A stretch of DNA of 64,000 nucleotides from an uncultured bacterium (GTDB taxonomy: Bacteria > Patescibacteriota > Patescibacteriia > UBA1558 > GWA2-36-10). Positions 1 to 64,000 of the stretch are shown here, in pieces. A program made the position numbers and the translations under genes. The notes beneath the pieces were generated by a model. It searched no databases. It was not told the origin of the DNA and saw only the letters and a list, made by a program, of their open reading frames with translations. The stretch's first letter is position 1; every line of letters begins with the position of its first letter. Where the stretch lies: positions 2,740 to 66,739 of the forward strand of contig CAINYB010000001.1 in the NCBI GenBank assembly GCA_903855135.1. The letters are read 5' to 3'.

Positions 1-1045
1 TGTAGTTAAGCCAATAACTTAAAATCAACATAAAAAATAATAATAAAACCAAAGCGCTTAATTTAGCTTTGGTAGTAAAGAAAATAGAAACTGCCCCAAA
101 TAATAAAGCTAAAAAAGAATATAATAAAACTACTTGTCTTTGTGATAAGCCGAGTTTTAACAAACGAAAATGCAAATGATGCTGATTGTCCCCTTGCCAA
201 AAAGCTTGTTTATTTTTTAAGCGTCTGATAATCACCCATAAAACATCTAAAGCCGGCAAACCCATCACTAATAAAGCAGTGGCAATTTTAGCTCCAGATA
301 AAATAGATAAAACTCCCAAAGCAAAACCAATAAAAGTACTACCCGATTCTCCTAAAAAAATCTTAGCTGGATGAAAATTCCACACCAAAAAACCTAAAAT
401 AGCGCCAGCTAAACCAAGACTTAATAAAGAAGTAGTCGATCCAGACACATCCCAACTAAGGCTCACTAAAAAAATGATGAAACTAGCGACCAAACCTAAA
501 GAGCTCACTAAGCCATCAAGACCATCTAAAACTTTGGTAGTATAGGTCATACCCAAAAGCCATAAAAAAGTAATAGCGAGCATGACAAGATTTGCCAAAT
601 CACCAAAGAAATTTTCAAAGTACCAGACTCCACCTTGCCAACTAGTCAAGTATGAAACTTTGACACCATCTATCAGCATCACCACAGAGGCCAAAATTGG
701 CCCCCAAATGCTTATTTTTGCCTTTAAGGCATATTTATCGTCTAGCAATCCAAAGACCATTAAGATCAAGCCAGCCACAAAAAAAGCGATTATTTTAGCT
801 AGTGATAATTTCGCATCCAAAAGCTGGTGAGTTGCGTATAAATAAAGACTCAAAACTAAAAGCGTCAGATAAATACTAAAACCACCTAATAAAGGAATTG
901 GCTTTTTATGAATTTTACGGGCATTATCTGGTTTATCTACTATCTGATATTTTGTGGCTAAATGCAAAACTACTTTAGTCAAAATAAGAGATAAAATAAA
1001 AGTGCTGAAAAAAATCCAAACAAATTTAAAATCAAAATAACTCAT
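1..1045 (-). CDS. UDP-GlcNAc:undecaprenyl-phosphate GlcNAc-1-phosphate transferase (WecA/TagO, MraY-like GT4 family); C-terminus runs off the window start
   Basis: The minus strand translated by eye from the ATG at 1043-1045 gives MSYFDFKFVWIFF...VDKPDNARKIHKKPIPLLGG...LLDDKYAL...NFHPAKIFLGESGSTFIGF...LPALDVLWVIIRRLKNKQAFWQGDNQHHLHFRLL, the canonical WecA/MraY motifs. It is absent from the ORF track because its stop lies outside the window. It shares an ATGA overlap with the ruvX stop. Confidence 0.75.
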   Translation of the reverse strand, partial: MSYFDFKFVWIFFSTFILSLILTKVVLHLATKYQIVDKPDNARKIHKKPIPLLGGFSIYLTLLVLSLYLYATHQLLDAKLSLAKIIAFFVAGLILMVFGLLDDKYALKAKISIWGPILASVVMLIDGVKVSYLTSWQGGVWYFENFFGDLANLVMLAITFLWLLGMTYTTKVLDGLDGLVSSLGLVASFIIFLVSLSWDVSGSTTSLLSLGLAGAILGFLVWNFHPAKIFLGESGSTFIGFALGVLSILSGAKIATALLVMGLPALDVLWVIIRRLKNKQAFWQGDNQHHLHFRLLKLGLSQRQVVLLYSFLALLFGAVSIFFTTKAKLSALVLLLFFMLILSYWLNY

Positions 1046-1383
1046 AAAGAGTGTTTTGCTAAATAAGTTTCTAAAATAGCAGTAGCTGAATATTTATCTA
1101 AATCTTTTTTGACGCCTTGCTTTTCATATAAAACAGAAGTCATCTGCTCATCAACAGTCACTACTTCTAAAGAAAAATGTTTTTTTAAGTCGCTAATAAA
1201 ATTTTTAGTAATCTCCAAGCGATCATTATTTTTGCCAGATAAGCTATGAGGCAAACCAACAACTATTAAAGAAATATTTTCTTGACGGATAATTTTTTCC
1301 AGCTCACTAAATAAATCAGCTGAGTTGTCTAAAATTTTATAAGGTATAGCCATGGAGCCTAATTCTGCCAAAGCTAAACCCAC
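1042..1383 (-). CDS. ruvX: Holliday-junction resolvase-like RuvX/YqgF (pre-16S rRNA nuclease); true start probably about 55 nt upstream (near 1438) at a non-ATG codon
   Basis: The track ORF (GTG start) matches the YqgF core. The in-frame upstream codons read ILVERKNLLGIDYGDKRVGLA, which is the canonical RuvX N-terminus. Confidence 0.7.
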   Translation of the reverse strand: MGLALAELGSMAIPYKILDNSADLFSELEKIIRQENISLIVVGLPHSLSGKNNDRLEITKNFISDLKKHFSLEVVTVDEQMTSVLYEKQGVKKDLDKYSATAILETYLAKHSL

Positions 1384-1439
1384 GCGTTTATCGCCATAAT
1401 CAATACCTAGTAAATTTTTGCGTTCAACTAAAATATCTT

Positions 1440-2201
1440 TTATTTATTAATTTTATTATCAGTTAAAATCTCATGACCGGTTTCCGTCACCACGACTGTG
1501 TGCTCAAAATGAGCCGTTAAGCTCTGATCTCTGGCTTGTACATCCCAATTATTTTTAGCTATCATCACCGCAAAATCACCGCCCAAAGTAATCATCGGCT
1601 CAATCGCTAGCACTAAACCCGGAAACATCTGCTCTAAACGCTTACCAGAATTATAATTAGGAATATATGGATCTTCATGCACTGCACGGCCTACACCATG
1701 GCCAGTCAAGTCTCTCACTATACCAAAACCATATGGTTTCACATATTTTTCAATAGCTTTACCGATATCACTGATATAGCCACCGGGTTTGACAGCTAAA
1801 ATACCAATTTGTAAGGCTTGCTGACAAACACTCAATAGCTCCTCAGCTTGCTCGCCAATATCGCCAACACCGACGGTGACAGCAGTATCAGTATAAAAAC
1901 CTTTATATTCCATACCTATATCTATCCCCACTAAATCACCTGTTTGGAAAGGAACTTTATTGGGGATGCCATGAACAACTGTCTGATTAACAGACACACA
2001 TAAAGCATTGGGGAAACCATGGTAATGTTTAAAAGCTGGCCTGCCACCGGCTTCTTTGATCAATTTTTCAGCTTTTGCATCTAGCTCTAAGCCTGTCATG
2101 CCCGCTTTAGTAGCATTTGCTAAAGCATCTCTAATTTGGCCTAAAATTAAGCCTCCTTCACGTAAAATAGCTATTTCGGCTGGAGTTTTTTTATCTAACA
2201 T
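1440..2201 (-). CDS. map: methionine aminopeptidase type I
   Basis: 253 aa with the MetAP pita-bread motifs (HGIP, GHGVG). Confidence 0.9.
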   Translation of the reverse strand: MLDKKTPAEIAILREGGLILGQIRDALANATKAGMTGLELDAKAEKLIKEAGGRPAFKHYHGFPNALCVSVNQTVVHGIPNKVPFQTGDLVGIDIGMEYKGFYTDTAVTVGVGDIGEQAEELLSVCQQALQIGILAVKPGGYISDIGKAIEKYVKPYGFGIVRDLTGHGVGRAVHEDPYIPNYNSGKRLEQMFPGLVLAIEPMITLGGDFAVMIAKNNWDVQARDQSLTAHFEHTVVVTETGHEILTDNKINK

Positions 2202-2847
2202 GAGCTTTTAAATAATTTAAAATGTCATCACTGACCAATTCAATCGATTCTGAACCATTAAACACTACTAATTTTTTTTGTTGGTGGTAATAATCCAAAA
2301 GTTTGGAAGTTTCATTACGATAAATCTTTAATCTTTTTAAAACAGTTTCCGGAGTATCGTCCGCTCTTTGCTCTAATTTTAGCTGACAAGTATCACAAAT
2401 ACCTTCTGTTTTAGGTAATTTATACAATAAATGAAAAATGTGTCCATTGGGACAAACTCGACGATTTGATAAACGGTCTACCGCCTCTTCATCTGAAATT
2501 TCAATATTAAAAACTTTATCAATTTTTATTTTAGTTTTTTCATCCAAATATTTAGCCTGAGTCACACTACGCGGAAAACCATCTAAAATAAAACCGTTTT
2601 TATACTCTTCTTTGTTTAAATTTTGCACCATCAAATCGATCATCCATTGATCAGGGATTAAGCCGCCAGTATTTACTATTTCGGCAATTTTTAAACCAAA
2701 CTCACTTTTACTTTTTATTTCTTGGCGTAAAACACCGCCAGCTAATAAAATATTGATGTCTAAAAATTGTTCTATTCTCTCTGCCTGGGTAGTTTTACCA
2801 GCACCTTGGGGACCTAATAAAATAATACGTTTTATCTTGTGTTCCAT
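2191..2847 (-). CDS. adk: adenylate kinase with zinc-binding lid
   Basis: P-loop GPQGAGKTTQ and CPNGH...CDTC. Confidence 0.9.
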   Translation of the reverse strand: MEHKIKRIILLGPQGAGKTTQAERIEQFLDINILLAGGVLRQEIKSKSEFGLKIAEIVNTGGLIPDQWMIDLMVQNLNKEEYKNGFILDGFPRSVTQAKYLDEKTKIKIDKVFNIEISDEEAVDRLSNRRVCPNGHIFHLLYKLPKTEGICDTCQLKLEQRADDTPETVLKRLKIYRNETSKLLDYYHQQKKLVVFNGSESIELVSDDILNYLKAHVR

Positions 2848-2880
2848 AAATTAATATTTCTATATTAAGCTATTTTTCAT

Positions 2881-2896
2881 CCCCGCATACGCGGGG
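2881..2896. repeat. 16-bp REP-like palindrome CCCCGCATACGCGGGG
   Basis: Perfect palindrome. Related copies lie at 22020-22035, 22092-22107 and 24025-24040. Confidence 0.6.
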
Positions 2897-2980
2897 AGAA
2901 GCAAAAAAATAATTTAAATAGCTGAGTAGATTATAACAAACTATTAGCTTTTACTCAAACAAAAATAGCCCTTTAAAAAA

Positions 2981-3056
2981 TACCCCCTCTGCCACTTCCG
3001 CCGAAGGCGGAAGCTGTCTTCTCCCCCTAAATTAGGGGGAGACCGAGAGGGGGTAC
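2981..3056. repeat. GC-rich three-way-junction palindromic element, subfamily A (outer stem taccccctct/agagggggta enclosing two hairpins, one of them ctccccctaaattagggggag)
   Basis: Seen directly in the sequence. A near reverse-complement copy lies at 36457-36536. Confidence 0.7.
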
Positions 3057-3081
3057 TTTAAAAAGAGTAATTATAAAAATT

Positions 3082-4359
3082 TTAAAAACCTTCGTAGTCA
3101 CGCATCACTAATTGAGCGTCAATTTGTTTAACAGTTTCGATCACCACCGCCACGACGATCAAGATAGAAGTGCCACCTAAAGAAATAGTCTGAATGCCAG
3201 TCAATGGTCCAATAATGATCGGTAAAACAGCTACTAGACCTAAAAACAAAGCCCCAGCAGAAATAATACGCACCATGACTTTATTTAAATACTCGGCTGT
3301 GTGTGTACCTGGTCTAATACCTGGAATAAAACCACCTTGTTTTTGTAAATTTTCTGCAATTTGTTGAGGATGAAAAATAATAGAAGTATAAAAATAGGTA
3401 AAGCCAACTACGGCTGCAAAATAGATAATACCGTAAAATAATTGATTCTTAAAGACAGTGATAATCCATTGAGAAAAATGTACTAACCAACTAGCATCAG
3501 AATTTAAGAAAAACTGAGCAATGGTTGGTGGCACAATGACAATGGAAATAGCAAAGATAATAGGAATAACACCAGCTTGATTGACACGCAAAGGTAAATG
3601 AGTGCTGACGCCACCAGCATTTCTTTGACCCACCATATGACGAGCGTAAGACACAGGAATATTACGTTGACCCTCAGTGATAATGACGATGGTGACGATA
3701 GTCACTAAGGCAATCAAAGTAAAGATGACAAAATTTAAAATCTGTGAGCTATCAAAAGCAATCAAAGTATTACCAAATGATTGTGGTAAGCTGGCTACGA
3801 TACCAGCAAAAATGATCAAAGAAATACCATTGCCGATTTTTTTCTCAGTGATTAACTCACCTAACCACATCAAAAACATACTACCAGCCACAATCATCAA
3901 TAAAGCTAAAAATACCTCAGCACTGGACATGGAGCCTAGCAAAGCACCATTAGTTTTTTGAGACAAGAGCTTGATAAAACCATAGCCCTGGATAAAAGCC
4001 AAAGGTACTGTCAATAATCTAGTATATTGGTTTAATTTTTGTTGACCATACTCGCCTTCTTTTTGCAAAGCTTCAAGCTTTGGCACGATCATAGCCAATA
4101 ATTGGAAAATAATCGAAGCCGTGATATAAGGACTGACACCTAACATCACTACAGAAAAATTCTGTAAACCACCACCAGAAAATAAATTTACCAGACCCAA
4201 AACATCATTAGCACCAAATAAACTCTTGAGGCTACTAGTGTCAACGCCAGGGATAGGGATATGAGCAGCAATTCTAAATACAATCAATAAGGCCAAAACA
4301 TAAAAGATGTTGTTACGGATCTCTTTAGCTTTCCAAATTTGTTGTAATTTTTTTAACAT
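3082..4359 (-). CDS. secY: preprotein translocase SecY
   Basis: 425 aa with 10 TM helices and SecY motifs. Confidence 0.9.
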   Translation of the reverse strand: MLKKLQQIWKAKEIRNNIFYVLALLIVFRIAAHIPIPGVDTSSLKSLFGANDVLGLVNLFSGGGLQNFSVVMLGVSPYITASIIFQLLAMIVPKLEALQKEGEYGQQKLNQYTRLLTVPLAFIQGYGFIKLLSQKTNGALLGSMSSAEVFLALLMIVAGSMFLMWLGELITEKKIGNGISLIIFAGIVASLPQSFGNTLIAFDSSQILNFVIFTLIALVTIVTIVIITEGQRNIPVSYARHMVGQRNAGGVSTHLPLRVNQAGVIPIIFAISIVIVPPTIAQFFLNSDASWLVHFSQWIITVFKNQLFYGIIYFAAVVGFTYFYTSIIFHPQQIAENLQKQGGFIPGIRPGTHTAEYLNKVMVRIISAGALFLGLVAVLPIIIGPLTGIQTISLGGTSILIVVAVVIETVKQIDAQLVMRDYEGF

Positions 4360-4388
4360 TTTATTTATATCGCCCGGTGGGCGAATTG

Positions 4389-4865
4389 TTATTTTTTCTC
4401 AATTTTTTCCACTGGTCTTAAGGCAATGACAATAACTTTACCACCAGCAGTTTCAATCGCTTTTTTAGCACTTTCAGAAAAAGCATGCGCTTCTACGGTC
4501 AATTTTTTGGTCAAAGAACCAGCAGATAAGATCTTTACGCCATTATCCAAAGATTGCACTAAACCTTTTTTAATCAAGGTGCGCAAATTTACTAATTGAC
4601 CATCATTAAATTGGCTTTGTAGGTCTTTCAAATTGACGATAGCCATTTTAGCAGTCAAAGATCTAAAACCACGGGTTTTTGGAATACCCAATAAATAGCT
4701 TTTCATGCTACGAGCAGTCAAACCTGATTTACCACCAGAACGAGCTTTTTGACCTTTTAAACCACGAGTGGAATAAGTACCGCGTCCAGAAGCGTTACCA
4801 CGACCAACTCTTTTCTTGGCTTTATTAACACCTGGCTTTGTTTGAAGATTGTGCAAAGACAACAT
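4389..4865 (-). CDS. rplO: 50S ribosomal protein L15
   Basis: GRGNASGRGTYSTRG motif. It lies only 11 nt from rpsE, so no L30 gene intervenes. Confidence 0.9.
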   Translation of the reverse strand: MLSLHNLQTKPGVNKAKKRVGRGNASGRGTYSTRGLKGQKARSGGKSGLTARSMKSYLLGIPKTRGFRSLTAKMAIVNLKDLQSQFNDGQLVNLRTLIKKGLVQSLDNGVKILSAGSLTKKLTVEAHAFSESAKKAIETAGGKVIVIALRPVEKIEKK

Positions 4866-4876
4866 ATATTTTTAAT

Positions 4877-5467
4877 TTAAGCTTTTTCTTGATTATTTGC
4901 ATTTTCCGCCACTACTCTAGCTGGTTTAGCATTAGTGTGCTTGATTTTAAAACCAGTCAAAGCATTGATAGTAGCGCGAACATTATTTACTTTATTATTT
5001 GAACCTAAGATTTTACCAACAGCATCTTTGACACCGGCTAAATCTAAGATAATTCTAACCGCACCACCAGCTTTGATACCGCTACCTTTTTTGGCAGGTT
5101 TAAGCATTAAGTGAGCAGCCTTGAACTTCATGTTAATTTTGTGTGGTAAAGTACCATCAACAATTGGCACATGAACAATGTTTTTCTTGGCTTGGCGCAC
5201 TGCTTTAGTGATAGAATCAGATACATCAGCACCTTTGGCTAGACCCATACCCACTCTACCTTTACCATCACCAATCACCATACAAGCTCGGAATTTCATA
5301 CGTTTACCACCAGCCATAACACGAGTAACACGAGCCAAATCAATCATGCGTTGTTGGAATTCTTCTTTTTCCTTTTCTGGTCTTGGAGATCGGCCTCGGT
5401 TATTCATCCTACCTTTAAATGGAGGTCTATCTTGTTTTTTTTCTTGTTTGATATTTTCTTCTGCCAT
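4877..5467 (-). CDS. rpsE: 30S ribosomal protein S5 with basic N-terminal extension
   Basis: S5 dsRBD and C-terminal domains. Confidence 0.9.
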   Translation of the reverse strand: MAEENIKQEKKQDRPPFKGRMNNRGRSPRPEKEKEEFQQRMIDLARVTRVMAGGKRMKFRACMVIGDGKGRVGMGLAKGADVSDSITKAVRQAKKNIVHVPIVDGTLPHKINMKFKAAHLMLKPAKKGSGIKAGGAVRIILDLAGVKDAVGKILGSNNKVNNVRATINALTGFKIKHTNAKPARVVAENANNQEKA

Positions 5468-5475
5468 AATATTAA

Positions 5476-5832
5476 CTAAAATTTAATACCGCCTTTTCTA
5501 ATGCCGTCAGCCAAAGCTTGGACACGACCATGATATTTATAAGCACCTTTATCAAAAACAGCTTCTTTGATGTTTTTCTCGGCTAATTTCTTACCCATCA
5601 ACTCACCTACTTGGGCGGCAATTTCTGATTTTTTACCTTTAACTTTGATTTCTTTATCAGAAGCAGTTGCTAAAGTAGTAGCTTTGACATCATCAATGGC
5701 TTGGACGTAAATATGTAATAAACTACGAAAAACAGACAAACGAGGTTTTAAGCTTGTGCCTTCCATCTTAGCTCTGGTGCGAATACGACGACGTAAAATT
5801 TTCGCACTTTTGATTTTATTTGCATCTTTCAT
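5476..5832 (-). CDS. rplR: 50S ribosomal protein L18
   Basis: Homology by inspection. Confidence 0.85.
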   Translation of the reverse strand: MKDANKIKSAKILRRRIRTRAKMEGTSLKPRLSVFRSLLHIYVQAIDDVKATTLATASDKEIKVKGKKSEIAAQVGELMGKKLAEKNIKEAVFDKGAYKYHGRVQALADGIRKGGIKF

Positions 5833-5837
5833 AATTT

Positions 5838-6389
5838 TTATGATTTAACGACTTTACCAGCCTTACGTCTAATAACTTCGTCACTATATTTAATACCTTT
5901 GCCTTTGTAAGGTTCTGGTTTTTTAATCTTTCTAATTTCAGCGGCAGTTTGACCAACCATTTGTTTATCGATACCGGAAATTTTGATCACATTTTTTTCG
6001 GTTTCAATATTGATGCCTGGACGGCTAGGATATTCGACTGGATGAGAAAAACCAACATTTAAAGTAAGTTTATTATTTTGAGCATTAGCTTTAAAACCAA
6101 CACCGTTGATCTCTAAACTCTTGCTAAAACCTTCGGTGACACCAATAACAGCATTGTTCACTAAATTTCTAGCTAAACCCCAAAAAGCACGGGTTTTGTT
6201 ATCAGTAATATCAGCGATACTTAAAAGCAATTGATCATCTACTTGTTCAATTTTTACACCCTGAGGTAAAACTACATCTAAAGTTCCTTTTGGCCCTTTG
6301 ACGTTCACATTCACCTTAGTGTCCAAAACATCAAACTTGATGTCCACACCTTTAGGAATAATAATTGGTTTTTTTCCGATTCTTGACAT
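5838..6389 (-). CDS. rplF: 50S ribosomal protein L6
   Basis: Homology by inspection. Confidence 0.9.
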   Translation of the reverse strand: MSRIGKKPIIIPKGVDIKFDVLDTKVNVNVKGPKGTLDVVLPQGVKIEQVDDQLLLSIADITDNKTRAFWGLARNLVNNAVIGVTEGFSKSLEINGVGFKANAQNNKLTLNVGFSHPVEYPSRPGINIETEKNVIKISGIDKQMVGQTAAEIRKIKKPEPYKGKGIKYSDEVIRRKAGKVVKS

Positions 6390-6418
6390 ATATTTACTTA
6401 TTTACTTTAGGTGTTATT

Positions 6419-6808
6419 TTACCAAATTTCGCACATTAATTCGCCACCAACTTTATCTTGTCTGGCCTGTTGGCTAGACATAATACCTTTGGAAGTAGAA
6501 ACAATAGCCAAACCAAAGCCATTCAAAACTCTAGGCACATTTTCTTTATTGACATAAATCTTTTGACCTGGTTTAGAAATTCTTTTTAAATGATTCAAAG
6601 CAGGACGACCATTTTCATATTTTAATTCTACTCGAATAAAAGGACGAGCAGTGACTTCAATTTTTTCTGCTTTTTTAATATAATGTTCAGCCTCTAACAA
6701 TTTGGCAATACTAAACTTTACCTTAGAAAAAGGTAAAACTACCTCTGACTTTTTTACAGCCACGGCATTGCGTAGTCTTGTTAACATATCGGCGATAGGA
6801 TCTGTCAT
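6419..6808 (-). CDS. rpsH: 30S ribosomal protein S8
   Basis: Homology by inspection. Confidence 0.9.
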   Translation of the reverse strand: MTDPIADMLTRLRNAVAVKKSEVVLPFSKVKFSIAKLLEAEHYIKKAEKIEVTARPFIRVELKYENGRPALNHLKRISKPGQKIYVNKENVPRVLNGFGLAIVSTSKGIMSSQQARQDKVGGELMCEIW

Positions 6809-6838
6809 AATATTTTTGAATTTATTAAAAAATAATTT

Positions 6839-7033
6839 TTACCAACTTGATTTTGTTACTCCTGGGATTTCTCCCTTGCTCGCTAACTCTCTAAAACAAA
6901 TACGGCATAAATGAAACTGCCTCATATAAGCGTGTTTTTTACCACAACGCCAACAACGACGGACAATTCTCGTGGAAAACTTTGGGTTTTCCATAGATCT
7001 CTTTGATTTTGCAATTTGTGCTTGTGTTGCCAT
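6839..7033 (-). CDS. rpsZ: 30S ribosomal protein S14 type Z (zinc ribbon)
   Basis: 64 aa with CxxC...CxxC. Confidence 0.9.
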
Positions 7034-7038
7034 ATCTA

Positions 7039-7590
7039 TTATTTCTTATTTTTCTTAAAGGGAAAGCCAAGTGAGCTTAATAAAGCAAAGGCTTGTTTTT
7101 CATCATGAGCGGAAGTTGCAACTGTAAGCTCTAAAGGATGAATTTTATCTAAATCTTCCATACCAATTTCTGGAAAAACAATGTGTTCTTTGAAACCAAT
7201 GGTGAAGTTACCATTCTCATCAAAACCTTTATGATTTTCTAAGCCATGAAAATCACGTAAACGAGGAAAAGTGACATTGATTAATTTTTCTAAAAAATCA
7301 TACATTTTTTCACCACGTAAAGTGACTTTAGCACCTACTACCATACCTTGTCTGATCTTAAAATTAGAGATAGACTTTTTGGCTTTGGTTAAAACTGGTT
7401 TTTGGCCACTAATACGCTCCAAAATACTTTGTACTATTTCTACCCATTGTTTGTTGCTCAAAGATCTACCTAAACCAACATTAATCACAACCTTTTGCAC
7501 TTTAGGCACGGACATGATGTTTTTTAAACTCAAATCTTTTTGTAATTGAGGTCTTAAAACTTTTTGATATTTTTCTGCTAATTGATTCAT
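7039..7590 (-). CDS. rplE: 50S ribosomal protein L5
   Basis: Homology by inspection. Confidence 0.9.
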
Positions 7591-7599
7591 AAATTTTTT

Positions 7600-7920
7600 T
7601 TAATCAATCACTTCATTAGCTTTTTTACTAAGACGTGATTTACTCTTATCACCATTGACTTTCATTCCCACTCTAGTGGCTTTATTAGTTTTTGGGCATA
7701 AAAGCATGACGTTGCTCAAGTGAAGTGGGCCATTAAACTCTACTCTTTGACCTTTTTCGCCTTTGCGACGACTCTTAATATGTTTATACATAATGTTGAC
7801 ACCCTCAACTACTACCTTATCTAAATCAGGTAGAATTTGAGTGATCTTGCCGGTTTTACCTTTACTTTTGCCAGCAATCACTATGACTTGATCATTTACT
7901 TTTAATTTAGTTTTTTTCAT
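7600..7920 (-). CDS. rplX: 50S ribosomal protein L24
   Basis: KOW motif. Confidence 0.9.
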   Translation of the reverse strand: MKKTKLKVNDQVIVIAGKSKGKTGKITQILPDLDKVVVEGVNIMYKHIKSRRKGEKGQRVEFNGPLHLSNVMLLCPKTNKATRVGMKVNGDKSKSRLSKKANEVID

Positions 7921-7921
7921 A

Positions 7922-8293
7922 CTACAATACCTCCGGTGCTAAAGAAATAATTTTATTAAAGCCTTTAACTCTTAATTCACGAGCCACTGGCCCAAAAATA
8001 CGAGTTCCTTTTGGTTCTTTATTTTTTTTATCAATAATCACCACAGCGTTTTCACCAAAACGAATGTAAGTGCCATTTTTACGACGAGTTTCTTTACGTT
8101 GACGGACAATAACAGCGTGAACAACTTGGCTCTTTTTCACTTGAGCATAAGGTTGAGCTGATTTGACAGCTACGGTAATGATGTCGCCTAAACGGGCATA
8201 ACGCTTTTTGTAGCCACCAGAAACATGGATGCATTGCACTAGCTTTGCACCGGAATTATCGGCAACTTTTAGCATTGATCTGTGTTGAATCAT
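7922..8293 (-). CDS. rplN: 50S ribosomal protein L14
   Basis: Homology by inspection. Confidence 0.9.
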
Positions 8294-8319
8294 ATATTTT
8301 TACTTGACTTGTTTATGCT

Positions 8320-8562
8320 TTATTTAGTGGCTACTCTCCATTTTTTATCTTTGGATAGCGGACGGCAGGCAACAATGCTCACTTTATCACCAATTTTACA
8401 AGTATTATTTTCATCATGAGCCTTGTAATTAGTGCTAACTTGATATTGTTTCTTATATTTTGGATGAGTCTTGATTTTGATCACTTTGACTACTACGGTC
8501 TTGTTCATTTTGTCGCTGACGACCACGCCATCCATTTTTCTAATAATTACTTCTTTTGTCAT
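8320..8562 (-). CDS. rpsQ: 30S ribosomal protein S17
   Basis: Homology by inspection. Confidence 0.9.
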
Positions 8563-8568
8563 AATATT

Positions 8569-8763
8569 TTATTTCTTAAGATTTACACTTTTCAGCACCG
8601 TCAAAATACGAGCAATATCATGTTTGTTTTTACGTAAATCTCTAACATGATTTAACTGATTATTAGCAATACTAAAACGTAGCTCGCGATTTTTATTTCG
8701 CAATTCTGCTAATTTTTCATGCAAATCATTGATGCTTAATTGTTTTAATTCTTGAATTTTCAT
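8569..8763 (-). CDS. rpmC: 50S ribosomal protein L29
   Basis: Homology by inspection. Confidence 0.85.
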   Translation of the reverse strand: MKIQELKQLSINDLHEKLAELRNKNRELRFSIANNQLNHVRDLRKNKHDIARILTVLKSVNLKK

Positions 8764-8768
8764 AAAGC

Positions 8769-9185
8769 TTATCTTAAATCTTTGGTGACAAAACGAGTTT
8801 TGACTGGTAACTTATAAGCGGCTAATTGTAAAGCTTTTTTACAAGTAGCTTCGTCTGGACCGATCATTTCAAACATCACATTACCTGGCTTGACTACGGC
8901 GACATAGTGATCAACCGCACCCTTACCTTTACCCATCGGCATTTCATTACCTTTGGCAGTAATTGGTTTATCTGGAAAAATACGAATAAATACTTCGGCG
9001 CCACGTTGGACATGACCAGTGATAGCACGACGAGCTGATTCGATTTGGCGGGAAGTGATCCAGCCAGCTTCTAAGCTTTTCAAACCATACTCACCAAAGC
9101 TAACTTTGGTCATACGGGTGGCCTTACCTTTGATTTGGTCGCCTCTTTGCCACTTTCTATGTTTTAATTTCTTTGGAGCTAACAT
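8769..9185 (-). CDS. rplP: 50S ribosomal protein L16
   Basis: Homology by inspection. Confidence 0.9.
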   Translation of the reverse strand: MLAPKKLKHRKWQRGDQIKGKATRMTKVSFGEYGLKSLEAGWITSRQIESARRAITGHVQRGAEVFIRIFPDKPITAKGNEMPMGKGKGAVDHYVAVVKPGNVMFEMIGPDEATCKKALQLAAYKLPVKTRFVTKDLR

Positions 9186-9187
9186 AT

Positions 9188-9919
9188 TTATTTCTTATTA
9201 TCTACTACTTGAATATTTGCTTTATCTTTGGAAAATAATTTAAAAGTTTTGACTGGTTCTACTATCTCTTCTTTTTTAGTCTTTTTGGCAAATAATTCAC
9301 CACGATAGATCCAGACTTTAATGCCGATAACACCATAAGTAGTTGAAGCTACACCACGGCTGTAATTTACATCTGCTCTCAAAGTGCTGACCGGAATAGT
9401 ACCTTGAACCAATTTTTCACGACGAGCGATATCGACACCGTTTAAACGTCCAGAAACAATAATCTTCACACCTTTGGCACCAGCGTGCATCACTTTTTCA
9501 ATGTTTTGTTTCAAAACTCTACGAAAAGGAATACGACGTTCTAAATCTTCGGCTACAGCTTGGACAATGACAGCAGCTGATAAGCTTGGGTTATTGATTT
9601 CCGTGACATTTAACTGCAATTTCATATTGCGTTCTAAAAATTTACGGGCAATCAATTTTTTCAAATCTTCAATGCCAGCTCCACCACGACCAATAATCAA
9701 ACCTGGTTTAGCAGATTGAATATTAATAGTGATTTCACCACGGTTACGTTCAATTTCGATCTTATCAATACCAGATTCTTTCAATTTCTTTTTCAAGAAT
9801 CGGCGGATAGTCACATCTTGTTGCAAAAATTGAGCATAATCTTTACCAGAATACCAGCGAGATAGCCAATTTTCACTCAAACCAAGGCGGAATAATTTTG
9901 GATTTATTTTACGTCCCAT
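9188..9919 (-). CDS. rpsC: 30S ribosomal protein S3
   Basis: KH domain and S3 C-terminal domain. Confidence 0.9.
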   Translation of the reverse strand: MGRKINPKLFRLGLSENWLSRWYSGKDYAQFLQQDVTIRRFLKKKLKESGIDKIEIERNRGEITINIQSAKPGLIIGRGGAGIEDLKKLIARKFLERNMKLQLNVTEINNPSLSAAVIVQAVAEDLERRIPFRRVLKQNIEKVMHAGAKGVKIIVSGRLNGVDIARREKLVQGTIPVSTLRADVNYSRGVASTTYGVIGIKVWIYRGELFAKKTKKEEIVEPVKTFKLFSKDKANIQVVDNKK

Positions 9920-9921
9920 AA

Positions 9922-10419
9922 CTATTTCTTATTATCTTTTTTATCTTCAGTCTTAGTAGCTTTTTTTACGAGCTTCTCTTTTTTTTCTTTAGTATCTGTT
10001 TTGGCGGTTTTTTCCATATCAGCTAATTTGACAGTTTCAGCTTCCACTTTCTTTTCTTTCACTTTACTCACTACTTTAGCACCGTCTTTGGCAGTCAAAA
10101 CAACAGTGATATGAGCAGAATGTTTACGGAAAGGATGAGCTCTACCAAAAGCAGCAGGTTTAAAACGTTTTAAATCCATGCCTTTGTTGACGATGATACT
10201 TTTGATCATCAAGTCTTCTACGGCTACTTCATAACGATCTTGAGCATTAGCTACTGCTGAGCGTAATAATTTCTCAATCATTGGAGCAGATTTTTTAAAA
10301 ATGACTGGCAAACGAAATAAAGCCTGGCTCACACTCAAACCACGCACAGCACCAGCCACTAGCCTGACTTTCTTTTGTGAAACTTTAACGGAATTTAATT
10401 TTGCTTTGATCTCAATCAT
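9922..10419 (-). CDS. rplV: 50S ribosomal protein L22 with K/E-rich C-terminal extension
   Basis: Homology by inspection. Confidence 0.85.
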   Translation of the reverse strand: MIEIKAKLNSVKVSQKKVRLVAGAVRGLSVSQALFRLPVIFKKSAPMIEKLLRSAVANAQDRYEVAVEDLMIKSIIVNKGMDLKRFKPAAFGRAHPFRKHSAHITVVLTAKDGAKVVSKVKEKKVEAETVKLADMEKTAKTDTKEKKEKLVKKATKTEDKKDNKK

Positions 10420-10439
10420 AGAATTATTTTAAGCTTGCT

Positions 10440-10724
10440 TTATTTACCTTTAGTTTGAGTTTTTGCCATTTTACCACCATGACCCAAAAATTTACGGGTA
10501 GGAGCAAACTCGCCTAATTTGTGGCCGACCATGTTTTCCACTACATAAACATTAAGATGTTCTTTACCATTGTGGACACCAAAAGTAAAACCAACCATTT
10601 CTGGACTGATAGTAGAAGATCTGGACCAAGTTTTAATGATCTTACCAGCATCAGGACGTAAATTGGAAACTTTCTTTAATAATTTGGCGTCAGTAAATAG
10701 ACCTTTTTTTAAACTTCTTGACAT
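10440..10724 (-). CDS. rpsS: 30S ribosomal protein S19
   Basis: Homology by inspection. Confidence 0.9.
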
Positions 10725-10730
10725 AAGCGT

Positions 10731-11579
10731 TTAATTAGTTGTTTGTCGGCTCTTGCGACGTTTGACAATAAATTTATTAGAAACGTTTTTAGCTTTTCTA
10801 GTTTTAATACCGTAAGCTTTTTTACCAGTGTAAGTTTTAGGAGATTTCAAACCAATTGGGTTGTGACCTTCACCACCACCATGAGGATGATCCACTGGAT
10901 TCATAACTTTACCACGGACAGTTGGACGGATGCCTAAGTGTCTCATGCGGCCAGCTTTACCCCAACGGACGTTTCTAAACTCAGTATTACTCATAGTGCC
11001 AATAGTAGCTGAACATTCTTCGGAAACAATACGAATTTCACCACTAGGTAATTTTAATTGAGCCTGACCATTATCGATAGAAGATAAAATCACACTATTA
11101 CCAGCTGAGCGAGCTAATTGTCCGCCTTTACTGGCAATCATTTCCACATTACAGATAGTAGTACCAGTAGGAATATTTTTTAAAGTAGAACGATTACCAG
11201 GAGTGATAGCTACTTTATTTTTTGAACTCATAATTTTATCACCAACTTTTAAATGTTCTGGTGCTAAAATATAGCGACGTTCACCATCAGCATAAACTAA
11301 CAAAGCAATGCTAGCATTACGATTTGGGTCAAATTCTAAAGTCTCTACACGAGCTGGAATGTCAAATTTATCCATTTTAAAATCTACGATACGTAAATAT
11401 CTTTTGACTCCGCCACCTTGATGTCTGACAGTAATACGACCCTGGTTGTTACGACCAGCGTTCTTTTTTTTGATCACTCTTAAAGACTTAAGCGGCCTAA
11501 CCTGATTTAAATCTTTGTTGATCAAAATACTGGTCTTACGTCTTGAGGCTGTAGTTGGTTTGTATAATTTAATTGCCAT
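10731..11579 (-). CDS. rplB: 50S ribosomal protein L2
   Basis: Homology by inspection. Confidence 0.9.
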
Positions 11580-11589
11580 ATCTTACAAA

Positions 11590-11997
11590 TTAAATGCCTT
11601 CATAAATAGTAATACTATCGCCTTTTTTCAAAGTGACAATAGCTTTTTTGGTATTTTTTCTTTTACCAAACTTACGTCCAACGCGGACATTTTTACCTAA
11701 CTCATTAATCACATTCACTGATGCTGGCATCACGCCATAAACAGCTTTGATAGCTTTTTTGATTTCTACTTTGTTAGCCTTATTGTTTACTGCAAAAACA
11801 TATTGATTTAAGCTATTGGCCATGGTAGCTTTTTCAGAAATAACTGGGCGTAACAAAATACTAGCAGTTTTTGGTGTGAAACTTTTTTCTTTATTCACCA
11901 CTTGCTTGTCAGTAGTTTTTACTACTGCTTGAGCTGGTGTTTCTTCTGTGTCTTTTTTCTTAAAAATACCCATAGCTTTATGAATAATGTTTTTCAA
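11590..11997 (-). CDS. rplW: 50S ribosomal protein L23 with N-terminal extension of about 45 aa (start uncertain)
   Basis: The conserved LLRPVISEKA core sits at residue ~48. The ORF start overlaps the rplD end by 20 nt. Confidence 0.8.
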   Translation of the reverse strand: MKNIIHKAMGIFKKKDTEETPAQAVVKTTDKQVVNKEKSFTPKTASILLRPVISEKATMANSLNQYVFAVNNKANKVEIKKAIKAVYGVMPASVNVINELGKNVRVGRKFGKRKNTKKAIVTLKKGDSITIYEGI

Positions 11998-12613
11998 TCT
12001 TGCTTAACAAATCTTGATTTACCAAAATATACTTATATTTTAATAAATCTACTATATTTAAACTACCAAAATAAATAGCTTTGACTTTTGGAATATTCTT
12101 GCTAGCTTTGACGATATTGTCTTCAGCTTTGGCTGTGACAATCAAAGTTGATTGCTTATTATTTGGTAAATTTTTCAAAGCATTAGCTAAAGTTTTAGTT
12201 TTAGCATCAGCTAAATTATAGCCATCGACTAAGACTAATCTGGATTCAGCTATTTTATCACTGAAAGCCATGGCTAAGGCTTGTTTTTTGACTTTTTTGT
12301 TAACTTTTTGAGCAAAGTTTCTTTCAGAACTTGGACCAAAAGTCACACCACCACCGATCCACAATGGGGAGCGGATAGAGCCATGACGAGCACGTCCAGT
12401 ACCTTTTTGTTTCCAAGGTTTGCGACCACCACCACGTACCTCTGCTCTACCTTTGGTATGAGCAATCGCTTCGCGAGAGTTAGCGTTTTGAGCGATGACA
12501 ACTTGTTGGACTACTATTGGATTGACTTTGACACCAAAAAAGGCAGCATTCAAATCTTGATTACCTAATTCTTTGCCTTCAAAGTTATACAATTTTACTT
12601 TAAGATCTGCCAT
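11978..12613 (-). CDS. rplD: 50S ribosomal protein L4
   Basis: Homology by inspection. Confidence 0.9.
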   Translation of the reverse strand: MADLKVKLYNFEGKELGNQDLNAAFFGVKVNPIVVQQVVIAQNANSREAIAHTKGRAEVRGGGRKPWKQKGTGRARHGSIRSPLWIGGGVTFGPSSERNFAQKVNKKVKKQALAMAFSDKIAESRLVLVDGYNLADAKTKTLANALKNLPNNKQSTLIVTAKAEDNIVKASKNIPKVKAIYFGSLNIVDLLKYKYILVNQDLLSKIEKHYS

Positions 12614-12617
12614 ATAT

Positions 12618-13379
12618 TTATTTTACTTCAGCTGAAGTTTCAGCTTCAGTATTTACTTCTTCTTTTACTTCTGTTTCTACTTCGGCCTTTTCCTCTACTA
12701 CCTCAGGAGTAGCAGCAACTTCTTCAACTTTTTCTTCTACAACTGGAGAGGTCTCTGTCACAAAATTAATTTCGCCATCAGTAACAATTTTCACTAAAGT
12801 GTTTCTTGCGCCTGGAACAGCACCTTTGATAAATAACAAATTATTTTTTGGATCAATTTCTATTAATTCCAAATTTTTTACTGTCACAGTATCCACACCC
12901 ATATGGCCAGCCATACGAGTACCTTTAAATACTCTAGCTGGATCAGTCGCACCGATAGAGCCAGGCATTCTTAACTGGTCTTTGTGACCATGTGAAGCAG
13001 GGCTACCTGCAAAACCATGACGTCTAACGACACCTTGAAAACCTTTACCTTTGGAGGTAGCAGTGACTGTCAAATGATCGCCGGCTTGAAAAGAAGTGAC
13101 ATCAAAAACTTTACCACGAGCAAAATCTTCAGTCTTAGCGACTCTAAATTCTCGTAAAACACGAAAATTTGACAGACCTTTTAAGTGTCCTGCCATTGGT
13201 TTATTTGCTTTTTTCTTTTGTTCAAAACCGATCTGAACTGCACTATAGCCATCTTTGTCACCTTTGACTTGGACGACTGTACATGGACCAGCTTTGACCA
13301 CTGTGACTGGGATTACACGACCGTCTGCTAAAAACTTTTGGGTCATTTCCAGTTTTTTTCCTAAAATAAACTTGGCCAT
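12618..13379 (-). CDS. rplC: 50S ribosomal protein L3 with acidic E/V-rich C-terminal tail
   Basis: Homology by inspection. Confidence 0.9.
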   Translation of the reverse strand: MAKFILGKKLEMTQKFLADGRVIPVTVVKAGPCTVVQVKGDKDGYSAVQIGFEQKKKANKPMAGHLKGLSNFRVLREFRVAKTEDFARGKVFDVTSFQAGDHLTVTATSKGKGFQGVVRRHGFAGSPASHGHKDQLRMPGSIGATDPARVFKGTRMAGHMGVDTVTVKNLELIEIDPKNNLLFIKGAVPGARNTLVKIVTDGEINFVTETSPVVEEKVEEVAATPEVVEEKAEVETEVKEEVNTEAETSAEVK

Positions 13380-13402
13380 TTCTTTGAATTTATTTATTAA
13401 AT

Positions 13403-13452
13403 AAAAATCGTGATTTTATACTTTAAACATTTTAAAGGATAAAATCACGATT
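13403..13452 (-). terminator. long near-perfect hairpin followed by a T-run (minus-strand sense), between rpsJ and rplC
   Basis: The element aaaaatcgtgattttat...ataaaatcacgatt gives a ~20-bp stem. It sits in an atypical 250-nt rpsJ-rplC spacer. Confidence 0.5.
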
Positions 13453-13630
13453 CTAGCAACAAAACTTATTTTTTCACCTAAAATTAAATAGGTGATAAAT
13501 TTTTCTTTTGTAGTTTAGATTTTTACTTGGTGATTTAACCTTTAATTAAATTTTATTCTTTGCCACACTTCCAAATAATTTGGGTTATGTCAAAAGGAAC
13601 TAAATTTATTATTTTATTTGTCAAAAACAA

Positions 13631-13954
13631 TTACATTTTAATTTCAATATCCACACCAGCTGGAAGATTCAAGTTTTGTAAAGTATCAATGGTTTGCGGA
13701 GTTGAATTGATGATATCTAACATTCTTTTGTGAATTCTCATTTCATATTGATCACGAGAATTTTTGTGCACAAAAGTAGAACGCAATACAGTAAACTTTT
13801 TCTTTTCTGTAGGCAAAGGAATAGGTCCCAAAATCTTAGCACCACTACGTTCAACCGCCTCAATGATGGTCTTGGTAGCTTGGTCAATGATCTTGTGATC
13901 ATAGGCGCGAATCTTGATGCGAATTCTTGACTGGATTTCTTCTTTAGCTTGCAT
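13631..13954 (-). CDS. rpsJ: 30S ribosomal protein S10
   Basis: Homology by inspection. Confidence 0.9.
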   Translation of the reverse strand: MQAKEEIQSRIRIKIRAYDHKIIDQATKTIIEAVERSGAKILGPIPLPTEKKKFTVLRSTFVHKNSRDQYEMRIHKRMLDIINSTPQTIDTLQNLNLPAGVDIEIKM

Positions 13955-14008
13955 GGAAAATGAATTTAAATTAATAATTGTTAAATTGCTTATTTTTATA
14001 TTCTTTTC

Positions 14009-14040
14009 CCCTGCCAGGCCCCCGAAGGGGCATGGCAGAG
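14009..14040 (-). other. GC-rich hairpin downstream of tuf (ctgccaggcccccgaaggggcatggcag); no clear U-tract
   Basis: Palindrome seen directly in the sequence. Confidence 0.5.
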
Positions 14041-14052
14041 AAAGGAAAATAT

Positions 14053-15240
14053 TTATTTAATGATTTTGGTCACTACACCAGCACCGACTGTACGTCCACC
14101 TTCGCGGATAGCAAATCTAGATTTTTCTTCTAGAGCGACTGGGTTGATTAATTTGATGTTCAAATTAATAGTGTCTCCTGGCATAACCATTTCTGTACCT
14201 TCTGGTAAAATAACTTCACCAGTTACGTCAGTTGTACGGATATAGAATTGTGGTTTATAGCCTTTGAAAAATGGAGTATGACGACCACCTTCATCTTTAC
14301 TTAAAATATAAGTTTCAGCTGTAAACTCAGTATGAGGAGTAATAGTGCCTGGCTTGGCTAATACCTGACCACGCTCTACATCTTCCTTTTTGGTACCACG
14401 TAATAACAAACCAGCATTGTCGCCAGCGCGACCTTCTTCTAATTGTTTGTTAAACATTTCAATACCAGTTACTACAGTTTTAGCAGTTGGTCTCAAACCA
14501 ACTAATTCAACTTCTTCGTTGATCTTGATCACACCTCTTTCGATACGACCAGTAACTACAGTACCACGGCCTTCAATTGAGAAAATGTCTTCAATTGGCA
14601 TCAAGAAAGTATGTTCAGTATCACGTTTTGGATCTGGAATATAATCATCCAAAGCTTTGACTAAATCCATGATTGGTTGACCAGCGTCACCAGTTGGGTC
14701 GTTCAAAGCTTTTAAGGCTGAGCCACGAATTATAGGGGTAGCATCGCCAGGGAATTCATATTTCTTTAATAAATCACGAATTTCTTCTTCTACTAAATCG
14801 ATTAATTCTGGATCATCTACTTGATCAACTTTGTTCAAGAAAACAATAATATAAGGCACACCAACTTGACGAGCAAGCAAGATGTGTTCACGAGTTTGAG
14901 GCATAGGACCATCAGTGGCAGAAACCACTAAAACAGCACCATCCATCTGAGCAGCACCAGTAATCATGTTTTTGACATAGTCAGCATGACCTGGACAGTC
15001 AACGTGAGCATAGTGACGAGCATCACTTTCATATTCAACGTGAGCAGTTGCGATAGTAATACCACGCTCTTTTTCTTCTGGAGCGTTGTCAATTTGGTCA
15101 ACATCTTTGTGTTGAGCAACACCACCTCTAGCTGATAAAACTTTTAAGATAGCGGCGGTTAAGGTAGTTTTACCATGATCAACGTGACCAATGGTACCAA
15201 CATTGACATGGACTTTTTCTCTTTTAAAAACTTCTGCCAT
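14053..15240 (-). CDS. tuf: elongation factor Tu
   Basis: [14 protein letters not shown] and NKVD motifs. Confidence 0.95.
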
Positions 15241-15353
15241 TTTCTTTTATTCTCCTTACGATAGCAATCCCTTCAAATATTCAGGATTTTTATGATCCAG
15301 CTATCTTGAATTTAATTATTTATTAATTATTTTAATTATTTAAAACACAAAGA

Positions 15354-15382
15354 TTATAGCACGGTCTTTTGATTTTGGCAAG
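15354..15382 (-). promoter_or_regulatory. sigma70-type tuf promoter: -35 TTGCCA, 17-nt spacer, extended -10 TGcTATAAT; about 110-nt leader with AAGGAGA Shine-Dalgarno
   Basis: Reverse complement of attatagcacggtcttttgattttggcaa. Confidence 0.5.
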
Positions 15383-15438
15383 AGCCTAAAAACCCCAGGC
15401 TAAATGTGCCTATTTTGTGCTAATATTAGCCAAAAAGA

Positions 15439-15819
15439 TTAATTATCCCCCACTGGTTCTAAATAGTACTTTTCTTCCTCTGAACTCAAGCCTGGCTCTG
15501 AATTTTCAGCACTTTCCGGTTTTTTCTCTAAATCTAAGCTTTTCACCTGGCCACTAGCGACTGTTTGCTCGTCGATTTTGAACTGATCAAGATTATAATC
15601 ATTGCTGGCCTGGACAGATTTCCAGATGGCAATATCCCGATTTATCTTACTCAAAAGCTCATCTTCGCTCAAATCATGAACAGCGACATTGTTCGTCAAG
15701 AGTCTTTCATAGTCTTTTAGGCTCATAACGACATAAGGATCATGATTTTCGGAAACCACAATCATTTTGTCCCCTGTTTTGGTCACCAAAGCTAAAACTT
15801 GGTCTAATTTTTTATACAT
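15439..15819 (-). CDS. Phd/YefM-antitoxin-like N-terminal domain protein with acidic C-terminal tail; no adjacent toxin
   Basis: GDKMIVVSENHDPYVVMSLKDYERLL resembles the Phd/YefM beta-strand motif. Confidence 0.45.
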   Translation of the reverse strand: MYKKLDQVLALVTKTGDKMIVVSENHDPYVVMSLKDYERLLTNNVAVHDLSEDELLSKINRDIAIWKSVQASNDYNLDQFKIDEQTVASGQVKSLDLEKKPESAENSEPGLSSEEEKYYLEPVGDN

Positions 15820-15880
15820 AAAATTTAGCTTAAATTTACACCAAGCTTATAAAAAATATGGGAGTTTGTCAAATATTTAC

Positions 15881-15982
15881 AACCCCTTCTGTCCTTGCGG
15901 ACATCTTCCCCTTCGTAAGGGGAAGAATTGTCACAAAAGCTTCAATTCTCCTCCCCTTACGAAGGGGAGGCTGGGAGGGGTT
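15881..15982. repeat. three-way-junction palindromic element, subfamily B (aacccc...ctccccttcgtaaggggaag...ctccccttacgaaggggag...gggaggggtt)
   Basis: Seen directly. Related copies lie at 18983-19027 (half copy), 19403-19494 and 31769-31875. Confidence 0.7.
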
Positions 15983-16034
15983 ATGATAAATTTCCATAAA
16001 ATACCCCCGCGAAGCGAGGATATTTGTAAGCTAA

Positions 16035-17165
16035 TTATTTATTTAAAATAAACTCTAGATAAACTTTAGTACCTTTATTTTCTTGACTTTCTAGCCAAAC
16101 TTTGGCTCCTGGATGCTTGTCTATCACCTCTTTGACGATAAATAAACCCAAGCCAGAACCATCAGTATAAGCATTTTTAGCATTCTTGGCTCGCGCAAAT
16201 TTATTAAAAACTTTAGCTTGATCAGCTTTTGGGATGCCGATACCAGTGTCTTGGATAGTCAGTAAAACTTTATCAACATTTTTAGCCAGGGTCACCGTCA
16301 CTGCACCTTGGATAGTATATTTAATCGCATTGTCTAAAATATGATCAATGGTTTCGCCTAAATATTTCAAACTACCCCGAATCAACATTGATTCATTTGG
16401 TTTTTGCCAAACAAGCTGTAATTTTTTTGCTTGTGCATCAAAAATATGCTCAGAAATAATCTTGTTTACTAAATCTGTTAAATCAATTTGATCATCAGTG
16501 GTAATATTCATTTCGCTACCAGTTTCCATCTCTGAGGCCATCAAAATATCATTGATAATTTCTTCTAGCTTAATGCTTTTTTGATACATGCCGTCAATAA
16601 ATTTACTACGTTCAACTGGCTTCATCTTATCCATGTCACCATCACGCATCATCGCTAATGTTCCTCTGATCACCGAGGTCGGTGTTCTTAGCTGATGAGA
16701 AGCAATGTCTAAAAAATCAGAACGCATTTCTACTAATTTTAGCATGCGTTCAGCCTTGGCTTTAATTTCCTTAGTTTGCTCAGCCACCTTATCCTCTAAT
16801 TTAGAAGATAAAGTTTTTAATTCCTCTTTAGCTTTTTTTTCAAAAAAATTAGACTTAATAATTTTTTCTGTACTTTTATTAAAAAAATACCCGTAAATAA
16901 TAACAATCGCAAAAACTATGATGATGGGTGCAAAAGATAATTTTTTATCTAAGATATAAAAGAGAGCTAAGGCAAAACAAATAAGCAACGCACTAATCAC
17001 TTGATATTGCAAAAATAAACAATGACGAAATCTTAATTCGCAATATTGACAACGTGTATAGGGCAAAGAATTTAAATTTTTTACTAACCAACAATTTTTA
17101 TTTAAATATGTTTCTCCGCCAATAGCTTTCACTTGCTTATTATTTGTTATTTGTTGTTTAGACAT
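16035..17165 (-). CDS. sensor histidine kinase (HisKA + HATPase_c) with Cys-rich N-terminal segment and two TM helices
   Basis: H-box ASHQLRTPT plus N, G1 and G2 boxes. The N-terminus carries C-x14-C-x2-C...H-C. Confidence 0.8.
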   Translation of the reverse strand: MSKQQITNNKQVKAIGGETYLNKNCWLVKNLNSLPYTRCQYCELRFRHCLFLQYQVISALLICFALALFYILDKKLSFAPIIIVFAIVIIYGYFFNKSTEKIIKSNFFEKKAKEELKTLSSKLEDKVAEQTKEIKAKAERMLKLVEMRSDFLDIASHQLRTPTSVIRGTLAMMRDGDMDKMKPVERSKFIDGMYQKSIKLEEIINDILMASEMETGSEMNITTDDQIDLTDLVNKIISEHIFDAQAKKLQLVWQKPNESMLIRGSLKYLGETIDHILDNAIKYTIQGAVTVTLAKNVDKVLLTIQDTGIGIPKADQAKVFNKFARAKNAKNAYTDGSGLGLFIVKEVIDKHPGAKVWLESQENKGTKVYLEFILNK

Positions 17166-17583
17166 TTGTTTGTTTACTAAAAAGCCTCTTGAAAGTTACA
17201 TACATCAAAGTAGCCACACAAAAACCAACTAAACAAGCCAAAAAAATCATCATATCAACGACTAAAATATAAATCCAAGCAAAATTAGTCATCTGAGTAT
17301 ACTGCAAAAGTAAAAAACCAATCAACAATAAAAATCCAGTTGCCCCAGAAACAAAATTTAATTCGCCAGAATCTTTTTGAATTGGTGTATAATTTTTTTT
17401 AGTTAGCATAGCATGAATCTGATAAGGTAGATTGAGCTTTACAGAAAAAGCTCCTAAAATAGTAGCAATCGCCACAAATAACACTAGCCATTTGTTGTGT
17501 AAAAAAAAGGCAGCTAAAACTAAAATTGCATAAAGAGCGCGAGAAAACTTAAGTGAACGATCATAGATTGAACAAACTTGCAT
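17158..17583 (-). CDS. small integral membrane protein (4 TM), unknown function
   Basis: Hydrophobic helices. It shares an 8-nt overlap with the kinase start. Confidence 0.5.
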   Translation of the reverse strand: MQVCSIYDRSLKFSRALYAILVLAAFFLHNKWLVLFVAIATILGAFSVKLNLPYQIHAMLTKKNYTPIQKDSGELNFVSGATGFLLLIGFLLLQYTQMTNFAWIYILVVDMMIFLACLVGFCVATLMYVTFKRLFSKQTNV

Positions 17584-17589
17584 AAATTT

Positions 17590-18939
17590 TTATTTATTAG
17601 TTAAAATTTTTTTTACTGCCAAACAAGCTTTTTTAACATCATTTAAATCATTATAAATATAAAAACTTAAACGACAACTAGCTGGCGGATTTAATTTATA
17701 ATAATGATGAGCTAAAGTTGCACAATGACAACCAGCGCGAGATTCTATTCCCATTTTATTTAAATTTTCAGCAATTTTAAAAGGACTAAATTGAGGATGA
17801 TTAAAAGCTACTAGCGATGTTCTCTTACTCGGGTTTTTTGGCCCATAAATATTCAGACCTTCTATACTTTGTAAAATATTTAAAGCTTCTGTCATCAAAT
17901 CTTTTTCATGCTCGGAAATATTAGCCATAGCTTTTTTTACATCCGCTAAAGCTAATTTTTTATCTGACATAAAATAAACATTTTTGCCCGGCCACAAAGC
18001 AAAATCTATCAACAACCTAATACTTTGAGCGGATAAAATAGTGCCCAAAATATTTGGCGTACCAGCCGTAAATTTCCATGGTAAAACATTGTAGCCAACT
18101 TTAGTTGGTGTCACTTGTCCGTCAGCAATCATATCACCACCGTAAAGAAAAGGTTTCATACCTAAAAGTAATTTTTCCTTAGCATACAAAGCTCCTACAC
18201 CAAAAGGAGCTAACATTTTATGAAATGACCAAACAAAAAAATCGATATCAAGAGCTTTGACGTCGATAAAAATATTTGGCGCTGTTTGCGCCCCATCGAT
18301 TAAAAGATATGACCTTTTTTCACCACTTGGCTGTTTATAGCCACTTAAGTCTGCGATTTCTTTAATTTTTTTGATAGGATTTTTAGTGCCTAAAAAATTA
18401 GACGCTCCCGTACAACAAACTAATTTTGTCCTATTATCTACCAATGACTTAAGGTGCTCTAGATCAAGCTCGCCAGTGTTTTTGTCAAATTTAGCTAAAC
18501 GACATTCTACTTTGATACCAAATTTTGGTAAAATTTCTTTACATAGACCATACCAAGGAACATAATTTGAATTATGCTCCATAAACGTCGTCACTACATT
18601 GTCACCAGTTTTGAATTCCGTGAGCAAAGAATACATGACCGCATTGATAGCTTCTGTGGTATTGCGATACAAGATAATATTCTTTACTGAAGGCGCGTTG
18701 ATAAATTGAGCAATTGTTTCATAAGCTGCTTCAAATTCTTTAGTGGTAGCCATAGAAGCATCTGATTGACCACGATGGACATTATCATACTTGACGCTTA
18801 ACTTTTTTAAAAGATCTAAAAGCTGTACTGGAATTTGAGTGCTAGCAGCATTATTAGAAACAATCCTACCAGCCTTGATAGCTGGAAAAAACTTCCGAAT
18901 TTTATTTGTATTTAGCATAAAATATAAAAACAATAACAT
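17590..18939 (-). CDS. class V aminotransferase-fold PLP enzyme, SufS/cysteine desulfurase-like
   Basis: HRGQS..., the SFHK PLP-lysine motif, and GCHCAT near the C-terminus. Confidence 0.7.
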   Translation of the reverse strand: MLLFLYFMLNTNKIRKFFPAIKAGRIVSNNAASTQIPVQLLDLLKKLSVKYDNVHRGQSDASMATTKEFEAAYETIAQFINAPSVKNIILYRNTTEAINAVMYSLLTEFKTGDNVVTTFMEHNSNYVPWYGLCKEILPKFGIKVECRLAKFDKNTGELDLEHLKSLVDNRTKLVCCTGASNFLGTKNPIKKIKEIADLSGYKQPSGEKRSYLLIDGAQTAPNIFIDVKALDIDFFVWSFHKMLAPFGVGALYAKEKLLLGMKPFLYGGDMIADGQVTPTKVGYNVLPWKFTAGTPNILGTILSAQSIRLLIDFALWPGKNVYFMSDKKLALADVKKAMANISEHEKDLMTEALNILQSIEGLNIYGPKNPSKRTSLVAFNHPQFSPFKIAENLNKMGIESRAGCHCATLAHHYYKLNPPASCRLSFYIYNDLNDVKKACLAVKKILTNK

Positions 18940-18973
18940 TATACAATATATTCTGATTTAAGACAAAAACACC

Positions 18974-19381
18974 CTACAAATAACCCCTTCTGTCCTCACG
19001 GACATCTCCCCCTTCGTAAGGGGGAGAAAATAAACTTTCCTTAATTCTCTCTAAAACAATTTCTAAATTATTAATTACTTCAATATTAGTAAAACGTAAA
19101 ACTTTAAGGCCTAAAGCTTCAAGTTTATTTTGACGATAATCATCATATTTAATTTCTTCTTTTTTTAAATGAATACTACCATCAACTTCAATTACTAGCT
19201 TTAATTTTGGACAATAAAAATCGACTACAAATGAGTCGATACTAAATTGACGTTTAAAACGATAGCCTTGTACTTTTTTATTTTTTAATTCTGACCATAA
19301 AAGTAATTCTGCGTTAGTCATTTTGCTTCTTAACTGACGACGCCTAAGTATTAAGCTATTTTTATTAAATAAAAAAGTCAT
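18974..19381 (-). CDS. DUF559 endonuclease-domain protein (Vsr-like restriction-endonuclease fold); C-terminal about 17 codons are read through a repeat element
   Basis: The core FVVDFYCPKLKLVIEVDG...D...K motif is typical of DUF559. Confidence 0.65.
   Translation of the reverse strand: MTFLFNKNSLILRRRQLRSKMTNAELLLWSELKNKKVQGYRFKRQFSIDSFVVDFYCPKLKLVIEVDGSIHLKKEEIKYDDYRQNKLEALGLKVLRFTNIEVINNLEIVLERIKESLFSPPYEGGDVREDRRGYL
18983..19027. repeat. half copy of the subfamily-B palindromic element, overlapping the 3' end of the DUF559 gene
   Basis: aaccccttctgtcctcacggacatctcccccttcgtaagggggag. Confidence 0.6.
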
Positions 19382-19402
19382 TTTTGCTTTTCTTCTTCAC
19401 TT

Positions 19403-19494
19403 AACCCCCTCTTTATCTCCCCCTTCGTAAGGGGGAGAAATATCACAAAAGTTTGAGTGCTCCTCCCCTTACGAAGGGGAGGTTGGGAGGGGTT
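19403..19494. repeat. full copy of the subfamily-B three-way-junction palindromic element, immediately upstream of the DUF559 gene
   Basis: aaccccctct...ctcccccttcgtaagggggag...ctccccttacgaaggggagg...gggaggggtt. Confidence 0.7.
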
Positions 19495-19584
19495 ATTTTT
19501 CTAAAGCTTAAAACTCTAAAAATCTTTTGTCAAACACCACTGTTGACTAACAAACCATAAAAAGTAATATTTATAATATATTAA

Positions 19585-19803
19585 ATGAAATCTAAAAAAA
19601 TAATTAAATGGTTGATTAATTATATGGCGTGGATAATAACAATAGTAATAATATTTGTTCTTTGGATTGAGTTCAAACTTGAAAAATTAAACGATCGTGC
19701 CATAAAAATGGCAGATTTATCTGCGCAAGCATTCAACGAGATAGAAAATCGCCTTATAAACCTTGAATCAAGGGTAAATGAGCTTGAAAACACAAGAAGA
19801 TAA
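19585..19803 (+). CDS. small protein (72 aa): N-terminal TM helix plus coiled coil
   Basis: It is the only plus-strand ORF here and is followed by a bidirectional terminator. Confidence 0.4.
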   Translation: MKSKKIIKWLINYMAWIITIVIIFVLWIEFKLEKLNDRAIKMADLSAQAFNEIENRLINLESRVNELENTRR

Positions 19804-19843
19804 TTTTTAAAAAAACAAAAACCAGTTAAATAATCACCAACAA

Positions 19844-19868
19844 AAACACCCCGTTAGGGGTGTTTTAA
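19844..19868. terminator. bidirectional rho-independent terminator (aaaaacaccccgttaggggtgtttt) serving fusA and the small plus-strand ORF
   Basis: GC hairpin flanked by A-runs and T-runs. Confidence 0.7.
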
Positions 19869-19876
19869 ATATTATT

Positions 19877-38208: not shown

Positions 38209-39456
38209 TTAAGGCCACAAAGCTTTAAACCAACCGCGAATTTTTTCAGTTGTTTCTCTGATAGAAGACAAATTAGGCATAATTGGTCGATTTATACTAT
38301 TATTATGATAAGCCCAAATAACCAAACCTAAGGCCGTAGTAAATTCTGGATCATTTAGTTTATCAATAGCAAGAGTTTTATCAGTAGGTAAACCTAAAAA
38401 AACTGGCAATTTAAAAACTTGTTTAGCTAAATCTGTAACTTGAGGCAATTTAGCTCCTCCGCCAGTCAAAATAATACCTGCAGGCAGTTTACCATTTTTA
38501 GAAACTTTCTTCAATTCTGCATCTGCCATCTTAAAAATCTCTTCCATGCGCGCCTCAGCTATACCAGCAATGTCTTTTTTATAGACATAACTGCCCTTTT
38601 TCTCTTCTTCTGAATATTTATGTAAATCTACTTCGTCTCTTTTAGAAACATCATCAGCTAAGGCCATGGCTTGATCAAGCTTAACCATCTCAGCGGTAGC
38701 AACTGAGGTACGTAAACCGATCGCTAAATCATTAGTCACATGTCCAGCACCAACTGGCAAAACAGCCGTGTGTAACACGTCACCGTTTTCAAAGACCGCT
38801 AAAGAAGTGGTCGAGTTACCAATATTTAAAACTGCCACACCTAATTCTTTTTGCTTATTAGTCAAAACAGCTTCTGAAGTAGCAAGAATTGAAAAAACTA
38901 AATCCTCAATATCAATACCAGTACGATAAATACATTTAGTTAAATTTTTTATTTGTGCTGACAAACCCATGATAATTTGCGTTTCCACTTCTAGCCTGAC
39001 ACCGGACATACCGACTGGATCTTTCAAATCACGCTGATCATCTAGATGATAATTAGTCGGTAAAACATGCAAAATTTCATAGTTTGGCGGTGTAGCAATA
39101 GCTTGAGCGGTCTCTAGTGCGCGCTCAATATCTGATTCTTCCACCTGTGAATTAGCCTTAGCTACCGCAATTACGCCCTTACTATTTAAAGTCTTGATAT
39201 GCACGCCCGAAATACCCACTACCATTTTATCAATATTAATACCGGTCATGCGCTCACATTTTTCTACAGTGGCGGAAATACTAGAAACAGCATCTTCTAT
39301 GGAAACGATACTACCGCGACTAATACCTTCAGCTGGATTTTCTGCTGCACCGATAATACGAAAATCGCCATCAGGCGAAACTTGCCCCATGACAATCCTG
39401 ACACTACTAGTGCCAATATCTAAACCAGTAATAATACCCTTGTTATTATTAACCAT
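38209..39456 (-). CDS. ftsA: cell division protein FtsA
   Basis: Actin-like ATPase motifs. Confidence 0.9.
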   Translation of the reverse strand: MVNNNKGIITGLDIGTSSVRIVMGQVSPDGDFRIIGAAENPAEGISRGSIVSIEDAVSSISATVEKCERMTGINIDKMVVGISGVHIKTLNSKGVIAVAKANSQVEESDIERALETAQAIATPPNYEILHVLPTNYHLDDQRDLKDPVGMSGVRLEVETQIIMGLSAQIKNLTKCIYRTGIDIEDLVFSILATSEAVLTNKQKELGVAVLNIGNSTTSLAVFENGDVLHTAVLPVGAGHVTNDLAIGLRTSVATAEMVKLDQAMALADDVSKRDEVDLHKYSEEEKKGSYVYKKDIAGIAEARMEEIFKMADAELKKVSKNGKLPAGIILTGGGAKLPQVTDLAKQVFKLPVFLGLPTDKTLAIDKLNDPEFTTALGLVIWAYHNNSINRPIMPNLSSIRETTEKIRGWFKALWP

Positions 39457-39545
39457 GAAAAAACCTTAAAAAAATATTTTTCGCTCTTATATTATAACTA
39501 AATTTTAGCTTTTTGCCAAACCTAGCCCAACGCCACGAGGCGAGC

Positions 39546-39896
39546 TTAAAATAAATATGGCCAAAAAATCACCACACCAACTACAGCTGCTAACGCAGCT
39601 GCTATCAATACAGCCGCGGCTAATAAGTCTTTGATTTCTTTAGCAAAATGATGTGTGCTGGGTGACAGCATATCAACTAATCTTTCTAAGCTAGAATTAA
39701 AAATCTCCAAAATCAACACCAAGGCAATGACTATTAATAAAATCAAATAATCAAAACCTTGTATTCCTATGTAAGCGGCCAACATAATCACTAACAATCC
39801 AATAATGGAATGAATACGAAAATTTTTTTCTGTTTGCCAAACTTTTTTTAAACCTTTAAAAGCGAAATGGAAACTTTTTAATAAACGTTTAGTCAT
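39546..39896 (-). CDS. dgkA: diacylglycerol/undecaprenol kinase DgkA family
   Basis: SFxxAxxG...E.NFRIH motif and 3 TM helices. Confidence 0.75.
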   Translation of the reverse strand: MTKRLLKSFHFAFKGLKKVWQTEKNFRIHSIIGLLVIMLAAYIGIQGFDYLILLIVIALVLILEIFNSSLERLVDMLSPSTHHFAKEIKDLLAAAVLIAAALAAVVGVVIFWPYLF

Positions 39897-40314
39897 TTTT
39901 TATTTGTTTTAAAATTTTATTTTGCATTTGTTCTTGCTTATTATATTCTACCTCACTCTTTTCATGATCAAAACCCAACAAATGCAGGATGCCATGGGTA
40001 GTTAATAATTTTAACTCGGCACTTAAAGACTTTTTATTAGCCTCTGCTTGGCGTTTGGCTACTGGTAAACAAATCACCACTTCACCTAAAATAGCAGTGG
40101 AATCAAGATTAAAAGACAAGACATCAGTTACTTTATTTTTATGACGATAAACTCTATTTAAATTTTTTATTTCTAATTCCGAAACCAGAGCTAAAGAAAT
40201 AGCTTGTTTTAATTTAAATTTTTTAGCAATAATAGCTTCTAATTTTTTGAGCCAAGAAAAATTAGCTTTTTGTCCTCGCTTATTTAAATAGATAGCGAAA
40301 TTATTATTTGACAT
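39889..40314 (-). CDS. ybeY: rRNA maturation endoribonuclease YbeY
   Basis: HGxLHLxGxDH motif. Confidence 0.9.
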   Translation of the reverse strand: MSNNNFAIYLNKRGQKANFSWLKKLEAIIAKKFKLKQAISLALVSELEIKNLNRVYRHKNKVTDVLSFNLDSTAILGEVVICLPVAKRQAEANKKSLSAELKLLTTHGILHLLGFDHEKSEVEYNKQEQMQNKILKQIKND

Positions 40315-41366
40315 TATTTTAACAAACTAAAACTATTTAGCATCATTAAATAAGTATTAGCAAAATATGGCTTTGATTCTGTTTCTATGTGATAAGTAAA
40401 TTTAATAAAATAATTATTTACTTTAGCAAATACCGTATAAGCATCAGCTATTTTGCTTTGTAGAGCACTAATCTTTGCTTCTTTACCTAAAGTCAAAGAC
40501 GAAAGAGTAGCACCGTCAGCCTTACTTTGAGCCCAGGCTTGCAAAGTTTGATTTGCTACCACCGCTTCAGCACTAATGCTCATAAAATCACCAGTACCAG
40601 AATCAGGAGTAAACATAATCTCTAAATCATTACCCTCTATTGCTTGGCTGAGCCAATTTTTTGGCTTTAATAAAAGATACTTGACAGTTTGATTACTAAA
40701 TTGAGTAATCAAACTAGAATGCACTAAGGCTTGATTTGATAAAAGTGGATTATATAAATTCATCACTTCCACGCCATCTTTATAACCATCGTTATCAGTA
40801 TCTTCATCGTTATTATTAGTGCCAAAAATTAACTCTTCCTCAACGCTTAAATCATCACTGTCTTGATCAAAATTATTACTTGTCGGTGGTGGTGGCGGCG
40901 GTGGTGGAGTCACTTGTCCATTATTAGCTGGCTCATTGTTATTGCCTTGATTAACTGGCGTGGTGCTAGTGGTGGTTGTGGCCACAACTTCTGGAACTGA
41001 TTGCTCCTCTTCTTTTGGCGGCTCTACAATATTTTGATTATTAGCTTGATTTTGTGTATTATTTTGATCAGTTTTTGCTTGATTATTAGAAACTGATAAA
41101 TTCGCAAATAAAAGCATTGAGCCTACTACAATCAATAAAAAAACCACAAAAGCGATGCTACCCAAAATAATCTTTTGTTTATTGCTTAATTGTTTTTTTG
41201 GAGAAGTCGGTAAAAATTTTTGTGGCATAACATGAATAGCGTCTTGACTAATTACTATTTCTTTTTCTTTACCTATTTCTTGATTAACAATCGTATTAAT
41301 CTCGTTCGACATTTTTTGATTGTCGATTTGAGTTTGATCTTGAAAATTGTCTTGTTCGTTAGGCAT
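40314..41366 (-). CDS. single-pass membrane protein: N-in, N/Q/T-rich linker, poly-Pro, thrombospondin-type-3-like DxDxDG calcium-binding repeat, plus a ~150 aa C-terminal domain
   Basis: PPPPPPPP is encoded by the (GGT/GGC)n tract at 40885-40909. DEDTDNDGYKDGVEVMNLYNPL is homologous to the C-terminus of the next gene. Confidence 0.55.
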   Translation of the reverse strand: MPNEQDNFQDQTQIDNQKMSNEINTIVNQEIGKEKEIVISQDAIHVMPQKFLPTSPKKQLSNKQKIILGSIAFVVFLLIVVGSMLLFANLSVSNNQAKTDQNNTQNQANNQNIVEPPKEEEQSVPEVVATTTTSTTPVNQGNNNEPANNGQVTPPPPPPPPTSNNFDQDSDDLSVEEELIFGTNNNDEDTDNDGYKDGVEVMNLYNPLLSNQALVHSSLITQFSNQTVKYLLLKPKNWLSQAIEGNDLEIMFTPDSGTGDFMSISAEAVVANQTLQAWAQSKADGATLSSLTLGKEAKISALQSKIADAYTVFAKVNNYFIKFTYHIETESKPYFANTYLMMLNSFSLLK

Positions 41367-41374
41367 ATTTTATT

Positions 41375-42106
41375 TTATTTTGCTAATAAACCATCCCCAT
41401 TGGGATTATATCCATTTTGTACCTCTACCCCATCCAAATAAGTATCATTATCCGTATCTGGATCCAAAGCATTTGTCTGGTGAGTAAAAATCTCCACTTT
41501 ATCATATAAACCGTCATTATCCGTATCTGGATTTACTGGTGATGTTCTATGAATTCTCACTTCATCTTTATCTGATAAACCATCGTCGTCGGTATCTGCT
41601 AGTCTTGGATCAGAACCAAGTCCAGTTTCCTCTGCATTACTCAAACCATCAGAATCATCATCTAAAATCACTTCTGGCTGATTTTGAGTATTATTATTTG
41701 TAGGATTATTTTCAGCTGGCTGATTTTGAGTATTATTATTTGTAGGATTGTCAGTATTTTCAGTACTTTTTTTCGAGACAAAAAAAGAATATGCGCCCCA
41801 GATAACTAGAGTAAGTAATATCAAACCAGATAAAGCAACGAAAACTTTCTTCATAATCGCACTCTGACTATGCTCATCTTCCATCAAAATGGGATTGGGT
41901 ATATTAGGATTTGTAGGCATCGGCGGTAAATTCATAGGACTTGGTTTTACTTGCAATTTAGCAGCTGAAATAGCACTTGGTTTTTCTACAGCACCAAACA
42001 TATCATCTACCGCCGACACTGGTGCTGGCGATGGACTCGCAGTCGTAGGTTGCGAAGAAAAATCTTGACTAGGCGTAGCATCGCCTTTTTTTACATCATC
42101 AAACAT
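41375..42106 (-). CDS. single-pass membrane protein with three TSP3-like calcium-binding repeats, ending ...YNPNGDG; paralog of the upstream gene
   Basis: DSDGLSNAEE...DTDDDGLSDKDE...DTDNDGLYDKVE...DTDNDTYLDGVE, and a 42-bp tandem duplication at 41676-41759. Confidence 0.6.
   Translation of the reverse strand: MFDDVKKGDATPSQDFSSQPTTASPSPAPVSAVDDMFGAVEKPSAISAAKLQVKPSPMNLPPMPTNPNIPNPILMEDEHSQSAIMKKVFVALSGLILLTLVIWGAYSFFVSKKSTENTDNPTNNNTQNQPAENNPTNNNTQNQPEVILDDDSDGLSNAEETGLGSDPRLADTDDDGLSDKDEVRIHRTSPVNPDTDNDGLYDKVEIFTHQTNALDPDTDNDTYLDGVEVQNGYNPNGDGLLAK
41676..41759 (-). repeat. 2 x 42-bp tandem repeat (ggctgattttgagtattattatttgtaggatt...) encoding NPTNNNTQNQP(A/E)x2
   Basis: Seen directly in the sequence. 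Confidence 0.8.
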
Positions 42107-42118
42107 AGCTCAAATAAT

Positions 42119-45100
42119 TTAATTTTGATTATTATTGTTGTTCATTGGCTGCTGCCAGAGACAAAGTAAAGGAAGGGTGTGATCGCACCGTGGCCATGTA
42201 TTTTCATTCATAGATAAAAATGATCCTCCACTCCAAGTTATGTCAGGATTAGAATTAGGATTAGGACTAATCTTACTGGTCTCACCTAAACGACCCCGGT
42301 TCACACAATCATTTATATATCTAATGTTTTCAAAACTATTCGTATAATCATGACAAAAATTCTCCTCAGAATCCATGTTGCAAATTTCACCACTCATAGC
42401 AATACCAGGATAATAAATGCTTCCATCATATTTGGTACCACTCCAAAAAATGCAACCTTGCGCTGTGCAATCATTTATTGGATTATTCATGGCAGTTTGC
42501 TCACCATTTTCAAGTCTATTAATCGCATTATCTAATGTCGTATCTGTTAAATCCGTCCAATCATCGGCTATCACAGTGCCATTAGTCATCTTATACTCTA
42601 AAGAATTATGTGCTAATCTACTGCCAGCCGAAGTATCAAAGTCAGATAGCCAAGCTTTCCAAATACCTTCTCTAGCTAGGCTATTCTGTGAATCTGCATG
42701 CCATTGACATAAATAATCAGCTGCTGCCAAACCATCAGAGCCACTATAGCCCTTATTTGTTGCTGCGCCCAACAAATTACCATTATATGCAGTGGAAGTC
42801 AGAAATATTGTGGCCCCATCTGACTCGGCTATTTCAGAACAATTACTTTGATTAAAATTACAAGACGCATTACAACTTAAACTACCTTGATCCCAACCAA
42901 AATCTTGGCAAGTTTGGTTGTTTAAATTTGAACCATCGCATTGCTCTGGAGGGTTAATCACCCCATTACCACAGTTGGGTGGTGGTGGTGGCAGTGACTC
43001 TTCATCAGAACAATCGCTAAGATCGAAATTACATTGATTACAACTTAAATTACCATAATCATAATCAAAAGCAGTGCAATCTTTACCCGCTAAGTTAGTA
43101 GTATCACATTCCTCACTGGGATTTATCACTCCATCACCACAACTAGCTGGGCTGGCCACACTGCCATCGCTGCAAACTGGCGTACAAGTATTACAAGTGG
43201 CTGTCTGACCATCCAAACACGAGTACTCCTCTACAACCGTGTTGTTTCCCTCACATGTTTCATAAGGGTCATCTAAAATATGATCACCGCAATAGCCACC
43301 ACACATAGCCTCGGTCAAAATCGGCCATGGCTCATACCAAGTACATTCTATGGAGTTACCATCTGCATCCAAAGAGCCGGCTGGGTAACAGCCACCTAAA
43401 TGCTCATTCCACCAATCCTGGTTATTATCAGGCTCTGGAGTTGTATCACATAAATTTTGGAAACCACCATCGCACTCTTCTGCACCATCAACAACGCCAT
43501 TACCACAACCCAAACTACCCTGTGGTAAACCATTAAAAGAAGCGTTGCATTGTGGATTATTTAAATGAATATGTTCATCTAAGTCTGGAATAGTATAATT
43601 ATTAGGATAGACAAATTCAAAGTTAGCATCTAAAGAATAATTATAACCACCCTCATTTTTATAAAAATAAATACTCGAATTTAAAGGACAGGTGAATCTA
43701 TTGATTTCATCATTCCAACAAGTTTCTTCATCAAAACCATCTGGGCAAGCACTAAAGCGATTCAATGGGTCTACTGGCAATGACATACCTAAAACGTTAG
43801 AAAATTCTTGTTGCCAAGATGGCCAAGGGCTAACTGCTATGTGAGGTACATAAGTACCGGCATTCAATAATGGATAATAAGGCACACAATCACCCCCACT
43901 TGGACACTGACTATCTTGCGTGCAACTAATATTAGCATTATTATTACAGAATTTATAATTATTACTATAGGCTTTTAATTTATTTTGAATACTTAATAAA
44001 TCACCTAAGCGCTGATTATCGCGACGTAATTTATCACCATCAGCGTCACAATTTCCTTGATTTGGGCAATCAAATTTACTAGAACAACTAATACTAGCAT
44101 CGCTACTACAAACTCCCATATTAGAAACATTTGTACTCAAATGTAAATTAGACAACATTTGACTGACAATATCGGCTGTGGACTCTCTTGCTCCAATGCT
44201 ATAAGAAATCATGTAAATATTACTATATACACTACCACCATTTACATCCACCACATTCAAGGCGTTAATATAGATAGTATTACCAACTTTAAGTGCTGGG
44301 TAGCCATCTATCACTTGCGCTTGGCCTGCTATTTCTGGATTTGGTGCATATTTTGTATACCAGTCACTCAAGGCTAAATGTTCTTCATTTTTCATCACTC
44401 GAACGCCTATTACATCCAAAGAAGAAGCTTTAGCAGTGACCGCAATTTCATTAGTCGCCGCTGATTCTCCACCCATGTTATAAGCTGTCACACGATAGCT
44501 ATAGACTTCGTTATTTATAACATTGTTATCCGTAAAATTAATTGGATTTTGATTACCGCTATCAACAGTTGCTATTTTATACCAATCAACTGTGCTCGAT
44601 TTACGATAAATATTAAAACCATCTTCGTTAGTAGCATTATCTGTCCAAGCTAATTTTACGCCATCAGCACTATTATCAGCTAAAAGTAAACTAGTAGGCG
44701 CACTTGGGATAGCAATTGCAGCTAAAACAGTATTTTTAACTTTAGCAAATAAATTTTGCCACCAATAATTTTTTGTATTTTCCTCACTTTTTGCAATAAC
44801 TGTTTGTTTAGGATCAACGATAAAAATAAATTCTCTTAAAGTTTGACCATTAGGTGGCAAAATATTTGGGGAACCTAAATATGGTAATAAGGGCTCATTC
44901 ACTCGACCAGAATCTTGACAATAATAGGTACTAAAATTATACAAATCATTAAAATCATAAGGAAAATTACTAGCTTGTCTTGGCCACGGATGTTCGCATA
45001 AAAACAAATCTACTTGTGCACTACCCAGTGCGCTACCAGCTAGCTCATCGCTAACTTCAACTATTAAGTTAGTTTGACCATTTTTATTTAGCGCTGTAGC

Positions 45101-48100
45101 TAAAATAGTTTGCTGGTTATCACTTTCTAAGTCTAAAAAGTCATTGTTTTCCTGCCAAGCATAATCAGTCATCACCAATGGTGATCCACTAGGATCATAA
45201 GCTATCGCTGTATAACTATGTTGATTGCCACTCAAAGCATCAGCCACATCACCCAGACAATTACTTCTACTACAACTAAATAAATCTGGATTAGGAGCAA
45301 CAGTGACAAAACTCACGCGACACATTTGATTATTTGTCTCAAAAAGCCAAATGTAAGCGTCCATACTACCATTATCATCGCTATCAAAATTTAATTGTTC
45401 AGTAACCAAATTAACACCCATATTACTTTTTACTCTTCCAGAGACTAAAGATAAATACTCAGTACTAGCTTGTAATGGTGAAACTGGATATAAAAACGCT
45501 TTGCTTTTGTCACTATTATTAGTAAAGACAAAATTTGTTTCCACCGGGCAATACCACTGGAAATCTTTCTTGACACAATAACCAGGTAATTCTTCACTGG
45601 CAGATTTTTTATATAAACGCATACCTGCTTCTAGGCTAGCACGATCCATCAAAGTATTAAATTGCACTTCTATGGCTGAATTTAAACAAGCTGGAGTTTG
45701 CGGTTTTGGGGTTGGGACTATTTTTGGAGCTGTATAAACTAAAGTATCTCCAAAATCTACTTCTAATATTGCCTGATCTTCTAATGTATAACTAGACAAA
45801 GAGGCATTAACACGCGTCATACCTTCTGCTTGTGGCCTAATGTCAGCACGATAAATATTTGATGGTATTAAATCAGCTATCCCAGCAGGATTCAAACTCC
45901 AATTATATGGGCTATACGACATTGGGTTTAAAATTTGACCATGAGGGTCACAGGCGTTAGCTGTGCTATATGGAAAAGCTGAATAATTAATCATCGAATC
46001 ATCAGTGGCTAAATAATAGCTTGGGTCAATCTCCAAAGACGTAGGCGTACAAGCCCCATCTTTATTGGTTTGAAAACTCCAGCTAAAAGGTGCGCTGATT
46101 TTATAACCAGCAATATTTTTTAACTCTTGTTTTAACTCTACTTTATAATATGTTTCAGGAATAAAATCACTATGCAAAATAGCGACTCTACGACCATCTA
46201 CCGAAACATCAAAACTAGTAACTAAATTAGCACCAGTAAGTAAAGCACAAGTTGAATCTGTACATTTTTTTATAACAATATTATCATACAAATTACTTTC
46301 TGAAATAGCTGTATTAAAATCTACCCAAACTAAAGCATTTGTACAGGAGCTATTACAATTTGGACCATAATCAACAACTTCTAAGACAGCATCTTTTATC
46401 TTTGGATAAGCATAAGACATAAGGCCGTTTAATTGAGCTTTGACTGTAACTGTAGCTGGTGTACTATTTTCTGTCACCTGTGTGCCCTCAACTTTTACTT
46501 TAGCAATATTAGTATTCTGGGTTCTGAACCAGCCAATATTTGCCTTATCGGCGTTTGAGCCCTCTAAAGACCAAGCCGACCAATTATAATTACTACCACA
46601 AATATTACAATTTCCCCCAATTGGGCTAGCACTAAACTCTCTTTCATGACCAACATAAATATCTGCACTCGGACTATCAGTCGGAGTCACTGCTATGCTG
46701 ACGACTTGGCAAAGATTTTCTTGTGCTCTAAAATGCCAATCATAAGTAGCACCAGACCAAGTCTCACTACCACTAGCTTTATTAAACTCTCCTAAAGCTA
46801 CTTTATACCAACGATTAGGTGTTAAATTTATTCCGGGATTTAAAACAAAACCTTCTTGATTACTATTATGATTAATAATCGTGAGATTAACTGCTATATT
46901 TTCCACACAATCCGCCGAATTAAAAGCACCGCCAGTATTACAAGCAAATAATTTCAAATTACTAGTAGTATTAAAATCTGCATCTTCAACATCAGCGTTA
47001 AACATACCCGTGATATTTGTATCTAAATAAGCGTCGGTTGCGCCTGGCCAAGGAGAAGGTGAAGAAAGATTATGAACAGCTGGATCACAAGCAAGCTCTT
47101 GCAAAGAAAATGGATCAGCAGCAGTGGTGATTGTCCAAGAATAGCTACAAGACAAATCTGCTGGGCAATGACCAAGTGGCGCGCAATAGTTACCAGTTGC
47201 TTCTTGACAACATTCATTACCAGACACACATTGAGTGTTATTAGTGCAAGTTGCCACTGAAAAATTCAAGCCATTGCTGTCTTGAGCACCAACTCTAACT
47301 TTAGTAGGACCAGTCACCGCTCCATTAGGTACCCTGACATTAATCAATTGATCACTCCAAGAATTAATCTCGCTTGAGACTCCACTACTAAAATATACAT
47401 GATCGCTAACATTACCAAAATTATCACCATATAAAGTGACATCAAAAACACCATTGGCTGGACCATTATTTGGGTCCATAAAACACAAGCCTGGACCAGG
47501 AGCACCAATGCTCATATTAAAATTATAGGCATTACTTTGCTCTGAGTCTGAACTACGTATAACTTTGATTTGATAAGGGCCCGATGCCAAATTAGGAGCT
47601 TTGACAACGATGCTATCATTGCGCCAATAATTAGCTAAACATTGAGCTGGAAAATCAAAATCACCCAAGTCAAAAGTACCATCTGGTTTAATGAACCTTA
47701 CGCTACCAGCAATATTACCAAAATTACTACCTATAATAGTTAAATATTGCCCAGCTGGTGCATTATCTGGGTTTATTGAATTGATAATCGGTGCGCCGCC
47801 ACCGGCTACCTCAACACTAAATGGTAGCTCATTACTACTTTTATCAGCAGTATTCTTGAACCAAACACTAAGCTCACCAGCAGATAAATTCGGAACTACT
47901 AAATTAGCTTTTTGAGGATTATCATAAGAAAATGTTCCATTTACTCCGCCAAAAAAGGCACTATCTGTATTATTAAAATTAAAACCATGAGCAACAACTG
48001 CTTCACCAAAACTACCAGAAGTTGGCTCTAATTTACACAAACTAGGTGCTTCTTCGCCAGAATCATTAAAAATCTTAGAATTACTCTCTCTTTCATCTAC

Positions 48101-49492
48101 ATGTCGCACAAAAATGTTAGCACTGGTATCACGAACTTCAGCTGGAACTACTATAACGATTAAATTATCACTCCAATAGTCTGTACAAGCCGAATTTACG
48201 TCATGTGGATCTATACCAAACTTCTCATTACCATCTGCACCTTCAAAAACTACTCGACCGCCACTAGAGCCAAATCCCGAACCATAAACACTAACAATAG
48301 AGCCCTCTTTAGATATTTCTGGACTTATTCTAGTGATTACTGGCCCATCACTTTCAGTGGCTGCACTAAGACAAAAATTTTCATCCACACAAGCATTAGC
48401 CGCACAACAGCCAGACGCACAGTCATTTGGGCCATTGTCACACAAAACATTAAAATCTTCCGGTGCTGATTGTATCTCATTCACTTCCACAAACAGATCC
48501 CCAGACAAAGCATTCATAGGCACAATGGCATTGGTAATTTTAGTATCTGTCCACGTACCAATACTACCAAAACGATTCGATTGCCAAACGTTACCGTCCC
48601 AATTAAAAATATCAACAAAACCAGAATCACCAAAGCCAATACCCTCTATCATGATACCTTCACCACGACGTTGAGTATTTGGCGTCACGCAAGCAATGCC
48701 TGGACCAGGCTCGCCCTCTCTGACTTCAAAAGTAGCTAAATCTGGGTAAGAGCCTTCTTTATTACTAGCAGTATTAATTTTTATCCGATAATTGCCCAAA
48801 GCCACGTTAGGTACAATGGCTTTAATGCGAAAATAGTTATTTGGGCGATTATTAAGACGATTCCAAGCAGCTTGACCATTGCAGTTAATCAGACTAGCTT
48901 CTTGAATCACACCACTACCATCAAATTTTACTTTACTATTTACCGCATTATAAGTTTCAAAATTCCAACCTTCAATAGTAATATATTGACCAATAGTAGC
49001 ACTATTAGCATTTGGTTTAACTTTACAAATTCTAACTGAACCATCATCTGGTGCTGGACAATCTGGAGGAACTACAATCGGATTAATAATAGTACCACCA
49101 TTGTTATTATTACTATTGGGATTAGTGGCCTCATATAATTTATTCAAAACAAAACTAGCGATCGCATAAGCAGATAAAATAATCACCAAGCCGATCACCG
49201 CACTAACAATAATACCTTTAGCAGTTTTTATTTTTTCTTCATCACCACGAGAAGTCATCCATAAATAACCAGCATATAGAATCAAGACAACAGCCAAGAC
49301 TCCCAAAAAACCTAAAAATATATTAATAATATTAGCAATCACCTGCTTTAGGTCTGACTGAGCCAGATTGACTCCAGCGTTTGTCAGATCATTTACTCCA
49401 GTCACATCATTACTTTGGGCTAAAACTAAATTGGCTTTAAGGAGAATTAAAGTCAGAAATGAAAGTAGAGACCAAAAAATTTTTTTATTCAT
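42119..49492 (-). CDS. giant (2457 aa) cell-surface protein: signal peptide + VirB2/TrbC-pilin-like two-helix anchor, ~6 IPT/TIG-like beta-sandwich domains, Cys-rich linkers, FN3 domain, 4 Myxococcus-type cysteine-rich repeats (CGNGxxDxxEECD), C-terminal DUF1554/lectin-like domain
   Basis: One uninterrupted 7.4-kb ORF. Domain motifs: GFG/GSGFG IPT signatures, LAWTDNATNEDGFNIYRK (FN3), CGNGVVDGAEECDGG, and ATIFLTSTAYNGNLLG...ADYLC. Confidence 0.8.
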   Translation of the reverse strand: MNKKIFWSLLSFLTLILLKANLVLAQSNDVTGVNDLTNAGVNLAQSDLKQVIANIINIFLGFLGVLAVVLILYAGYLWMTSRGDEEKIKTAKGIIVSAVIGLVIILSAYAIASFVLNKLYEATNPNSNNNNGGTIINPIVVPPDCPAPDDGSVRICKVKPNANSATIGQYITIEGWNFETYNAVNSKVKFDGSGVIQEASLINCNGQAAWNRLNNRPNNYFRIKAIVPNVALGNYRIKINTASNKEGSYPDLATFEVREGEPGPGIACVTPNTQRRGEGIMIEGIGFGDSGFVDIFNWDGNVWQSNRFGSIGTWTDTKITNAIVPMNALSGDLFVEVNEIQSAPEDFNVLCDNGPNDCASGCCAANACVDENFCLSAATESDGPVITRISPEISKEGSIVSVYGSGFGSSGGRVVFEGADGNEKFGIDPHDVNSACTDYWSDNLIVIVVPAEVRDTSANIFVRHVDERESNSKIFNDSGEEAPSLCKLEPTSGSFGEAVVAHGFNFNNTDSAFFGGVNGTFSYDNPQKANLVVPNLSAGELSVWFKNTADKSSNELPFSVEVAGGGAPIINSINPDNAPAGQYLTIIGSNFGNIAGSVRFIKPDGTFDLGDFDFPAQCLANYWRNDSIVVKAPNLASGPYQIKVIRSSDSEQSNAYNFNMSIGAPGPGLCFMDPNNGPANGVFDVTLYGDNFGNVSDHVYFSSGVSSEINSWSDQLINVRVPNGAVTGPTKVRVGAQDSNGLNFSVATCTNNTQCVSGNECCQEATGNYCAPLGHCPADLSCSYSWTITTAADPFSLQELACDPAVHNLSSPSPWPGATDAYLDTNITGMFNADVEDADFNTTSNLKLFACNTGGAFNSADCVENIAVNLTIINHNSNQEGFVLNPGINLTPNRWYKVALGEFNKASGSETWSGATYDWHFRAQENLCQVVSIAVTPTDSPSADIYVGHEREFSASPIGGNCNICGSNYNWSAWSLEGSNADKANIGWFRTQNTNIAKVKVEGTQVTENSTPATVTVKAQLNGLMSYAYPKIKDAVLEVVDYGPNCNSSCTNALVWVDFNTAISESNLYDNIVIKKCTDSTCALLTGANLVTSFDVSVDGRRVAILHSDFIPETYYKVELKQELKNIAGYKISAPFSWSFQTNKDGACTPTSLEIDPSYYLATDDSMINYSAFPYSTANACDPHGQILNPMSYSPYNWSLNPAGIADLIPSNIYRADIRPQAEGMTRVNASLSSYTLEDQAILEVDFGDTLVYTAPKIVPTPKPQTPACLNSAIEVQFNTLMDRASLEAGMRLYKKSASEELPGYCVKKDFQWYCPVETNFVFTNNSDKSKAFLYPVSPLQASTEYLSLVSGRVKSNMGVNLVTEQLNFDSDDNGSMDAYIWLFETNNQMCRVSFVTVAPNPDLFSCSRSNCLGDVADALSGNQHSYTAIAYDPSGSPLVMTDYAWQENNDFLDLESDNQQTILATALNKNGQTNLIVEVSDELAGSALGSAQVDLFLCEHPWPRQASNFPYDFNDLYNFSTYYCQDSGRVNEPLLPYLGSPNILPPNGQTLREFIFIVDPKQTVIAKSEENTKNYWWQNLFAKVKNTVLAAIAIPSAPTSLLLADNSADGVKLAWTDNATNEDGFNIYRKSSTVDWYKIATVDSGNQNPINFTDNNVINNEVYSYRVTAYNMGGESAATNEIAVTAKASSLDVIGVRVMKNEEHLALSDWYTKYAPNPEIAGQAQVIDGYPALKVGNTIYINALNVVDVNGGSVYSNIYMISYSIGARESTADIVSQMLSNLHLSTNVSNMGVCSSDASISCSSKFDCPNQGNCDADGDKLRRDNQRLGDLLSIQNKLKAYSNNYKFCNNNANISCTQDSQCPSGGDCVPYYPLLNAGTYVPHIAVSPWPSWQQEFSNVLGMSLPVDPLNRFSACPDGFDEETCWNDEINRFTCPLNSSIYFYKNEGGYNYSLDANFEFVYPNNYTIPDLDEHIHLNNPQCNASFNGLPQGSLGCGNGVVDGAEECDGGFQNLCDTTPEPDNNQDWWNEHLGGCYPAGSLDADGNSIECTWYEPWPILTEAMCGGYCGDHILDDPYETCEGNNTVVEEYSCLDGQTATCNTCTPVCSDGSVASPASCGDGVINPSEECDTTNLAGKDCTAFDYDYGNLSCNQCNFDLSDCSDEESLPPPPPNCGNGVINPPEQCDGSNLNNQTCQDFGWDQGSLSCNASCNFNQSNCSEIAESDGATIFLTSTAYNGNLLGAATNKGYSGSDGLAAADYLCQWHADSQNSLAREGIWKAWLSDFDTSAGSRLAHNSLEYKMTNGTVIADDWTDLTDTTLDNAINRLENGEQTAMNNPINDCTAQGCIFWSGTKYDGSIYYPGIAMSGEICNMDSEENFCHDYTNSFENIRYINDCVNRGRLGETSKISPNPNSNPDITWSGGSFLSMNENTWPRCDHTLPLLCLWQQPMNNNNNQN

Positions 49493-49584
49493 GATAATAT
49501 AGCTAAAATTTTATTTTAATTTGTTTACTCCCCGTCTAATGCCTGCCTGTCGGTAGGCAGAGCAGTCAAACGGCACACGCTGCA

Positions 49585-51159
49585 TTAATCGCTCTCACAC
49601 CTCGAACCAAGAACGCAATCTGGCGAAGGATCCCCTTCACAAACACAAGATCGGCCAGTAGGATCTTGACAAACACAAGGTTGAAAACAATTTTGATAAA
49701 CATCTTTGATATCTGAAGTCAAAGTTGGCTTATAAGATGTGTAGGATTTTAAACGATCATGAGATATTTTGATTTGACGTCCACTAGCCACACTTAGCCA
49801 ATAATTTATTGGATTATTCGGTGATTCCACAAAAGTAATATTATCACTATTGATAGAGGCAGTCATAAGACTTTTATCAAAAATGATGTTAATTGGTGAG
49901 TTTGTAGGAACGGCATTGTTATCTTCCATGGAACTAATTTTTGGTGGCACCAAATCAATCGTATTATTAGTATTAAATGCCCAGACATAATCAGCGGCTA
50001 GCGAATTATCTGCCATATCTTTGATATTAGTCGTGACAGTAGAAGCTAAACTAGCTGAGGCTGGTAGACAATATACATTACCTCCGCAAGAATTAGTACC
50101 ACAAAGATCATCAGTCACAAATTCTACGGTTCTGTATTGATTTGCTATCCGATAAGTACCAGCTAAAATAGTAGCTGCCTGTTTAACATTGATATTAGTA
50201 AAGGCTGGTGCTAGGCCACTAGCTAAAAGTGGATTTATACTTTCAGAAAAATTCACCTGCACAATAGTATTACGAGGATTAATAGTGTCAGCCACTGGTA
50301 TCACTGAAACTACAGTTGGTGGTGTCAAGTCTATCTCTTCACTGACAGTAAAATTCCAATCATAGCCATTTAAACCAAAGGCTGATTCGCCACTATCTTT
50401 CCTAATCTCATTGGACAAAGAAAAATTGTAACTAGTATTTTGGTTAGCTGCTCCTAAATAAGACCCTGGATCACTACCAAATGGATTTAAAGCCAAAACT
50501 TTATGGTCTTCACTTAAAATAGCTTGTAAGGAATTATTATCAAAAATTTGATCAGTAGTATTATTTTTTAATATAAGATTATTTGCCTTGGCACAGGTGC
50601 CATAAGAACAATCAAATAATAAATCTTCGGACTTAATGGCTTCTTTGAAAGTAATATAAATATTAGTATTACGCGGAATATCTTCAGCATTACGCATCGG
50701 ATAATGACTTTCAATCACACCATTACCAATACCAATACCTCCATGATAACCACCGCCACCATCAGCTCCACCGCCACCACCAAAAGTACCATCAAATAAA
50801 GCTTTTAAAATAAAACTAGCGATCGCATAAGCAGCGAGCGTAATAGCTAAGCCAATAGCGGTATCTACCATAATTTTTTTAGCCTTTTCTAGCTTAGCTG
50901 CTTCACCATTGGCCGTCATCCATAACCAACCAGCATAGAGAAATAATAAGACCGCCAAAGTCCCTAAAAATCCCAAAATAATATTAATAATATTGGCGAT
51001 CACTTGTTTTAAATCTGTTTGCCCCAAATTTACTCCAGCGTTAGCCAGGTCGTTAACCCCTGTAACATCGTTACTTTGTGCTAACAAGTCTTTTGGTAAC
51101 AAAAAAATAACTGCTAATAAAACAATTAGAAAAACAGTTATTCTCTTTAATTTAAGCAT
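49585..51159 (-). CDS. surface protein (524 aa) with the same signal peptide + VirB2/TrbC-pilin-like anchor, Gly-rich linker, bacterial Ig-like (SbsA-type) domains and a Cys-rich C-terminus
   Basis: Its N-terminal 125 aa are ~70% identical to the giant protein N-terminus. DLTPPTVVSV is an Ig-like domain start. Confidence 0.75.
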   Translation of the reverse strand: MLKLKRITVFLIVLLAVIFLLPKDLLAQSNDVTGVNDLANAGVNLGQTDLKQVIANIINIILGFLGTLAVLLFLYAGWLWMTANGEAAKLEKAKKIMVDTAIGLAITLAAYAIASFILKALFDGTFGGGGGADGGGGYHGGIGIGNGVIESHYPMRNAEDIPRNTNIYITFKEAIKSEDLLFDCSYGTCAKANNLILKNNTTDQIFDNNSLQAILSEDHKVLALNPFGSDPGSYLGAANQNTSYNFSLSNEIRKDSGESAFGLNGYDWNFTVSEEIDLTPPTVVSVIPVADTINPRNTIVQVNFSESINPLLASGLAPAFTNINVKQAATILAGTYRIANQYRTVEFVTDDLCGTNSCGGNVYCLPASASLASTVTTNIKDMADNSLAADYVWAFNTNNTIDLVPPKISSMEDNNAVPTNSPINIIFDKSLMTASINSDNITFVESPNNPINYWLSVASGRQIKISHDRLKSYTSYKPTLTSDIKDVYQNCFQPCVCQDPTGRSCVCEGDPSPDCVLGSRCESD

Positions 51160-51182
51160 GGTAATGTTTTTATTTTTATAAA

Positions 51183-51620
51183 TTATAAAGCAAGTTTTGC
51201 TTTTACTAACTTTTGTACTAATTGGCCATCGGCCTGACCCTTGGTTTGAGTTATTACTTCTTTCATCACTAAACCAAAACTATTTACTCCAGACGCAATA
51301 ACACTATCAACGATTTTAGTAACATCTTCTTCTGACATTAAGGCTGGTAAATAAGCCTCTATGATAATAGCTTCAGCTTTTTCTTGATCCGCTAAATCAT
51401 GACGTCCGGCCGACTCAAAAGCTAAAATAGAGTCTTGTCTTTTTTTCAACTCACGACGTAAAACTAGACCAACTTCTTCATCGTTGAGTTCAGTTTGTTT
51501 TTTGGCAATCGCTTCATTTTTGAGAGCACTCTTTAACATCCTTAAAACAGATAGCTTCAGAGCGGCTTGCTCTTTCAAAGCATTTTTAAAGTCTATTTCA
51601 ATATTTTGTGCTAAAGACAT
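51183..51620 (-). CDS. GatB/YqeY domain protein
   Basis: Whole-length match to the YqeY family. Confidence 0.8.
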   Translation of the reverse strand: MSLAQNIEIDFKNALKEQAALKLSVLRMLKSALKNEAIAKKQTELNDEEVGLVLRRELKKRQDSILAFESAGRHDLADQEKAEAIIIEAYLPALMSEEDVTKIVDSVIASGVNSFGLVMKEVITQTKGQADGQLVQKLVKAKLAL

Positions 51621-51673
51621 AATATATTCTTTAATAGCTTGTCCATTACAGCATAATGGACAAAAACTAAAGA

Positions 51674-51931
51674 CTATTTACCGTAACGTTTGGTTAAAAA
51701 ATCGTCTAATTTGCCAATGCGTTTCAAATATTCTACTTTGCCTGACATGTCTAAACGACGTAAAGCACTTTCTTTTTGCTTACGTTTTGAGCTATCTTTG
51801 CTATAAAAACGAACCTTTTTGGCTTGCAAAATCTTACCACTTTGAATAGTTTTCTTGGTAAAACGACGAACCATGTTTTCAAAAGATTCATTATCTTTGC
51901 GTTTGACTTCCAACACTTGGATGCACCTCAC
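51674..51931 (-). CDS. rpsU: 30S ribosomal protein S21 (start probably the GTG at ~51916 after a GAGGTG Shine-Dalgarno); basic C-terminal extension
   Basis: VLEVKRKDNESFENMVRRFTKK matches the S21 N-terminus. Confidence 0.75.
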   Translation of the reverse strand: MRCIQVLEVKRKDNESFENMVRRFTKKTIQSGKILQAKKVRFYSKDSSKRKQKESALRRLDMSGKVEYLKRIGKLDDFLTKRYGK

Positions 51932-52102
51932 TTTCTAAATTTTTTAAAAAGGAATATAGGCAATTTCTTTCCATATTCTTACCATTATAATGACAAATTT
52001 TTTGACAAAAGTCAAGGTGTAAAAAACTACACTAGCTGTGGATAACTCACAATATTTCTTATAAAAAATACCCCCGCCAGAGGGTATTTATTATTTAAAA
52101 TT

Positions 52103-53428
52103 TTATTTACTCTTTTTTAAGACTTTAGCGATCAAATGATGTTCTAATCTTTTTTGAACTTCTTTGACAGCTTTTTTAATATCCACTACTTCTTGCACAC
52201 CATTTTCCATATCTCGAATCAAAACTGTACCATCAACAATTTCTTTTTGACCCAAGATCAAAGCATAGCGCGCACCTTTTTTATCAGCGGATTCTAACTG
52301 ACCTTTAAGGCCAGTTTTGGCTAAATCTTCTGATACGGAAACTTTTTCTTTTCTTAACTCTAATAATAAATGTAAAGCTTTTTTTCTAGCTTCTGGACCT
52401 AAAGTCGCTACATAGACATCTGGACGCCAGTTCTCGGGCAAAGAAGCTTTAACATCTTTCATTTTATTAATCACCCGCTCTACACCACAAGCAAAACCAA
52501 TCGCTGGTGTCTGTCGACCGCCCATCAAATAAACTAAATCGTCATAGCGTCCACCACCACCCAAAGCATTTAGTTTACCCTCTTCACTGGTCTCTACTAT
52601 TTCCCAAGCAGTTTTAGTGTAATAATCCAAACCTCTGACAATTTTAGAGTTTAGATTATATTTCACATCTAACTCATCTAAATACTCTAAAACTGCGGTA
52701 AAATGTTTGTTGCATTCGTCACAAAGATGATCAACGGTCTGGGGGGCGTCTTTGGCTAAGTCTTGACATTTTTTCACCTTACAATCCAAAAGCCGTAAAG
52801 GATTTTTTAATAAACGCTTTTGACAATCTAAACACAAATCTTTTTTATTGTCTTTATAATAGTTTGTCAATGTCTTAATATATTTTGGGCGACAGCTATC
52901 ATCACCAATACTATTGACTTGAATCTCTACATTCAAACCTAGCTCTTGTAAGATAAAATAAGACAAACTAATCATTTGTGCATCAACTATTGGATCATTT
53001 TCACCGATGACTTCAAAACCAAATTGCCAAAATTGACGATAACGACCAGCTTGTGGTTTATCATGACGAAACTGTGGAGCAAAATAAAATAATTTTACTG
53101 GCTGTGGCAGATTTAGCATACCGTGCTCAATATAAGCTCTGACTACACCAGCGGTATTTTCTGGACGTAAAGATAATTTTTCTCCACCCTGATCAACAAA
53201 AGAATACATTTCTTTAGAAACAGCATCAGTTTCTTCACCAACTGCGCGTTTAAACAAAGCTGTTGCTTCAACGATAGGTGTATCAATATATTGAAAACCA
53301 TAATCTTTGGCAGCTGCATTTACTTTATTTCTGATCAAATCCCAATAAGCTTGTTCATTGGGCAAAATGTCTTTCATGCCCTTGACGAGCTTGATCACGC
53401 TTTTGCTTGCTTTTTTCACTTTTGGCAT
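52103..53428 (-). CDS. hisS: histidine--tRNA ligase
   Basis: Class II aaRS motifs 1-3 and the anticodon-binding domain. Confidence 0.9.
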   Translation of the reverse strand: MPKVKKASKSVIKLVKGMKDILPNEQAYWDLIRNKVNAAAKDYGFQYIDTPIVEATALFKRAVGEETDAVSKEMYSFVDQGGEKLSLRPENTAGVVRAYIEHGMLNLPQPVKLFYFAPQFRHDKPQAGRYRQFWQFGFEVIGENDPIVDAQMISLSYFILQELGLNVEIQVNSIGDDSCRPKYIKTLTNYYKDNKKDLCLDCQKRLLKNPLRLLDCKVKKCQDLAKDAPQTVDHLCDECNKHFTAVLEYLDELDVKYNLNSKIVRGLDYYTKTAWEIVETSEEGKLNALGGGGRYDDLVYLMGGRQTPAIGFACGVERVINKMKDVKASLPENWRPDVYVATLGPEARKKALHLLLELRKEKVSVSEDLAKTGLKGQLESADKKGARYALILGQKEIVDGTVLIRDMENGVQEVVDIKKAVKEVQKRLEHHLIAKVLKKSK

Positions 53429-53550
53429 AAACTTTTTTAATAAATATTCTTCGCTAGTATTTCCCCCGATGGGGGAAATTTAGCAGTTAATATAATTAAT
53501 TCTTATTATTATTTTCCCGCGTCAGCGGGAAAAACAAATACTTGAATGCT

Positions 53551-54186
53551 TTATTTATAGTCTGGTAAATTAAAAGTTGAAATCCGATCTACTGGCCAAC
53601 CCCTGAACCAAACACGGCCAATGATTAATTTTTTTGGTAAAGCCTGAAAAGCACGAGAGTCTCTACTCACTGGACGATTATCACCTAAGACAAAATATTC
53701 ATCTTGACCCAAAGTTAATTTAGAAAAACTTTGCTCAGATAAATTATCAATATAGGTTTCCTCTAATTCTTTGCCATTAATAGACACTTTGCCATTAATA
53801 ATCTCCACTGTTTCACCTGGCAAAGCAATTACGCGCTTGATATAATATTGTTTATTATTACCAGGATTACGAAAGACCACTACTTCACCTCTAGCTGGAT
53901 CATGAAAACGATAAGAAAGCTCATCAATAATCAAATATTCTTTATCATAAAAATTTGGCTCCATCGAAGCACCTTCGACATAAAAAGGCTGAACCAAAAA
54001 CATACGCACCGGTAAGATGATCGCTAAAGAAATCAAAACTACTTTGATTATCTCAAAAATAAATAAACCAAACTTTTTCACAGCCGCTAAAATAAAATTA
54101 TCTTGATCATGAGAAAAATTGTCTAAATTCAAATCTGGAGTCTCGACTTGCTTAGGATTTGGCTCATTTTGCATATTTTTATTCAT
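53551..54186 (-). CDS. lepB: signal peptidase I
   Basis: GASMEPNF Ser box, K box and GDNR box. Confidence 0.85.
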   Translation of the reverse strand: MNKNMQNEPNPKQVETPDLNLDNFSHDQDNFILAAVKKFGLFIFEIIKVVLISLAIILPVRMFLVQPFYVEGASMEPNFYDKEYLIIDELSYRFHDPARGEVVVFRNPGNNKQYYIKRVIALPGETVEIINGKVSINGKELEETYIDNLSEQSFSKLTLGQDEYFVLGDNRPVSRDSRAFQALPKKLIIGRVWFRGWPVDRISTFNLPDYK

Positions 54187-54423
54187 CTATAACTACTTTT
54201 TAAATTTCCCGCACCAGCGGGAAATTTTCAAGTAATTTTATATATATTTAAGGCTTTTATTAATAAACAGACTTATTATACACAAAGGCTTTAAGAAAAG
54301 CAAACCTCTAATTTAACACAAAATAGCAAAAAATTAGCCTTTATCCTGATATTGACTTGAGCTCTCATTTTTAGTATAATCAAGATAATTTGTCAGCTAA
54401 AAATTAAAGAAAACCAGGCAAAA

Positions 54424-55977
54424 ATGAACCAATCTGATTTTACAAAAAAGAAAATCAATTTTTTAAGTTCTGAACCAGAACAGCATGCACATGCCGAACA
54501 AATTGATCATCCGCACCAAACACATCACCCAAGACAAAATAACAAAAGAAAGAAAATTTCTTATTTTTTTATTTTTGCTATTATTATCTTAAGTATTTTA
54601 GCTCGCAGCTTAGCAGCTGGTAACAATGGTTTTTTGTCTGGTATAAAAAATAGCTATCTCTTGAGACAGATTATAAATATAGTTTCTCCAAGTGAAAAGT
54701 ATTTGGACGGTGAAAAAGAAGATCGCATCAACTTTTTATTGACTGGTATGGGTGGTCCCGGCCACAATGGGCCATACTTAACTGATACTATTATTTTAGT
54801 CAACTTCAAACCATCTACTAAACAAGCATCTTTTATCTCTTTACCGCGCGACATGATCGTGCCAGTTGGTCCAAATAATTATCAAAAAATAAATAGTATC
54901 TATACTATAGGCAAACAAAAAGATGACCAAGGTGCTGAATACTTAAAAGAAATAGTCTCCAAAACTTTTGATATCCCGGTACATTATTATGTCAATGTAG
55001 ATTTTCAGGGCTTTGTGGAAATCATCGATGCTATCGGTGGCGTCAAAGTAACAGTTGACAGTAGTTTTACTGACTATCAATTTCCGACCGAAGACTATAA
55101 ATACCAAGAAGTATCTTTCAAGGCTGGTGAACAAAAAATGGATGGCTTAACTGCTTTACGTTTTGCTCGCTCTCGTCATGGTAACAATGGCGAAGGCTCA
55201 GATTTTGCCCGCAGTAAAAGACAACAAAAAATCTTGACAGCGATGAAAGAAAAAATCGTTTCTTTCAATACTTTAGTCAATCCAAAGAAAATCACTGCTT
55301 TATTTTCTTTACTCAATCAATATACCCAGACAAATCTAGAGCCATGGGAAGCTGTCAAATTAGTTCACATGGCTAAAGGCTTAAAAAACGAAGATATTAT
55401 CAGTCAATCAATCGATGATCGACCAGGTGGATTCTTAAAATCTGGCATCTCAATGGACGGAGCTTATATCTTGCAACCAGTTAGCGGTAATTTTCAGGCC
55501 ATTCAACAATTGATCAAAAATATTCTCCACGCTAAAGATGTCAATTCAGAAAACCCCAAGATAGTCATCCAAAATGGTACCCCGATGCCGGGCTTGGCTT
55601 TGCAAGCAGTGAACTATCTAGAATACATGGGCTATAAAGTCTTAAAGTATGGCAATGCTGAAAAACAAGATAAAATCAGCACGGTAATTTATGAATACAC
55701 CAAAGACAAAGAGCAAACTAAAAAAATGCTAGAATCTGTTTTTAATACTAAGATAGAAAAAAATATTCCTTTAGAATACTTAAACTCGGTGGTGGTAAAA
55801 AACTGGCAAATCAAAGATGAGAATAATAATGATGCTCAACTAGACTTTTTGATCATTTTAGGCTCTGATCAAATCATTGATGCTAGCGCCCAAATTGTCC
55901 CTACTATGGATCCAAATGCACTTACCTCCTCGACCGCCTCTACAACTTCCTCTACTATTGAAATTTTAAATCCTTAA
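54424..55977 (+). CDS. LytR-CpsA-Psr (LCP) family cell-wall polymer transferase
   Basis: N-terminal TM and LCP core (NFLLTGMGG...SLPRDMIV). Confidence 0.8.
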   Translation: MNQSDFTKKKINFLSSEPEQHAHAEQIDHPHQTHHPRQNNKRKKISYFFIFAIIILSILARSLAAGNNGFLSGIKNSYLLRQIINIVSPSEKYLDGEKEDRINFLLTGMGGPGHNGPYLTDTIILVNFKPSTKQASFISLPRDMIVPVGPNNYQKINSIYTIGKQKDDQGAEYLKEIVSKTFDIPVHYYVNVDFQGFVEIIDAIGGVKVTVDSSFTDYQFPTEDYKYQEVSFKAGEQKMDGLTALRFARSRHGNNGEGSDFARSKRQQKILTAMKEKIVSFNTLVNPKKITALFSLLNQYTQTNLEPWEAVKLVHMAKGLKNEDIISQSIDDRPGGFLKSGISMDGAYILQPVSGNFQAIQQLIKNILHAKDVNSENPKIVIQNGTPMPGLALQAVNYLEYMGYKVLKYGNAEKQDKISTVIYEYTKDKEQTKKMLESVFNTKIEKNIPLEYLNSVVVKNWQIKDENNNDAQLDFLIILGSDQIIDASAQIVPTMDPNALTSSTASTTSSTIEILNP

Positions 55978-55989
55978 AACCTTAATTAT

Positions 55990-57348
55990 ATGGCAAACTT
56001 ACAAAAAGTTGCTTTAGTCGGACGCGTCAATGTCGGTAAATCCACTTTATTTAACCGTTTTTTATCAGAAAAAAAAGCGATCACTTCTCACGTTGCTGGT
56101 ACTACCCGCGACCGTAATTATGGTATTTGCTCTTGGGGTGGCGTAGACTTTGAGCTGATCGATACTGGCGGTTTTAATGAAGAAGAAAACTTTATCGACA
56201 AAGAAATCAGCAAACAAATAAGCTTAGGCGTCGCTGAAGCTGACTTAATCATTTTTGTCGCTGACGGCAAAACTGGTATCATGCCTGGTGATCAAGAGAT
56301 TTTGAAAACTCTCAAAAAATTAAAAAAGCCAATTATTTTGGCAGTTAATAAAATAGATAATAACCGCTTACGTTTTAATCTGCCAGATTTTTATCGTCTC
56401 AATGTCGGCGAGCCATACCCTGTTTCAGCTGCTAATGGTGTCGGTAGTGGAGATTTATTAGACGCTGTCATGGCTACTTTGAAAAAAAATAAAAAACCAC
56501 GTTCTGGTAAAAAAATAAAACATGAAGAAGCTAAAATAAAAGTCGCTATCATCGGTCAACCAAATGTCGGCAAATCATCCTTAATCAATTCTTTACTTGG
56601 CCAAAATCGCATGATCGTCTCCGATGTACCACATACTACCCGTGATGCTCAAGATATTGAGCTAAATTATCATGAACAAAAGATTACTTTTATCGACACT
56701 GCCGGCATAAGAAGACAAAGCCATAAAAGTAAAGATGGTTTTGAAACTGAAAGCATCAAACAAAGCTTTAGTAGCTTGACTCGAGCAGATATCGCCTTGT
56801 TTGTCACTGATGTTAATCAAAAAGTAAGCTTTCAAGATAAAAAACTAGCTGACGAAATAGTCAAATCCAATGTCGGTGTGATTATCATCGCTAACAAATG
56901 GGATCTAGTGCCAGAAAAAGATACAGAAACAGCGCAAAAGTATACAGAATATTATTATGGTAATTACCCCTTTTTAAAATGGGCACCGATTCTTTATATT
57001 TCTGCCACCGATAAAACTAATCTCAATAAAATTTTGCCTTTAGTAGTGGAAATTTATCACGAAAAATTCAAAAAAATTGAAGATAACCCACTTAGCAAAT
57101 TCTTAAAAAACATCATCAAAAAACACAAGCCTGCTCGTGGCCGTGGTGTCAATCATCCCTACATCCACACCCTAAAACAAGTTGGCGTCAATCCTCCAAC
57201 TTTTGAAGTAAAGATGAATTTTAAAGCTTATTTGCACTTTTCTTATTTGCGTTTTATTGAAAATAACTTACGTTATAAATTTGGCTTTAAAGGCGTGCCG
57301 ATGAAAATCTACGTCGCCAAATCGCAAAACAAACAAGATATAAATTAA
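55990..57348 (+). CDS. der: ribosome-biogenesis GTPase Der/EngA (tandem GTPase domains + KH-like)
   Basis: Two G1 motifs, GRVNVGKS and GQPNVGKS. Confidence 0.9.
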   Translation: MANLQKVALVGRVNVGKSTLFNRFLSEKKAITSHVAGTTRDRNYGICSWGGVDFELIDTGGFNEEENFIDKEISKQISLGVAEADLIIFVADGKTGIMPGDQEILKTLKKLKKPIILAVNKIDNNRLRFNLPDFYRLNVGEPYPVSAANGVGSGDLLDAVMATLKKNKKPRSGKKIKHEEAKIKVAIIGQPNVGKSSLINSLLGQNRMIVSDVPHTTRDAQDIELNYHEQKITFIDTAGIRRQSHKSKDGFETESIKQSFSSLTRADIALFVTDVNQKVSFQDKKLADEIVKSNVGVIIIANKWDLVPEKDTETAQKYTEYYYGNYPFLKWAPILYISATDKTNLNKILPLVVEIYHEKFKKIEDNPLSKFLKNIIKKHKPARGRGVNHPYIHTLKQVGVNPPTFEVKMNFKAYLHFSYLRFIENNLRYKFGFKGVPMKIYVAKSQNKQDIN

Positions 57349-57353
57349 AATAT

Positions 57354-57914
57354 ATGAAATTAATAATTGGTTTAGGAAATCCCGGTGCTGATTATGAATT
57401 TACTCGCCATAACTTTGGCTATTTAGTAGTCAACAATTTTGCTAAACAAAATAATTTAACCTGGAAAAAACATAAAGATTTGCAAGCAGAAATTACAGAC
57501 CTAAAAATTGGTCAAGAAAAAATCATCTTAGCTAAATCTTTGACCTTTATGAACGAATCCGGTCAAGCGGTTGCTTATTTAAAAAAGTTTTTTAAACTAA
57601 AAAATGAAGATATCATTGTTATCTATGATGATCTAGCTTTTGATTTTGGGACTTTAAAAATAGCTTTTGATAGATCAGCTGGCGGACACAATGGTTTAGA
57701 ATCTATCATCCAATATCTAAAAAACCAAAACTTTATCCGCTTACGTTTAGGCATCGGTCCACAGCTAGGTGTAGCCGAAAAGTTTGTGTTATTAAAATTT
57801 AATGCCACGCAAAAAAAACAGCTTCCTAAAATCTTAGACTTAAGCTGCCAAGCTTTAGAAGACATTATCACTGACGGTTTAGCTAAGGCTACTAGTAAAT
57901 ACAATGCAAGATAA
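57354..57914 (+). CDS. pth: peptidyl-tRNA hydrolase
   Basis: GLGNPG...RHN motif. Confidence 0.9.
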   Translation: MKLIIGLGNPGADYEFTRHNFGYLVVNNFAKQNNLTWKKHKDLQAEITDLKIGQEKIILAKSLTFMNESGQAVAYLKKFFKLKNEDIIVIYDDLAFDFGTLKIAFDRSAGGHNGLESIIQYLKNQNFIRLRLGIGPQLGVAEKFVLLKFNATQKKQLPKILDLSCQALEDIITDGLAKATSKYNAR

Positions 57915-57942
57915 AAAAACTCCGCCTTCAGCGGAGTTTTTA
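57913..57942. terminator. bidirectional terminator aaaaactccgccttcagcggagttttt (serves pth and pepA)
   Basis: Hairpin flanked by A-runs and T-runs. Confidence 0.7.
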
Positions 57943-57944
57943 AA

Positions 57945-59441
57945 TTATTTAAGACTCAACCACTCTAACAATGTCCTGACACCAAAACCAACGCCACCAA
58001 TAGGCGTATAGGCATTTAAAGGCTTTTCGGCATAGGCGGGCCCGGCAATGTCTAGATGAGCCCAAGCCGTATCACCCACGATAAACTCCTGTAAAAATAA
58101 AGCAGCTGTAATAGATCCTCCACCTCTAGCGCTGGCAATATTACGCACATCGGCGACATTGCTTTTATTTAATTCTTTATACTCTGGAGCCAAAGGCATA
58201 CGCCAGATTTTTTCTCCACTGGTATTAGCTGCTTTTAATAAATCTTTAGCTAAATTTTCTTGATTGACATACAAAGCCGCATAGCTAGACCCTAAAGCAA
58301 CGATACAAGCGCCAGTCAAAGTAGCCAAGTCAACTATCGTATCTACTTTTTGCTTTTGGGCATAAGCAAGTGCGTCAGCTAAAGTGACACGACCTTCAGC
58401 GTCAGTATTACCTATCTCTATACTTTTGCCTTGCATATTTTTGACTACGTCGCCAGGCTTAATAGCTTTACCAGAAGGCATGTTTTCACAAGCCGCAATG
58501 ATGCCATGAACTTCTGCTTTGATTTTTAAATCAGTTAAAACACTAAATACTCCCAAAACAGTTGCCGCACCTGCCATATCTATTTTCATATCAGTCATAC
58601 CATCACCGACTTTGATATTTAAACCGCCACTATCAAAAGTAATACCTTTACCAACTAAAGCAATTTTTTCTTTGGCTTTAGTTTTTGGCTGATAAATCAA
58701 ATGAATAAATTTTAATGGCTCTTCTGAACCTTGATCAATACCTAGAAAAGCTCCCATGCCTAATTTTTCCACTTGCTCTTTATCTAAAATCTTAGCCTTG
58801 ATTTGTGGATTAGCTTTAGATATTTTTAAAGCCGTTTCTGCTAAAAAACTTGGCGTCATGATGCTGGCTGGCTCATTTACTAGGTCTCTAGCTAAAATTG
58901 TACTGCTAGCAAATAATAAACCTTGCTCCCAAGCAGTTTTAAAATCTCGTTTTTTACCAAGCTCTAATTCTATACCTAAATCAATGACTACTAATTCTAT
59001 TTTATCTGTATCTGACTTTTTATATTGATTAAAACTATAGTTAGTTAAATGCCAGCTTTCAGCAATAGTTTTAGCTAGTAAACTAATATCACTCGTGCCT
59101 TTGAGCCAAGTTTTAGCGATCAAGGCTACTTTGTTTACTTGATAAGTCTTTAAAAACTTGACTAAATAAGCTGTCAGCTCACGCCAGTTTTCTTGGCTAA
59201 ACTTTTCTTTAGCGCCACAGCCGGCTAAGACCACGGCCAAGTCTTGACTGTGGATCACAAATAATTGGCCAGCTTTGCCACTAAATTTTTCTTTTTGTAA
59301 ACGCCCAAAAAGCTCTTTTTCGTCTTCATAGCCCAAAAAGCTAATCCAAGCTTTAATAGCATTTATATCTTCTAAAACTGGCAAATACAAAAGCTCAAAA
59401 CCTTGCTCGTCTATATCTTTTTGAAAAAATTGTAATTCCAT
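57945..59441 (-). CDS. pepA: leucyl aminopeptidase (M17)
   Basis: NTDAEGRL signature (IGNTDAEGRVTLADAL). Confidence 0.9.
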   Translation of the reverse strand: MELQFFQKDIDEQGFELLYLPVLEDINAIKAWISFLGYEDEKELFGRLQKEKFSGKAGQLFVIHSQDLAVVLAGCGAKEKFSQENWRELTAYLVKFLKTYQVNKVALIAKTWLKGTSDISLLAKTIAESWHLTNYSFNQYKKSDTDKIELVVIDLGIELELGKKRDFKTAWEQGLLFASSTILARDLVNEPASIMTPSFLAETALKISKANPQIKAKILDKEQVEKLGMGAFLGIDQGSEEPLKFIHLIYQPKTKAKEKIALVGKGITFDSGGLNIKVGDGMTDMKIDMAGAATVLGVFSVLTDLKIKAEVHGIIAACENMPSGKAIKPGDVVKNMQGKSIEIGNTDAEGRVTLADALAYAQKQKVDTIVDLATLTGACIVALGSSYAALYVNQENLAKDLLKAANTSGEKIWRMPLAPEYKELNKSNVADVRNIASARGGGSITAALFLQEFIVGDTAWAHLDIAGPAYAEKPLNAYTPIGGVGFGVRTLLEWLSLK

Positions 59442-59560
59442 ATAATTTATATTTATTATTGCCCAATATAACCAATTTCCTCTAAATTAACATGCCTAGC
59501 AAAATAAGGCAAATAATGAATAAGCCCGGCAAGCACTGCTGTGCTTGCCGGGCAAAAAGA

Positions 59561-59839
59561 TCAAGCTCTCAACAAAACACCGGCGTTTAATAAGTGTCTT
59601 GTTTTCAAAATCAAATCTACACGCCCAGATAATTCAGGAAAATTTTGCCCCAAACGCCTAAGTACCCTCTCACTCGTATAGTCAGATCTTATTGCTCTAT
59701 GTAATAATAATCTAGCCGCTTCTTCGTTTCCACGTAAAGCCAATCTCTGCAGAGCAAAATCTGAAGTGTGTAACAAGGTTACTTGTTCCCTTAAACACGG
59801 ATAATCTTCCGCTACCCGTTGCGTGCAAGCGACTGACAT
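59561..59839 (-). CDS. hypothetical 92-aa Arg/Leu/Ala-rich ORF in a locally GC-rich patch; could instead be a non-coding or foreign segment
   Basis: The ORF is compositionally unlike neighbouring K/N/I-rich proteins and sits in a 690-nt gap between pepA and rplA. Confidence 0.25.
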   Translation of the reverse strand: MSVACTQRVAEDYPCLREQVTLLHTSDFALQRLALRGNEEAARLLLHRAIRSDYTSERVLRRLGQNFPELSGRVDLILKTRHLLNAGVLLRA

Positions 59840-60095
59840 AATGCCCCTCCGTCATTTTCTTGCTTGATCAATGTCAAAGAACAAAATCAAAAAGTTGTAG
59901 CACTTCAGGCTACAACTAATATATATCGATTTGAAATTTTCTAAAAAATATTCAATATTAGTTTAGCCTTAAATTACACAAAAAGCCACGAATAATTAAT
60001 TCGAAACTAAAACTAATAATATTGTGTAAATTAAGACCTAACATATTGGTATATATAATTCTATAATAAAAAAATAAAACTTGTCAAATCAAAAA

Positions 60096-60120
60096 TAACC
60101 CCGGCGTATGCCGGGGTTAT
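60096..60120 (-). terminator. rplA terminator hairpin aaccccggcgtatgccggggtt
   Basis: Hairpin with T-run in minus sense. Confidence 0.65.
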
Positions 60121-60134
60121 TTTAAATAATTTCT

Positions 60135-60818
60135 TTAGTTAGCAGAAACTTTGATGCCAGGCCCCATAGAAGAAGCAATGGTCAAAGATTTTAAGTAAGT
60201 ACCTTTGATGGCTTGAGGCTTGGCTTTCTTTAAAGAATCAAGTAATATTTTGAAATTTTCTTCCAAAGCTGATTCTGCAAAAGAAACCTTACCGATCACC
60301 ACATGAATATTGGCAGTGTTATCATTTTTATAAGAAACTTTACCTTTTTTAAGTTCACTGATCATCTTGGTCACATCTTCACCGATAGTACCGGTTTTAG
60401 GATTTGGCATCAAGCCTTTTTGTCCTAAAACTCTAGCGATCACTGATAACTGCTTCATAAAACCTGGTGTAGTCACAGCAATATCAAAATCACATTTACT
60501 GGTTTTTTTGATTTCTTCAATCAAATCTTCATCACCGACGATATCTGCTCCGGCAACTTTAGCTTCTTTGGCTAAATCAGCTGGGACAAAAGCAGCGATT
60601 TTGACAGTTTTACCAGTACCGTGTGGTAAGGAAACTGAATCTCTGACAATCTGATCACCTTTTTTTGGATCAATACCAAGTTTGGCGTGAACCTCTACTG
60701 AAGCATCAAATTTTACATCTGATGTTTCTTTGACTAGTTTGATAGCTTCGCTAATAGTATAAACTTTGTTTTTCTCTACTTTAGCTTGACTAGCTTTTAA
60801 TCTCTTACTTGTTTTCAT
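60135..60818 (-). CDS. rplA: 50S ribosomal protein L1
   Basis: Homology by inspection. Confidence 0.9.
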   Translation of the reverse strand: MKTSKRLKASQAKVEKNKVYTISEAIKLVKETSDVKFDASVEVHAKLGIDPKKGDQIVRDSVSLPHGTGKTVKIAAFVPADLAKEAKVAGADIVGDEDLIEEIKKTSKCDFDIAVTTPGFMKQLSVIARVLGQKGLMPNPKTGTIGEDVTKMISELKKGKVSYKNDNTANIHVVIGKVSFAESALEENFKILLDSLKKAKPQAIKGTYLKSLTIASSMGPGIKVSAN

Positions 60819-60843
60819 ATCTTTTTAGATCCTGAAATTAATT

Positions 60844-60889
60844 CTCCTCGAGTCTGAGCGATCTCGGAGTCGAAGACAGGATGACGAGG
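60844..60889 (-). promoter_or_regulatory. structured hairpin element in the rplK-rplA spacer; homolog of 62305-62380
   Basis: Shares the cgagtctgagcga and agtcgaagacagga cores with the element upstream of secE. Confidence 0.4.
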
Positions 60890-60934
60890 TGCAAACGTAA
60901 ATGGGACTAGCACTTACTCCCTCAAAAATTTTAA

Positions 60935-61360
60935 TTATTCCTCTATTTTGACACCCATTTGACGGGCGGTACCAGCAATAATCTTTTTGGCAGCTTCTAA
61001 ATCTTTAGTGTTTAAGTCTGGCATTTTTTTGGTAGCGATGTCAGCCAATTGAGCTTGGCTTAATTTACCCACTTTTTCTTGTAATGGTTTACCAGAACCT
61101 TTACTCAAAGATAAAGCAGCTTTAATCATTTCCGCAGCTGGAGCTGTCTTTAAAATAAAATCAAAACTACGATCTTCATAAATAGTTAATTCAATCGGCA
61201 CGACTTCACCCATACGGTCTTTGGAAGCGTCATTGAATTTCACACAAAACTCTTGGATATTTACACCGTGTGGTCCTAAAGCAGTACCAACTGGAGGTGC
61301 TGGAGTGGCTTTGCCGCCTTGAATTTGTAATTTTACAACCTGTTTAATTGCTTTTGCCAT
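60935..61360 (-). CDS. rplK: 50S ribosomal protein L11
   Basis: Homology by inspection. Confidence 0.9.
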   Translation of the reverse strand: MAKAIKQVVKLQIQGGKATPAPPVGTALGPHGVNIQEFCVKFNDASKDRMGEVVPIELTIYEDRSFDFILKTAPAAEMIKAALSLSKGSGKPLQEKVGKLSQAQLADIATKKMPDLNTKDLEAAKKIIAGTARQMGVKIEE

Positions 61361-61479
61361 ATAATTTATCTTAGTTAATTTTATACTACTTAGTTTGCCA
61401 TTGCCGACCTGATCGGCAATCTAGCGGCTTAAGGTCGGCTAGATTCCGCAACAAGTTGCGGAATGACTTTATTGAGAAA

Positions 61480-62025
61480 TTAAATCTTTTTAATTTGTAA
61501 AAAGTCTAGCTCGATTGGTGTCTCACGACCAAACATAGAGACCAAGACTTTAGCTTTACCACGAGCTTCATCAACTTCGGAAATCTTACCTTCATAATCT
61601 TTGAATGGTCCGTCAGTGATTTTGACTGATTCACCGACTTCCATATCAACTTTGTATTCTGGCTCTTCAGTGCCCATACGAGACAATAAAGATTGGATTT
61701 CATCTTCAGAAACTGGAGTAGGAGTAGTACCAGAACCGACGAAGCCAGTGACATTTGGCGTATTTCTGACCACATACCAAGAAGCGTCAGTCACAATCAT
61801 ATTGACCAAAACATAGCCAGGAAAAATCTTTTCTCTGGTCATTTTACGTTTACCGCTTTTGATCTTGATCTTGGTTTCAGTCGGAATCAAGATATCAAAA
61901 ATCTTGTCTTCCATATCCATGGACTCTATTCTTTGTTTCAAGTTGCGGGAGACATTTTCTTCATAACCAGAATAAGTATGTAAAACATACCATCTTCTAC
62001 CTTGTTGTGAAGTTTGTTTTGGCAT
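61480..62025 (-). CDS. nusG: transcription antitermination factor NusG
   Basis: NGN domain and KOW. Confidence 0.9.
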
Positions 62026-62031
62026 AAAATT

Positions 62032-62214
62032 TTATTTAATAAATACTTGTAAAGCTAGGCTCAAAAGAAAGTCGATACCGCCTAAAAAAATCGCTACTGC
62101 CAAAGACACACCAATCACCACTAAAGTGTGGTTAATAGTAGTCTGTCTAGTAGGCCAAGAGACTTTTTTAAGCTCTTCTTTGGACTCTTTTAAGTAATTG
62201 ATAAACTTGTTCAT
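62032..62214 (-). CDS. secE: preprotein translocase SecE
   Basis: 60 aa with a single TM. Confidence 0.85.
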   Translation of the reverse strand: MNKFINYLKESKEELKKVSWPTRQTTINHTLVVIGVSLAVAIFLGGIDFLLSLALQVFIK

Positions 62215-62304
62215 AAAAGGTCTAATAAATAAAGTATTTTAAAACAGCTGGGGCAGAAGCTGTTATAACAAAAAAACTATAGCATAAAAAAATATTAAAG
62301 TCAA

Positions 62305-62380
62305 GCCCGTCCTTCGACTATGCTCTCTTCGAGTCTGAGCGACGAGGTCGCTAGACCTCAGAGTCGAAGACAGGACGGGC
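62305..62380 (-). promoter_or_regulatory. 76-nt long hairpin (gcccgtcc...ggacgggc outer stem) upstream of secE; homolog of the rplA-upstream element
   Basis: Nested inverted repeats: tcttcgactctgag ... ctcagactcgaaga. Confidence 0.4.
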
Positions 62381-62387
62381 CTTGCTA

Positions 62388-64000
<1,613 letters not shown>

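Follow-up and report, generated by a model that had tools for sequence, protein, structure and literature searches.

We found that a gene for a DUF559-family protein, a predicted nuclease, lies between palindromic repeats with triplex motifs in a 64-kb stretch of Patescibacteria DNA (64,000 nucleotides, hereafter the window), and that genes of this family are flanked by triplex-motif repeats far above chance in other loci. This gene-repeat pairing recurs across many bacteria, E. coli included. In the window, the gene and its repeats sit between fusA and tuf, in an interval composed of material of three ages, with mostly old, lineage-typical gene content, where the species-specific material amounts to ~0.5 kb (the DUF559 gene plus flanking elements) and one solo element. 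The reading that we regard as probable is that of a three-age mosaic whose DUF559 gene and repeats form a functional pair, akin to REPIN-RAYT.

The gap between fusA and tuf spans 4,636 bp and holds six genes together with palindromic elements, with all of the genes on the minus strand except for a 72-aa open reading frame (ORF) on the plus strand. The canonical str operon, with tuf immediately 3' of fusA, is thus not found here. The separation of the two genes by the six that the initial annotation had listed was borne out, with its "4-TM protein" now identified as a DUF4395 protein, and its element positions proved correct to within 1 to 2 nt. The features of the interval, and the element copies elsewhere in the window, are as follows (L085 and L086 are two relatives discussed below).

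14053-15240, minus strand: tuf (EF-Tu, 395 aa), an ORF with 82% identity to the closest species-representative genomes
15381-15353, minus strand: promoter-like site of tuf, TTGCCA-17-TG-TATAAT, matching at 11/12 positions plus the extended -10 TG
15439-15819, minus strand: Phd/YefM-like small acidic protein, 126 aa, with a weak Pfam match below cut-off
15881-15984, no strand assigned: element A, a solo palindromic doublet with two inverted triplex-motif halves and terminal inverted repeats; folding z = -8.8
16035-17165, minus strand: sensor histidine kinase (HK) with HisKA and HATPase_c domains, third gene of a conserved triad
17158-17583, minus strand: DUF4395 membrane protein (PF14340, 1.2e-10), second gene of the conserved triad
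17590-18939, minus strand: SufS-family class-V aminotransferase, cysteine desulfurase-like (PF00266, 1.1e-89; TIGR01979)
18938-18966, minus strand: promoter-like site of the SufS operon, TTGTCT-17-TATAAT, marking the start of the conserved block common to L085 and L086
18974-19381, minus strand: DUF559 (Vsr-fold PD-(D/E)XK) predicted nuclease gene, 135 aa (PF04480, 1.7e-32)
18982-19028, no strand assigned: element B, a half copy (L-half) with hairpin, mini-hairpin, and terminal GGGGTTA; 91% identical to element A
19402-19496, no strand assigned: element C, a full palindromic doublet; 89% identical to element A
19585-19803, plus strand: 72-aa ORF with a transmembrane segment and a coiled coil, at this slot only in this species
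19843-19866, no strand assigned: bidirectional terminator-like hairpin 3' of fusA, with a 10-bp stem and T tracts on both sides
19877-21979, minus strand: fusA (EF-G), stop codon at 19877
2978-3056, no strand assigned: further element copy, secY-adk intergenic region
31768-31875, no strand assigned: further element copy, flanked by prfA and a small coiled-coil gene
36456-36535, no strand assigned: further element copy, adjoining the nrdR stop codon

Several of these genes call for comment. For fusA, an ATG start (~21979, 700 aa) is likelier than a TTG start (737 aa), and the 700-aa product is the one called in other assemblies. The N-terminus of the histidine kinase is rich in cysteines (C25, C39, C42, and C49). 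The Phd/YefM-like ORF reached 24.8 bits against a Pfam cut-off of 29.8 bits, over its N-terminal 45 aa only, and no toxin ORF adjoins it; with neither a profile match above threshold nor a toxin, it does not qualify as part of a type II toxin-antitoxin pair. Family searches with the 72-aa ORF returned no significant match.

The palindromic elements occupy six sites in the 64-kb window, all of them intergenic, and five of these sites are doublets. The elements are 80 to 108 nt long, carry terminal inverted repeats, and fold into long hairpins, with z-scores for single-strand folding of -4.8 to -8.8. Each half-element consists of a pyrimidine block, its complement, and then a mirror copy of the purine block (CTCCCCC/GGGGGAG/GAGGGGG), with an extra mini-hairpin in some copies. 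When a detector for this three-block motif was run on the window, it picked up the element copies and nothing else (matches at 3021, 15950, 19405, 19462, 31771, and 36459), whereas 20 shuffled sequences gave no match, such that the elements are no product of chance. Judged by this layout, the elements have the architecture of the BoxC/PIT/TM (TMECO) intrastrand-triplex-motif repeats. No consistent target-site duplication was seen at the elements of the window; a 9-nt direct repeat (CTTTAAAAA) flanks only the copy at 2978-3056 and is partly element sequence itself.

The DUF559 product scored 111.9 bits against a curated PF04480 cut-off of 20.6 bits, matched the N. gonorrhoeae structure 3HRL at 4.5e-16, and has the conserved catalytic residues D54, E65, D67, H71, and R96, which were invariant in 25 sequences. 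It is a member of the Vsr-fold PD-(D/E)XK family and, as such, a predicted nuclease. Its dN/dS of 0.10 to 0.24 (against the homologues at loci L089 and L099) indicates purifying selection. The gene and its repeats are physically interlocked: element B is fused to the 3' end of the gene, where it encodes the last 18 codons and the stop (residues 118-135, LFSPPYEGGDVREDRRGYL), in agreement with the earlier observation that the ORF reads into an element, while element C ends 20 nt upstream of the start codon. Two metagenome contigs (L083 and L084) break at element C. The exact protein was found in 11 contigs, all with a single genomic context, i.e., so far at one locus in this species. In the literature, we found no published nuclease activity or function for DUF559 proteins, YcjD and 3HRL included, and we are not aware that any DUF559 protein is known to act biochemically on repeat DNA of this kind.

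Comparison with relatives established the layering of the interval from the pattern of presence and absence. L085, at ~90% nucleotide identity, has the same order fusA...SufS-DUF4395-HK-Phd-tuf, and it lacks the DUF559 gene as well as the elements at all three interval sites, with element A being absent from its orthologous spacer between the kinase and the Phd-like gene. The DUF559 gene is likewise absent from L086, and in both relatives, fusA is followed by the SufS triad without any repeats. Window positions 18969-19874 are replaced in both by an unrelated gene for a 157- to 159-aa secreted protein, and the alignment resumes at 18968. The triad of SufS-like, DUF4395, and kinase genes is conserved, with 75 to 80% identity across Parcubacteria, where its SufS-like protein has thousands of homologues in this range. 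It is present in L085, L086, L087, and L088, although it lies elsewhere in the genome in the latter two, as it does in Buchananbacteria. A Phd-like ORF lies directly upstream of tuf in eight of the Patescibacteria loci that we examined and is therefore ancestral there. The promoter-like site of tuf is real and the top match within 13900-20100; the initial annotation had tied it to the insertion, but it lies inside a block that is 91% identical in L085 and is therefore not linked to this event. Gaps between fusA and tuf measure 0.4 to 3.6 kb, with other inserts, in most Patescibacteria loci, as compared to ~0.1 kb in most other bacteria, and none of the tuf loci from other Patescibacteria contains the element repeats. 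The unit of DUF559 gene plus elements occurs, at 90 to 93% identity, in other contigs at the slot between PSP1 and GAPDH, and a 61% DUF559 homologue with the same hairpins occupies a slot between gyrA and ruvB. No clean empty site or precise excision scar was found at the two compared slots, where relatives carry unrelated genes instead.

The association of DUF559 genes with such repeats extends well beyond the window, as we observed in a sample of 80 unrelated metagenomic DUF559 loci. GC-rich hairpins were present in 73/107 intergenic regions adjacent to DUF559 versus 6/64 other intergenic regions (p = 9e-15), i.e., they were 7-fold rarer away from the gene in the same 80 loci. A TM motif lay within 200 nt of DUF559 in 56/74 loci, as compared to 0.013 motifs per 200 nt elsewhere in those loci and a single motif in 1.41 Mb of tuf loci that served as a control; about a quarter of the DUF559 loci had no TM motif. 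The cognate flanks on the upstream and downstream side resembled one another in 45/70 loci, the distance from the end of the upstream motif to the ORF had a median of 17 nt, and in 31 of 42 loci, the ORF extended into the motif on its downstream side. More distant DUF559 loci on viral contigs also carried the motif, in 25/63 cases. Flanking by cognate palindromic repeats was seen in the window and at loci L089, L094, and L099, and while the repeat sequences around DUF559 differ by lineage, the pattern recurs. Similarity among DUF559 proteins tracks the type of motif, a link that is confounded by host phylogeny. In E. coli, TMECO no. 9 is found downstream of ycjD at a distance of 168 nt; this single case among 18 repeat loci is what a RAYT-like system predicts, yet weak on its own. 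We found no report of a pairing between DUF559 and BoxC/PIT/TM repeats in the searchable literature.

The following scenario would account for these data. An old layer is the Phd-like gene with tuf behind it, a transcription unit that is widespread in Patescibacteria, and the border of fusA with the Phd-like gene is an operon boundary at which insertions are repeatedly accepted in this phylum. As a second layer, the core operon of SufS-like, DUF4395, and Cys-rich-kinase genes came to lie behind fusA before the divergence from the repeat-free relatives. The recent layer comprises the ~0.5-kb DUF559 unit, abutted on both sides by elements, and solo element A in the spacer that separates the kinase gene from the Phd-like one. 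The nuclease gene would thus lie among short palindromic repeats that are its own cognate partners. We infer that DUF559 may nick or cut the folded repeats, be it as hairpin, cruciform, or triplex, upon which host repair or recombination would spread or reshuffle the repeats, and occasionally the gene too, into intergenic slots. The weak profile matches of DUF559 to homing-endonuclease families, and the existence of homing endonucleases with a Vsr fold, are in keeping with this inference. Because a PD-(D/E)XK nuclease alone cannot rejoin DNA, any copying step would need host functions. As a wider and more tentative generalization, BoxC/PIT/TM repeats in many bacterial phyla could possibly have DUF559 proteins of the YcjD type as their cognate enzymes.

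The initial annotation had instead viewed the whole 4.6 kb as one cassette, inserted at a conserved fusA-tuf junction via recombination between palindromic repeats. The SufS-HK block does have an element copy close to either end (15881-15984 and 18982-19028), and fusA and tuf are adjacent in most loci outside of Patescibacteria. This origin is nonetheless very improbable, as it is contradicted by the repeat-free succession of fusA and SufS-DUF4395-HK in L085 and L086, by the Phd-like gene being a conserved neighbor of tuf, by the SufS-like gene being a 75 to 80% conserved core gene rather than accessory cargo, and by the repeats missing from all other Patescibacteria tuf loci; only a precise secondary loss of three element copies in L085 and L086 would rescue it. 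What survives of the cassette is its recent, mobile-looking part, namely, the DUF559 gene and the elements; the interval as a whole combines material of three ages and is not one repeat-mediated insert of 4.6 kb. Nor is the junction "highly conserved" in Patescibacteria, where fusA-tuf gaps with other inserts are common. A comparison of the junction in related genomes, as had been suggested, showed both sides of the matter: For ~3.7 of the 4.6 kb, the gene order is kept in relatives without repeats, which refutes a repeat-mediated insertion of that part, whereas the absence of DUF559 and elements from L085 agrees with a recent arrival of the remainder.

Other readings concern the tie between gene and repeats. 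One of them, which we deem unlikely, makes DUF559 a free-standing homing endonuclease with the repeats as its target: It would cleave "empty" doublets and, through break repair, be copied into them or to their side, with the repeats spreading by a route of their own. At four loci (L099, L116, L120, and L124), the ORF does sit inside a single doublet with one half on each side, Vsr-fold homing endonucleases exist and DUF559 has weak profile matches to such families, and the DUF559-element unit occupies different slots in related genomes; at five loci (L089, L094, L101, L118, and L122), however, the layout is the opposite, with the ORF between full doublets or outward-facing halves, no pair of occupied and empty alleles with precise boundaries was found, and the window has three more doublets, none of which is occupied. 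Quite unlikely, too, is a role as a host-beneficial, structure-specific repair nuclease that processes hairpins or triplexes formed by the repeats and thereby limits the resulting instability, with the flanking of the gene due only to local seeding or retention of repeats. The purifying selection on the gene, the presence of ycjD in the E. coli K-12 reference and of the repeat family in all 5,426 E. coli genomes, the repair nickase Vsr as a relative, and the link of TM repeats to local genome instability (PMC4666352) are all compatible with such a role, but it alone leaves unexplained why the ORF lies a median 17 nt from a repeat, often without a stop codon of its own, and why gene and repeats occupy different slots in close relatives and are absent from L085. 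Lastly, palindromes and small accessory genes might merely share dispensable hot spots, or the hairpins might be ordinary terminators or insulators, with no functional link. Both examined slots are indeed hot spots of gene turnover, and PIT elements in E. coli display neither promoter nor terminator activity and no common neighboring function. We consider this explanation highly improbable in view of the 7-fold scarcity of hairpins in other intergenic regions of the 80 loci, the single motif in 1.41 Mb of control loci, the flanks that hold a specific three-block motif rather than T-tailed terminators, and the recurrence of the pattern with different repeat sequences in different lineages.

A split str operon is nothing unusual in Patescibacteria and of little significance. 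The greater interest lies in the gene-repeat pairing, which brings together two orphans of long standing: the BoxC/PIT/TM repeats and DUF559, a very large family for which a structure has been solved but no role is known. Should the functional pairing hold, it would be a second REPIN-RAYT-like partnership of gene and repeat, based on a PD-(D/E)XK nuclease, and would imply that repeat-plus-nuclease partnerships of this type arose more than once. It would, furthermore, explain the spread or the local instability of the repeats, provide a first function for DUF559, and be open to direct testing in E. coli K-12, given its ycjD gene and 23 TMECO copies. For annotation, the pairing accounts for the odd "PPLxKGG"-type tails of DUF559 proteins and for contig breaks at DUF559 genes.

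Knowledge of BoxC/PIT/TM repeats in E. coli dates back to 1992, and such repeats are abundant in enterobacteria, cyanobacteria, and Neisseria. Earlier work on them reportedly includes that of Bergler in 1992 and of Hoyne and Maher in 2000 and 2002, and we know of no enzyme that mobilizes them. The class was described by Holder et al. in 2015 (PMC4666352), who found that the genes flanking TMECO sites in E. coli share no common function, and the published work found no mobility function or gene nearby (PMC4666352). The window elements resemble this class in their layout, where a pyrimidine block and its purine complement enclose a loop and a mirror copy of the purine block follows after a short loop, in being strictly intergenic, dispersed, and multicopy, often as inverted doublets with a short spacer, and in occupying loci that are rearranged between close relatives. 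Unlike the E. coli TMECO consensus CCCTCNCCC-N3-6-GGGNGAGGG-N3-GGGNGAGGG, their blocks belong to a different sequence family, their host is an AT-rich member of the Patescibacteria, and some copies have the extra mini-hairpin; unlike in the published descriptions, DUF559 is adjacent, both in the window and in 56/74 other loci. The window protein belongs to the same Pfam family as E. coli YcjD and N. gonorrhoeae 3HRL and shares their catalytic motif, albeit at only ~35 to 40% identity.

Three further systems invite comparison. Like miniature inverted-repeat elements (MITEs), the window elements are short, have terminal inverted repeats, form long hairpins, and vary in presence among close relatives, but they lack a consistent target-site duplication and a related transposase-bearing insertion sequence, and their associated gene encodes a predicted nuclease only. 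With the established Vsr-fold homing endonucleases (the EDxHD family, I-Bth0305I; PMC2677866, PMC3239194), DUF559 shares a related catalytic fold, weak profile similarity, and the nature of a small, selfish-behaving gene; unlike for those enzymes, the window locus has neither an intron nor an intein nor a split host gene, the flanks are repeats rather than a conserved protein-coding target, and relatives carry unrelated genes in both slots instead of empty alleles with precise boundaries. The closest parallel is with REPIN-RAYT, which likewise features dispersed, lineage-specific, intergenic palindromic doublets and an associated nuclease gene that is itself flanked by repeats. The window elements differ from it in that their hairpins carry no GTAG or CGTC tag at the base and in that a third, mirror block is present. 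Since the associated gene encodes a DUF559 protein of the PD-(D/E)XK Vsr fold, and not an HUH Y1 (IS200/IS605-like) transposase, the pair would be an analogue of REPIN-RAYT rather than a member of it.

The window is an AT-rich Patescibacteria (Parcubacteria-type) segment with the entire str/S10/spc region on the minus strand. The gene content between tuf and fusA, the separation of these two genes and the positions of the palindromic elements were confirmed almost to the base, and the promoter that the initial annotation had ascribed to tuf was found as a near-consensus site:

Features of the fusA-tuf interval and further element copies (genes on the minus strand unless stated)
15240: start of tuf, preceded by a near-consensus promoter
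15381-15353: near-consensus tuf promoter
15439-15819: Phd/YefM-like open reading frame (ORF), Pfam score below threshold
15881-15984: full palindromic element A
16035-17165: histidine kinase gene, Cys-rich N-terminus
17158-17583: DUF4395 gene
17590-18939: SufS-family gene
18966-18938: promoter-like site
18974-19381: DUF559 gene, final 18 codons and stop codon inside half element B
18982-19028: half element B
19402-19496: full palindromic element C
19585-19803: 72-aa ORF, plus strand
19843-19866: bidirectional terminator-like hairpin
19877: end of fusA
2978-3056 (secY/adk spacer), 31768-31875 and 36456-36535: three further element copies

As called mechanically, the fusA ORF (19877-22090) has a TTG start and 737 aa; in other assemblies the gene encodes 700 aa from an ATG before MARVHPLEK, a better fit to EF-G homologues. 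On the minus strand, 42119-49492 holds one 2,457-aa ORF with internal repeats (direct-repeat families around 42869-43507).

In this phylum a separated fusA and tuf are typical and the split is old; the proposal that a single 4.6-kb cassette had entered a conserved junction proved largely wrong. Across 80 tuf loci taken from species-representative genomes, the fusA-tuf spacing was ~0.1 kb in most non-Patescibacteria but 0.4-3.6 kb in the Patescibacteria loci, where the junction is not highly conserved. Because no species-representative genome was closer than 82% in a scan with EF-Tu, the junction itself was compared in metagenome contigs. Two of these, from closer relatives, settle the question: one (L085; 86-91% nucleotide identity to the window) has the order fusA, a gene for a 157-aa secreted protein on the opposite strand, SufS, DUF4395, histidine kinase, Phd-like gene and tuf; a second (L086) has fusA, the same small gene, SufS, DUF4395 and histidine kinase. 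The related genomes hence bear out one part of the cassette reading, in that both contigs lack the DUF559 gene and any palindromic hairpin copy, and contradict the other, since the SufS-DUF4395-kinase triad (both contigs) and the Phd-like/tuf pair (L085) are present regardless; the triad therefore stood behind fusA before the repeats arrived. Species-specific are only positions 18969-19874 and the element at 15881-15984. The window's arrangement recurs in near-identical contigs from several metagenomes, some of which break precisely at element C. Neither GC content nor GC skew, the latter suggested as a check, set the inserted genes apart from the genes around them; the membrane-protein genes are as AT-rich as the DUF559 gene.

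The older components have wide distributions of their own. Homologues of the SufS-like protein number in the thousands in Parcubacteria, at 75-80% identity, and the triad is conserved there (L085, L086 and the Buchananbacteria contigs L087 and L088), with the pattern CX13CX2CX6C in the kinase N-terminus; in L087 and L088 the triad stands at another site, with a response regulator after it. In the window, the closest response regulator found is an orphan gene (26953-27342). Homologues of the Phd-like ORF lie directly upstream of tuf in eight Patescibacteria loci (L001, L002, L003, L005, L006, L007, L020 and L063), with the common motifs KKTGDRIIV..D..YV.M.L.EYE and INRDIA.WK, which identifies it as an old tuf neighbour. 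No toxin partner was found beside the tuf-upstream ORF, and we rejected an antitoxin reading: more probably tuf has in this protein an uncharacterised companion throughout the phylum. The protein upstream of tuf in these Patescibacteria is small and acidic, resembles Phd at its N-terminus and contains the motif INRDIAIWK. The boundary between fusA and this gene is a recurrent insertion point in the phylum, because unrelated inserts occupy it in other genomes, namely two large prepilin-like genes in L002 (2726-5519) and two small opposite-strand genes in L005 (7543-8156).

Full elements measure 80-108 nt, contain two hairpins each, have termini that are inverted repeats of the form TA(A)CCCC(C)TC...GAGGGG(G)T(T)A, and fold far better than shuffled sequence. 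Within each half, a loop separates a pyrimidine block (CTCCCCC) from the purine block complementary to it (GGGGGAG), and after a short loop the purine block is repeated in mirror order (GAGGGGG). A simple detector for this three-block layout picked out precisely these copies in the window, with no match in 20 shuffles. The architecture is that of the BoxC/PIT/"TM" intrastrand-triplex repeats, whose E. coli family, TMECO, has the consensus CCCTCNCCC-N3-6-GGGNGAGGG-N3-GGGNGAGGG, is strictly intergenic, counts 23 copies in MG1655 (five pairs being inverted doublets) and occupies loci unusually rearranged between strains (PMC4666352). As their sequence differs from the E. coli one, the window elements are the same kind of repeat but another family. 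No consistent target-site duplication was found at the elements. Rfam returned only sub-threshold matches, which we set aside as microRNA-precursor look-alikes caused by the element's long hairpin.

The copy at 2978-3056 sits within the otherwise tightly packed spc ribosomal-protein operon, with CTTTAAAAA on either flank. The copy at 31768-31875 adjoins a small coiled-coil protein gene (31353-31702) that has a paralogue at 24109-24479; the two are 87-90% identical including their upstream regions, 21-nt repeats stand in tandem in one of them, and L089, a contig from outside the species, has a related stretch close to a promoter.

The DUF559 protein retains D54, E65, D67, H71 and R96, invariant among 25 homologues, and its dN/dS against the copies in L089 and a second such contig, L099, is 0.10-0.24; judged from these comparisons, the gene is alive and under selection. 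The nearest solved structure is an uncharacterised N. gonorrhoeae protein (3HRL). PADLOC assigned no defence system and gave only weak nuclease-domain matches.

The three closest DUF559 homologues found outside the species (L089, L099 and L094) all lie between the same hairpins, in two other chromosomal slots. Between PSP1 and GAPDH, L089 (95% identical in protein, ~90% in the DNA of the unit) has two full elements with a short leader and the DUF559 ORF, in this order, between them, and the element's terminal repeat supplies the TAA that ends PSP1; in L099, another strain with the same slot, a one-hairpin element precedes the ORF and a half element is fused to its end as in the window. Between gyrA and ruvB in L094 (61% identical), one half element comes before the ORF, whose stop codon falls within TAACCCCTCCC, and the other half after it. 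Related genomes fill the PSP1-GAPDH slot in three ways (L089 2101-2686 versus L181 2593-3959): with the DUF559 unit, with a pair of genes for 287 and 105 aa, or with a single gene for 80 aa. A search with GAPDH homologues found other genes in the slot of relatives and no empty site, hence no insertion boundaries or target site; of two GAPDH types, either may be that of the window's genome. Neither the fusA-SufS nor the PSP1-GAPDH comparison yielded a clean empty site. Sequence beyond the second L089 element, considered as a remnant DUF559 start, was dropped as conserved GAPDH promoter region. Contigs with the window's DUF559 gene often end inside a flanking element (L083, L084), and a large share of homologues lie on contigs <2 kb; both observations are consistent with assembly breaks at the repeats.

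That the gene and the repeats belong together, as initially supposed, was right, and the pairing generalises well beyond the window, as seen in 80 unrelated metagenomic DUF559 loci (41-55% identity) selected solely by coding-sequence pattern. GC-rich perfect hairpins occurred in 73/107 DUF559-adjacent intergenic regions versus 6/64 of the other intergenic regions in the same loci (Fisher p = 9e-15), and in 45 of 70 loci the similarity of the upstream to the downstream flank exceeded the 95th percentile for non-cognate pairs. The three-block motif lay within 200 nt upstream of DUF559 in 48/78 loci, downstream in 43/76 and on either side in 56/74, compared with a density of 0.013 per 200 nt elsewhere in these loci and a single site in 1.41 Mb of tuf loci that contain no DUF559. 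The upstream motif ended a median of 17 nt from the projected first codon, and in 31 of 42 loci the ORF extended at least as far as the point where the downstream motif starts. Many of the more distant DUF559 proteins have N- or C-terminal tails (for example PSLVRRG, PSLRKRE and PPLIKGDQGG) that are translated GC-rich hairpins, and among more distant genes on viral-classified contigs the motif was nearby in 25/63. Block sequences vary by lineage (CCCCTCC, TCCCCCT, CCTCTCC and others); proteins that share a neighbouring block type resemble each other somewhat more closely, a comparison confounded by host phylogeny.

The pairing extends to E. coli K-12, where ycjD (1,351,407-1,351,760) is the DUF559 gene and TMECO no. 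9 (1,351,204-1,351,239) lies 168 nt past its stop codon, a proximity to a given gene with a chance of roughly 0.002 (18 TMECO loci, 4.6 Mb). Between the two, in the fabI-ycjD spacer (4240-4420 of L180, the locus from E. coli NC_000913.3), the final ~50 nt of ycjD are partly duplicated. The ycjD C-terminus ends in a degenerate CCCTCTCCC...GAGGGGG hairpin. Every one of the 5,426 complete E. coli genomes has TMECO repeats, at a median of 17 places per genome. The gene across the spacer, fabI, is also called envM, and the BoxC copy described in 1992 may be this one or another. Holder et al. cite the 1992 envM sequence paper among two early BoxC reports, never found mobility functions near TMECO sites and saw no common function in the flanking genes (PMC4666352); YcjD is listed merely as a predicted nuclease (PMC1189080). 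In the searchable full texts, which leave most subscription journals outside, we found no link of DUF559 or ycjD with BoxC, PIT, TM, REP or MITE, and an earlier description is possible.

The data show a nuclease gene that is compact, conserved and under selection, tightly enclosed by copies of a palindromic repeat specific to its lineage. The DUF559 nuclease, which a PD-(D/E)XK survey groups with Vsr and I-Bth0305I (PMC3424549), probably recognises the folded repeat and nicks or cuts it, after which host repair or recombination would copy or reshuffle the repeats. A homing-type variant of this relation, for which Vsr-fold homing endonucleases are established precedents (PMC2677866, PMC3239194), seems unlikely to us, and we give rather little credence to a domesticated role in repair. 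Pure coincidence is highly improbable given the excess of hairpins next to DUF559 over other intergenic regions.

The repeat family also has solo copies elsewhere in the same genome. From one related genome to another the unit of gene and repeats changes its slot, and a close relative lacks it; a repeat-flanked gene, solo repeats and variable slots are the signature of REPIN-RAYT systems. The REPIN-RAYT enzyme, however, is an HUH transposase, whereas the one here is a Vsr-fold PD-(D/E)XK nuclease, and for this reason the DUF559-repeat pair is an analogue of REPIN-RAYT and not a member.

Follow-up and report, generated by a model that had tools for sequence, protein, structure and literature searches.

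Among bacterial proteins with thrombospondin type 3 (TSP3) repeats, two described systems come closest to the locus considered here. In the OmpA family the repeats form an extracytoplasmic calcium-binding linker, for which an intra-repeat disulfide has been described (Dai et al. 2017, as relayed in PMC12045341), and in the TraA/TraB system of Myxococcus a stalked surface receptor has a partner that carries a TSP3 linker (PMC12045341). The window analyzed in this study, a stretch of 64,000 nt from an uncultured bacterium (GCA_903855135.1 CAINYB010000001.1:2740-66739), encodes two proteins of 243 and 350 aa with repeats of this type, in adjacent ORFs on the minus strand (41375..42106 and 40314..41366, respectively), the latter also supported by family alignments and an AF2 model (m915db816b460). 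The 5' neighbor of the 243-aa gene encodes a giant surface protein of 2457 aa (42119..49492, minus strand), and the next gene in the 5' direction encodes a protein of 524 aa (49585..51159, minus strand), preceded by yqeY (51183-51620, minus strand; YqeY, 135.6 bits) and rpsU (51674-51916, minus strand; S21, 36.2 bits). On the other side lie ybeY (39889-40314, minus strand; Pfam YbeY, 111 bits) and dgkA (39546-39896, minus strand; Pfam DAGK_prokar, 109 bits). The first-pass annotation had placed the TSP3 genes upstream of the giant genes; because every gene of the cluster is on the minus strand, they are in fact located directly downstream (3') of them, with the 243-aa gene transcribed first of the pair. 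The annotation was right that the pair is co-oriented with ybeY and the two surface protein genes and that spacing is tight and operon-like: gaps of 12 nt (giant to 243-aa gene) and 8 nt (243-aa to 350-aa gene) are followed by overlaps, read from the sequence, of 1 nt (350-aa gene and ybeY) and 8 nt (ybeY and dgkA). Literature searches found no published description of this cluster or of either TSP3 family.

The 243-aa protein contains one strongly hydrophobic segment at residues ~88-110, taken as its transmembrane (TM) helix (41777..41845, minus strand; Kyte-Doolittle 19-residue maximum of 2.24 at residue 88), and residues 1-87 are predicted to be cytoplasmic. This tail carries the motifs MFDDVKK...DDMF...KPSA, which are invariant alignment columns of the family; the invariance of the N-terminal MFDDVKK fixes the start codon. 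The helix is followed by a linker rich in N, Q, T and P, and then by an array of four TSP3 repeats spanning residues 149-240 and ending in the conserved cap DGVEVQNGYNPNGDGLL (41387..41662, minus strand), with DxDxDGxxDxxE units beginning at residues 149, 171, 194 and 217. The Asp, Gly and Glu ligand positions of these repeats are invariant in 13 homologs, down to 45% identity. A total of 536 homologs were found, the full-length ones occurring across the Patescibacteria. Within the linker, what had been reported as a perfect 42-bp tandem duplication proves to be an exact direct repeat of 34 nt with a 42-nt period (41674..41749, minus strand; exact-repeat scan), the last 8 nt of the two units being different; it encodes NPTNNNTQNQP twice and is lineage-specific. 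The second copy is absent from relatives at 65-85% protein identity, so the duplication is recent, as had been proposed.

The 350-aa protein is built, in order, of a TM helix, a low-complexity linker rich in N, Q, T and P, a run of eight prolines, about two TSP3 repeats and a globular C-terminal domain. Its TM helix (residues 62-93 in the AF2 model; 41088..41183, minus strand) has a Kyte-Doolittle maximum of 2.79 and is flanked by three K/R residues on its N-terminal side versus one on its C-terminal side. The motif HVMPQKFLP and the Lys-rich flank preceding the helix point to an N-in topology; in the family as a whole the cytoplasmic motifs are conserved as SNEINxIVNQEIGK...HVMPxKFLP. The proline tract (40884..40907, minus strand) had been described as a pure (GGT/GGC)8 tract and a potential slippage site. 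It does encode eight prolines, as CCA CCA CCG CCG CCA CCA CCA CCG; no pure run of a single trinucleotide exceeds three units, which makes any slippage potential modest. Close and intermediate homologs carry 6-8 prolines at the same position, and the tract is a conserved polyproline spacer and not a contingency locus. The TSP3 segment (residues 167-207; 40746..40868, minus strand) consists of a degenerate unit at residue 167, DQDSDDLSVEEE, and a canonical unit at residue 189, DTDNDGYKDGVE. Among 98 family representatives, D167, D169, D171, E177, E178, D189, D191, D193, D197 and E200 are each conserved to 90% or more. The conservation of acidic ligand positions in both families suggests that the repeats bind calcium.

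The two proteins were annotated as tandem paralogs with TSP3-type repeats. Much of that description holds: both ORFs are real, each has one hydrophobic segment, an N/Q/T/P-rich linker and DxDxDGxxDxxE repeats, and the proposed shared C-terminal motif is present in both as DTDND(G/T)YxDGVEVxNxYNP. The repeats of the 243-aa protein belong to the bacterial TSP3 family (Pfam PF18884 TSP3_bac; 36.2 bits in four stretches, gathering threshold 25), whereas the 350-aa protein scores below that threshold (19.5 bits, one stretch); 51 of the 98 members of its family match PF18884 at E<=0.01. The eukaryotic TSP3 model PF02412 has no match at E<=1 in either protein. Paralogy, in turn, was overstated. A BLASTP alignment of the two proteins (E=1e-7) covers 44 aa and is confined to the region of the shared motif, and pairwise similarity is limited to 44-66 aa of the TSP3 region plus general architecture. 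Their N-terminal motifs are separate, and each protein aligns over its full length with its own orthologs in Komeilibacteria, Falkowbacteria and one further locus (L008). Both families are already separate in Komeilibacteria, Falkowbacteria, Uhrbacteria and Nomurabacteria; by these alignments the 243-aa and 350-aa proteins are two distinct, ancient orthologous families. Neither protein contains a cysteine, the wall-binding domains OmpA_C (PF00691), LysM, SPOR or SLH (searched in Pfam and NCBIfam), or the beta-barrel PF13505; PF00691 and PF13505 appear only in partial-coverage matches from other phyla. NCBIfam matches to MapZ, GltJ, FliL, IcmG/DotF and SrfA, at 12-20 bits versus cut-offs of 150-700, involve only the TM helix or the low-complexity linker and were rejected. 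HxMPxKF and MFDDVK were also considered as a general Patescibacteria sorting signal, and a scan of 4456 ORFs from 89 sequences (88 loci and the window) found them confined to the two families.

The additional C-terminal domain of ~150 aa noted earlier on the 350-aa protein is present and comprises ~142 aa (residues 209-350; 40317..40742, minus strand). In the AF2 model its pLDDT is mostly 85-94 over 10-residue blocks, falling to 73-74 at residues ~251-260 and ~331-340. The modeled fold is an antiparallel sheet flanked by helices, an alpha-beta-alpha sandwich that superposes on PsbP and CyanoP, which are the top Foldseek matches in the PDB (E 7e-6, probability 1.0, target-normalized TM-score 0.57-0.60); the same match was obtained with a model of a homolog (P0009). 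Other significant fold matches are SciW/Eag (DUF1795; Eag TM-score 0.46-0.55) and Tsi3. The Pfam models PsbP (PF01789) and PsbP_2 (PF18933) have no match at E<=1 in the 350-aa protein of the window; among the 98 family representatives, 14 match PsbP (best E 2e-6) and 10 match PsbP_2 (best E 3.5e-7). The C-terminal domain as modeled thus has a PsbP/Mog1-like fold, an assignment that is new here. Longer homologs of the 350-aa protein contain an extra domain of ~90 aa matching GspG (profile E 1e-4; fold probability 0.99-1.0). This pseudopilin-like domain is absent from the 350-aa protein of the window and has been lost in its lineage, which is likewise a new observation. A PsbP-like domain was also sought inside the giants and rejected: a dedicated HMM gave weak matches (E 1e-5 to 6e-4), and BLASTP against the giant of the window gave an E of 0.4. 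One strong match to a giant (P0140) in a search of 1.84 billion proteins was an artefact of a 55-aa repeat summing many weak matches.

In the 2457-aa giant, a signal peptide and a VirB2-like hairpin are combined with IPT/TIG, Big_5 and fn3-like domains, and the C-terminal part is rich in Cys (Pfam TIG, 91.7 bits; Big_5, 59.2 bits). That both neighboring surface proteins have VirB2-like anchors, as had been stated, is borne out for the giant (T4SS_pilin, 38.7 bits, threshold 26.6; pilin-like NCBIfam Mbov_0395, 36.3 bits). The 524-aa protein, which has a VirB2-like N terminus and Big_5 domains (80.6 bits), scores just under threshold for T4SS_pilin (25.0 bits) and TrbC (23.4 bits). Related giants with a complete N terminus carry the VirB2-like hairpin, and 8 of 10 tested pass the T4SS_pilin threshold.

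The reading we tentatively favor, and would place somewhat short of probable, is that a conserved, previously undescribed surface module includes the TSP3 proteins as calcium-stiffened stalk or docking subunits. What has been observed toward it is the architecture of the two proteins, their repeats and fold, and the conservation of the families, of gene order and of spacing; topology and physical contact with the giants are predicted. Both proteins would be bitopic, with the N terminus in the cytoplasm and the C terminus outside, each comprising a short cytoplasmic tail with motifs of its own, a single membrane helix and a flexible spacer rich in N, Q, T and P; in the 350-aa protein this spacer would include a polyproline rod. 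The cysteine-free TSP3 ectodomain would fold around calcium ions, and it would stiffen only once it is outside the cell. The 243-aa protein would then be a calcium-stiffened stalk with a conserved GYNPxGxG cap at its end, and the 350-aa protein would add a PsbP/Mog1-like head, a fold that is generally a protein-binding module. Together they may keep the giant Ig-repeat proteins in place or in order, at a set distance from the membrane. The conserved cytoplasmic motifs imply an intracellular partner, to which they would link the module.

Gene order was examined in 49 species-representative loci with a PsbP-domain gene, all from the Parcubacteria group, and is almost invariant: a giant, one or two TM-TSP3 genes, the TSP3-PsbP gene, and ybeY-dgkA-ftsA-ftsZ. 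A small TSP3 ORF lies upstream of the PsbP-domain gene in 38 of 39 loci and ybeY lies immediately downstream in 46 of 49. The lineages with this module include Nomura-, Magasanik-, Uhr-, Kuenen-, Kerfeld-, Falkow-, Buchanan- and Komeilibacteria. Co-occurrence with VirB2-like-anchored giants, as predicted in the first-pass annotation, is found at all 32 evaluable loci, each with an ORF of at least 1000 aa no more than four genes upstream of the PsbP-domain gene. The link is not obligatory, since in two Patescibacteria genomes a TM-TSP3 gene lies between yqeY and ybeY with neither giants nor a PsbP-domain gene. One of these loci (L089) has an intact gene for a 164-aa TM-TSP3 protein (PF18884, 45.9 bits), which was assignable to neither family, its match being in the TM region only; in the other (L083) the gene is interrupted by an in-frame TAA and is possibly a pseudogene. 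Adjacent giants are therefore no prerequisite for a TM-TSP3 protein at this site. A metagenome scan for further giant-free arrangements returned five loci, none with the order yqeY-TSP3-ybeY and one of them another full module.

These two loci speak for a rather unlikely alternative, in which the TSP3 proteins serve the envelope generally, as spacers or wall anchors unconnected with the giants. They would be calcium-binding struts from the membrane to the wall or S-layer, comparable to the OmpA-family linker. Such struts would belong to an old rpsU-yqeY...ybeY-dgkA housekeeping operon into which giants were inserted later in the Parcubacteria group. The tightest gaps in the cluster are indeed those with ybeY (median of -4 nt), dgkA belongs to an envelope-lipid enzyme family, and OmpA-type TSP3 linkers (PF00691 with PF18884) occur among the homolog matches. 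Counting against the stalk and docking reading itself, synteny extends all the way from rpsU-yqeY to nrdR, so the gene order may be simply inherited. Against the spacer alternative stand the 32 of 32 Parcubacteria-group loci with giants upstream, the lack of OmpA_C, LysM, SPOR and SLH domains in both proteins, and the PsbP-like head, which points to a protein partner; further, the giant-free examples number only two, including the possible pseudogene.

Spacing and promoter-like sites bear on how the cluster is transcribed. Across ~45 species the gaps are short, with medians of 20 nt between the giant and TSP3 genes, 7.5 nt between the TSP3 and PsbP-domain genes and -4 nt between the latter and ybeY, rising to 47.5 nt between dgkA and ftsA and 115 nt between ftsA and ftsZ. 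A promoter-like site upstream of rpsU-yqeY (51987-52015, minus strand; TTGACT-17-CATTAT with an extended TG, by consensus match only) is the probable head of the transcription unit and is preceded by a terminator-like hairpin at 52071-52083, also a consensus match only; overall, promoter and terminator consensus matches are no commoner than chance. From the gaps, the cross-species spacing and these sites, the giant, 243-aa and 350-aa genes and ybeY are probably co-transcribed, and transcription from the promoter upstream of rpsU-yqeY would probably cover the TSP3 genes. The hairpin located in the 92 nt ahead of the giant gene has a stability that does not significantly exceed that of shuffled sequence (z = -1.9). 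Of the promoter-like sites in this region, the best (11/12 match; 39491..39519, minus strand) falls within the 89 nt between dgkA and ftsA, which suggests a transcript for ftsA-ftsZ apart from the module.

A wider form of the stalk and docking reading, which we consider unlikely, is that rpsU-yqeY, the two giants, the TSP3 proteins and ybeY-dgkA, a block that ends shortly before ftsA-ftsZ, encode an undescribed, Parcubacteria-wide, calcium-dependent surface organelle for host attachment, in which the N-terminal peptides of the TSP3 proteins couple the giants to a cytoplasmic partner; attachment might then be coordinated with growth or division. Division enters more directly in a proposal that we find distinctly improbable, namely that these are divisome-associated bitopic proteins like FtsN or MapZ, whose tails bind FtsA or FtsZ and whose ectodomains act on the envelope where the cell divides, marking or bridging it. 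The gene ftsA is found within four genes downstream of the PsbP-domain gene in 46 of 49 loci, the cytoplasmic motifs imply an intracellular partner, and the architecture (cytoplasmic peptide, TM helix, low-complexity linker, globular ectodomain) is one that we take to resemble FtsN and MapZ. However, ftsA has its own strong promoter-like site and is set off by larger gaps, a Falkowbacteria locus retains the giant, TSP3 gene, PsbP-domain gene, ybeY and dgkA without ftsA-ftsZ, no SPOR or MapZ ectodomain is present, and the match to MapZ (NF047909; 20.2 bits, cut-off 700) covers only the TM and low-complexity region. It is most improbable that the proteins are export or assembly helpers whose PsbP/DUF1795-like head chaperones the VirB2-like hairpin or the nascent giant, as Eag/SciW do for effector transmembrane domains: the SciW/Eag and Tsi3 fold matches, the position of the gene directly downstream of those for the pilin-anchored giants and the pseudopilin-like domain of longer homologs would fit, but the head is predicted to be extracellular, off the membrane on its polyproline/TSP3 stalk, whereas Eag chaperones are cytoplasmic, and PsbP fits the domain better than Eag does (TM-score 0.57-0.60 versus 0.46-0.55).

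The TSP3 proteins probably belong to the surface attachment layer of the cell. What would otherwise be a pair of hypothetical proteins becomes a defined module, which combines a calcium-repeat stalk with a PsbP-like docking head, joined in relatives by a pseudopilin-like domain, and which spans no fewer than eight candidate phyla within the Parcubacteria group beside giants anchored by a VirB2-like hairpin. To our knowledge, candidate attachment machinery is known for only a few Saccharibacteria among the ultra-small and mostly uncultured Patescibacteria, and the module bears on how these organisms attach to and live on other cells. If the association with giants is only inherited gene order, the TSP3 proteins would be ordinary calcium-binding envelope spacers.

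Like the OmpA-family linker, the window proteins have tandem acidic DxDxDGxxDxxE units in a predicted extracytoplasmic linker. Unlike the OmpA family, they have neither a beta-barrel nor an OmpA_C domain and are anchored by an N-terminal membrane helix, their repeats end in the conserved GYNPxGxG cap or the PsbP-like domain, and the absence of cysteines makes the OmpA-type intra-repeat disulfide impossible. The TraA/TraB system, a precedent for the stalk and docking reading, is similar in that a large surface protein is encoded with a smaller TSP3 partner (TraB fixes the complex in the envelope), and the giant of the window has a sub-threshold match to the Myxococcus cysteine-rich acidic repeat (TIGR02232; 16.7 versus 20.8 bits). 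Outside the repeats, however, the partners share no sequence homology: TraB, from a diderm, combines a beta-barrel with an OmpA part, whereas the window partners are predicted to be bitopic and their giant has a VirB2-like hairpin as its anchor. The Myxococcus TSP3-containing adhesion and cohesion proteins CglD and MtsD (NF033765, NF047639) are the best NCBIfam matches of the 243-aa protein at 30.8 bits, far under the cut-offs of 400 and 800 and in the repeats only; the CglD model is a lipoprotein of 1124 positions. FtsN and MapZ share a similar layout and a gene near ftsA-ftsZ, with no significant sequence match, and are an analogy of architecture only. The likeness to the type II secretion pseudopilin GspG/EpsG is found only in the ~90-aa domain of the longer 350-aa homologs, which differ from it in lacking both a class III signal peptide and a prepilin cleavage motif; in them the domain comes after an extended cytoplasmic tail and a TM helix of the ordinary kind. 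The C-terminal 142 residues of the 350-aa protein, as modeled, share their fold with PsbP, CyanoP and the wider Mog1-PsbP-like group (DUF1795 Eag chaperones, Tsi3, LpqN and Apa), at 9-15% identity to solved structures. Unlike PsbP, this domain occurs in a non-photosynthetic organism and is fused to a TM helix, a polyproline tract and a TSP3 stalk.

The two TSP3 genes lie on the minus strand, which carries every gene of this part of the window. In transcription order, rpsU (51674-51916; ribosomal protein S21, 80 aa, Pfam 36.2 bits, absent from the list of 100-aa ORFs) and yqeY (51183-51620), together the probable head of the predicted transcription unit, are followed by genes for a 524-aa VirB2-like protein with a Big_5 domain (49585-51159), a 2,457-aa VirB2-like giant with TIG/Big_5 domains (42119-49492), the 243-aa protein (41375-42106), the 350-aa protein (40314-41366), YbeY (39889-40314) and DgkA (39546-39896), with ftsA, ftsZ and nrdR downstream. 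The first-pass annotation had placed the pair upstream of the giant genes; it is directly downstream. The reported gaps of 8-12 nt are present, with 12 nt between the giant and 243-aa genes and 8 nt between the pair; further along, a single base (TAATG) is shared between the 350-aa gene and ybeY, and 8 nt between ybeY and dgkA. By consensus match, the best promoter-like site in the region (11/12) falls in the dgkA-ftsA gap and a second (51987-52015) upstream of rpsU, just past a terminator-like hairpin (52071-52083); promoter-like sites overall showed no enrichment in this consensus scan. Between the 524-aa gene and the giant, a 92-nt spacer (49493-49584, minus strand) is unusually GC-rich and contains a long hairpin (MFE -24.3 kcal/mol) whose stability does not clearly exceed that of shuffled sequence (z = -1.9). 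Downstream of nrdR lies an AdoCbl (B12) riboswitch (36272-36402, minus strand; Rfam RF01482, 53.8 bits, threshold 50), followed by a 129-aa ORF with no Pfam match and the gene for a 590-aa protein containing Prenyltrans/SQHop_cyclase-like and DUF4430 domains, a pair that also follows nrdR in several related loci.

Each protein contains one strongly hydrophobic stretch, consistent with the single TM segment first described, at residues ~88-110 of the 243-aa and 62-93 of the 350-aa protein; the latter residues form a helix in the AF2 model, with a Lys-rich N-terminal flank. The low-complexity linker is N/Q/T/P-rich in both, and both carry the common motif DTDND(G/T)YxDGVEVxNxYNP. The TSP3-type repeats, which are of an already known kind, are clear in the 243-aa protein (four DxDxDGxxDxxE units; TSP3_bac, PF18884, 36.2 bits, above the Pfam threshold of 25); in the 350-aa protein a canonical unit is accompanied by a degenerate one, and the protein's TSP3_bac score of 19.5 bits is below that threshold. 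The eukaryotic TSP_3 model (PF02412), originally proposed for the profile check, matched neither protein, and neither contains cysteine. The Pro8 tract of the 350-aa protein exists, but its codons (CCA CCA CCG CCG CCA CCA CCA CCG) include at most three identical in a row, giving modest slippage potential; relatives retain 6-8 Pro at this position, which identifies it as a conserved polyproline spacer. Likewise, the supposedly perfect 42-bp tandem duplication is an exact repeat of 34 nt at a 42-nt period, and is recent, as relatives at 65-85% identity lack it.

The pair had been called tandem paralogs, yet the two proteins align solely across the TSP3 region (E = 1e-7, 44 aa) and belong to separate families rather than being recent duplicates. 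Full-length homologs of the 243-aa protein occur throughout Patescibacteria and share a predicted cytoplasmic tail with an invariant N-terminus, MFDDVKK, plus DDMF and KPSA motifs. The 350-aa family is much smaller (19 matches by k-mer search) and carries tail motifs of its own, SNEINxIVNQEIGK and HVMPxKFLP. The two families are adjacent in Komeilibacteria, in Falkowbacteria and in L008, an unclassified Patescibacteria MAG; their split is therefore older than the radiation of the Parcubacteria group. Apart from orientation, repeat exactness and paralogy, the first-pass annotation was largely correct.

As that annotation had proposed, the 350-aa protein possesses an additional C-terminal domain (residues ~210-350), folded in an AF2 model built from 19 sequences (pLDDT mostly 85-94, with dips to 73-74). 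In Foldseek searches against the PDB the top matches were CyanoP and PsbP (E = 7e-6, probability 1.0; TM-score 0.57-0.60, normalized to target), followed by the Mog1/PsbP-like SciW/Eag, Tsi3, Apa and LpqN, and a second model, of the homolog P0009, gave the same PsbP/CyanoP-type fold. Pfam PsbP is matched by 14 and PsbP_2 by 10 of 98 family members. Searched alone against 1.84 billion proteins, the domain retrieved 99 cluster representatives (E<=1e-3), nearly all of them proteins of 300-500 aa that carry it at the C-terminal end. Most 350-aa homologs (P0006-P0017; P0009 is L001 10001-11317) also contain a ~90-aa domain between the TM helix and the polyproline tract that resembles the pseudopilin GspG/EpsG both by profile (the eight best PDB matches, best E = 1e-4) and by fold (probability 0.99-1.0). 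This domain is missing from the window protein and its closest relatives (79-100% identity), whose lineage has lost it.

Six loci reached through single homologs each encode, in this order, a VirB2-like 520-aa protein, a VirB2-like giant, between one and three small TSP3 proteins, a TSP3/PsbP protein and YbeY-DgkA, with ftsA-ftsZ-nrdR next in five. Scanning a single genome from each GTDB species yielded 80 loci; when their called ORFs were searched with HMMs from the window genes, 49 of them had the PsbP-domain gene. Among these 49, ybeY comes immediately after the PsbP-domain gene in 46, and dgkA and ftsA follow in 44 and 46, respectively; a small TSP3 ORF precedes the PsbP-domain gene in 38/39 evaluable loci. 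The predicted co-occurrence with giants was borne out, with an ORF of at least 1,000 aa no more than four genes upstream in 32/32 evaluable loci, including one whose giant ORF contained masked bases. The VirB2-like anchor hairpin is present wherever the giant's N-terminus lies within the fetched DNA, and 8 of 10 tested pass the Pfam T4SS_pilin threshold. On the gene calls used, median spacing between successive genes from the giant to dgkA is 20, 7.5, -4 and -4 nt; it is 47.5 nt for dgkA-ftsA and 115 nt for ftsA-ftsZ. In some lineages, though not in the window, a further gene separates the giant from the TSP3 gene (L002 8432-9157, L006 9261-9980) and encodes a ~240-aa protein with an N-terminal TM helix, regularly spaced cysteines and no Pfam match. 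By regular-expression count, the giants of L020, L025, L037, L056 and L077 contain 2-6 DxDxDG motifs, and giants may themselves also use TSP3-type repeats. Many TPA MAGs with this typically Patescibacterial cluster (among them L012, L017, L019, L020 and L022) bear the title "uncultured Gammaproteobacteria bacterium" and are very probably mislabeled.

Both proteins would be bitopic envelope proteins by predicted topology, their ectodomains forming stalks rigidified by putative calcium binding, one of which would end in a protein-binding PsbP-like head; we infer that they are co-expressed with the giants anchored by VirB2-like hairpins. On the leading, still tentative reading, the pair may serve as accessory stalk or docking subunits of the giant-protein module, perhaps touching the giants. 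A role as envelope spacers of a general kind, with no tie to the giants, is somewhat unlikely. As a counter-example to a fixed association, in two Patescibacteria MAGs a TM-TSP3 gene lies exactly between yqeY and ybeY, with neither giants nor a PsbP-domain gene at the site. In L089 it is intact (10001-10495; 164 aa, PF18884 45.9 bits); in L083, a record labeled Saccharibacteria, the homologous gene (3260-3790) is broken by an in-frame TAA, which could reflect a pseudogene, an assembly error or read-through. A TM-TSP3 gene before ybeY is therefore older, or more widespread, than its association with giants. Giants may be encoded elsewhere in these two genomes. A scan of metagenomes turned up no other giant-free case. 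An FtsN/MapZ-like link to division is improbable, and a function as assembly chaperones more doubtful still.

VirB2-like pilins are widespread among Patescibacteria, and Paceibacteria enrichments show high expression of T4SS-pilin-domain proteins (PMC12102498; PMC10936435); neither these reports nor the other literature searched describe this gene cluster. The bitopic TM-(pseudopilin)-polyPro-TSP3-PsbP architecture is undescribed, as is the nearly constant arrangement of these genes with VirB2-anchored giants throughout the Parcubacteria group. The nearest functional precedent for the window pair is TraA/TraB of Myxococcus, in which a stalked receptor has a TSP3-containing partner that holds the complex in place in the envelope (PMC12045341). 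Toward its C-terminus (residues ~2117-2250; 43085-43144, minus strand, and nearby), the window giant carries cysteine-rich acidic repeats of the CGNG..E.CD type, which score 16.7 bits against the Myxococcus cysteine-rich repeat TIGR02232, the stalk-forming repeat type of TraA, below the threshold of 20.8.

Follow-up and report, generated by a model that had tools for sequence, protein, structure and literature searches.

Two adjacent genes of an ultra-small Patescibacterium, here named S and G, encode proteins that begin with the same N-terminal module, and profile comparisons identify this module as homologous to the VirB2/TrbC-type pilins, specifically to their Patescibacterial branch PF18895. 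In the explanation that we favour, and to which we give an even chance, S and G are modular VirB2-family proteins in which a matched hairpin membrane base displays one short and one very long Ig-domain stalk. The genes lie in a 64 kb stretch of DNA (the window, meaning the whole of the DNA analysed) that the original prediction had attributed to a small-genome bacterium, and the organism is indeed a small-genome Patescibacterium.

Domain layout and pilin kinship of S and G

The 524-aa product of gene S (49585..51159, minus strand) opens with a signal peptide and a VirB2-like pilin module, which a Gly-rich linker joins to three Big_5 Ig-like domains. In the 2457 aa encoded by gene G (42119..49492, minus strand), signal peptide and VirB2-like pilin module are followed by an Asn-rich linker, TIG x5, Big_5 x3, fn3, Cys-rich repeats and a lineage-specific C-terminal domain. 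Reading of the sequence predicts a signal peptide at aa 1-27 of S (51079..51159, minus strand), cleaved at ...LLA27↓Q28, and at aa 1-25 of G (49418..49492, minus strand), cleaved at ...VLA25↓Q26; the peptides end ...LLA↓QS and ...VLA↓QS, respectively, and A27 of S is at least 90% conserved among 66 orthologues. The pilin module of S (aa 28-126; 50782..51078, minus strand) consists of a variable exposed N-terminal segment, a helix (50-82), a turn and a second helix (87-126), and that of G (aa 26-123; 49124..49417, minus strand) has helices at 48-79 and 85-122 separated by a turn. In BLASTP, residues 25-125 of S align with residues 23-123 of G over 101 residues without a gap (69% identity, E 2e-39), and no significant similarity was found outside the module. 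Both modules include the segment NDVTGVNDL(A/T)NAGVNL, two long hydrophobic helices and a short charged interhelix loop (TANGEAAKLEKAKK / TSRGDEEKIKTAKG in the two window proteins). The original prediction had described these two ORFs and their shared module from the same signal-peptide ends, segment, helices and loop, and every one of these features is present.

The remainder of S (49588..50781, minus strand) begins with the Gly-rich linker (aa 127-147, low pLDDT) and continues as an ectodomain of three beta-sandwich domains with a Cys-rich tail. Pfam assigns Big_5 to S (E 1.6e-22) and TIG (E 3e-26) and Big_5 (E 7.5e-16) to G, where fn3 and DUF4215 are weak, and in Foldseek searches the S ectodomain model resembles the BIg domains of LdtMt2, the S-layer protein SbsC and titin. 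The proposed fusion of the module to adhesin-like ectodomains is borne out as a fusion to Ig-like domains by both Pfam and AlphaFold2, and the ectodomains of both proteins, Ig-like and Cys-rich, are of a type usual in extracytoplasmic proteins. The exact S and G proteins were found again on 12-14 independently assembled metagenome contigs, which rules out an assembly artefact.

The AlphaFold2 models of S and G show the same order. A signal helix leads into a disordered mature N-terminus, and the long helical hairpin that comes next (pLDDT 84-97) is followed by a flexible or disordered linker and Ig-like beta-sandwich domains. The S model has an overall pLDDT of 82.6 with helices at 5-27, 50-82 and 87-126, and the G N-terminus has helices at 3-23, 48-79 and 85-122 with a hairpin pLDDT of 89-97. 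In the favoured explanation, Sec would export S and G, signal peptidase I would cut the conserved ...LA↓QS site, and the hairpin would stay embedded in the cytoplasmic membrane, both of its ends facing outwards. Helix 1 would run outside-to-inside, leaving the charged loop cytoplasmic, and helix 2 inside-to-outside, initiating export of all downstream sequence. The flexible Gly- or Asn-rich linker would let the Ig-like chain, of about 380 residues in S and about 2300 in G, extend from the cell. As the interhelix loop is weakly positive, we infer this topology mainly from the nature of the ectodomains; the cleavage site is likewise a prediction.

It is very unlikely that S and G are precursor polyproteins in which a second cut after helix 2, in AYAIAS, frees a pilin and a soluble or wall-bound ectodomain. 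Helix 2 does carry an A-x-A-like motif (AYA/AIA) at its outer end in S, G and the stand-alone pilins, a gene for signal peptidase I is conserved in the neighbourhood (66/80 loci), and a precedent exists in RP4 TrbC, which is trimmed at its C-terminus. However, in the AlphaFold2 models the helix continues uninterrupted across this motif and no helix breaker precedes it, which is unfavourable for signal peptidase I, and the motif is equally conserved in free pilins with only about 10 residues beyond it. The flexible linker after helix 2, furthermore, resembles a tether and not a cleavage region.

Kinship with the pilins is seen in several profiles. Against PF18895 (T4SS_pilin, cut-off 26.6 bits) G scores 38.7 and S, just under the cut-off, 25.0, and a custom HMM built from 119 stand-alone pilins gives 149 bits for G (E 2.5e-45) and 125 bits for S (E 4.3e-38). 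Among the 470 stop-to-stop ORFs of the window this HMM picks S and G only, the next best having E 0.16. S and G share 40-56% identity with stand-alone pilins, and in a 54-sequence alignment the family-invariant L63, L72, G75, M79, G83, A91 and G101 as well as the GFLG and W-M-T motifs are intact in both, with near-invariant positions likewise retained. Hence the VirB2/TrbC homology of the original prediction holds, more precisely as membership of the Patescibacterial branch. Its suggested comparison with PF04956 (TrbC) gave full-length alignments (E 7e-6 to 7e-5), but both proteins stay below the 27.9-bit cut-off (G 26.7, S 23.4). G also aligns with 72 of the 80 model positions of NF045849, the Mycoplasma-ICE pilin-like family (36.3 bits, family cut-off 40). 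Sequence profiles matched the module to no solved pilin structure, and although modelling predicts the proposed helical hairpin, a fold search matches it to thousands of unrelated structures, so that this fold is non-discriminating and cannot decide kinship.

A type IV pilin was considered separately and rejected, the first 60 residues of S and G containing no G↓F/M-x-x-x-E class III motif and neither protein having a type IV pilin Pfam match. The probability that the module is a pilin processed by prepilin peptidase, or a signal-plus-TM feature that arose by chance and has no relation to VirB2, is negligible: the profile matches go to PF18895, PF04956 and NF045849, E values against stand-alone VirB2-like pilins are 1e-38 to 1e-45, and we found no point in favour of such an origin. 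This case, named beforehand as a possible refutation, is ruled out by PF18895, the custom HMM and the alignment with stand-alone pilins.

The size of S and G (524 and 2457 aa) departs from the described PF18895 format. Patescibacterial VirB2-like pilins are stand-alone proteins of about 120-150 aa, often encoded in arrays, and are essential in Southlakia epibionticum (PMC10633639, PMC12102498).

A conserved four-gene cassette and its genomic context

Two further genes follow G. The third cassette gene (41375..42106, minus strand) starts 12 bp past the G stop and encodes a single-pass membrane protein of 243 aa that carries bacterial TSP3 repeats of the calcium-binding type (Pfam TSP3_bac, E 5.4e-09). 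The fourth, TM350 (40314..41366, minus strand), likewise codes for a membrane protein with a single pass, 350 aa long; it contains a poly-Pro/Asn linker, a single TSP3 repeat (a weak TSP3_bac match) and an uncharacterised C-terminal domain for which a Pfam match is absent. No chaperone-like Pfam match was found in the cassette. The four genes occupy a conserved housekeeping position, with LCP-LepB-HisRS-S21-YqeY on one side of S-G-TSP3-TM350 and YbeY-DAGK-FtsA-FtsZ on the other. Across 80 loci the genes upstream of S-G include S21 (74/80), YqeY (69/80), HisRS (68/80) and LepB (66/80), and TSP3 and TM350 homologues lie downstream of G in all eight related loci with enough downstream sequence.

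The original prediction proposed that the module had been recruited, and such a recruitment is no one-off event: S and G occur together in no fewer than 569 species loci (species representatives), as a conserved pair within the four-gene cassette and at its fixed housekeeping position. A giant pilin-headed G directly follows S in about 75 of the 80 loci fetched from these, the PF18895+PF13205 architecture is common to at least 284 full-length S homologues, and of 76 ORFs above 1400 aa in length from related loci, 71 retain conserved parts of G. A survey for other proteins with this N-terminus had also been proposed; besides the S+G loci it shows that long proteins with a single module are frequent in the family, accounting for 43 of 147 re-scanned representatives drawn from the 150 best hits, and tandem-module proteins with 2-12 modules each also occur in the pilin family. 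All cassette-bearing genomes that could be classified are ABY1. The original prediction took the architecture to be undescribed, and for the S+G pair and the four-gene cassette the literature searched holds no description, but the module family itself has been described for Patescibacteria (PMC12102498, PMC10633639). In the favoured explanation, S, G and the two TSP3-repeat membrane proteins would together make up a surface-fibre or attachment cassette that ABY1-type Patescibacteria encode constitutively in the core genome, with a putative adhesive role.

In the window, Pfam scans detected no T4SS family among the proteins of unclear identity, and the other ORFs are recognisable housekeeping genes (from translations and precomputed Pfam labels of identical contigs), in agreement with the earlier statement that VirB4, VirB6 and VirD4 are lacking there. 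Nor were T4SS genes found within 10 kb of the cassette in three loci (L004-L006). These observations bear on a second and rather doubtful, though possible, reading in which S and G would be genuine subunits, minor ones or at the tip, of a Patescibacterial T4SS pilus. VirB4 and VirB6 encoded elsewhere would extract their hairpins together with free pilins, and the Ig passengers would form an adhesin on the pilus exterior. Against this, the cassette never adjoins T4SS genes in the loci examined and sits in a housekeeping operon; virB4 has been reported near dnaA/dnaN, and in ABY1 near comF/recG/radA.

Both termini lie at the outer surface of solved VirB2- and F-type pili. A C-terminal passenger is compatible with this arrangement, and the proteins with 2-12 tandem modules show that tethering at both ends is tolerated. 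A 2300-aa passenger on every subunit would however be sterically impossible, leaving at most a few copies per fibre. Pilus assembly would also fit the free pilin gene that lies between S and G in two loci (L072 and L085), and both modules keep every family-invariant residue across hundreds of species. VirB4 is recorded in four of five cross-checked cassette-bearing genomes, the exception being an incomplete 619-kb assembly (Table S1, PMC12102498), but VirB4 is present in most Patescibacteria and such co-occurrence says little. The same study detected no adhesins in its Patescibacteria dataset (PMC12102498), a gap that S and G could fill. In the literature searched we found no experimental demonstration that any PF18895 member forms an extracellular pilus. 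With corresponding reservation we note that S and G could be the first modular conjugative-type (VirB2-family) pilins in a Patescibacterial T4SS pilus, S being a short subunit and G a fibre-like adhesin, some 60-90 nm long as roughly judged from the number of its domains, that would sit at the tip or be interspersed along the pilus, with the matched N-termini as a subunit-subunit code.

Coupling of the S and G modules

The pilin modules of S and G evolve in concert. Their identity is 54.8% within a genome and 41-43% in any between-genome comparison, and for the mature N-terminal segment the corresponding values are 49.8% and 25.3%. In a permutation test of within-genome S-G similarity, 0 of 10,000 permutations reached the observed value. 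In the window, 53% of the identical residues share a codon, hence recent gene conversion is not the source of the S-G similarity there.

Neutral gene conversion between adjacent paralogues can also produce concerted evolution. It is unlikely, in our estimate, that the hairpins are mere membrane anchors from a pilin ancestor, with S and G acting independently and their within-genome likeness arising from neutral conversion of adjacent 5' ends. Recent conversion traces do exist in five lineages (L082, L035, L025, L014 and L043), with 74-89% identical codons at identical residues against about 43% expected, the module is the sole alignable part of S and G, and the genomic context is housekeeping and not T4SS. 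In most genomes, however, synonymous sites are near random (identical codons 51% observed, 43% expected) while the protein similarity persists. The invariant GFLG...Y.G..WMT..G...AK...GL pattern is retained, which a plain anchor would not need. Furthermore, in one lineage (L087/L088) a bare 142-aa pilin stands in place of the giant G and its N-terminus still matches S; a G-type hairpin is retained there without a passenger, and therefore the G hairpin is kept for its own sake.

The favoured explanation, in which the two proteins share a matched base, would have the S and G hairpins pack together, possibly with free pilins too, via the family-conserved helix-helix contacts. The strict retention of pilin-family residues argues for more than membrane residence, and real pilus assembly fits it at least equally.

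Related systems and biological meaning

The stand-alone PF18895 pilins belong to the same family as S and G and share the signal peptide, variable N-terminal segment, two long helices, short loop and invariant residues. S and G differ in running on past the free-pilin end with about 400 and about 2300 aa of Ig-like domains, in lying in a housekeeping operon, neither in a pilin array nor beside virB4, and in forming a fixed two-gene pair with concerted N-termini. With VirB2, TrbC and TraA of the T-pilus and F-pilus they share signal-peptide cleavage (predicted in S and G) followed by a two-helix hairpin, and the sub-threshold PF04956 match spans the whole module; in contrast, the host of S and G has a single membrane, and the head-to-tail cyclisation of VirB2/TrbC would be impossible with a large C-terminal passenger unless this were first removed. 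Modular type IV pilins such as Streptococcus sanguinis PilB/PilC, in which a pilin module carries a C-terminal adhesive domain, follow the same design principle of an N-terminal polymerisation or anchoring module with C-terminal functional passengers, but they belong to an unrelated superfamily with a class III signal peptide and a single N-terminal helix, instead of a Sec signal and a hairpin, and use other assembly machinery. The Pam pili of CPR bacteria (bioRxiv 10.64898/2026.03.03.709456) are likewise CPR-specific Ig-domain surface fibres, Sec-exported, membrane-tethered and encoded in a conserved operon, but their pilins polymerise by donor-strand exchange with PapD-like chaperones and without a VirB2-like hairpin, and they occur mainly in Saccharimonadia and Microgenomatia, whereas the classifiable S/G-cassette genomes are ABY1. 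The match to the Mbov_0395 family (NF045849) of Mycoplasma ICEs ties the module to T4SS pilin-like proteins of single-membrane bacteria, although that family is a small stand-alone ICE protein and the G score lies under its cut-off.

A large part of bacterial diversity belongs to the Patescibacteria, and to our knowledge every cultivated representative lives attached to another microbe. In the single species tested, both the T4SS and its VirB2-like pilins are essential, and a 2025 survey of the system found no adhesins (PMC10633639, PMC12102498). Here this pilin module stands at the N-terminus of two large Ig-domain surface proteins whose genes are conserved as a pair, at a fixed core-genome place, in hundreds of ABY1-type species. 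The cassette supplies concrete and widely conserved candidates for the structure with which members of an uncultured class may attach. Either role of the conjugative-type pilin hairpin, subunit of a pilus or membrane base, would be new for this superfamily, and the genome-specific matched N-termini offer a direct handle on subunit compatibility. If S and G are pilus subunits, they would be the missing adhesins of an essential but functionally unexplained T4SS, and their matched N-termini would keep the heteropolymer compatible.

A pilin-family module at the N-termini of S and G

The two adjacent ORFs of the original prediction are both present in the ORF list of the window, namely S (524 aa; 49585-51159, minus strand) and G (2457 aa; 42119-49492, minus strand), separated by a spacer of 92 bp. 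Identical copies of both proteins occur on 12-14 metagenome contigs that were assembled independently, hence the two genes are real. BLASTP aligned S 25-125 with G 23-123 without gaps at 69% identity (E 2e-39) and found no further significant similarity outside this module; the motifs earlier described for the two N-termini are accurate.

Two Pfam pilin families matched the module. G scored above the cut-off of 26.6 bits for T4SS_pilin (PF18895; G 38.7 bits, S 25.0 bits), whereas against TrbC/VirB2 itself (PF04956) both proteins fell below the cut-off of 27.9 bits (G 26.7, S 23.4) in alignments covering the entire module. In NCBIfam, G gave 36.3 bits against NF045849, a Mycoplasma-ICE "pilin-like conjugal transfer protein" (cut-off 40). 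Searches with the module matched stand-alone Patescibacterial proteins of ~120-150 aa labelled PF18895, "pilin" or "TrbC/VirB2 family". A custom HMM of 119 stand-alone pilins recovered G (E 2.5e-45) and S (E 4.3e-38) and nothing else in the window, which thus holds no stand-alone pilin detectable with it. In a 54-sequence alignment S and G retain all invariant and near-invariant pilin positions, and the stand-alone pilins stop ~10-20 residues from where S and G run on. The module profile found no pilin among PDB sequences, the sole weak match being a designed protein.

Given the Pfam and NCBIfam scores, the stand-alone relatives, the 119-pilin HMM and the invariant positions, the claim of homology to VirB2/TrbC-type pilins stands at the level of sequence. 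The module is a member of a known Patescibacterial VirB2-like pilin family, and of classical TrbC/VirB2 it is a sub-threshold relative only. The alternative named in the original prediction, that the module is a type IV pilin or merely a generic signal with a TM segment, was excluded; a prepilin-peptidase motif is absent from both S and G.

In AlphaFold2 models (S with 66 orthologues, pLDDT 82.6; G module, pLDDT 80.2), a signal helix gives way to ~20 disordered residues and then to a long hairpin, with helices at 50-82 and 87-126 in S and at 48-79 and 85-122 in G (pLDDT 84-97); a disordered Gly- or Asn-rich linker follows, behind which the S model has three beta-sandwich domains. Cleavage after helix 2, which would make S and G polyproteins, is in our view very improbable. 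Foldseek with the full S model returned Ig-domain stalks only (LdtMt2 BIg domains, SbsC, titin), with no pointer to function. The G passenger comprises five TIG, three Big_5 and one fn3 domain together with Cys-rich repeats (weak DUF4215 and myxo_disulf_rpt matches), and its C-terminal ~250 aa match no family. Even at relaxed thresholds, Pfam gave nothing credible for this C-terminal domain, for G ~aa 1690-1990 or for the C-terminal domain of the membrane protein TM-350; a suspected likeness of the G end to DUF1554 received no support there and was dropped.

A conserved cassette among housekeeping genes

S and G are followed closely by TSP3-243 (243 aa; 41375-42106, minus strand) and then TM-350 (350 aa; 40314-41366, minus strand), whose products are single-pass membrane proteins in which Pfam recognises bacterial TSP3 repeats. 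These four genes, here called the cassette, sit in a run of co-directional housekeeping genes in a low-GC genome (~35%), between LCP(+), LepB, HisRS, S21 and YqeY on one side and YbeY, DAGK, FtsA and FtsZ on the other. A Pfam scan of window proteins of unclear identity revealed no T4SS families, in agreement with the earlier statement that the window lacks VirB4, VirB6 and VirD4 genes. Scans for promoters and terminators of the cassette gave counts equal to the shuffled expectation. The S-G spacer contains a GC-rich hairpin without a T tail, CTGCCT-accgac-AGGCAG (49543-49560, minus strand), in an otherwise AT-rich genome, which might act in RNA processing or stability and so set the S:G ratio.

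Elsewhere in the window, two paralogous small coiled-coil proteins of 116 and 109 aa with near-identical ends (24128-24478 and 31372-31701, both plus strand) lie on the strand opposite to nearly all other genes; one repeats a DVSELKT unit, and their Pfam matches are coiled-coil noise only. On the minus strand, 33371-35691 encodes two further predicted surface proteins, a secreted one of 590 aa with a prenyltransferase/terpene-cyclase-like alpha-alpha toroid and DUF4430 and, behind it, an Ig-like one of 188 aa that has a TM helix at its C-terminus, and 29782-31251 a predicted 489-aa membrane-anchored beta-rich surface protein with no family match. ComEC functions are divided between two overlapping ORFs (27406-29666, minus strand), a membrane part (Competence/DUF4131; 28230-29666) and a metallo-beta-lactamase part (27406-28233).

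Homologues of S are widespread, with at least 284 full-length proteins of PF18895+Big_5 architecture, mostly called "Ig-like domain-containing protein" where named, and at least 569 loci when one genome per GTDB species was scanned. The 80 best of these loci, examined further, come from Komeili-, Uhr-, Falkow- and Magasanikbacteria and unnamed Patescibacteria; those cassette-bearing genomes that are found in Table S1 of PMC12102498 belong to class ABY1. In about 75 of the 80, an S-type gene of 500-970 aa is followed directly by a same-strand gene with a pilin-HMM N-terminus, which reaches up to ~3500 aa where sequence permits, a few being curtailed by contig ends; several of the remaining loci stop at contig ends. 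Upstream of S are S21 (74/80), YqeY (69/80), HisRS (68/80), LepB (66/80) and LCP (41/80), and downstream, in the eight loci with enough sequence, homologues of TSP3-243 and TM-350 (8/8) and YbeY (6/8). At least part of G could be aligned to 71 of the 76 ORFs in related loci that exceed 1400 aa, almost all being giant genes; alignment covers most of G in its closest relatives, to which the last ~250 aa are confined, although many loci stop before the 3' end of the gene. The S-G pair is a conserved cassette rather than a one-off. Just upstream of S in one related locus, the longest ORF (L058, 9075-9812; 246 aa) encodes an entire YqeY domain followed in frame by a signal-like segment and a pilin-like hairpin, and could be a real fusion or an ORF-calling artefact.

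Among stand-alone pilins the closest, P0003 (142 aa; 53% identity to the G module), occupies the slot of G itself in the order S21-YqeY-S orthologue (519 aa)-pilin-S12-S7-EF-G (rpsL-rpsG-fusA). In this lineage (loci L087, 5857-7855, and L088, 1142-3140) the slot lacks the giant gene as well as the two TSP3 genes, and the mature N-terminus of the pilin still matches the neighbouring S. The G-type hairpin has therefore been kept without any passenger, which argues for a role of its own beside S, beyond serving as the anchor of G. Two other loci have stand-alone pilin genes between S and G (L072, 8753-9247, 165 aa; L085, 11737-12123, 129 aa), whose N-terminal segments resemble the neighbouring G module in a shared DPRVI/DPRAI motif.

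Matched N-termini within genomes

Across 75 genomes the S and G modules of the same genome are on average 54.8% identical, compared with 41.7% for S-S, 43.0% for G-G and 41.0% for S against the G of another genome. The excess is largest in the mature exposed N-terminal segment (49.8% within versus ~25% between genomes), less marked in the helices and loop (~62% versus ~50%) and slight in the signal peptide. Permuting the S-G pairing 10,000 times never gave values as high as those observed.

Where the residues are identical, 51.3% of codons are identical too, codon usage predicting 42.9%, and in the window the figure is 53%, with 71.6% nucleotide identity; recent gene conversion was thus rejected for the window as for most lineages. 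Five loci (L082, L035, L025, L014 and L043) have 74-89% identical codons at the S and G 5' ends versus ~43% expected, a sequence pattern that indicates recent conversion between adjacent paralogues. The concerted modules are most simply described by episodes of conversion and subsequent purifying selection. That S and G are instead independent anchors, made alike by neutral gene conversion, seems to us unlikely.

Fused pilins and a model for the cassette

A word-indexed search with the module gave only proteins 101-203 aa long and failed to list S and G of the window; searching 1.84 billion representatives exhaustively with HMMER put this bias right and matched 39,109 proteins at E <=1e-3 and 9,149 at E <=1e-10. 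Of the best 150 matches, 147 were re-scanned: 23 have a single module in fewer than 250 aa, 16 in 250-999 aa and 27 in at least 1000 aa, with the module N-terminal in every one of these 27, and 81 have 2-12 tandem modules. By these counts the fused architecture is frequent in sequence space. The tandem proteins (P0241, 552 aa, P0243, 1775 aa, P0246, 1147 aa, and about 80 others) are "pilin polyproteins", with 2-12 PF18895 hairpins per chain and linkers of ~25-30 aa (17 matched stretches by phmmer). Other stand-alone relatives lie in arrays of 5-6 pilin genes next to the gene of a solute-binding protein, and no VirB4 occurs within 10 kb of them. In the literature searched, discussion of PF18895 proteins is confined to small pilins and arrays of these (PMC12102498, PMC10633639, PMC12857230), and no adhesins were detected in the dataset of PMC12102498.

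The main rival, which we consider possible but rather doubtful, is that S and G are minor or tip subunits truly built into a T4SS pilus. In its favour, solved conjugative pili have the pilin termini on the outside, the pilin residues are strictly conserved and tandem-module proteins exist. VirB4 is also recorded in four of the five cassette-bearing genomes that could be matched to the table of PMC12102498, but this co-occurrence has weak power, and the housekeeping location of the cassette speaks against this rival.

The best-supported reading, to which we give about an even chance, is that the cassette is a constitutive surface-fibre or attachment system on a matched S-G membrane base. S and G would be exported by Sec and cut by signal peptidase at the conserved LA|QS site; the hairpin would stay in the membrane with both ends outside, helix 2 initiating passenger export. 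The S and G hairpins would then join into a matched base displaying two Ig-domain stalks, one short and one very long, alongside the two TSP3 membrane proteins.

S and G are distinct from the Pam pili recently reported in CPR bacteria, a system considered and rejected as the identity of the cassette. In design they are similar to modular type IV pilins from Gram-positive bacteria, but they belong to another pilin superfamily. What appears to be new is the conserved S-G pair and four-gene cassette at a fixed core-genome place in ABY1-type Patescibacteria, the concerted N-termini of the two proteins and the idea of a conjugative-type pilin hairpin bearing giant passengers.

Follow-up and report, generated by a model that had tools for sequence, protein, structure and literature searches.

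The minus-strand open reading frame (ORF) at positions 42119–49492 probably encodes a fibrillar surface adhesin with which an ultrasmall cell of the Parcubacteria group (Patescibacteria/CPR) would attach to its host. The frame runs uninterrupted from an ATG start through 2457 codons, specifies a protein of 266.6 kDa, and occupies 11.5% of the window, i.e., the whole 64-kb stretch of DNA analyzed here; the original prediction had placed a single giant gene at exactly these positions and estimated its share at about 11%. We propose that the precursor would leave the cytoplasm through Sec and lose its signal peptide, and that a VirB2/TrbC-like two-helix hairpin (aa 46–117) would serve as its cytoplasmic-membrane anchor, leaving the remainder outside. 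The stalk would comprise approximately 2340 acidic, disulfide-rich extracellular residues, arranged in the order of six TIG units, three Big_5 domains with interleaved segments, one fibronectin type III (FN3) domain, an alpha/beta module, and four Cys-knot repeats. At its far end, it would display an endostatin/DUF1554-like domain, which may bind a host-cell or substrate ligand. This tip is a cassette, in that the distal domain differs among orthologs at the same locus. Judged from sequence comparison, the protein belongs to a large, uncharacterized family of giant Patescibacteria proteins with variable distal heads.

Domain architecture and genomic context

The features of the locus are summarized in Table 1. 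The predicted signal peptide is followed by a hairpin consisting of two hydrophobic helices (aa 48–81 and 87–120) joined by a charged loop, TSRGDEEKIKTAKG; apart from these helices and aa 5–27, the protein has no hydrophobic segment. The N-terminus matched Pfam T4SS_pilin (PF18895) with 38.7 bits (cut-off 26.6; E = 1e-9), in agreement with the pilin-like anchor originally predicted. TrbC (PF04956) scored 26.7 bits, just under its cut-off of 27.9, and the NCBIfam Mbov_0395 pilin-like model scored 36.3 bits against a cut-off of 40. When the N-terminus was compared with PDB sequences by phmmer, the only matches were to designer repeats of biased composition, with no significant aligned stretch. 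All 85 Cys residues are located C-terminal to residue 144, and the pI of the putative ectodomain is 4.3. A T4SS_pilin-type domain was common to 119 of 120 family matches.

Table 1. Features of the giant gene and its surroundings, with coordinates given as positions in the window
Feature	Coordinates	Strand	Evidence
Signal peptide, aa 1–26 (MNKKIFWSLLSFLTLILLKANLVLAQ)	49415..49492	-	Hydrophobic aa 5–27 (Kyte-Doolittle) and direct reading; cleavage site predicted
VirB2/TrbC-like T4SS_pilin hairpin, aa 46–117	49142..49357	-	PF18895 match and hydropathy
Six IPT/TIG-like beta-sandwich units, aa 150–750	47243..49045	-	Pfam TIG, five stretches
Linker with 6 Cys, aa 351–374	48371–48442	-	Direct reading, Cys positions
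Second Cys-rich linker with 7 Cys, aa 749–782	47147..47248	-	Direct reading and Cys positions
Middle stalk with three Big_5 Ig-like domains, aa 783–1500	44993..47146	-	Pfam Big_5
Fibronectin type III domain, aa 1597–1684	44441..44704	-	Pfam fn3 (sub-threshold) and phmmer against the PDB
Conserved alpha/beta module of ~270 residues, aa 1693–1960	43613..44416	-	Family conservation and AlphaFold2
Four Cys-rich acidic repeats (CG[ND]G..x..E.CD), aa 1996–2218	42839..43507	-	TIGR02232
Endostatin/DUF1554-like tip, aa 2225–2449	42146..42820	-	Relatives, profile, AlphaFold2, Foldseek
Replaceable 3' cassette, ~aa 2158–2457 with stop codon and intergenic bases	42108..43021	-	blastn against L002
Codon 2211 (TGT, Cys)	42860..42862	-	TGA in sister assembly L003
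Variant cluster of ~60 nt	43843..43903	-	Sister assembly L004
Upstream paralog, 524 aa	49585..51159	-	VirB2-like anchor, three Big_5, Cys-rich end
Two downstream genes, 243 aa and 350 aa	40314..42106	-	Single-pass membrane proteins, bacterial TSP3 (Ca-binding) repeats

At least six TIG-like units had been predicted, and six were found. Pfam TIG (PF01833) matched the whole protein in five stretches (E = 3e-26), and units 1, 3, 4, 5, and 6 individually scored between 26.6 and 41.8 bits, so that five of the six exceeded the cut-off of 20.9; unit 2 (aa 263–352) gave no Pfam match when scored alone. The Cys-rich linkers described originally are also present, one at aa 351–374 and one at aa 749–782. 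The middle stalk contains Big_5 domains at approximately aa 809–922, 1051–1142, and 1269–1365, each followed by a segment of approximately 110 aa with no family match. Pfam Big_5 (PF13205) scored 59.2 bits over the whole protein (three stretches; cut-off 23.6; E = 7.5e-16) and 23.0, 39.4, and 23.9 bits on the individual segments, and self-BLAST of aa 783–1500 revealed no significant internal repeat. For the FN3 domain, Pfam fn3 (PF00041) did not reach its cut-off of 25, scoring 17.5 bits in the whole protein and 21.5 bits when the segment was searched alone (E = 2.7e-4). Although the Pfam score was sub-threshold, the predicted domain was corroborated by a phmmer search of this stretch against the PDB, in which the best matches were FN3 domains, namely those of titin (E = 6.7e-8, several domains summed), followed by contactin, Dscam, neogenin, and FN3con.

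The four Cys-rich repeats contain 24 Cys residues and have a pI of 4.05. The NCBIfam model for Myxococcus-type disulfide-rich repeats (TIGR02232, myxo_disulf_rpt) scored 26.0 bits on aa 1993–2225 alone (cut-off 20.8), confirming the type of repeat named in the original prediction, and only 16.7 bits within the whole protein. Pfam DUF4215 (PF13948) scored 22.6 bits on the repeats, below its cut-off of 27. At the DNA level, the repeats are merely 71–77% alike over 42 nt.

Between the FN3 domain and these repeats lies the alpha/beta module, which is characterized by the motifs RD..R, WPSW, and DP.N, and by two Cys-knot insertions. The module was found in 97 of 120 family matches and also occurs as stand-alone proteins of 300–430 aa with a Sec signal. 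Searches of Pfam and NCBIfam with the module, as well as the PDB sequence search, gave zero matches. Its AlphaFold2 model was confident (pLDDT 86.1; pTM 0.81), and the best Foldseek match in the PDB had an E-value of 0.21. It thus represents a widespread, predicted extracellular module of 270 residues that folds confidently in the model and has no description in the domain libraries searched. Together with the three interleaved segments of the middle stalk, it accounts for approximately 600 residues to which no role is assigned. A GspG-type pseudopilin (PF08334) was considered for aa 1820–1960 based on the helix-plus-sheet half and the pattern RD..R...YP...DP.N...Y.Y, and was rejected. The only Pfam sign of it came from one homolog without the Cys insert (E = 0.068; 13.7 bits versus 21), the profile found no PDB sequence match, no pilin was among the Foldseek matches listed, and the stand-alone homologs have ordinary Sec signals rather than prepilin signals.

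The anchor of the upstream 524-aa paralog is 69% identical to that of the giant protein over 101 aa, and the position of this gene is unchanged in orthologous loci. The two downstream genes, in which Pfam TSP3_bac was detected (E = 5.4e-9 and 8.7e-4), are separated by gaps of 8–12 nt, and their synteny is conserved in L001–L004. Because promoter and terminator counts in a scan of the locus equaled chance, any operon structure is read from these gaps alone. The remaining neighbors are housekeeping genes, and the locus lies among cell-division genes, such as those for FtsA and FtsZ.

The C-terminal domain and its exchange among orthologs

The C-terminal domain begins with ATIFLTSTAYNGNLLG, the same start as in the original prediction, which had likened it to DUF1554. 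The isolated domain gave no direct Pfam match to DUF1554 (PF07588) or Endostatin (PF06482), even at E ≤ 10; its relatives, predicted structure, and profile nevertheless bear out that likeness. HMMER retrieved 3404 relatives of the tip; one of its relatives, P0008, was missed by a word-indexed search with the tip and was picked up by the exhaustive HMMER search. Of 45 aligned relatives, 36–39 match Pfam DUF1554 or Endostatin, and the relative P0001, which shares 41% identity with the tip over 110 aa, has its own DUF1554 score of 29.8 bits (cut-off 27.5). The tip keeps all 12 invariant columns of the alignment of relatives, including four Cys residues, and all four aligned with those of endostatin (PDB ID: 1koe) when the profile of the relatives was searched against the PDB (E = 2e-12). 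The domain is approximately 225 aa long compared with the typical 165–180, with insertions that bring four extra Cys residues.

The AlphaFold2 model of the tip showed a pLDDT of 81.3 and a pTM of 0.85, with parts of the insertions modeled at low confidence (pLDDT 56–77). Foldseek matched this model to endostatin (PDB IDs: 1bnl, 1dy1, and 1koe; E = 1e-6 to 7e-6) with TM-scores of 0.71–0.75 normalized to the target, whereas C-type lectins, the other fold proposed for comparison, appeared just at E > 3 with TM-scores ≤ 0.4. These data identify the tip as a full-length, insertion-bearing, divergent copy of the DUF1554/endostatin domain. The characterized DUF1554 proteins, the Len proteins of Leptospira, are described in two reports as surface adhesins for laminin, fibronectin, and factor H (PMC2387172; PMC2063517), which likewise accords with the DUF1554-like assignment.

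The suggestion that the protein binds carbohydrate was not borne out: Lectin_C (PF00059) had no match in the giant protein, the fold resembles C-type lectins poorly, and acidic residues predominate in the tip (pI 4.33; 12 K+R versus 28 D+E). In endostatin, N-terminal His residues form a zinc site, and heparin is bound through a basic patch. Direct reading found no His in the N-terminal segment of the tip, and the known ligands of endostatin are therefore not transferable to this acidic domain.

Comparison of the window with the syntenic ortholog L002 by blastn delimited a replaceable cassette. Homology extends from 49522 to 43022 at 75% identity and resumes at 42107 at 79%, and at the cassette position, L002 has 352 nt that encode a different domain of approximately 100 aa and show no DNA homology to the window. 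In this ortholog, whose protein is 72% identical, the 3' end of approximately 0.9 kb is thus cleanly replaced between conserved flanks. Other family members carry VWA, two C-type lectin domains, LamG, or other binding domains at the distal position. Since orthologs at the same chromosomal position carry different distal domains, the tip probably sets binding specificity, i.e., what the cell sticks to.

Every family named in the original prediction was confirmed, with all five domain calls upheld, and its reading of the giant gene is supported with a domain parse that was incomplete. Absent from it were the three Big_5 domains, the conserved 270-aa module, the swappable tip cassette, and the premature-stop variants described below.

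Alternative readings of the locus

The T4SS_pilin score over the cut-off and the adjacent gene with its 69%-identical anchor, a pair that resembles the "VirB2 arrays" described in a study of Patescibacteria (PMC12102498), would also suit an adhesin displayed on a pilus. The VirB2-like domain would then be a working pilin that co-polymerizes with the 524-aa paralog or with other, small VirB2-like pilins, and the resulting T4SS-type filament, instead of the membrane itself, would carry the giant ectodomain on its surface or at its tip. That study reports that one cultured Patescibacterium cannot grow epibiotically without its T4SS and pilin-array genes. We consider this arrangement unlikely, given that VirB4, VirB6, and other T4SS genes were absent from the approximately 20 neighboring or larger ORFs scanned in the window and that the neighbors are housekeeping genes. 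Moreover, a 2340-aa appendage on each subunit would be difficult to accommodate in the helical packing of a pilus. The protein has 2457 aa, compared with approximately 100 aa for the small subunits that polymerize into a T4SS pilus, and published pilins are small. The protein might otherwise serve as a structural envelope or spacer component. Its Ig-like and Cys-knot array would then form or reinforce a surface layer or a bridge between cells, and the tip would mediate self-association or anchoring to the wall instead of binding host ligands. The very high Cys and acidic content, the syntenic membrane neighbors with Ca-binding TSP3 repeats, and the location among the FtsA and FtsZ genes point in this direction. 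Such a role is quite improbable in view of the exchange of the distal domain for unrelated binding-type domains (VWA and C-type lectin) in close orthologs, a pattern typical of specificity determinants and not of structural elements, and of the fact that characterized DUF1554 proteins are adhesins (PMC2387172).

Two sister assemblies from the same population carry premature stops in the gene. In L003, TGA at codon 2211 is the sole difference in 14,358 nt. In L004, all seven differences in 11,619 nt fall within the variant cluster (five C>A, one T>A, and one T>G), changing codon 1873 from TAT to TAG and removing a Cys residue. As the gene is interrupted on 3 of 15 recorded contigs, continuous full-length expression is not guaranteed in every cell. 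That the gene is decaying or mis-assembled, with the long ORF being a consensus artifact and the real population carrying interrupted copies, is nevertheless highly improbable: the identical 2457-aa protein is encoded on 12 independent public contigs from different assemblies, the stop at codon 2211 replaces a Cys residue kept in homologs, and the L004 changes (5 of 7 being C>A, in 60 nt) resemble a local error cluster. Five intact orthologs (68–72% identity) are colinear with the giant protein up to residues 2163–2222, where the C-termini diverge. Because no long DNA repeats were found inside the gene, the protein is identical on the 12 contigs, and the orthologs are colinear, mis-assembly is very unlikely, and a chimeric origin was rejected on the same grounds. 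The concern raised originally about chimerism or internal stops was therefore relieved by the orthologs and the 12 intact contigs, and retained for the two sister assemblies.

Two explanations of the variants themselves were tried and rejected. A diversity-generating retroelement as the source of the to-A cluster lacked a template repeat, and the changes destroy a Cys residue and create a stop; the variant cluster, the junction, and the tip each occur only once in the 64-kb window. Selenocysteine at the L003 TGA was rejected by reasoning, as a sole difference in 14 kb makes a dedicated SECIS implausible; the site also lies within a predicted extracellular disulfide repeat.

Patescibacteria account for a large part of bacterial diversity. 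To our knowledge, every member in cultivation lives attached to a host cell, and we know of little that has been established on how they recognize these hosts. The locus is a testable candidate for such recognition, consisting of a stalk with a VirB2-like anchor and a distal domain whose relatives include proven adhesins, and the swap of this domain between close relatives is what would be expected if it determined host specificity. A more far-reaching and doubtful extension would be a modular system of host recognition found only in Patescibacteria, in which a co-opted VirB2-type pilin domain mounts giant stalks, possibly on a T4SS-derived filament, and distal cassettes (endostatin-like, VWA, C-type lectin, and others) recombine at a fixed locus and set the host range. 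The stop alleles would then be genuine variants within the population that inactivate or truncate the adhesin, and the 270-aa module would represent a new family of extracellular domains that the apparatus cannot do without.

Relation to known systems

The putative adhesin resembles giant fibrillar adhesins, such as SiiE, the Marinomonas ice-binding adhesin, and the 7651-aa adhesin of Mobiluncus, in the long Ig-like array that would project a distal binding domain; these are reported to be the largest proteins of their proteomes. Adhesins of this kind consist of near-identical repeats and are retained via type I secretion or sortase-type wall anchoring. The protein described here differs from them in its Sec signal, VirB2-like hairpin, highly diverged mixed domains, 85 Cys residues, and swappable tip. 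The tip shares its fold, profile homology, and four Cys residues with metazoan endostatin, the C-terminal domain of collagen XVIII/XV NC1 (PDB IDs: 1koe, 1bnl, and 1dy2), but lacks the N-terminal His residues, has a pI of 4.3, and carries extra disulfide-bearing insertions. Its homologs match both PF07588 and PF06482, placing it in the same domain superfamily as the leptospiral endostatin-like (Len) proteins. The latter are small lipoproteins of a diderm spirochete with mammalian laminin, fibronectin, and factor H as ligands, whereas the tip is a divergent copy of approximately 225 aa with insertions, is missed by the Pfam model, and terminates a 266-kDa stalk in a Patescibacterium.

With the VirB2-like pilins and pilin arrays of Patescibacteria (PMC12102498), the locus shares PF18895 and PF04956 similarity at the N-terminus and two adjoining paralogous genes. 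That study describes those pilins as small, with many adjoining virB4, whereas here the domain is fused to 2340 predicted extracellular residues. Large exported Cys-rich proteins of Peribacteria/CPR, which are strain-variable, weakly similar to Myxococcus Cys-rich repeat proteins, and have a proposed role in attachment (PMC4736985), resemble the giant protein in being large, predicted to be exported, and Cys-rich. They belong to another CPR lineage and were reported without a domain-level dissection, a pilin-type anchor, or an endostatin-like tip. As large Cys-rich surface proteins of CPR are known already and the family is abundant in databases under generic names, the present results constitute a refinement rather than a new kind of system.

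Integrity and domain organization of the giant gene

The giant gene starts with ATG and runs through 2457 codons as the single uninterrupted ORF originally predicted, encoding a protein of 266.6 kDa with a pI of ~4.3 and 85 Cys residues, all located beyond residue 144. Its G+C content (36–39%; window average, ~35%) was unremarkable, and a 7.4-kb reading frame in such A+T-rich DNA could not have stayed open by chance. The identical 2457-aa protein was recorded on 12 public contigs from different assemblies (the longest of 135.8 kb), and five orthologues (68–72% identity) were colinear with it from residue 1 to ~2163–2222. Because the gene contained no notable tandem repeats and its longest internal direct repeats were 42–43 nt with 71–77% identity, repeat-driven mis-assembly, a concern attached to the original prediction, is unlikely.

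The gene was intact on 12 contigs and interrupted on 3. L003 and L004, two ENA scaffolds belonging to that population, differed from the window only within the giant gene. L003 carried one mismatch in 14,358 nt, which converted TGT (Cys2211) to TGA at window position 42860 and left two ORFs, 2210 and 218 aa long, in place of one. Cys2211 is conserved in homologues and lies 14 codons ahead of the C-terminal domain; this stop could be either an error or a real allele. All seven mismatches of L004 in 11,619 nt fell inside ~60 nt (window 43843–43903). Five of them were C>A, with one T>A and one T>G, and one of the seven creates TAG at codon 1873; this cluster looks like a local error. Almost all differences on both scaffolds were to A on the coding strand, and both sets yield premature stops. 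A diversity-generating retroelement was also considered, and no suggestive template repeat was found within the window.

Pfam analysis of the whole protein detected TIG (E = 3e-26, five stretches) and Big_5 (E = 7.5e-16, three stretches). Six IPT/TIG-like units were found, in agreement with the predicted minimum; scored singly, five of the six exceeded the TIG cut-off (26.6–41.8 bits), and the unit at aa 263–352 gave no TIG match when scanned alone. The expected Cys-rich linkers were located at aa 351–374 and aa 749–782. The proposed fibronectin-III domain scored 17.5 bits with Pfam fn3 on the whole protein and 21.5 on the segment (cut-off 25; E = 2.7e-4); although these scores are below the cut-off, its best matches among solved structures were, with few exceptions, FN3 domains, namely those of titin, contactin, Dscam, and neogenin, which supports the assignment. 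The four CG[ND]G...E.CD repeats (aa 1996–2218; 24 Cys; pI 4.05) were recognized as Myxococcus-type by TIGR02232 'myxo_disulf_rpt' when this region was scored alone (26.0; curated cut-off 20.8), and Pfam DUF4215 reached 22.6, below its cut-off of 27. The original domain parsing overlooked the Big_5 domains and a conserved module. The middle stalk (aa 783–1500) consists of the three Big_5 domains, each followed by a ~110-residue stretch without a family, and self-comparison of the giant protein detected no significant similarity among these stretches.

The endostatin-like tip and its replacement

Residues 2215–2457 gave no Pfam match, even at E ≤ 10. A word-indexed search with the C-terminal domain (aa 2225–2449; the tip) recovered a single relative, P0001, a collagen-repeat protein whose C-terminus was 41% identical to the tip over 110 residues and passed Pfam DUF1554 (29.8 vs. 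27.5). An exhaustive HMMER search yielded 3404 relatives at E ≤ 1e-3, including 375 at E ≤ 1e-10; DUF1554 and/or Endostatin was matched by 7 of 10 sampled whole proteins and by 36–39 of 45 aligned domain segments. The end-to-end alignment of these segments contained 12 invariant columns, including four Cys, all of which were retained in the tip (C2262, C2380, C2436, and C2444 being the Cys residues), and the tip terminated in the family signature ...C....LLC.WQQ. It was longer than usual (~225 vs. 165–180 residues) owing to insertions bearing four extra Cys. The alignment profile matched mouse and human endostatin over the whole domain with the four Cys aligned (E = 2e-12 to 3e-10).

Of the two folds that the original prediction had named for comparison, only one was recovered: the AlphaFold2 model of the tip (pLDDT 81.3, pTM 0.85; insertions weaker) matched endostatin structures in Foldseek (E = 1e-6 to 9e-5; TM 0.71–0.75 on the target), whereas canonical C-type lectins appeared only at E > 3. 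Homology of the tip to DUF1554/endostatin relatives is firm, and the search, alignment, profile, and fold evidence together show the DUF1554-like call to be correct. The profile and model indicate that the tip is of the endostatin type rather than a carbohydrate-recognition C-type lectin; the interpretation as a surface-binding protein was supported, and its carbohydrate aspect was not. The endostatin zinc site is formed by N-terminal His residues, whereas the tip, which is acidic (pI 4.33), has none of them.

Tandem endostatin/DUF1554-like domains were observed in P0122, P0123, P0127, and P0128, with as many as seven in P0122. At their N-termini, P0122 (MPKRGQAAMEYFIITAVL) and P0128 (...GYTFFELITVIG) have sequences that resemble prepilin signals of the archaeal or type IV kind, and thus the domain seems, from sequence, to have been put repeatedly on pilin-type anchors of different kinds.

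The gene order (YqeY, a 524-aa paralogue, the giant gene, two TSP3-repeat membrane proteins, YbeY, DAGK, FtsA, and FtsZ) was conserved around P0003 (72% identity) and P0008 (48% identity). The paralogue occupies the equivalent position in orthologous loci. Its signal peptide and VirB2-like hairpin are nearly identical to those of the giant protein; beyond them it has three Big_5 domains, and its C-terminus is Cys-rich. The TSP3-repeat proteins contain long low-complexity N/Q/P-rich linkers; their genes are closely packed with the giant gene and YbeY (intergenic gaps of 8–12 nt and one overlap) in a conserved position. DNA homology to the P0003 locus extended through the gene body as far as window position 43022 (75% identity) and restarted at 42107, immediately beyond the stop codon (79% identity). 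Between these blocks, the window has 914 nt encoding the last Cys repeat and the endostatin-like domain, whereas the P0003 locus has 352 nt encoding an unrelated ~100-aa domain. P0003, P0004, P0005, and P0006 all have this alternative tip, and the more distant P0008 has an endostatin-like tip 41% identical to that of the window. Such an arrangement is that of a conserved stalk whose distal binding domain can be exchanged.

Coordinates of the giant gene and other features in the window
Feature	Position	Strand	Remark
Giant gene	42119–49492	(-)	
Conserved module, aa 1693–1960	43613–44416	(-)	widely shared in the family (97 of 120 relatives)
524-aa paralogue adjoining giant gene	49585–51159	(-)	anchor 69% identical over 101 aa
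Two downstream single-pass membrane proteins	40314–42106	(-)	bacterial thrombospondin type 3 (Ca-binding) repeats
AdoCbl (B12) riboswitch	36272–36402	(-)	Rfam 53.8 bits vs. cut-off 50
129-aa ORF just downstream of riboswitch	35820–36209	(-)	
590-aa ORF just downstream of riboswitch	33919–35691	(-)	
489-aa ORF adjoining ComEC	29782–31251	(-)	no Pfam family at E ≤ 1e-4

Other genes of the window were core housekeeping genes (SecY, EF-Tu, EF-G, PurA, ComEC, RF, HisRS, signal peptidase, FtsA, FtsZ, and YbeY). The 590-aa protein combines a prenyltransferase-type alpha/alpha toroid with DUF4430, an architecture resembling that of transcobalamin-like B12 binders; by this analogy, a reduced genome would here capture B12 under the control of a riboswitch.

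The protein family and its conserved module

The whole-protein search yielded 160 relatives at E ≤ 1e-5, and the best 120 of these 160 were used for family counts. They were 1400–4200 aa long, and all named sources were Patescibacteria (Parcubacteria group, Komeili-, Uhr-, Magasanik-, and Falkowbacteria). The VirB2-like N-terminus was common to 119 of these 120 and the module to 97, whereas the window's tip type was shared only by P0008; other relatives carried VWA domains, a pair of C-type lectin domains, or domains without an assignment distally. Record names were generic ('Ig-like domain-containing', 'IPT/TIG domain-containing', 'pilin', 'LamG-like', and 'cysteine-rich repeat protein'), and the family is abundant in databases and uncharacterised.

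The module, which forms the extreme C-terminus in some relatives, matched no family in Pfam or NCBIfam, and its profile matched no PDB sequence. Its model, based on a 34-sequence alignment, was confident (pLDDT 86.1, pTM 0.81) and showed an alpha/beta fold that includes a helix of 28 residues, and Foldseek against PDB returned nothing under E = 0.2. The suspicion that it is a pseudopilin relative was not supported by tests. A profile search also identified stand-alone module proteins (P0285–P0316) of 300–430 aa with ordinary Sec signal peptides and no Pfam annotation. Few of them carry names, most of those being Patescibacteria; one was labelled Candidatus Raymondbacteria, a lineage outside CPR. 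Among GTDB species genomes that contain the module, 'Parcubacteria group bacterium GW2011_GWA2_36_10' was the closest (83% identity) and a Nomurabacteria MAG came next. The module was also encoded, with 57% identity to the window, on a contig titled 'uncultured Gammaproteobacteria bacterium' (L009; CAZXZY010000008.1), which is probably a Patescibacteria contig put in the wrong genome bin.

Anchoring, proposed function, and comparison with known systems

The predicted pilin-like anchor was recovered by Pfam T4SS_pilin on the whole protein (38.7 bits vs. cut-off 26.6; aa 46–115); TrbC was slightly below its cut-off, and the Mbov_0395 pilin-like conjugal transfer family (NCBIfam) gave a near-threshold match. 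Hydrophobic segments were limited to the signal peptide and the pair of helices that make up the pilin-like hairpin. VirB2-type pilins have both hairpin ends on the outer side. With the hairpin in the membrane, the remaining 2340 residues would therefore be extracellular, which agrees with their beta-sandwich domains, disulfide-rich repeats, and acidity, and the long stalk would present the endostatin-like binding domain at its far end. We thus consider it likely that the giant protein is a fibrillar adhesin displaying this domain at its end. The hairpin may serve solely as an anchor or may in addition become part of a T4SS-type filament. It matches the pilin family of that system, and the scanned ORFs of the 64-kb window included no T4SS genes.

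A literature text search for fibrillar adhesins and Patescibacteria together returned no paper. Among DUF1554 proteins, those characterised are the Len proteins of Leptospira, which act at the cell surface as adhesins for laminin, fibronectin, and factor H (PMC2387172; abstract of PMC2063517). VirB2-like pilins are widespread in Patescibacteria and sometimes arrayed, and the descriptions in the consulted part of that source contain no giant fusions (PMC12102498), whereas the present protein is a fusion with 2340 residues. Another CPR lineage is reported to have large, Cys-rich exported proteins that vary between strains, with a proposed role in attachment (PMC4736985). New in comparison are the verified endostatin-like tip, which is rare within the family, the cassette replacement demonstrated at a syntenic locus, the conserved module without annotation, and the pilin-type anchor, which is unusual for a fibrillar adhesin.
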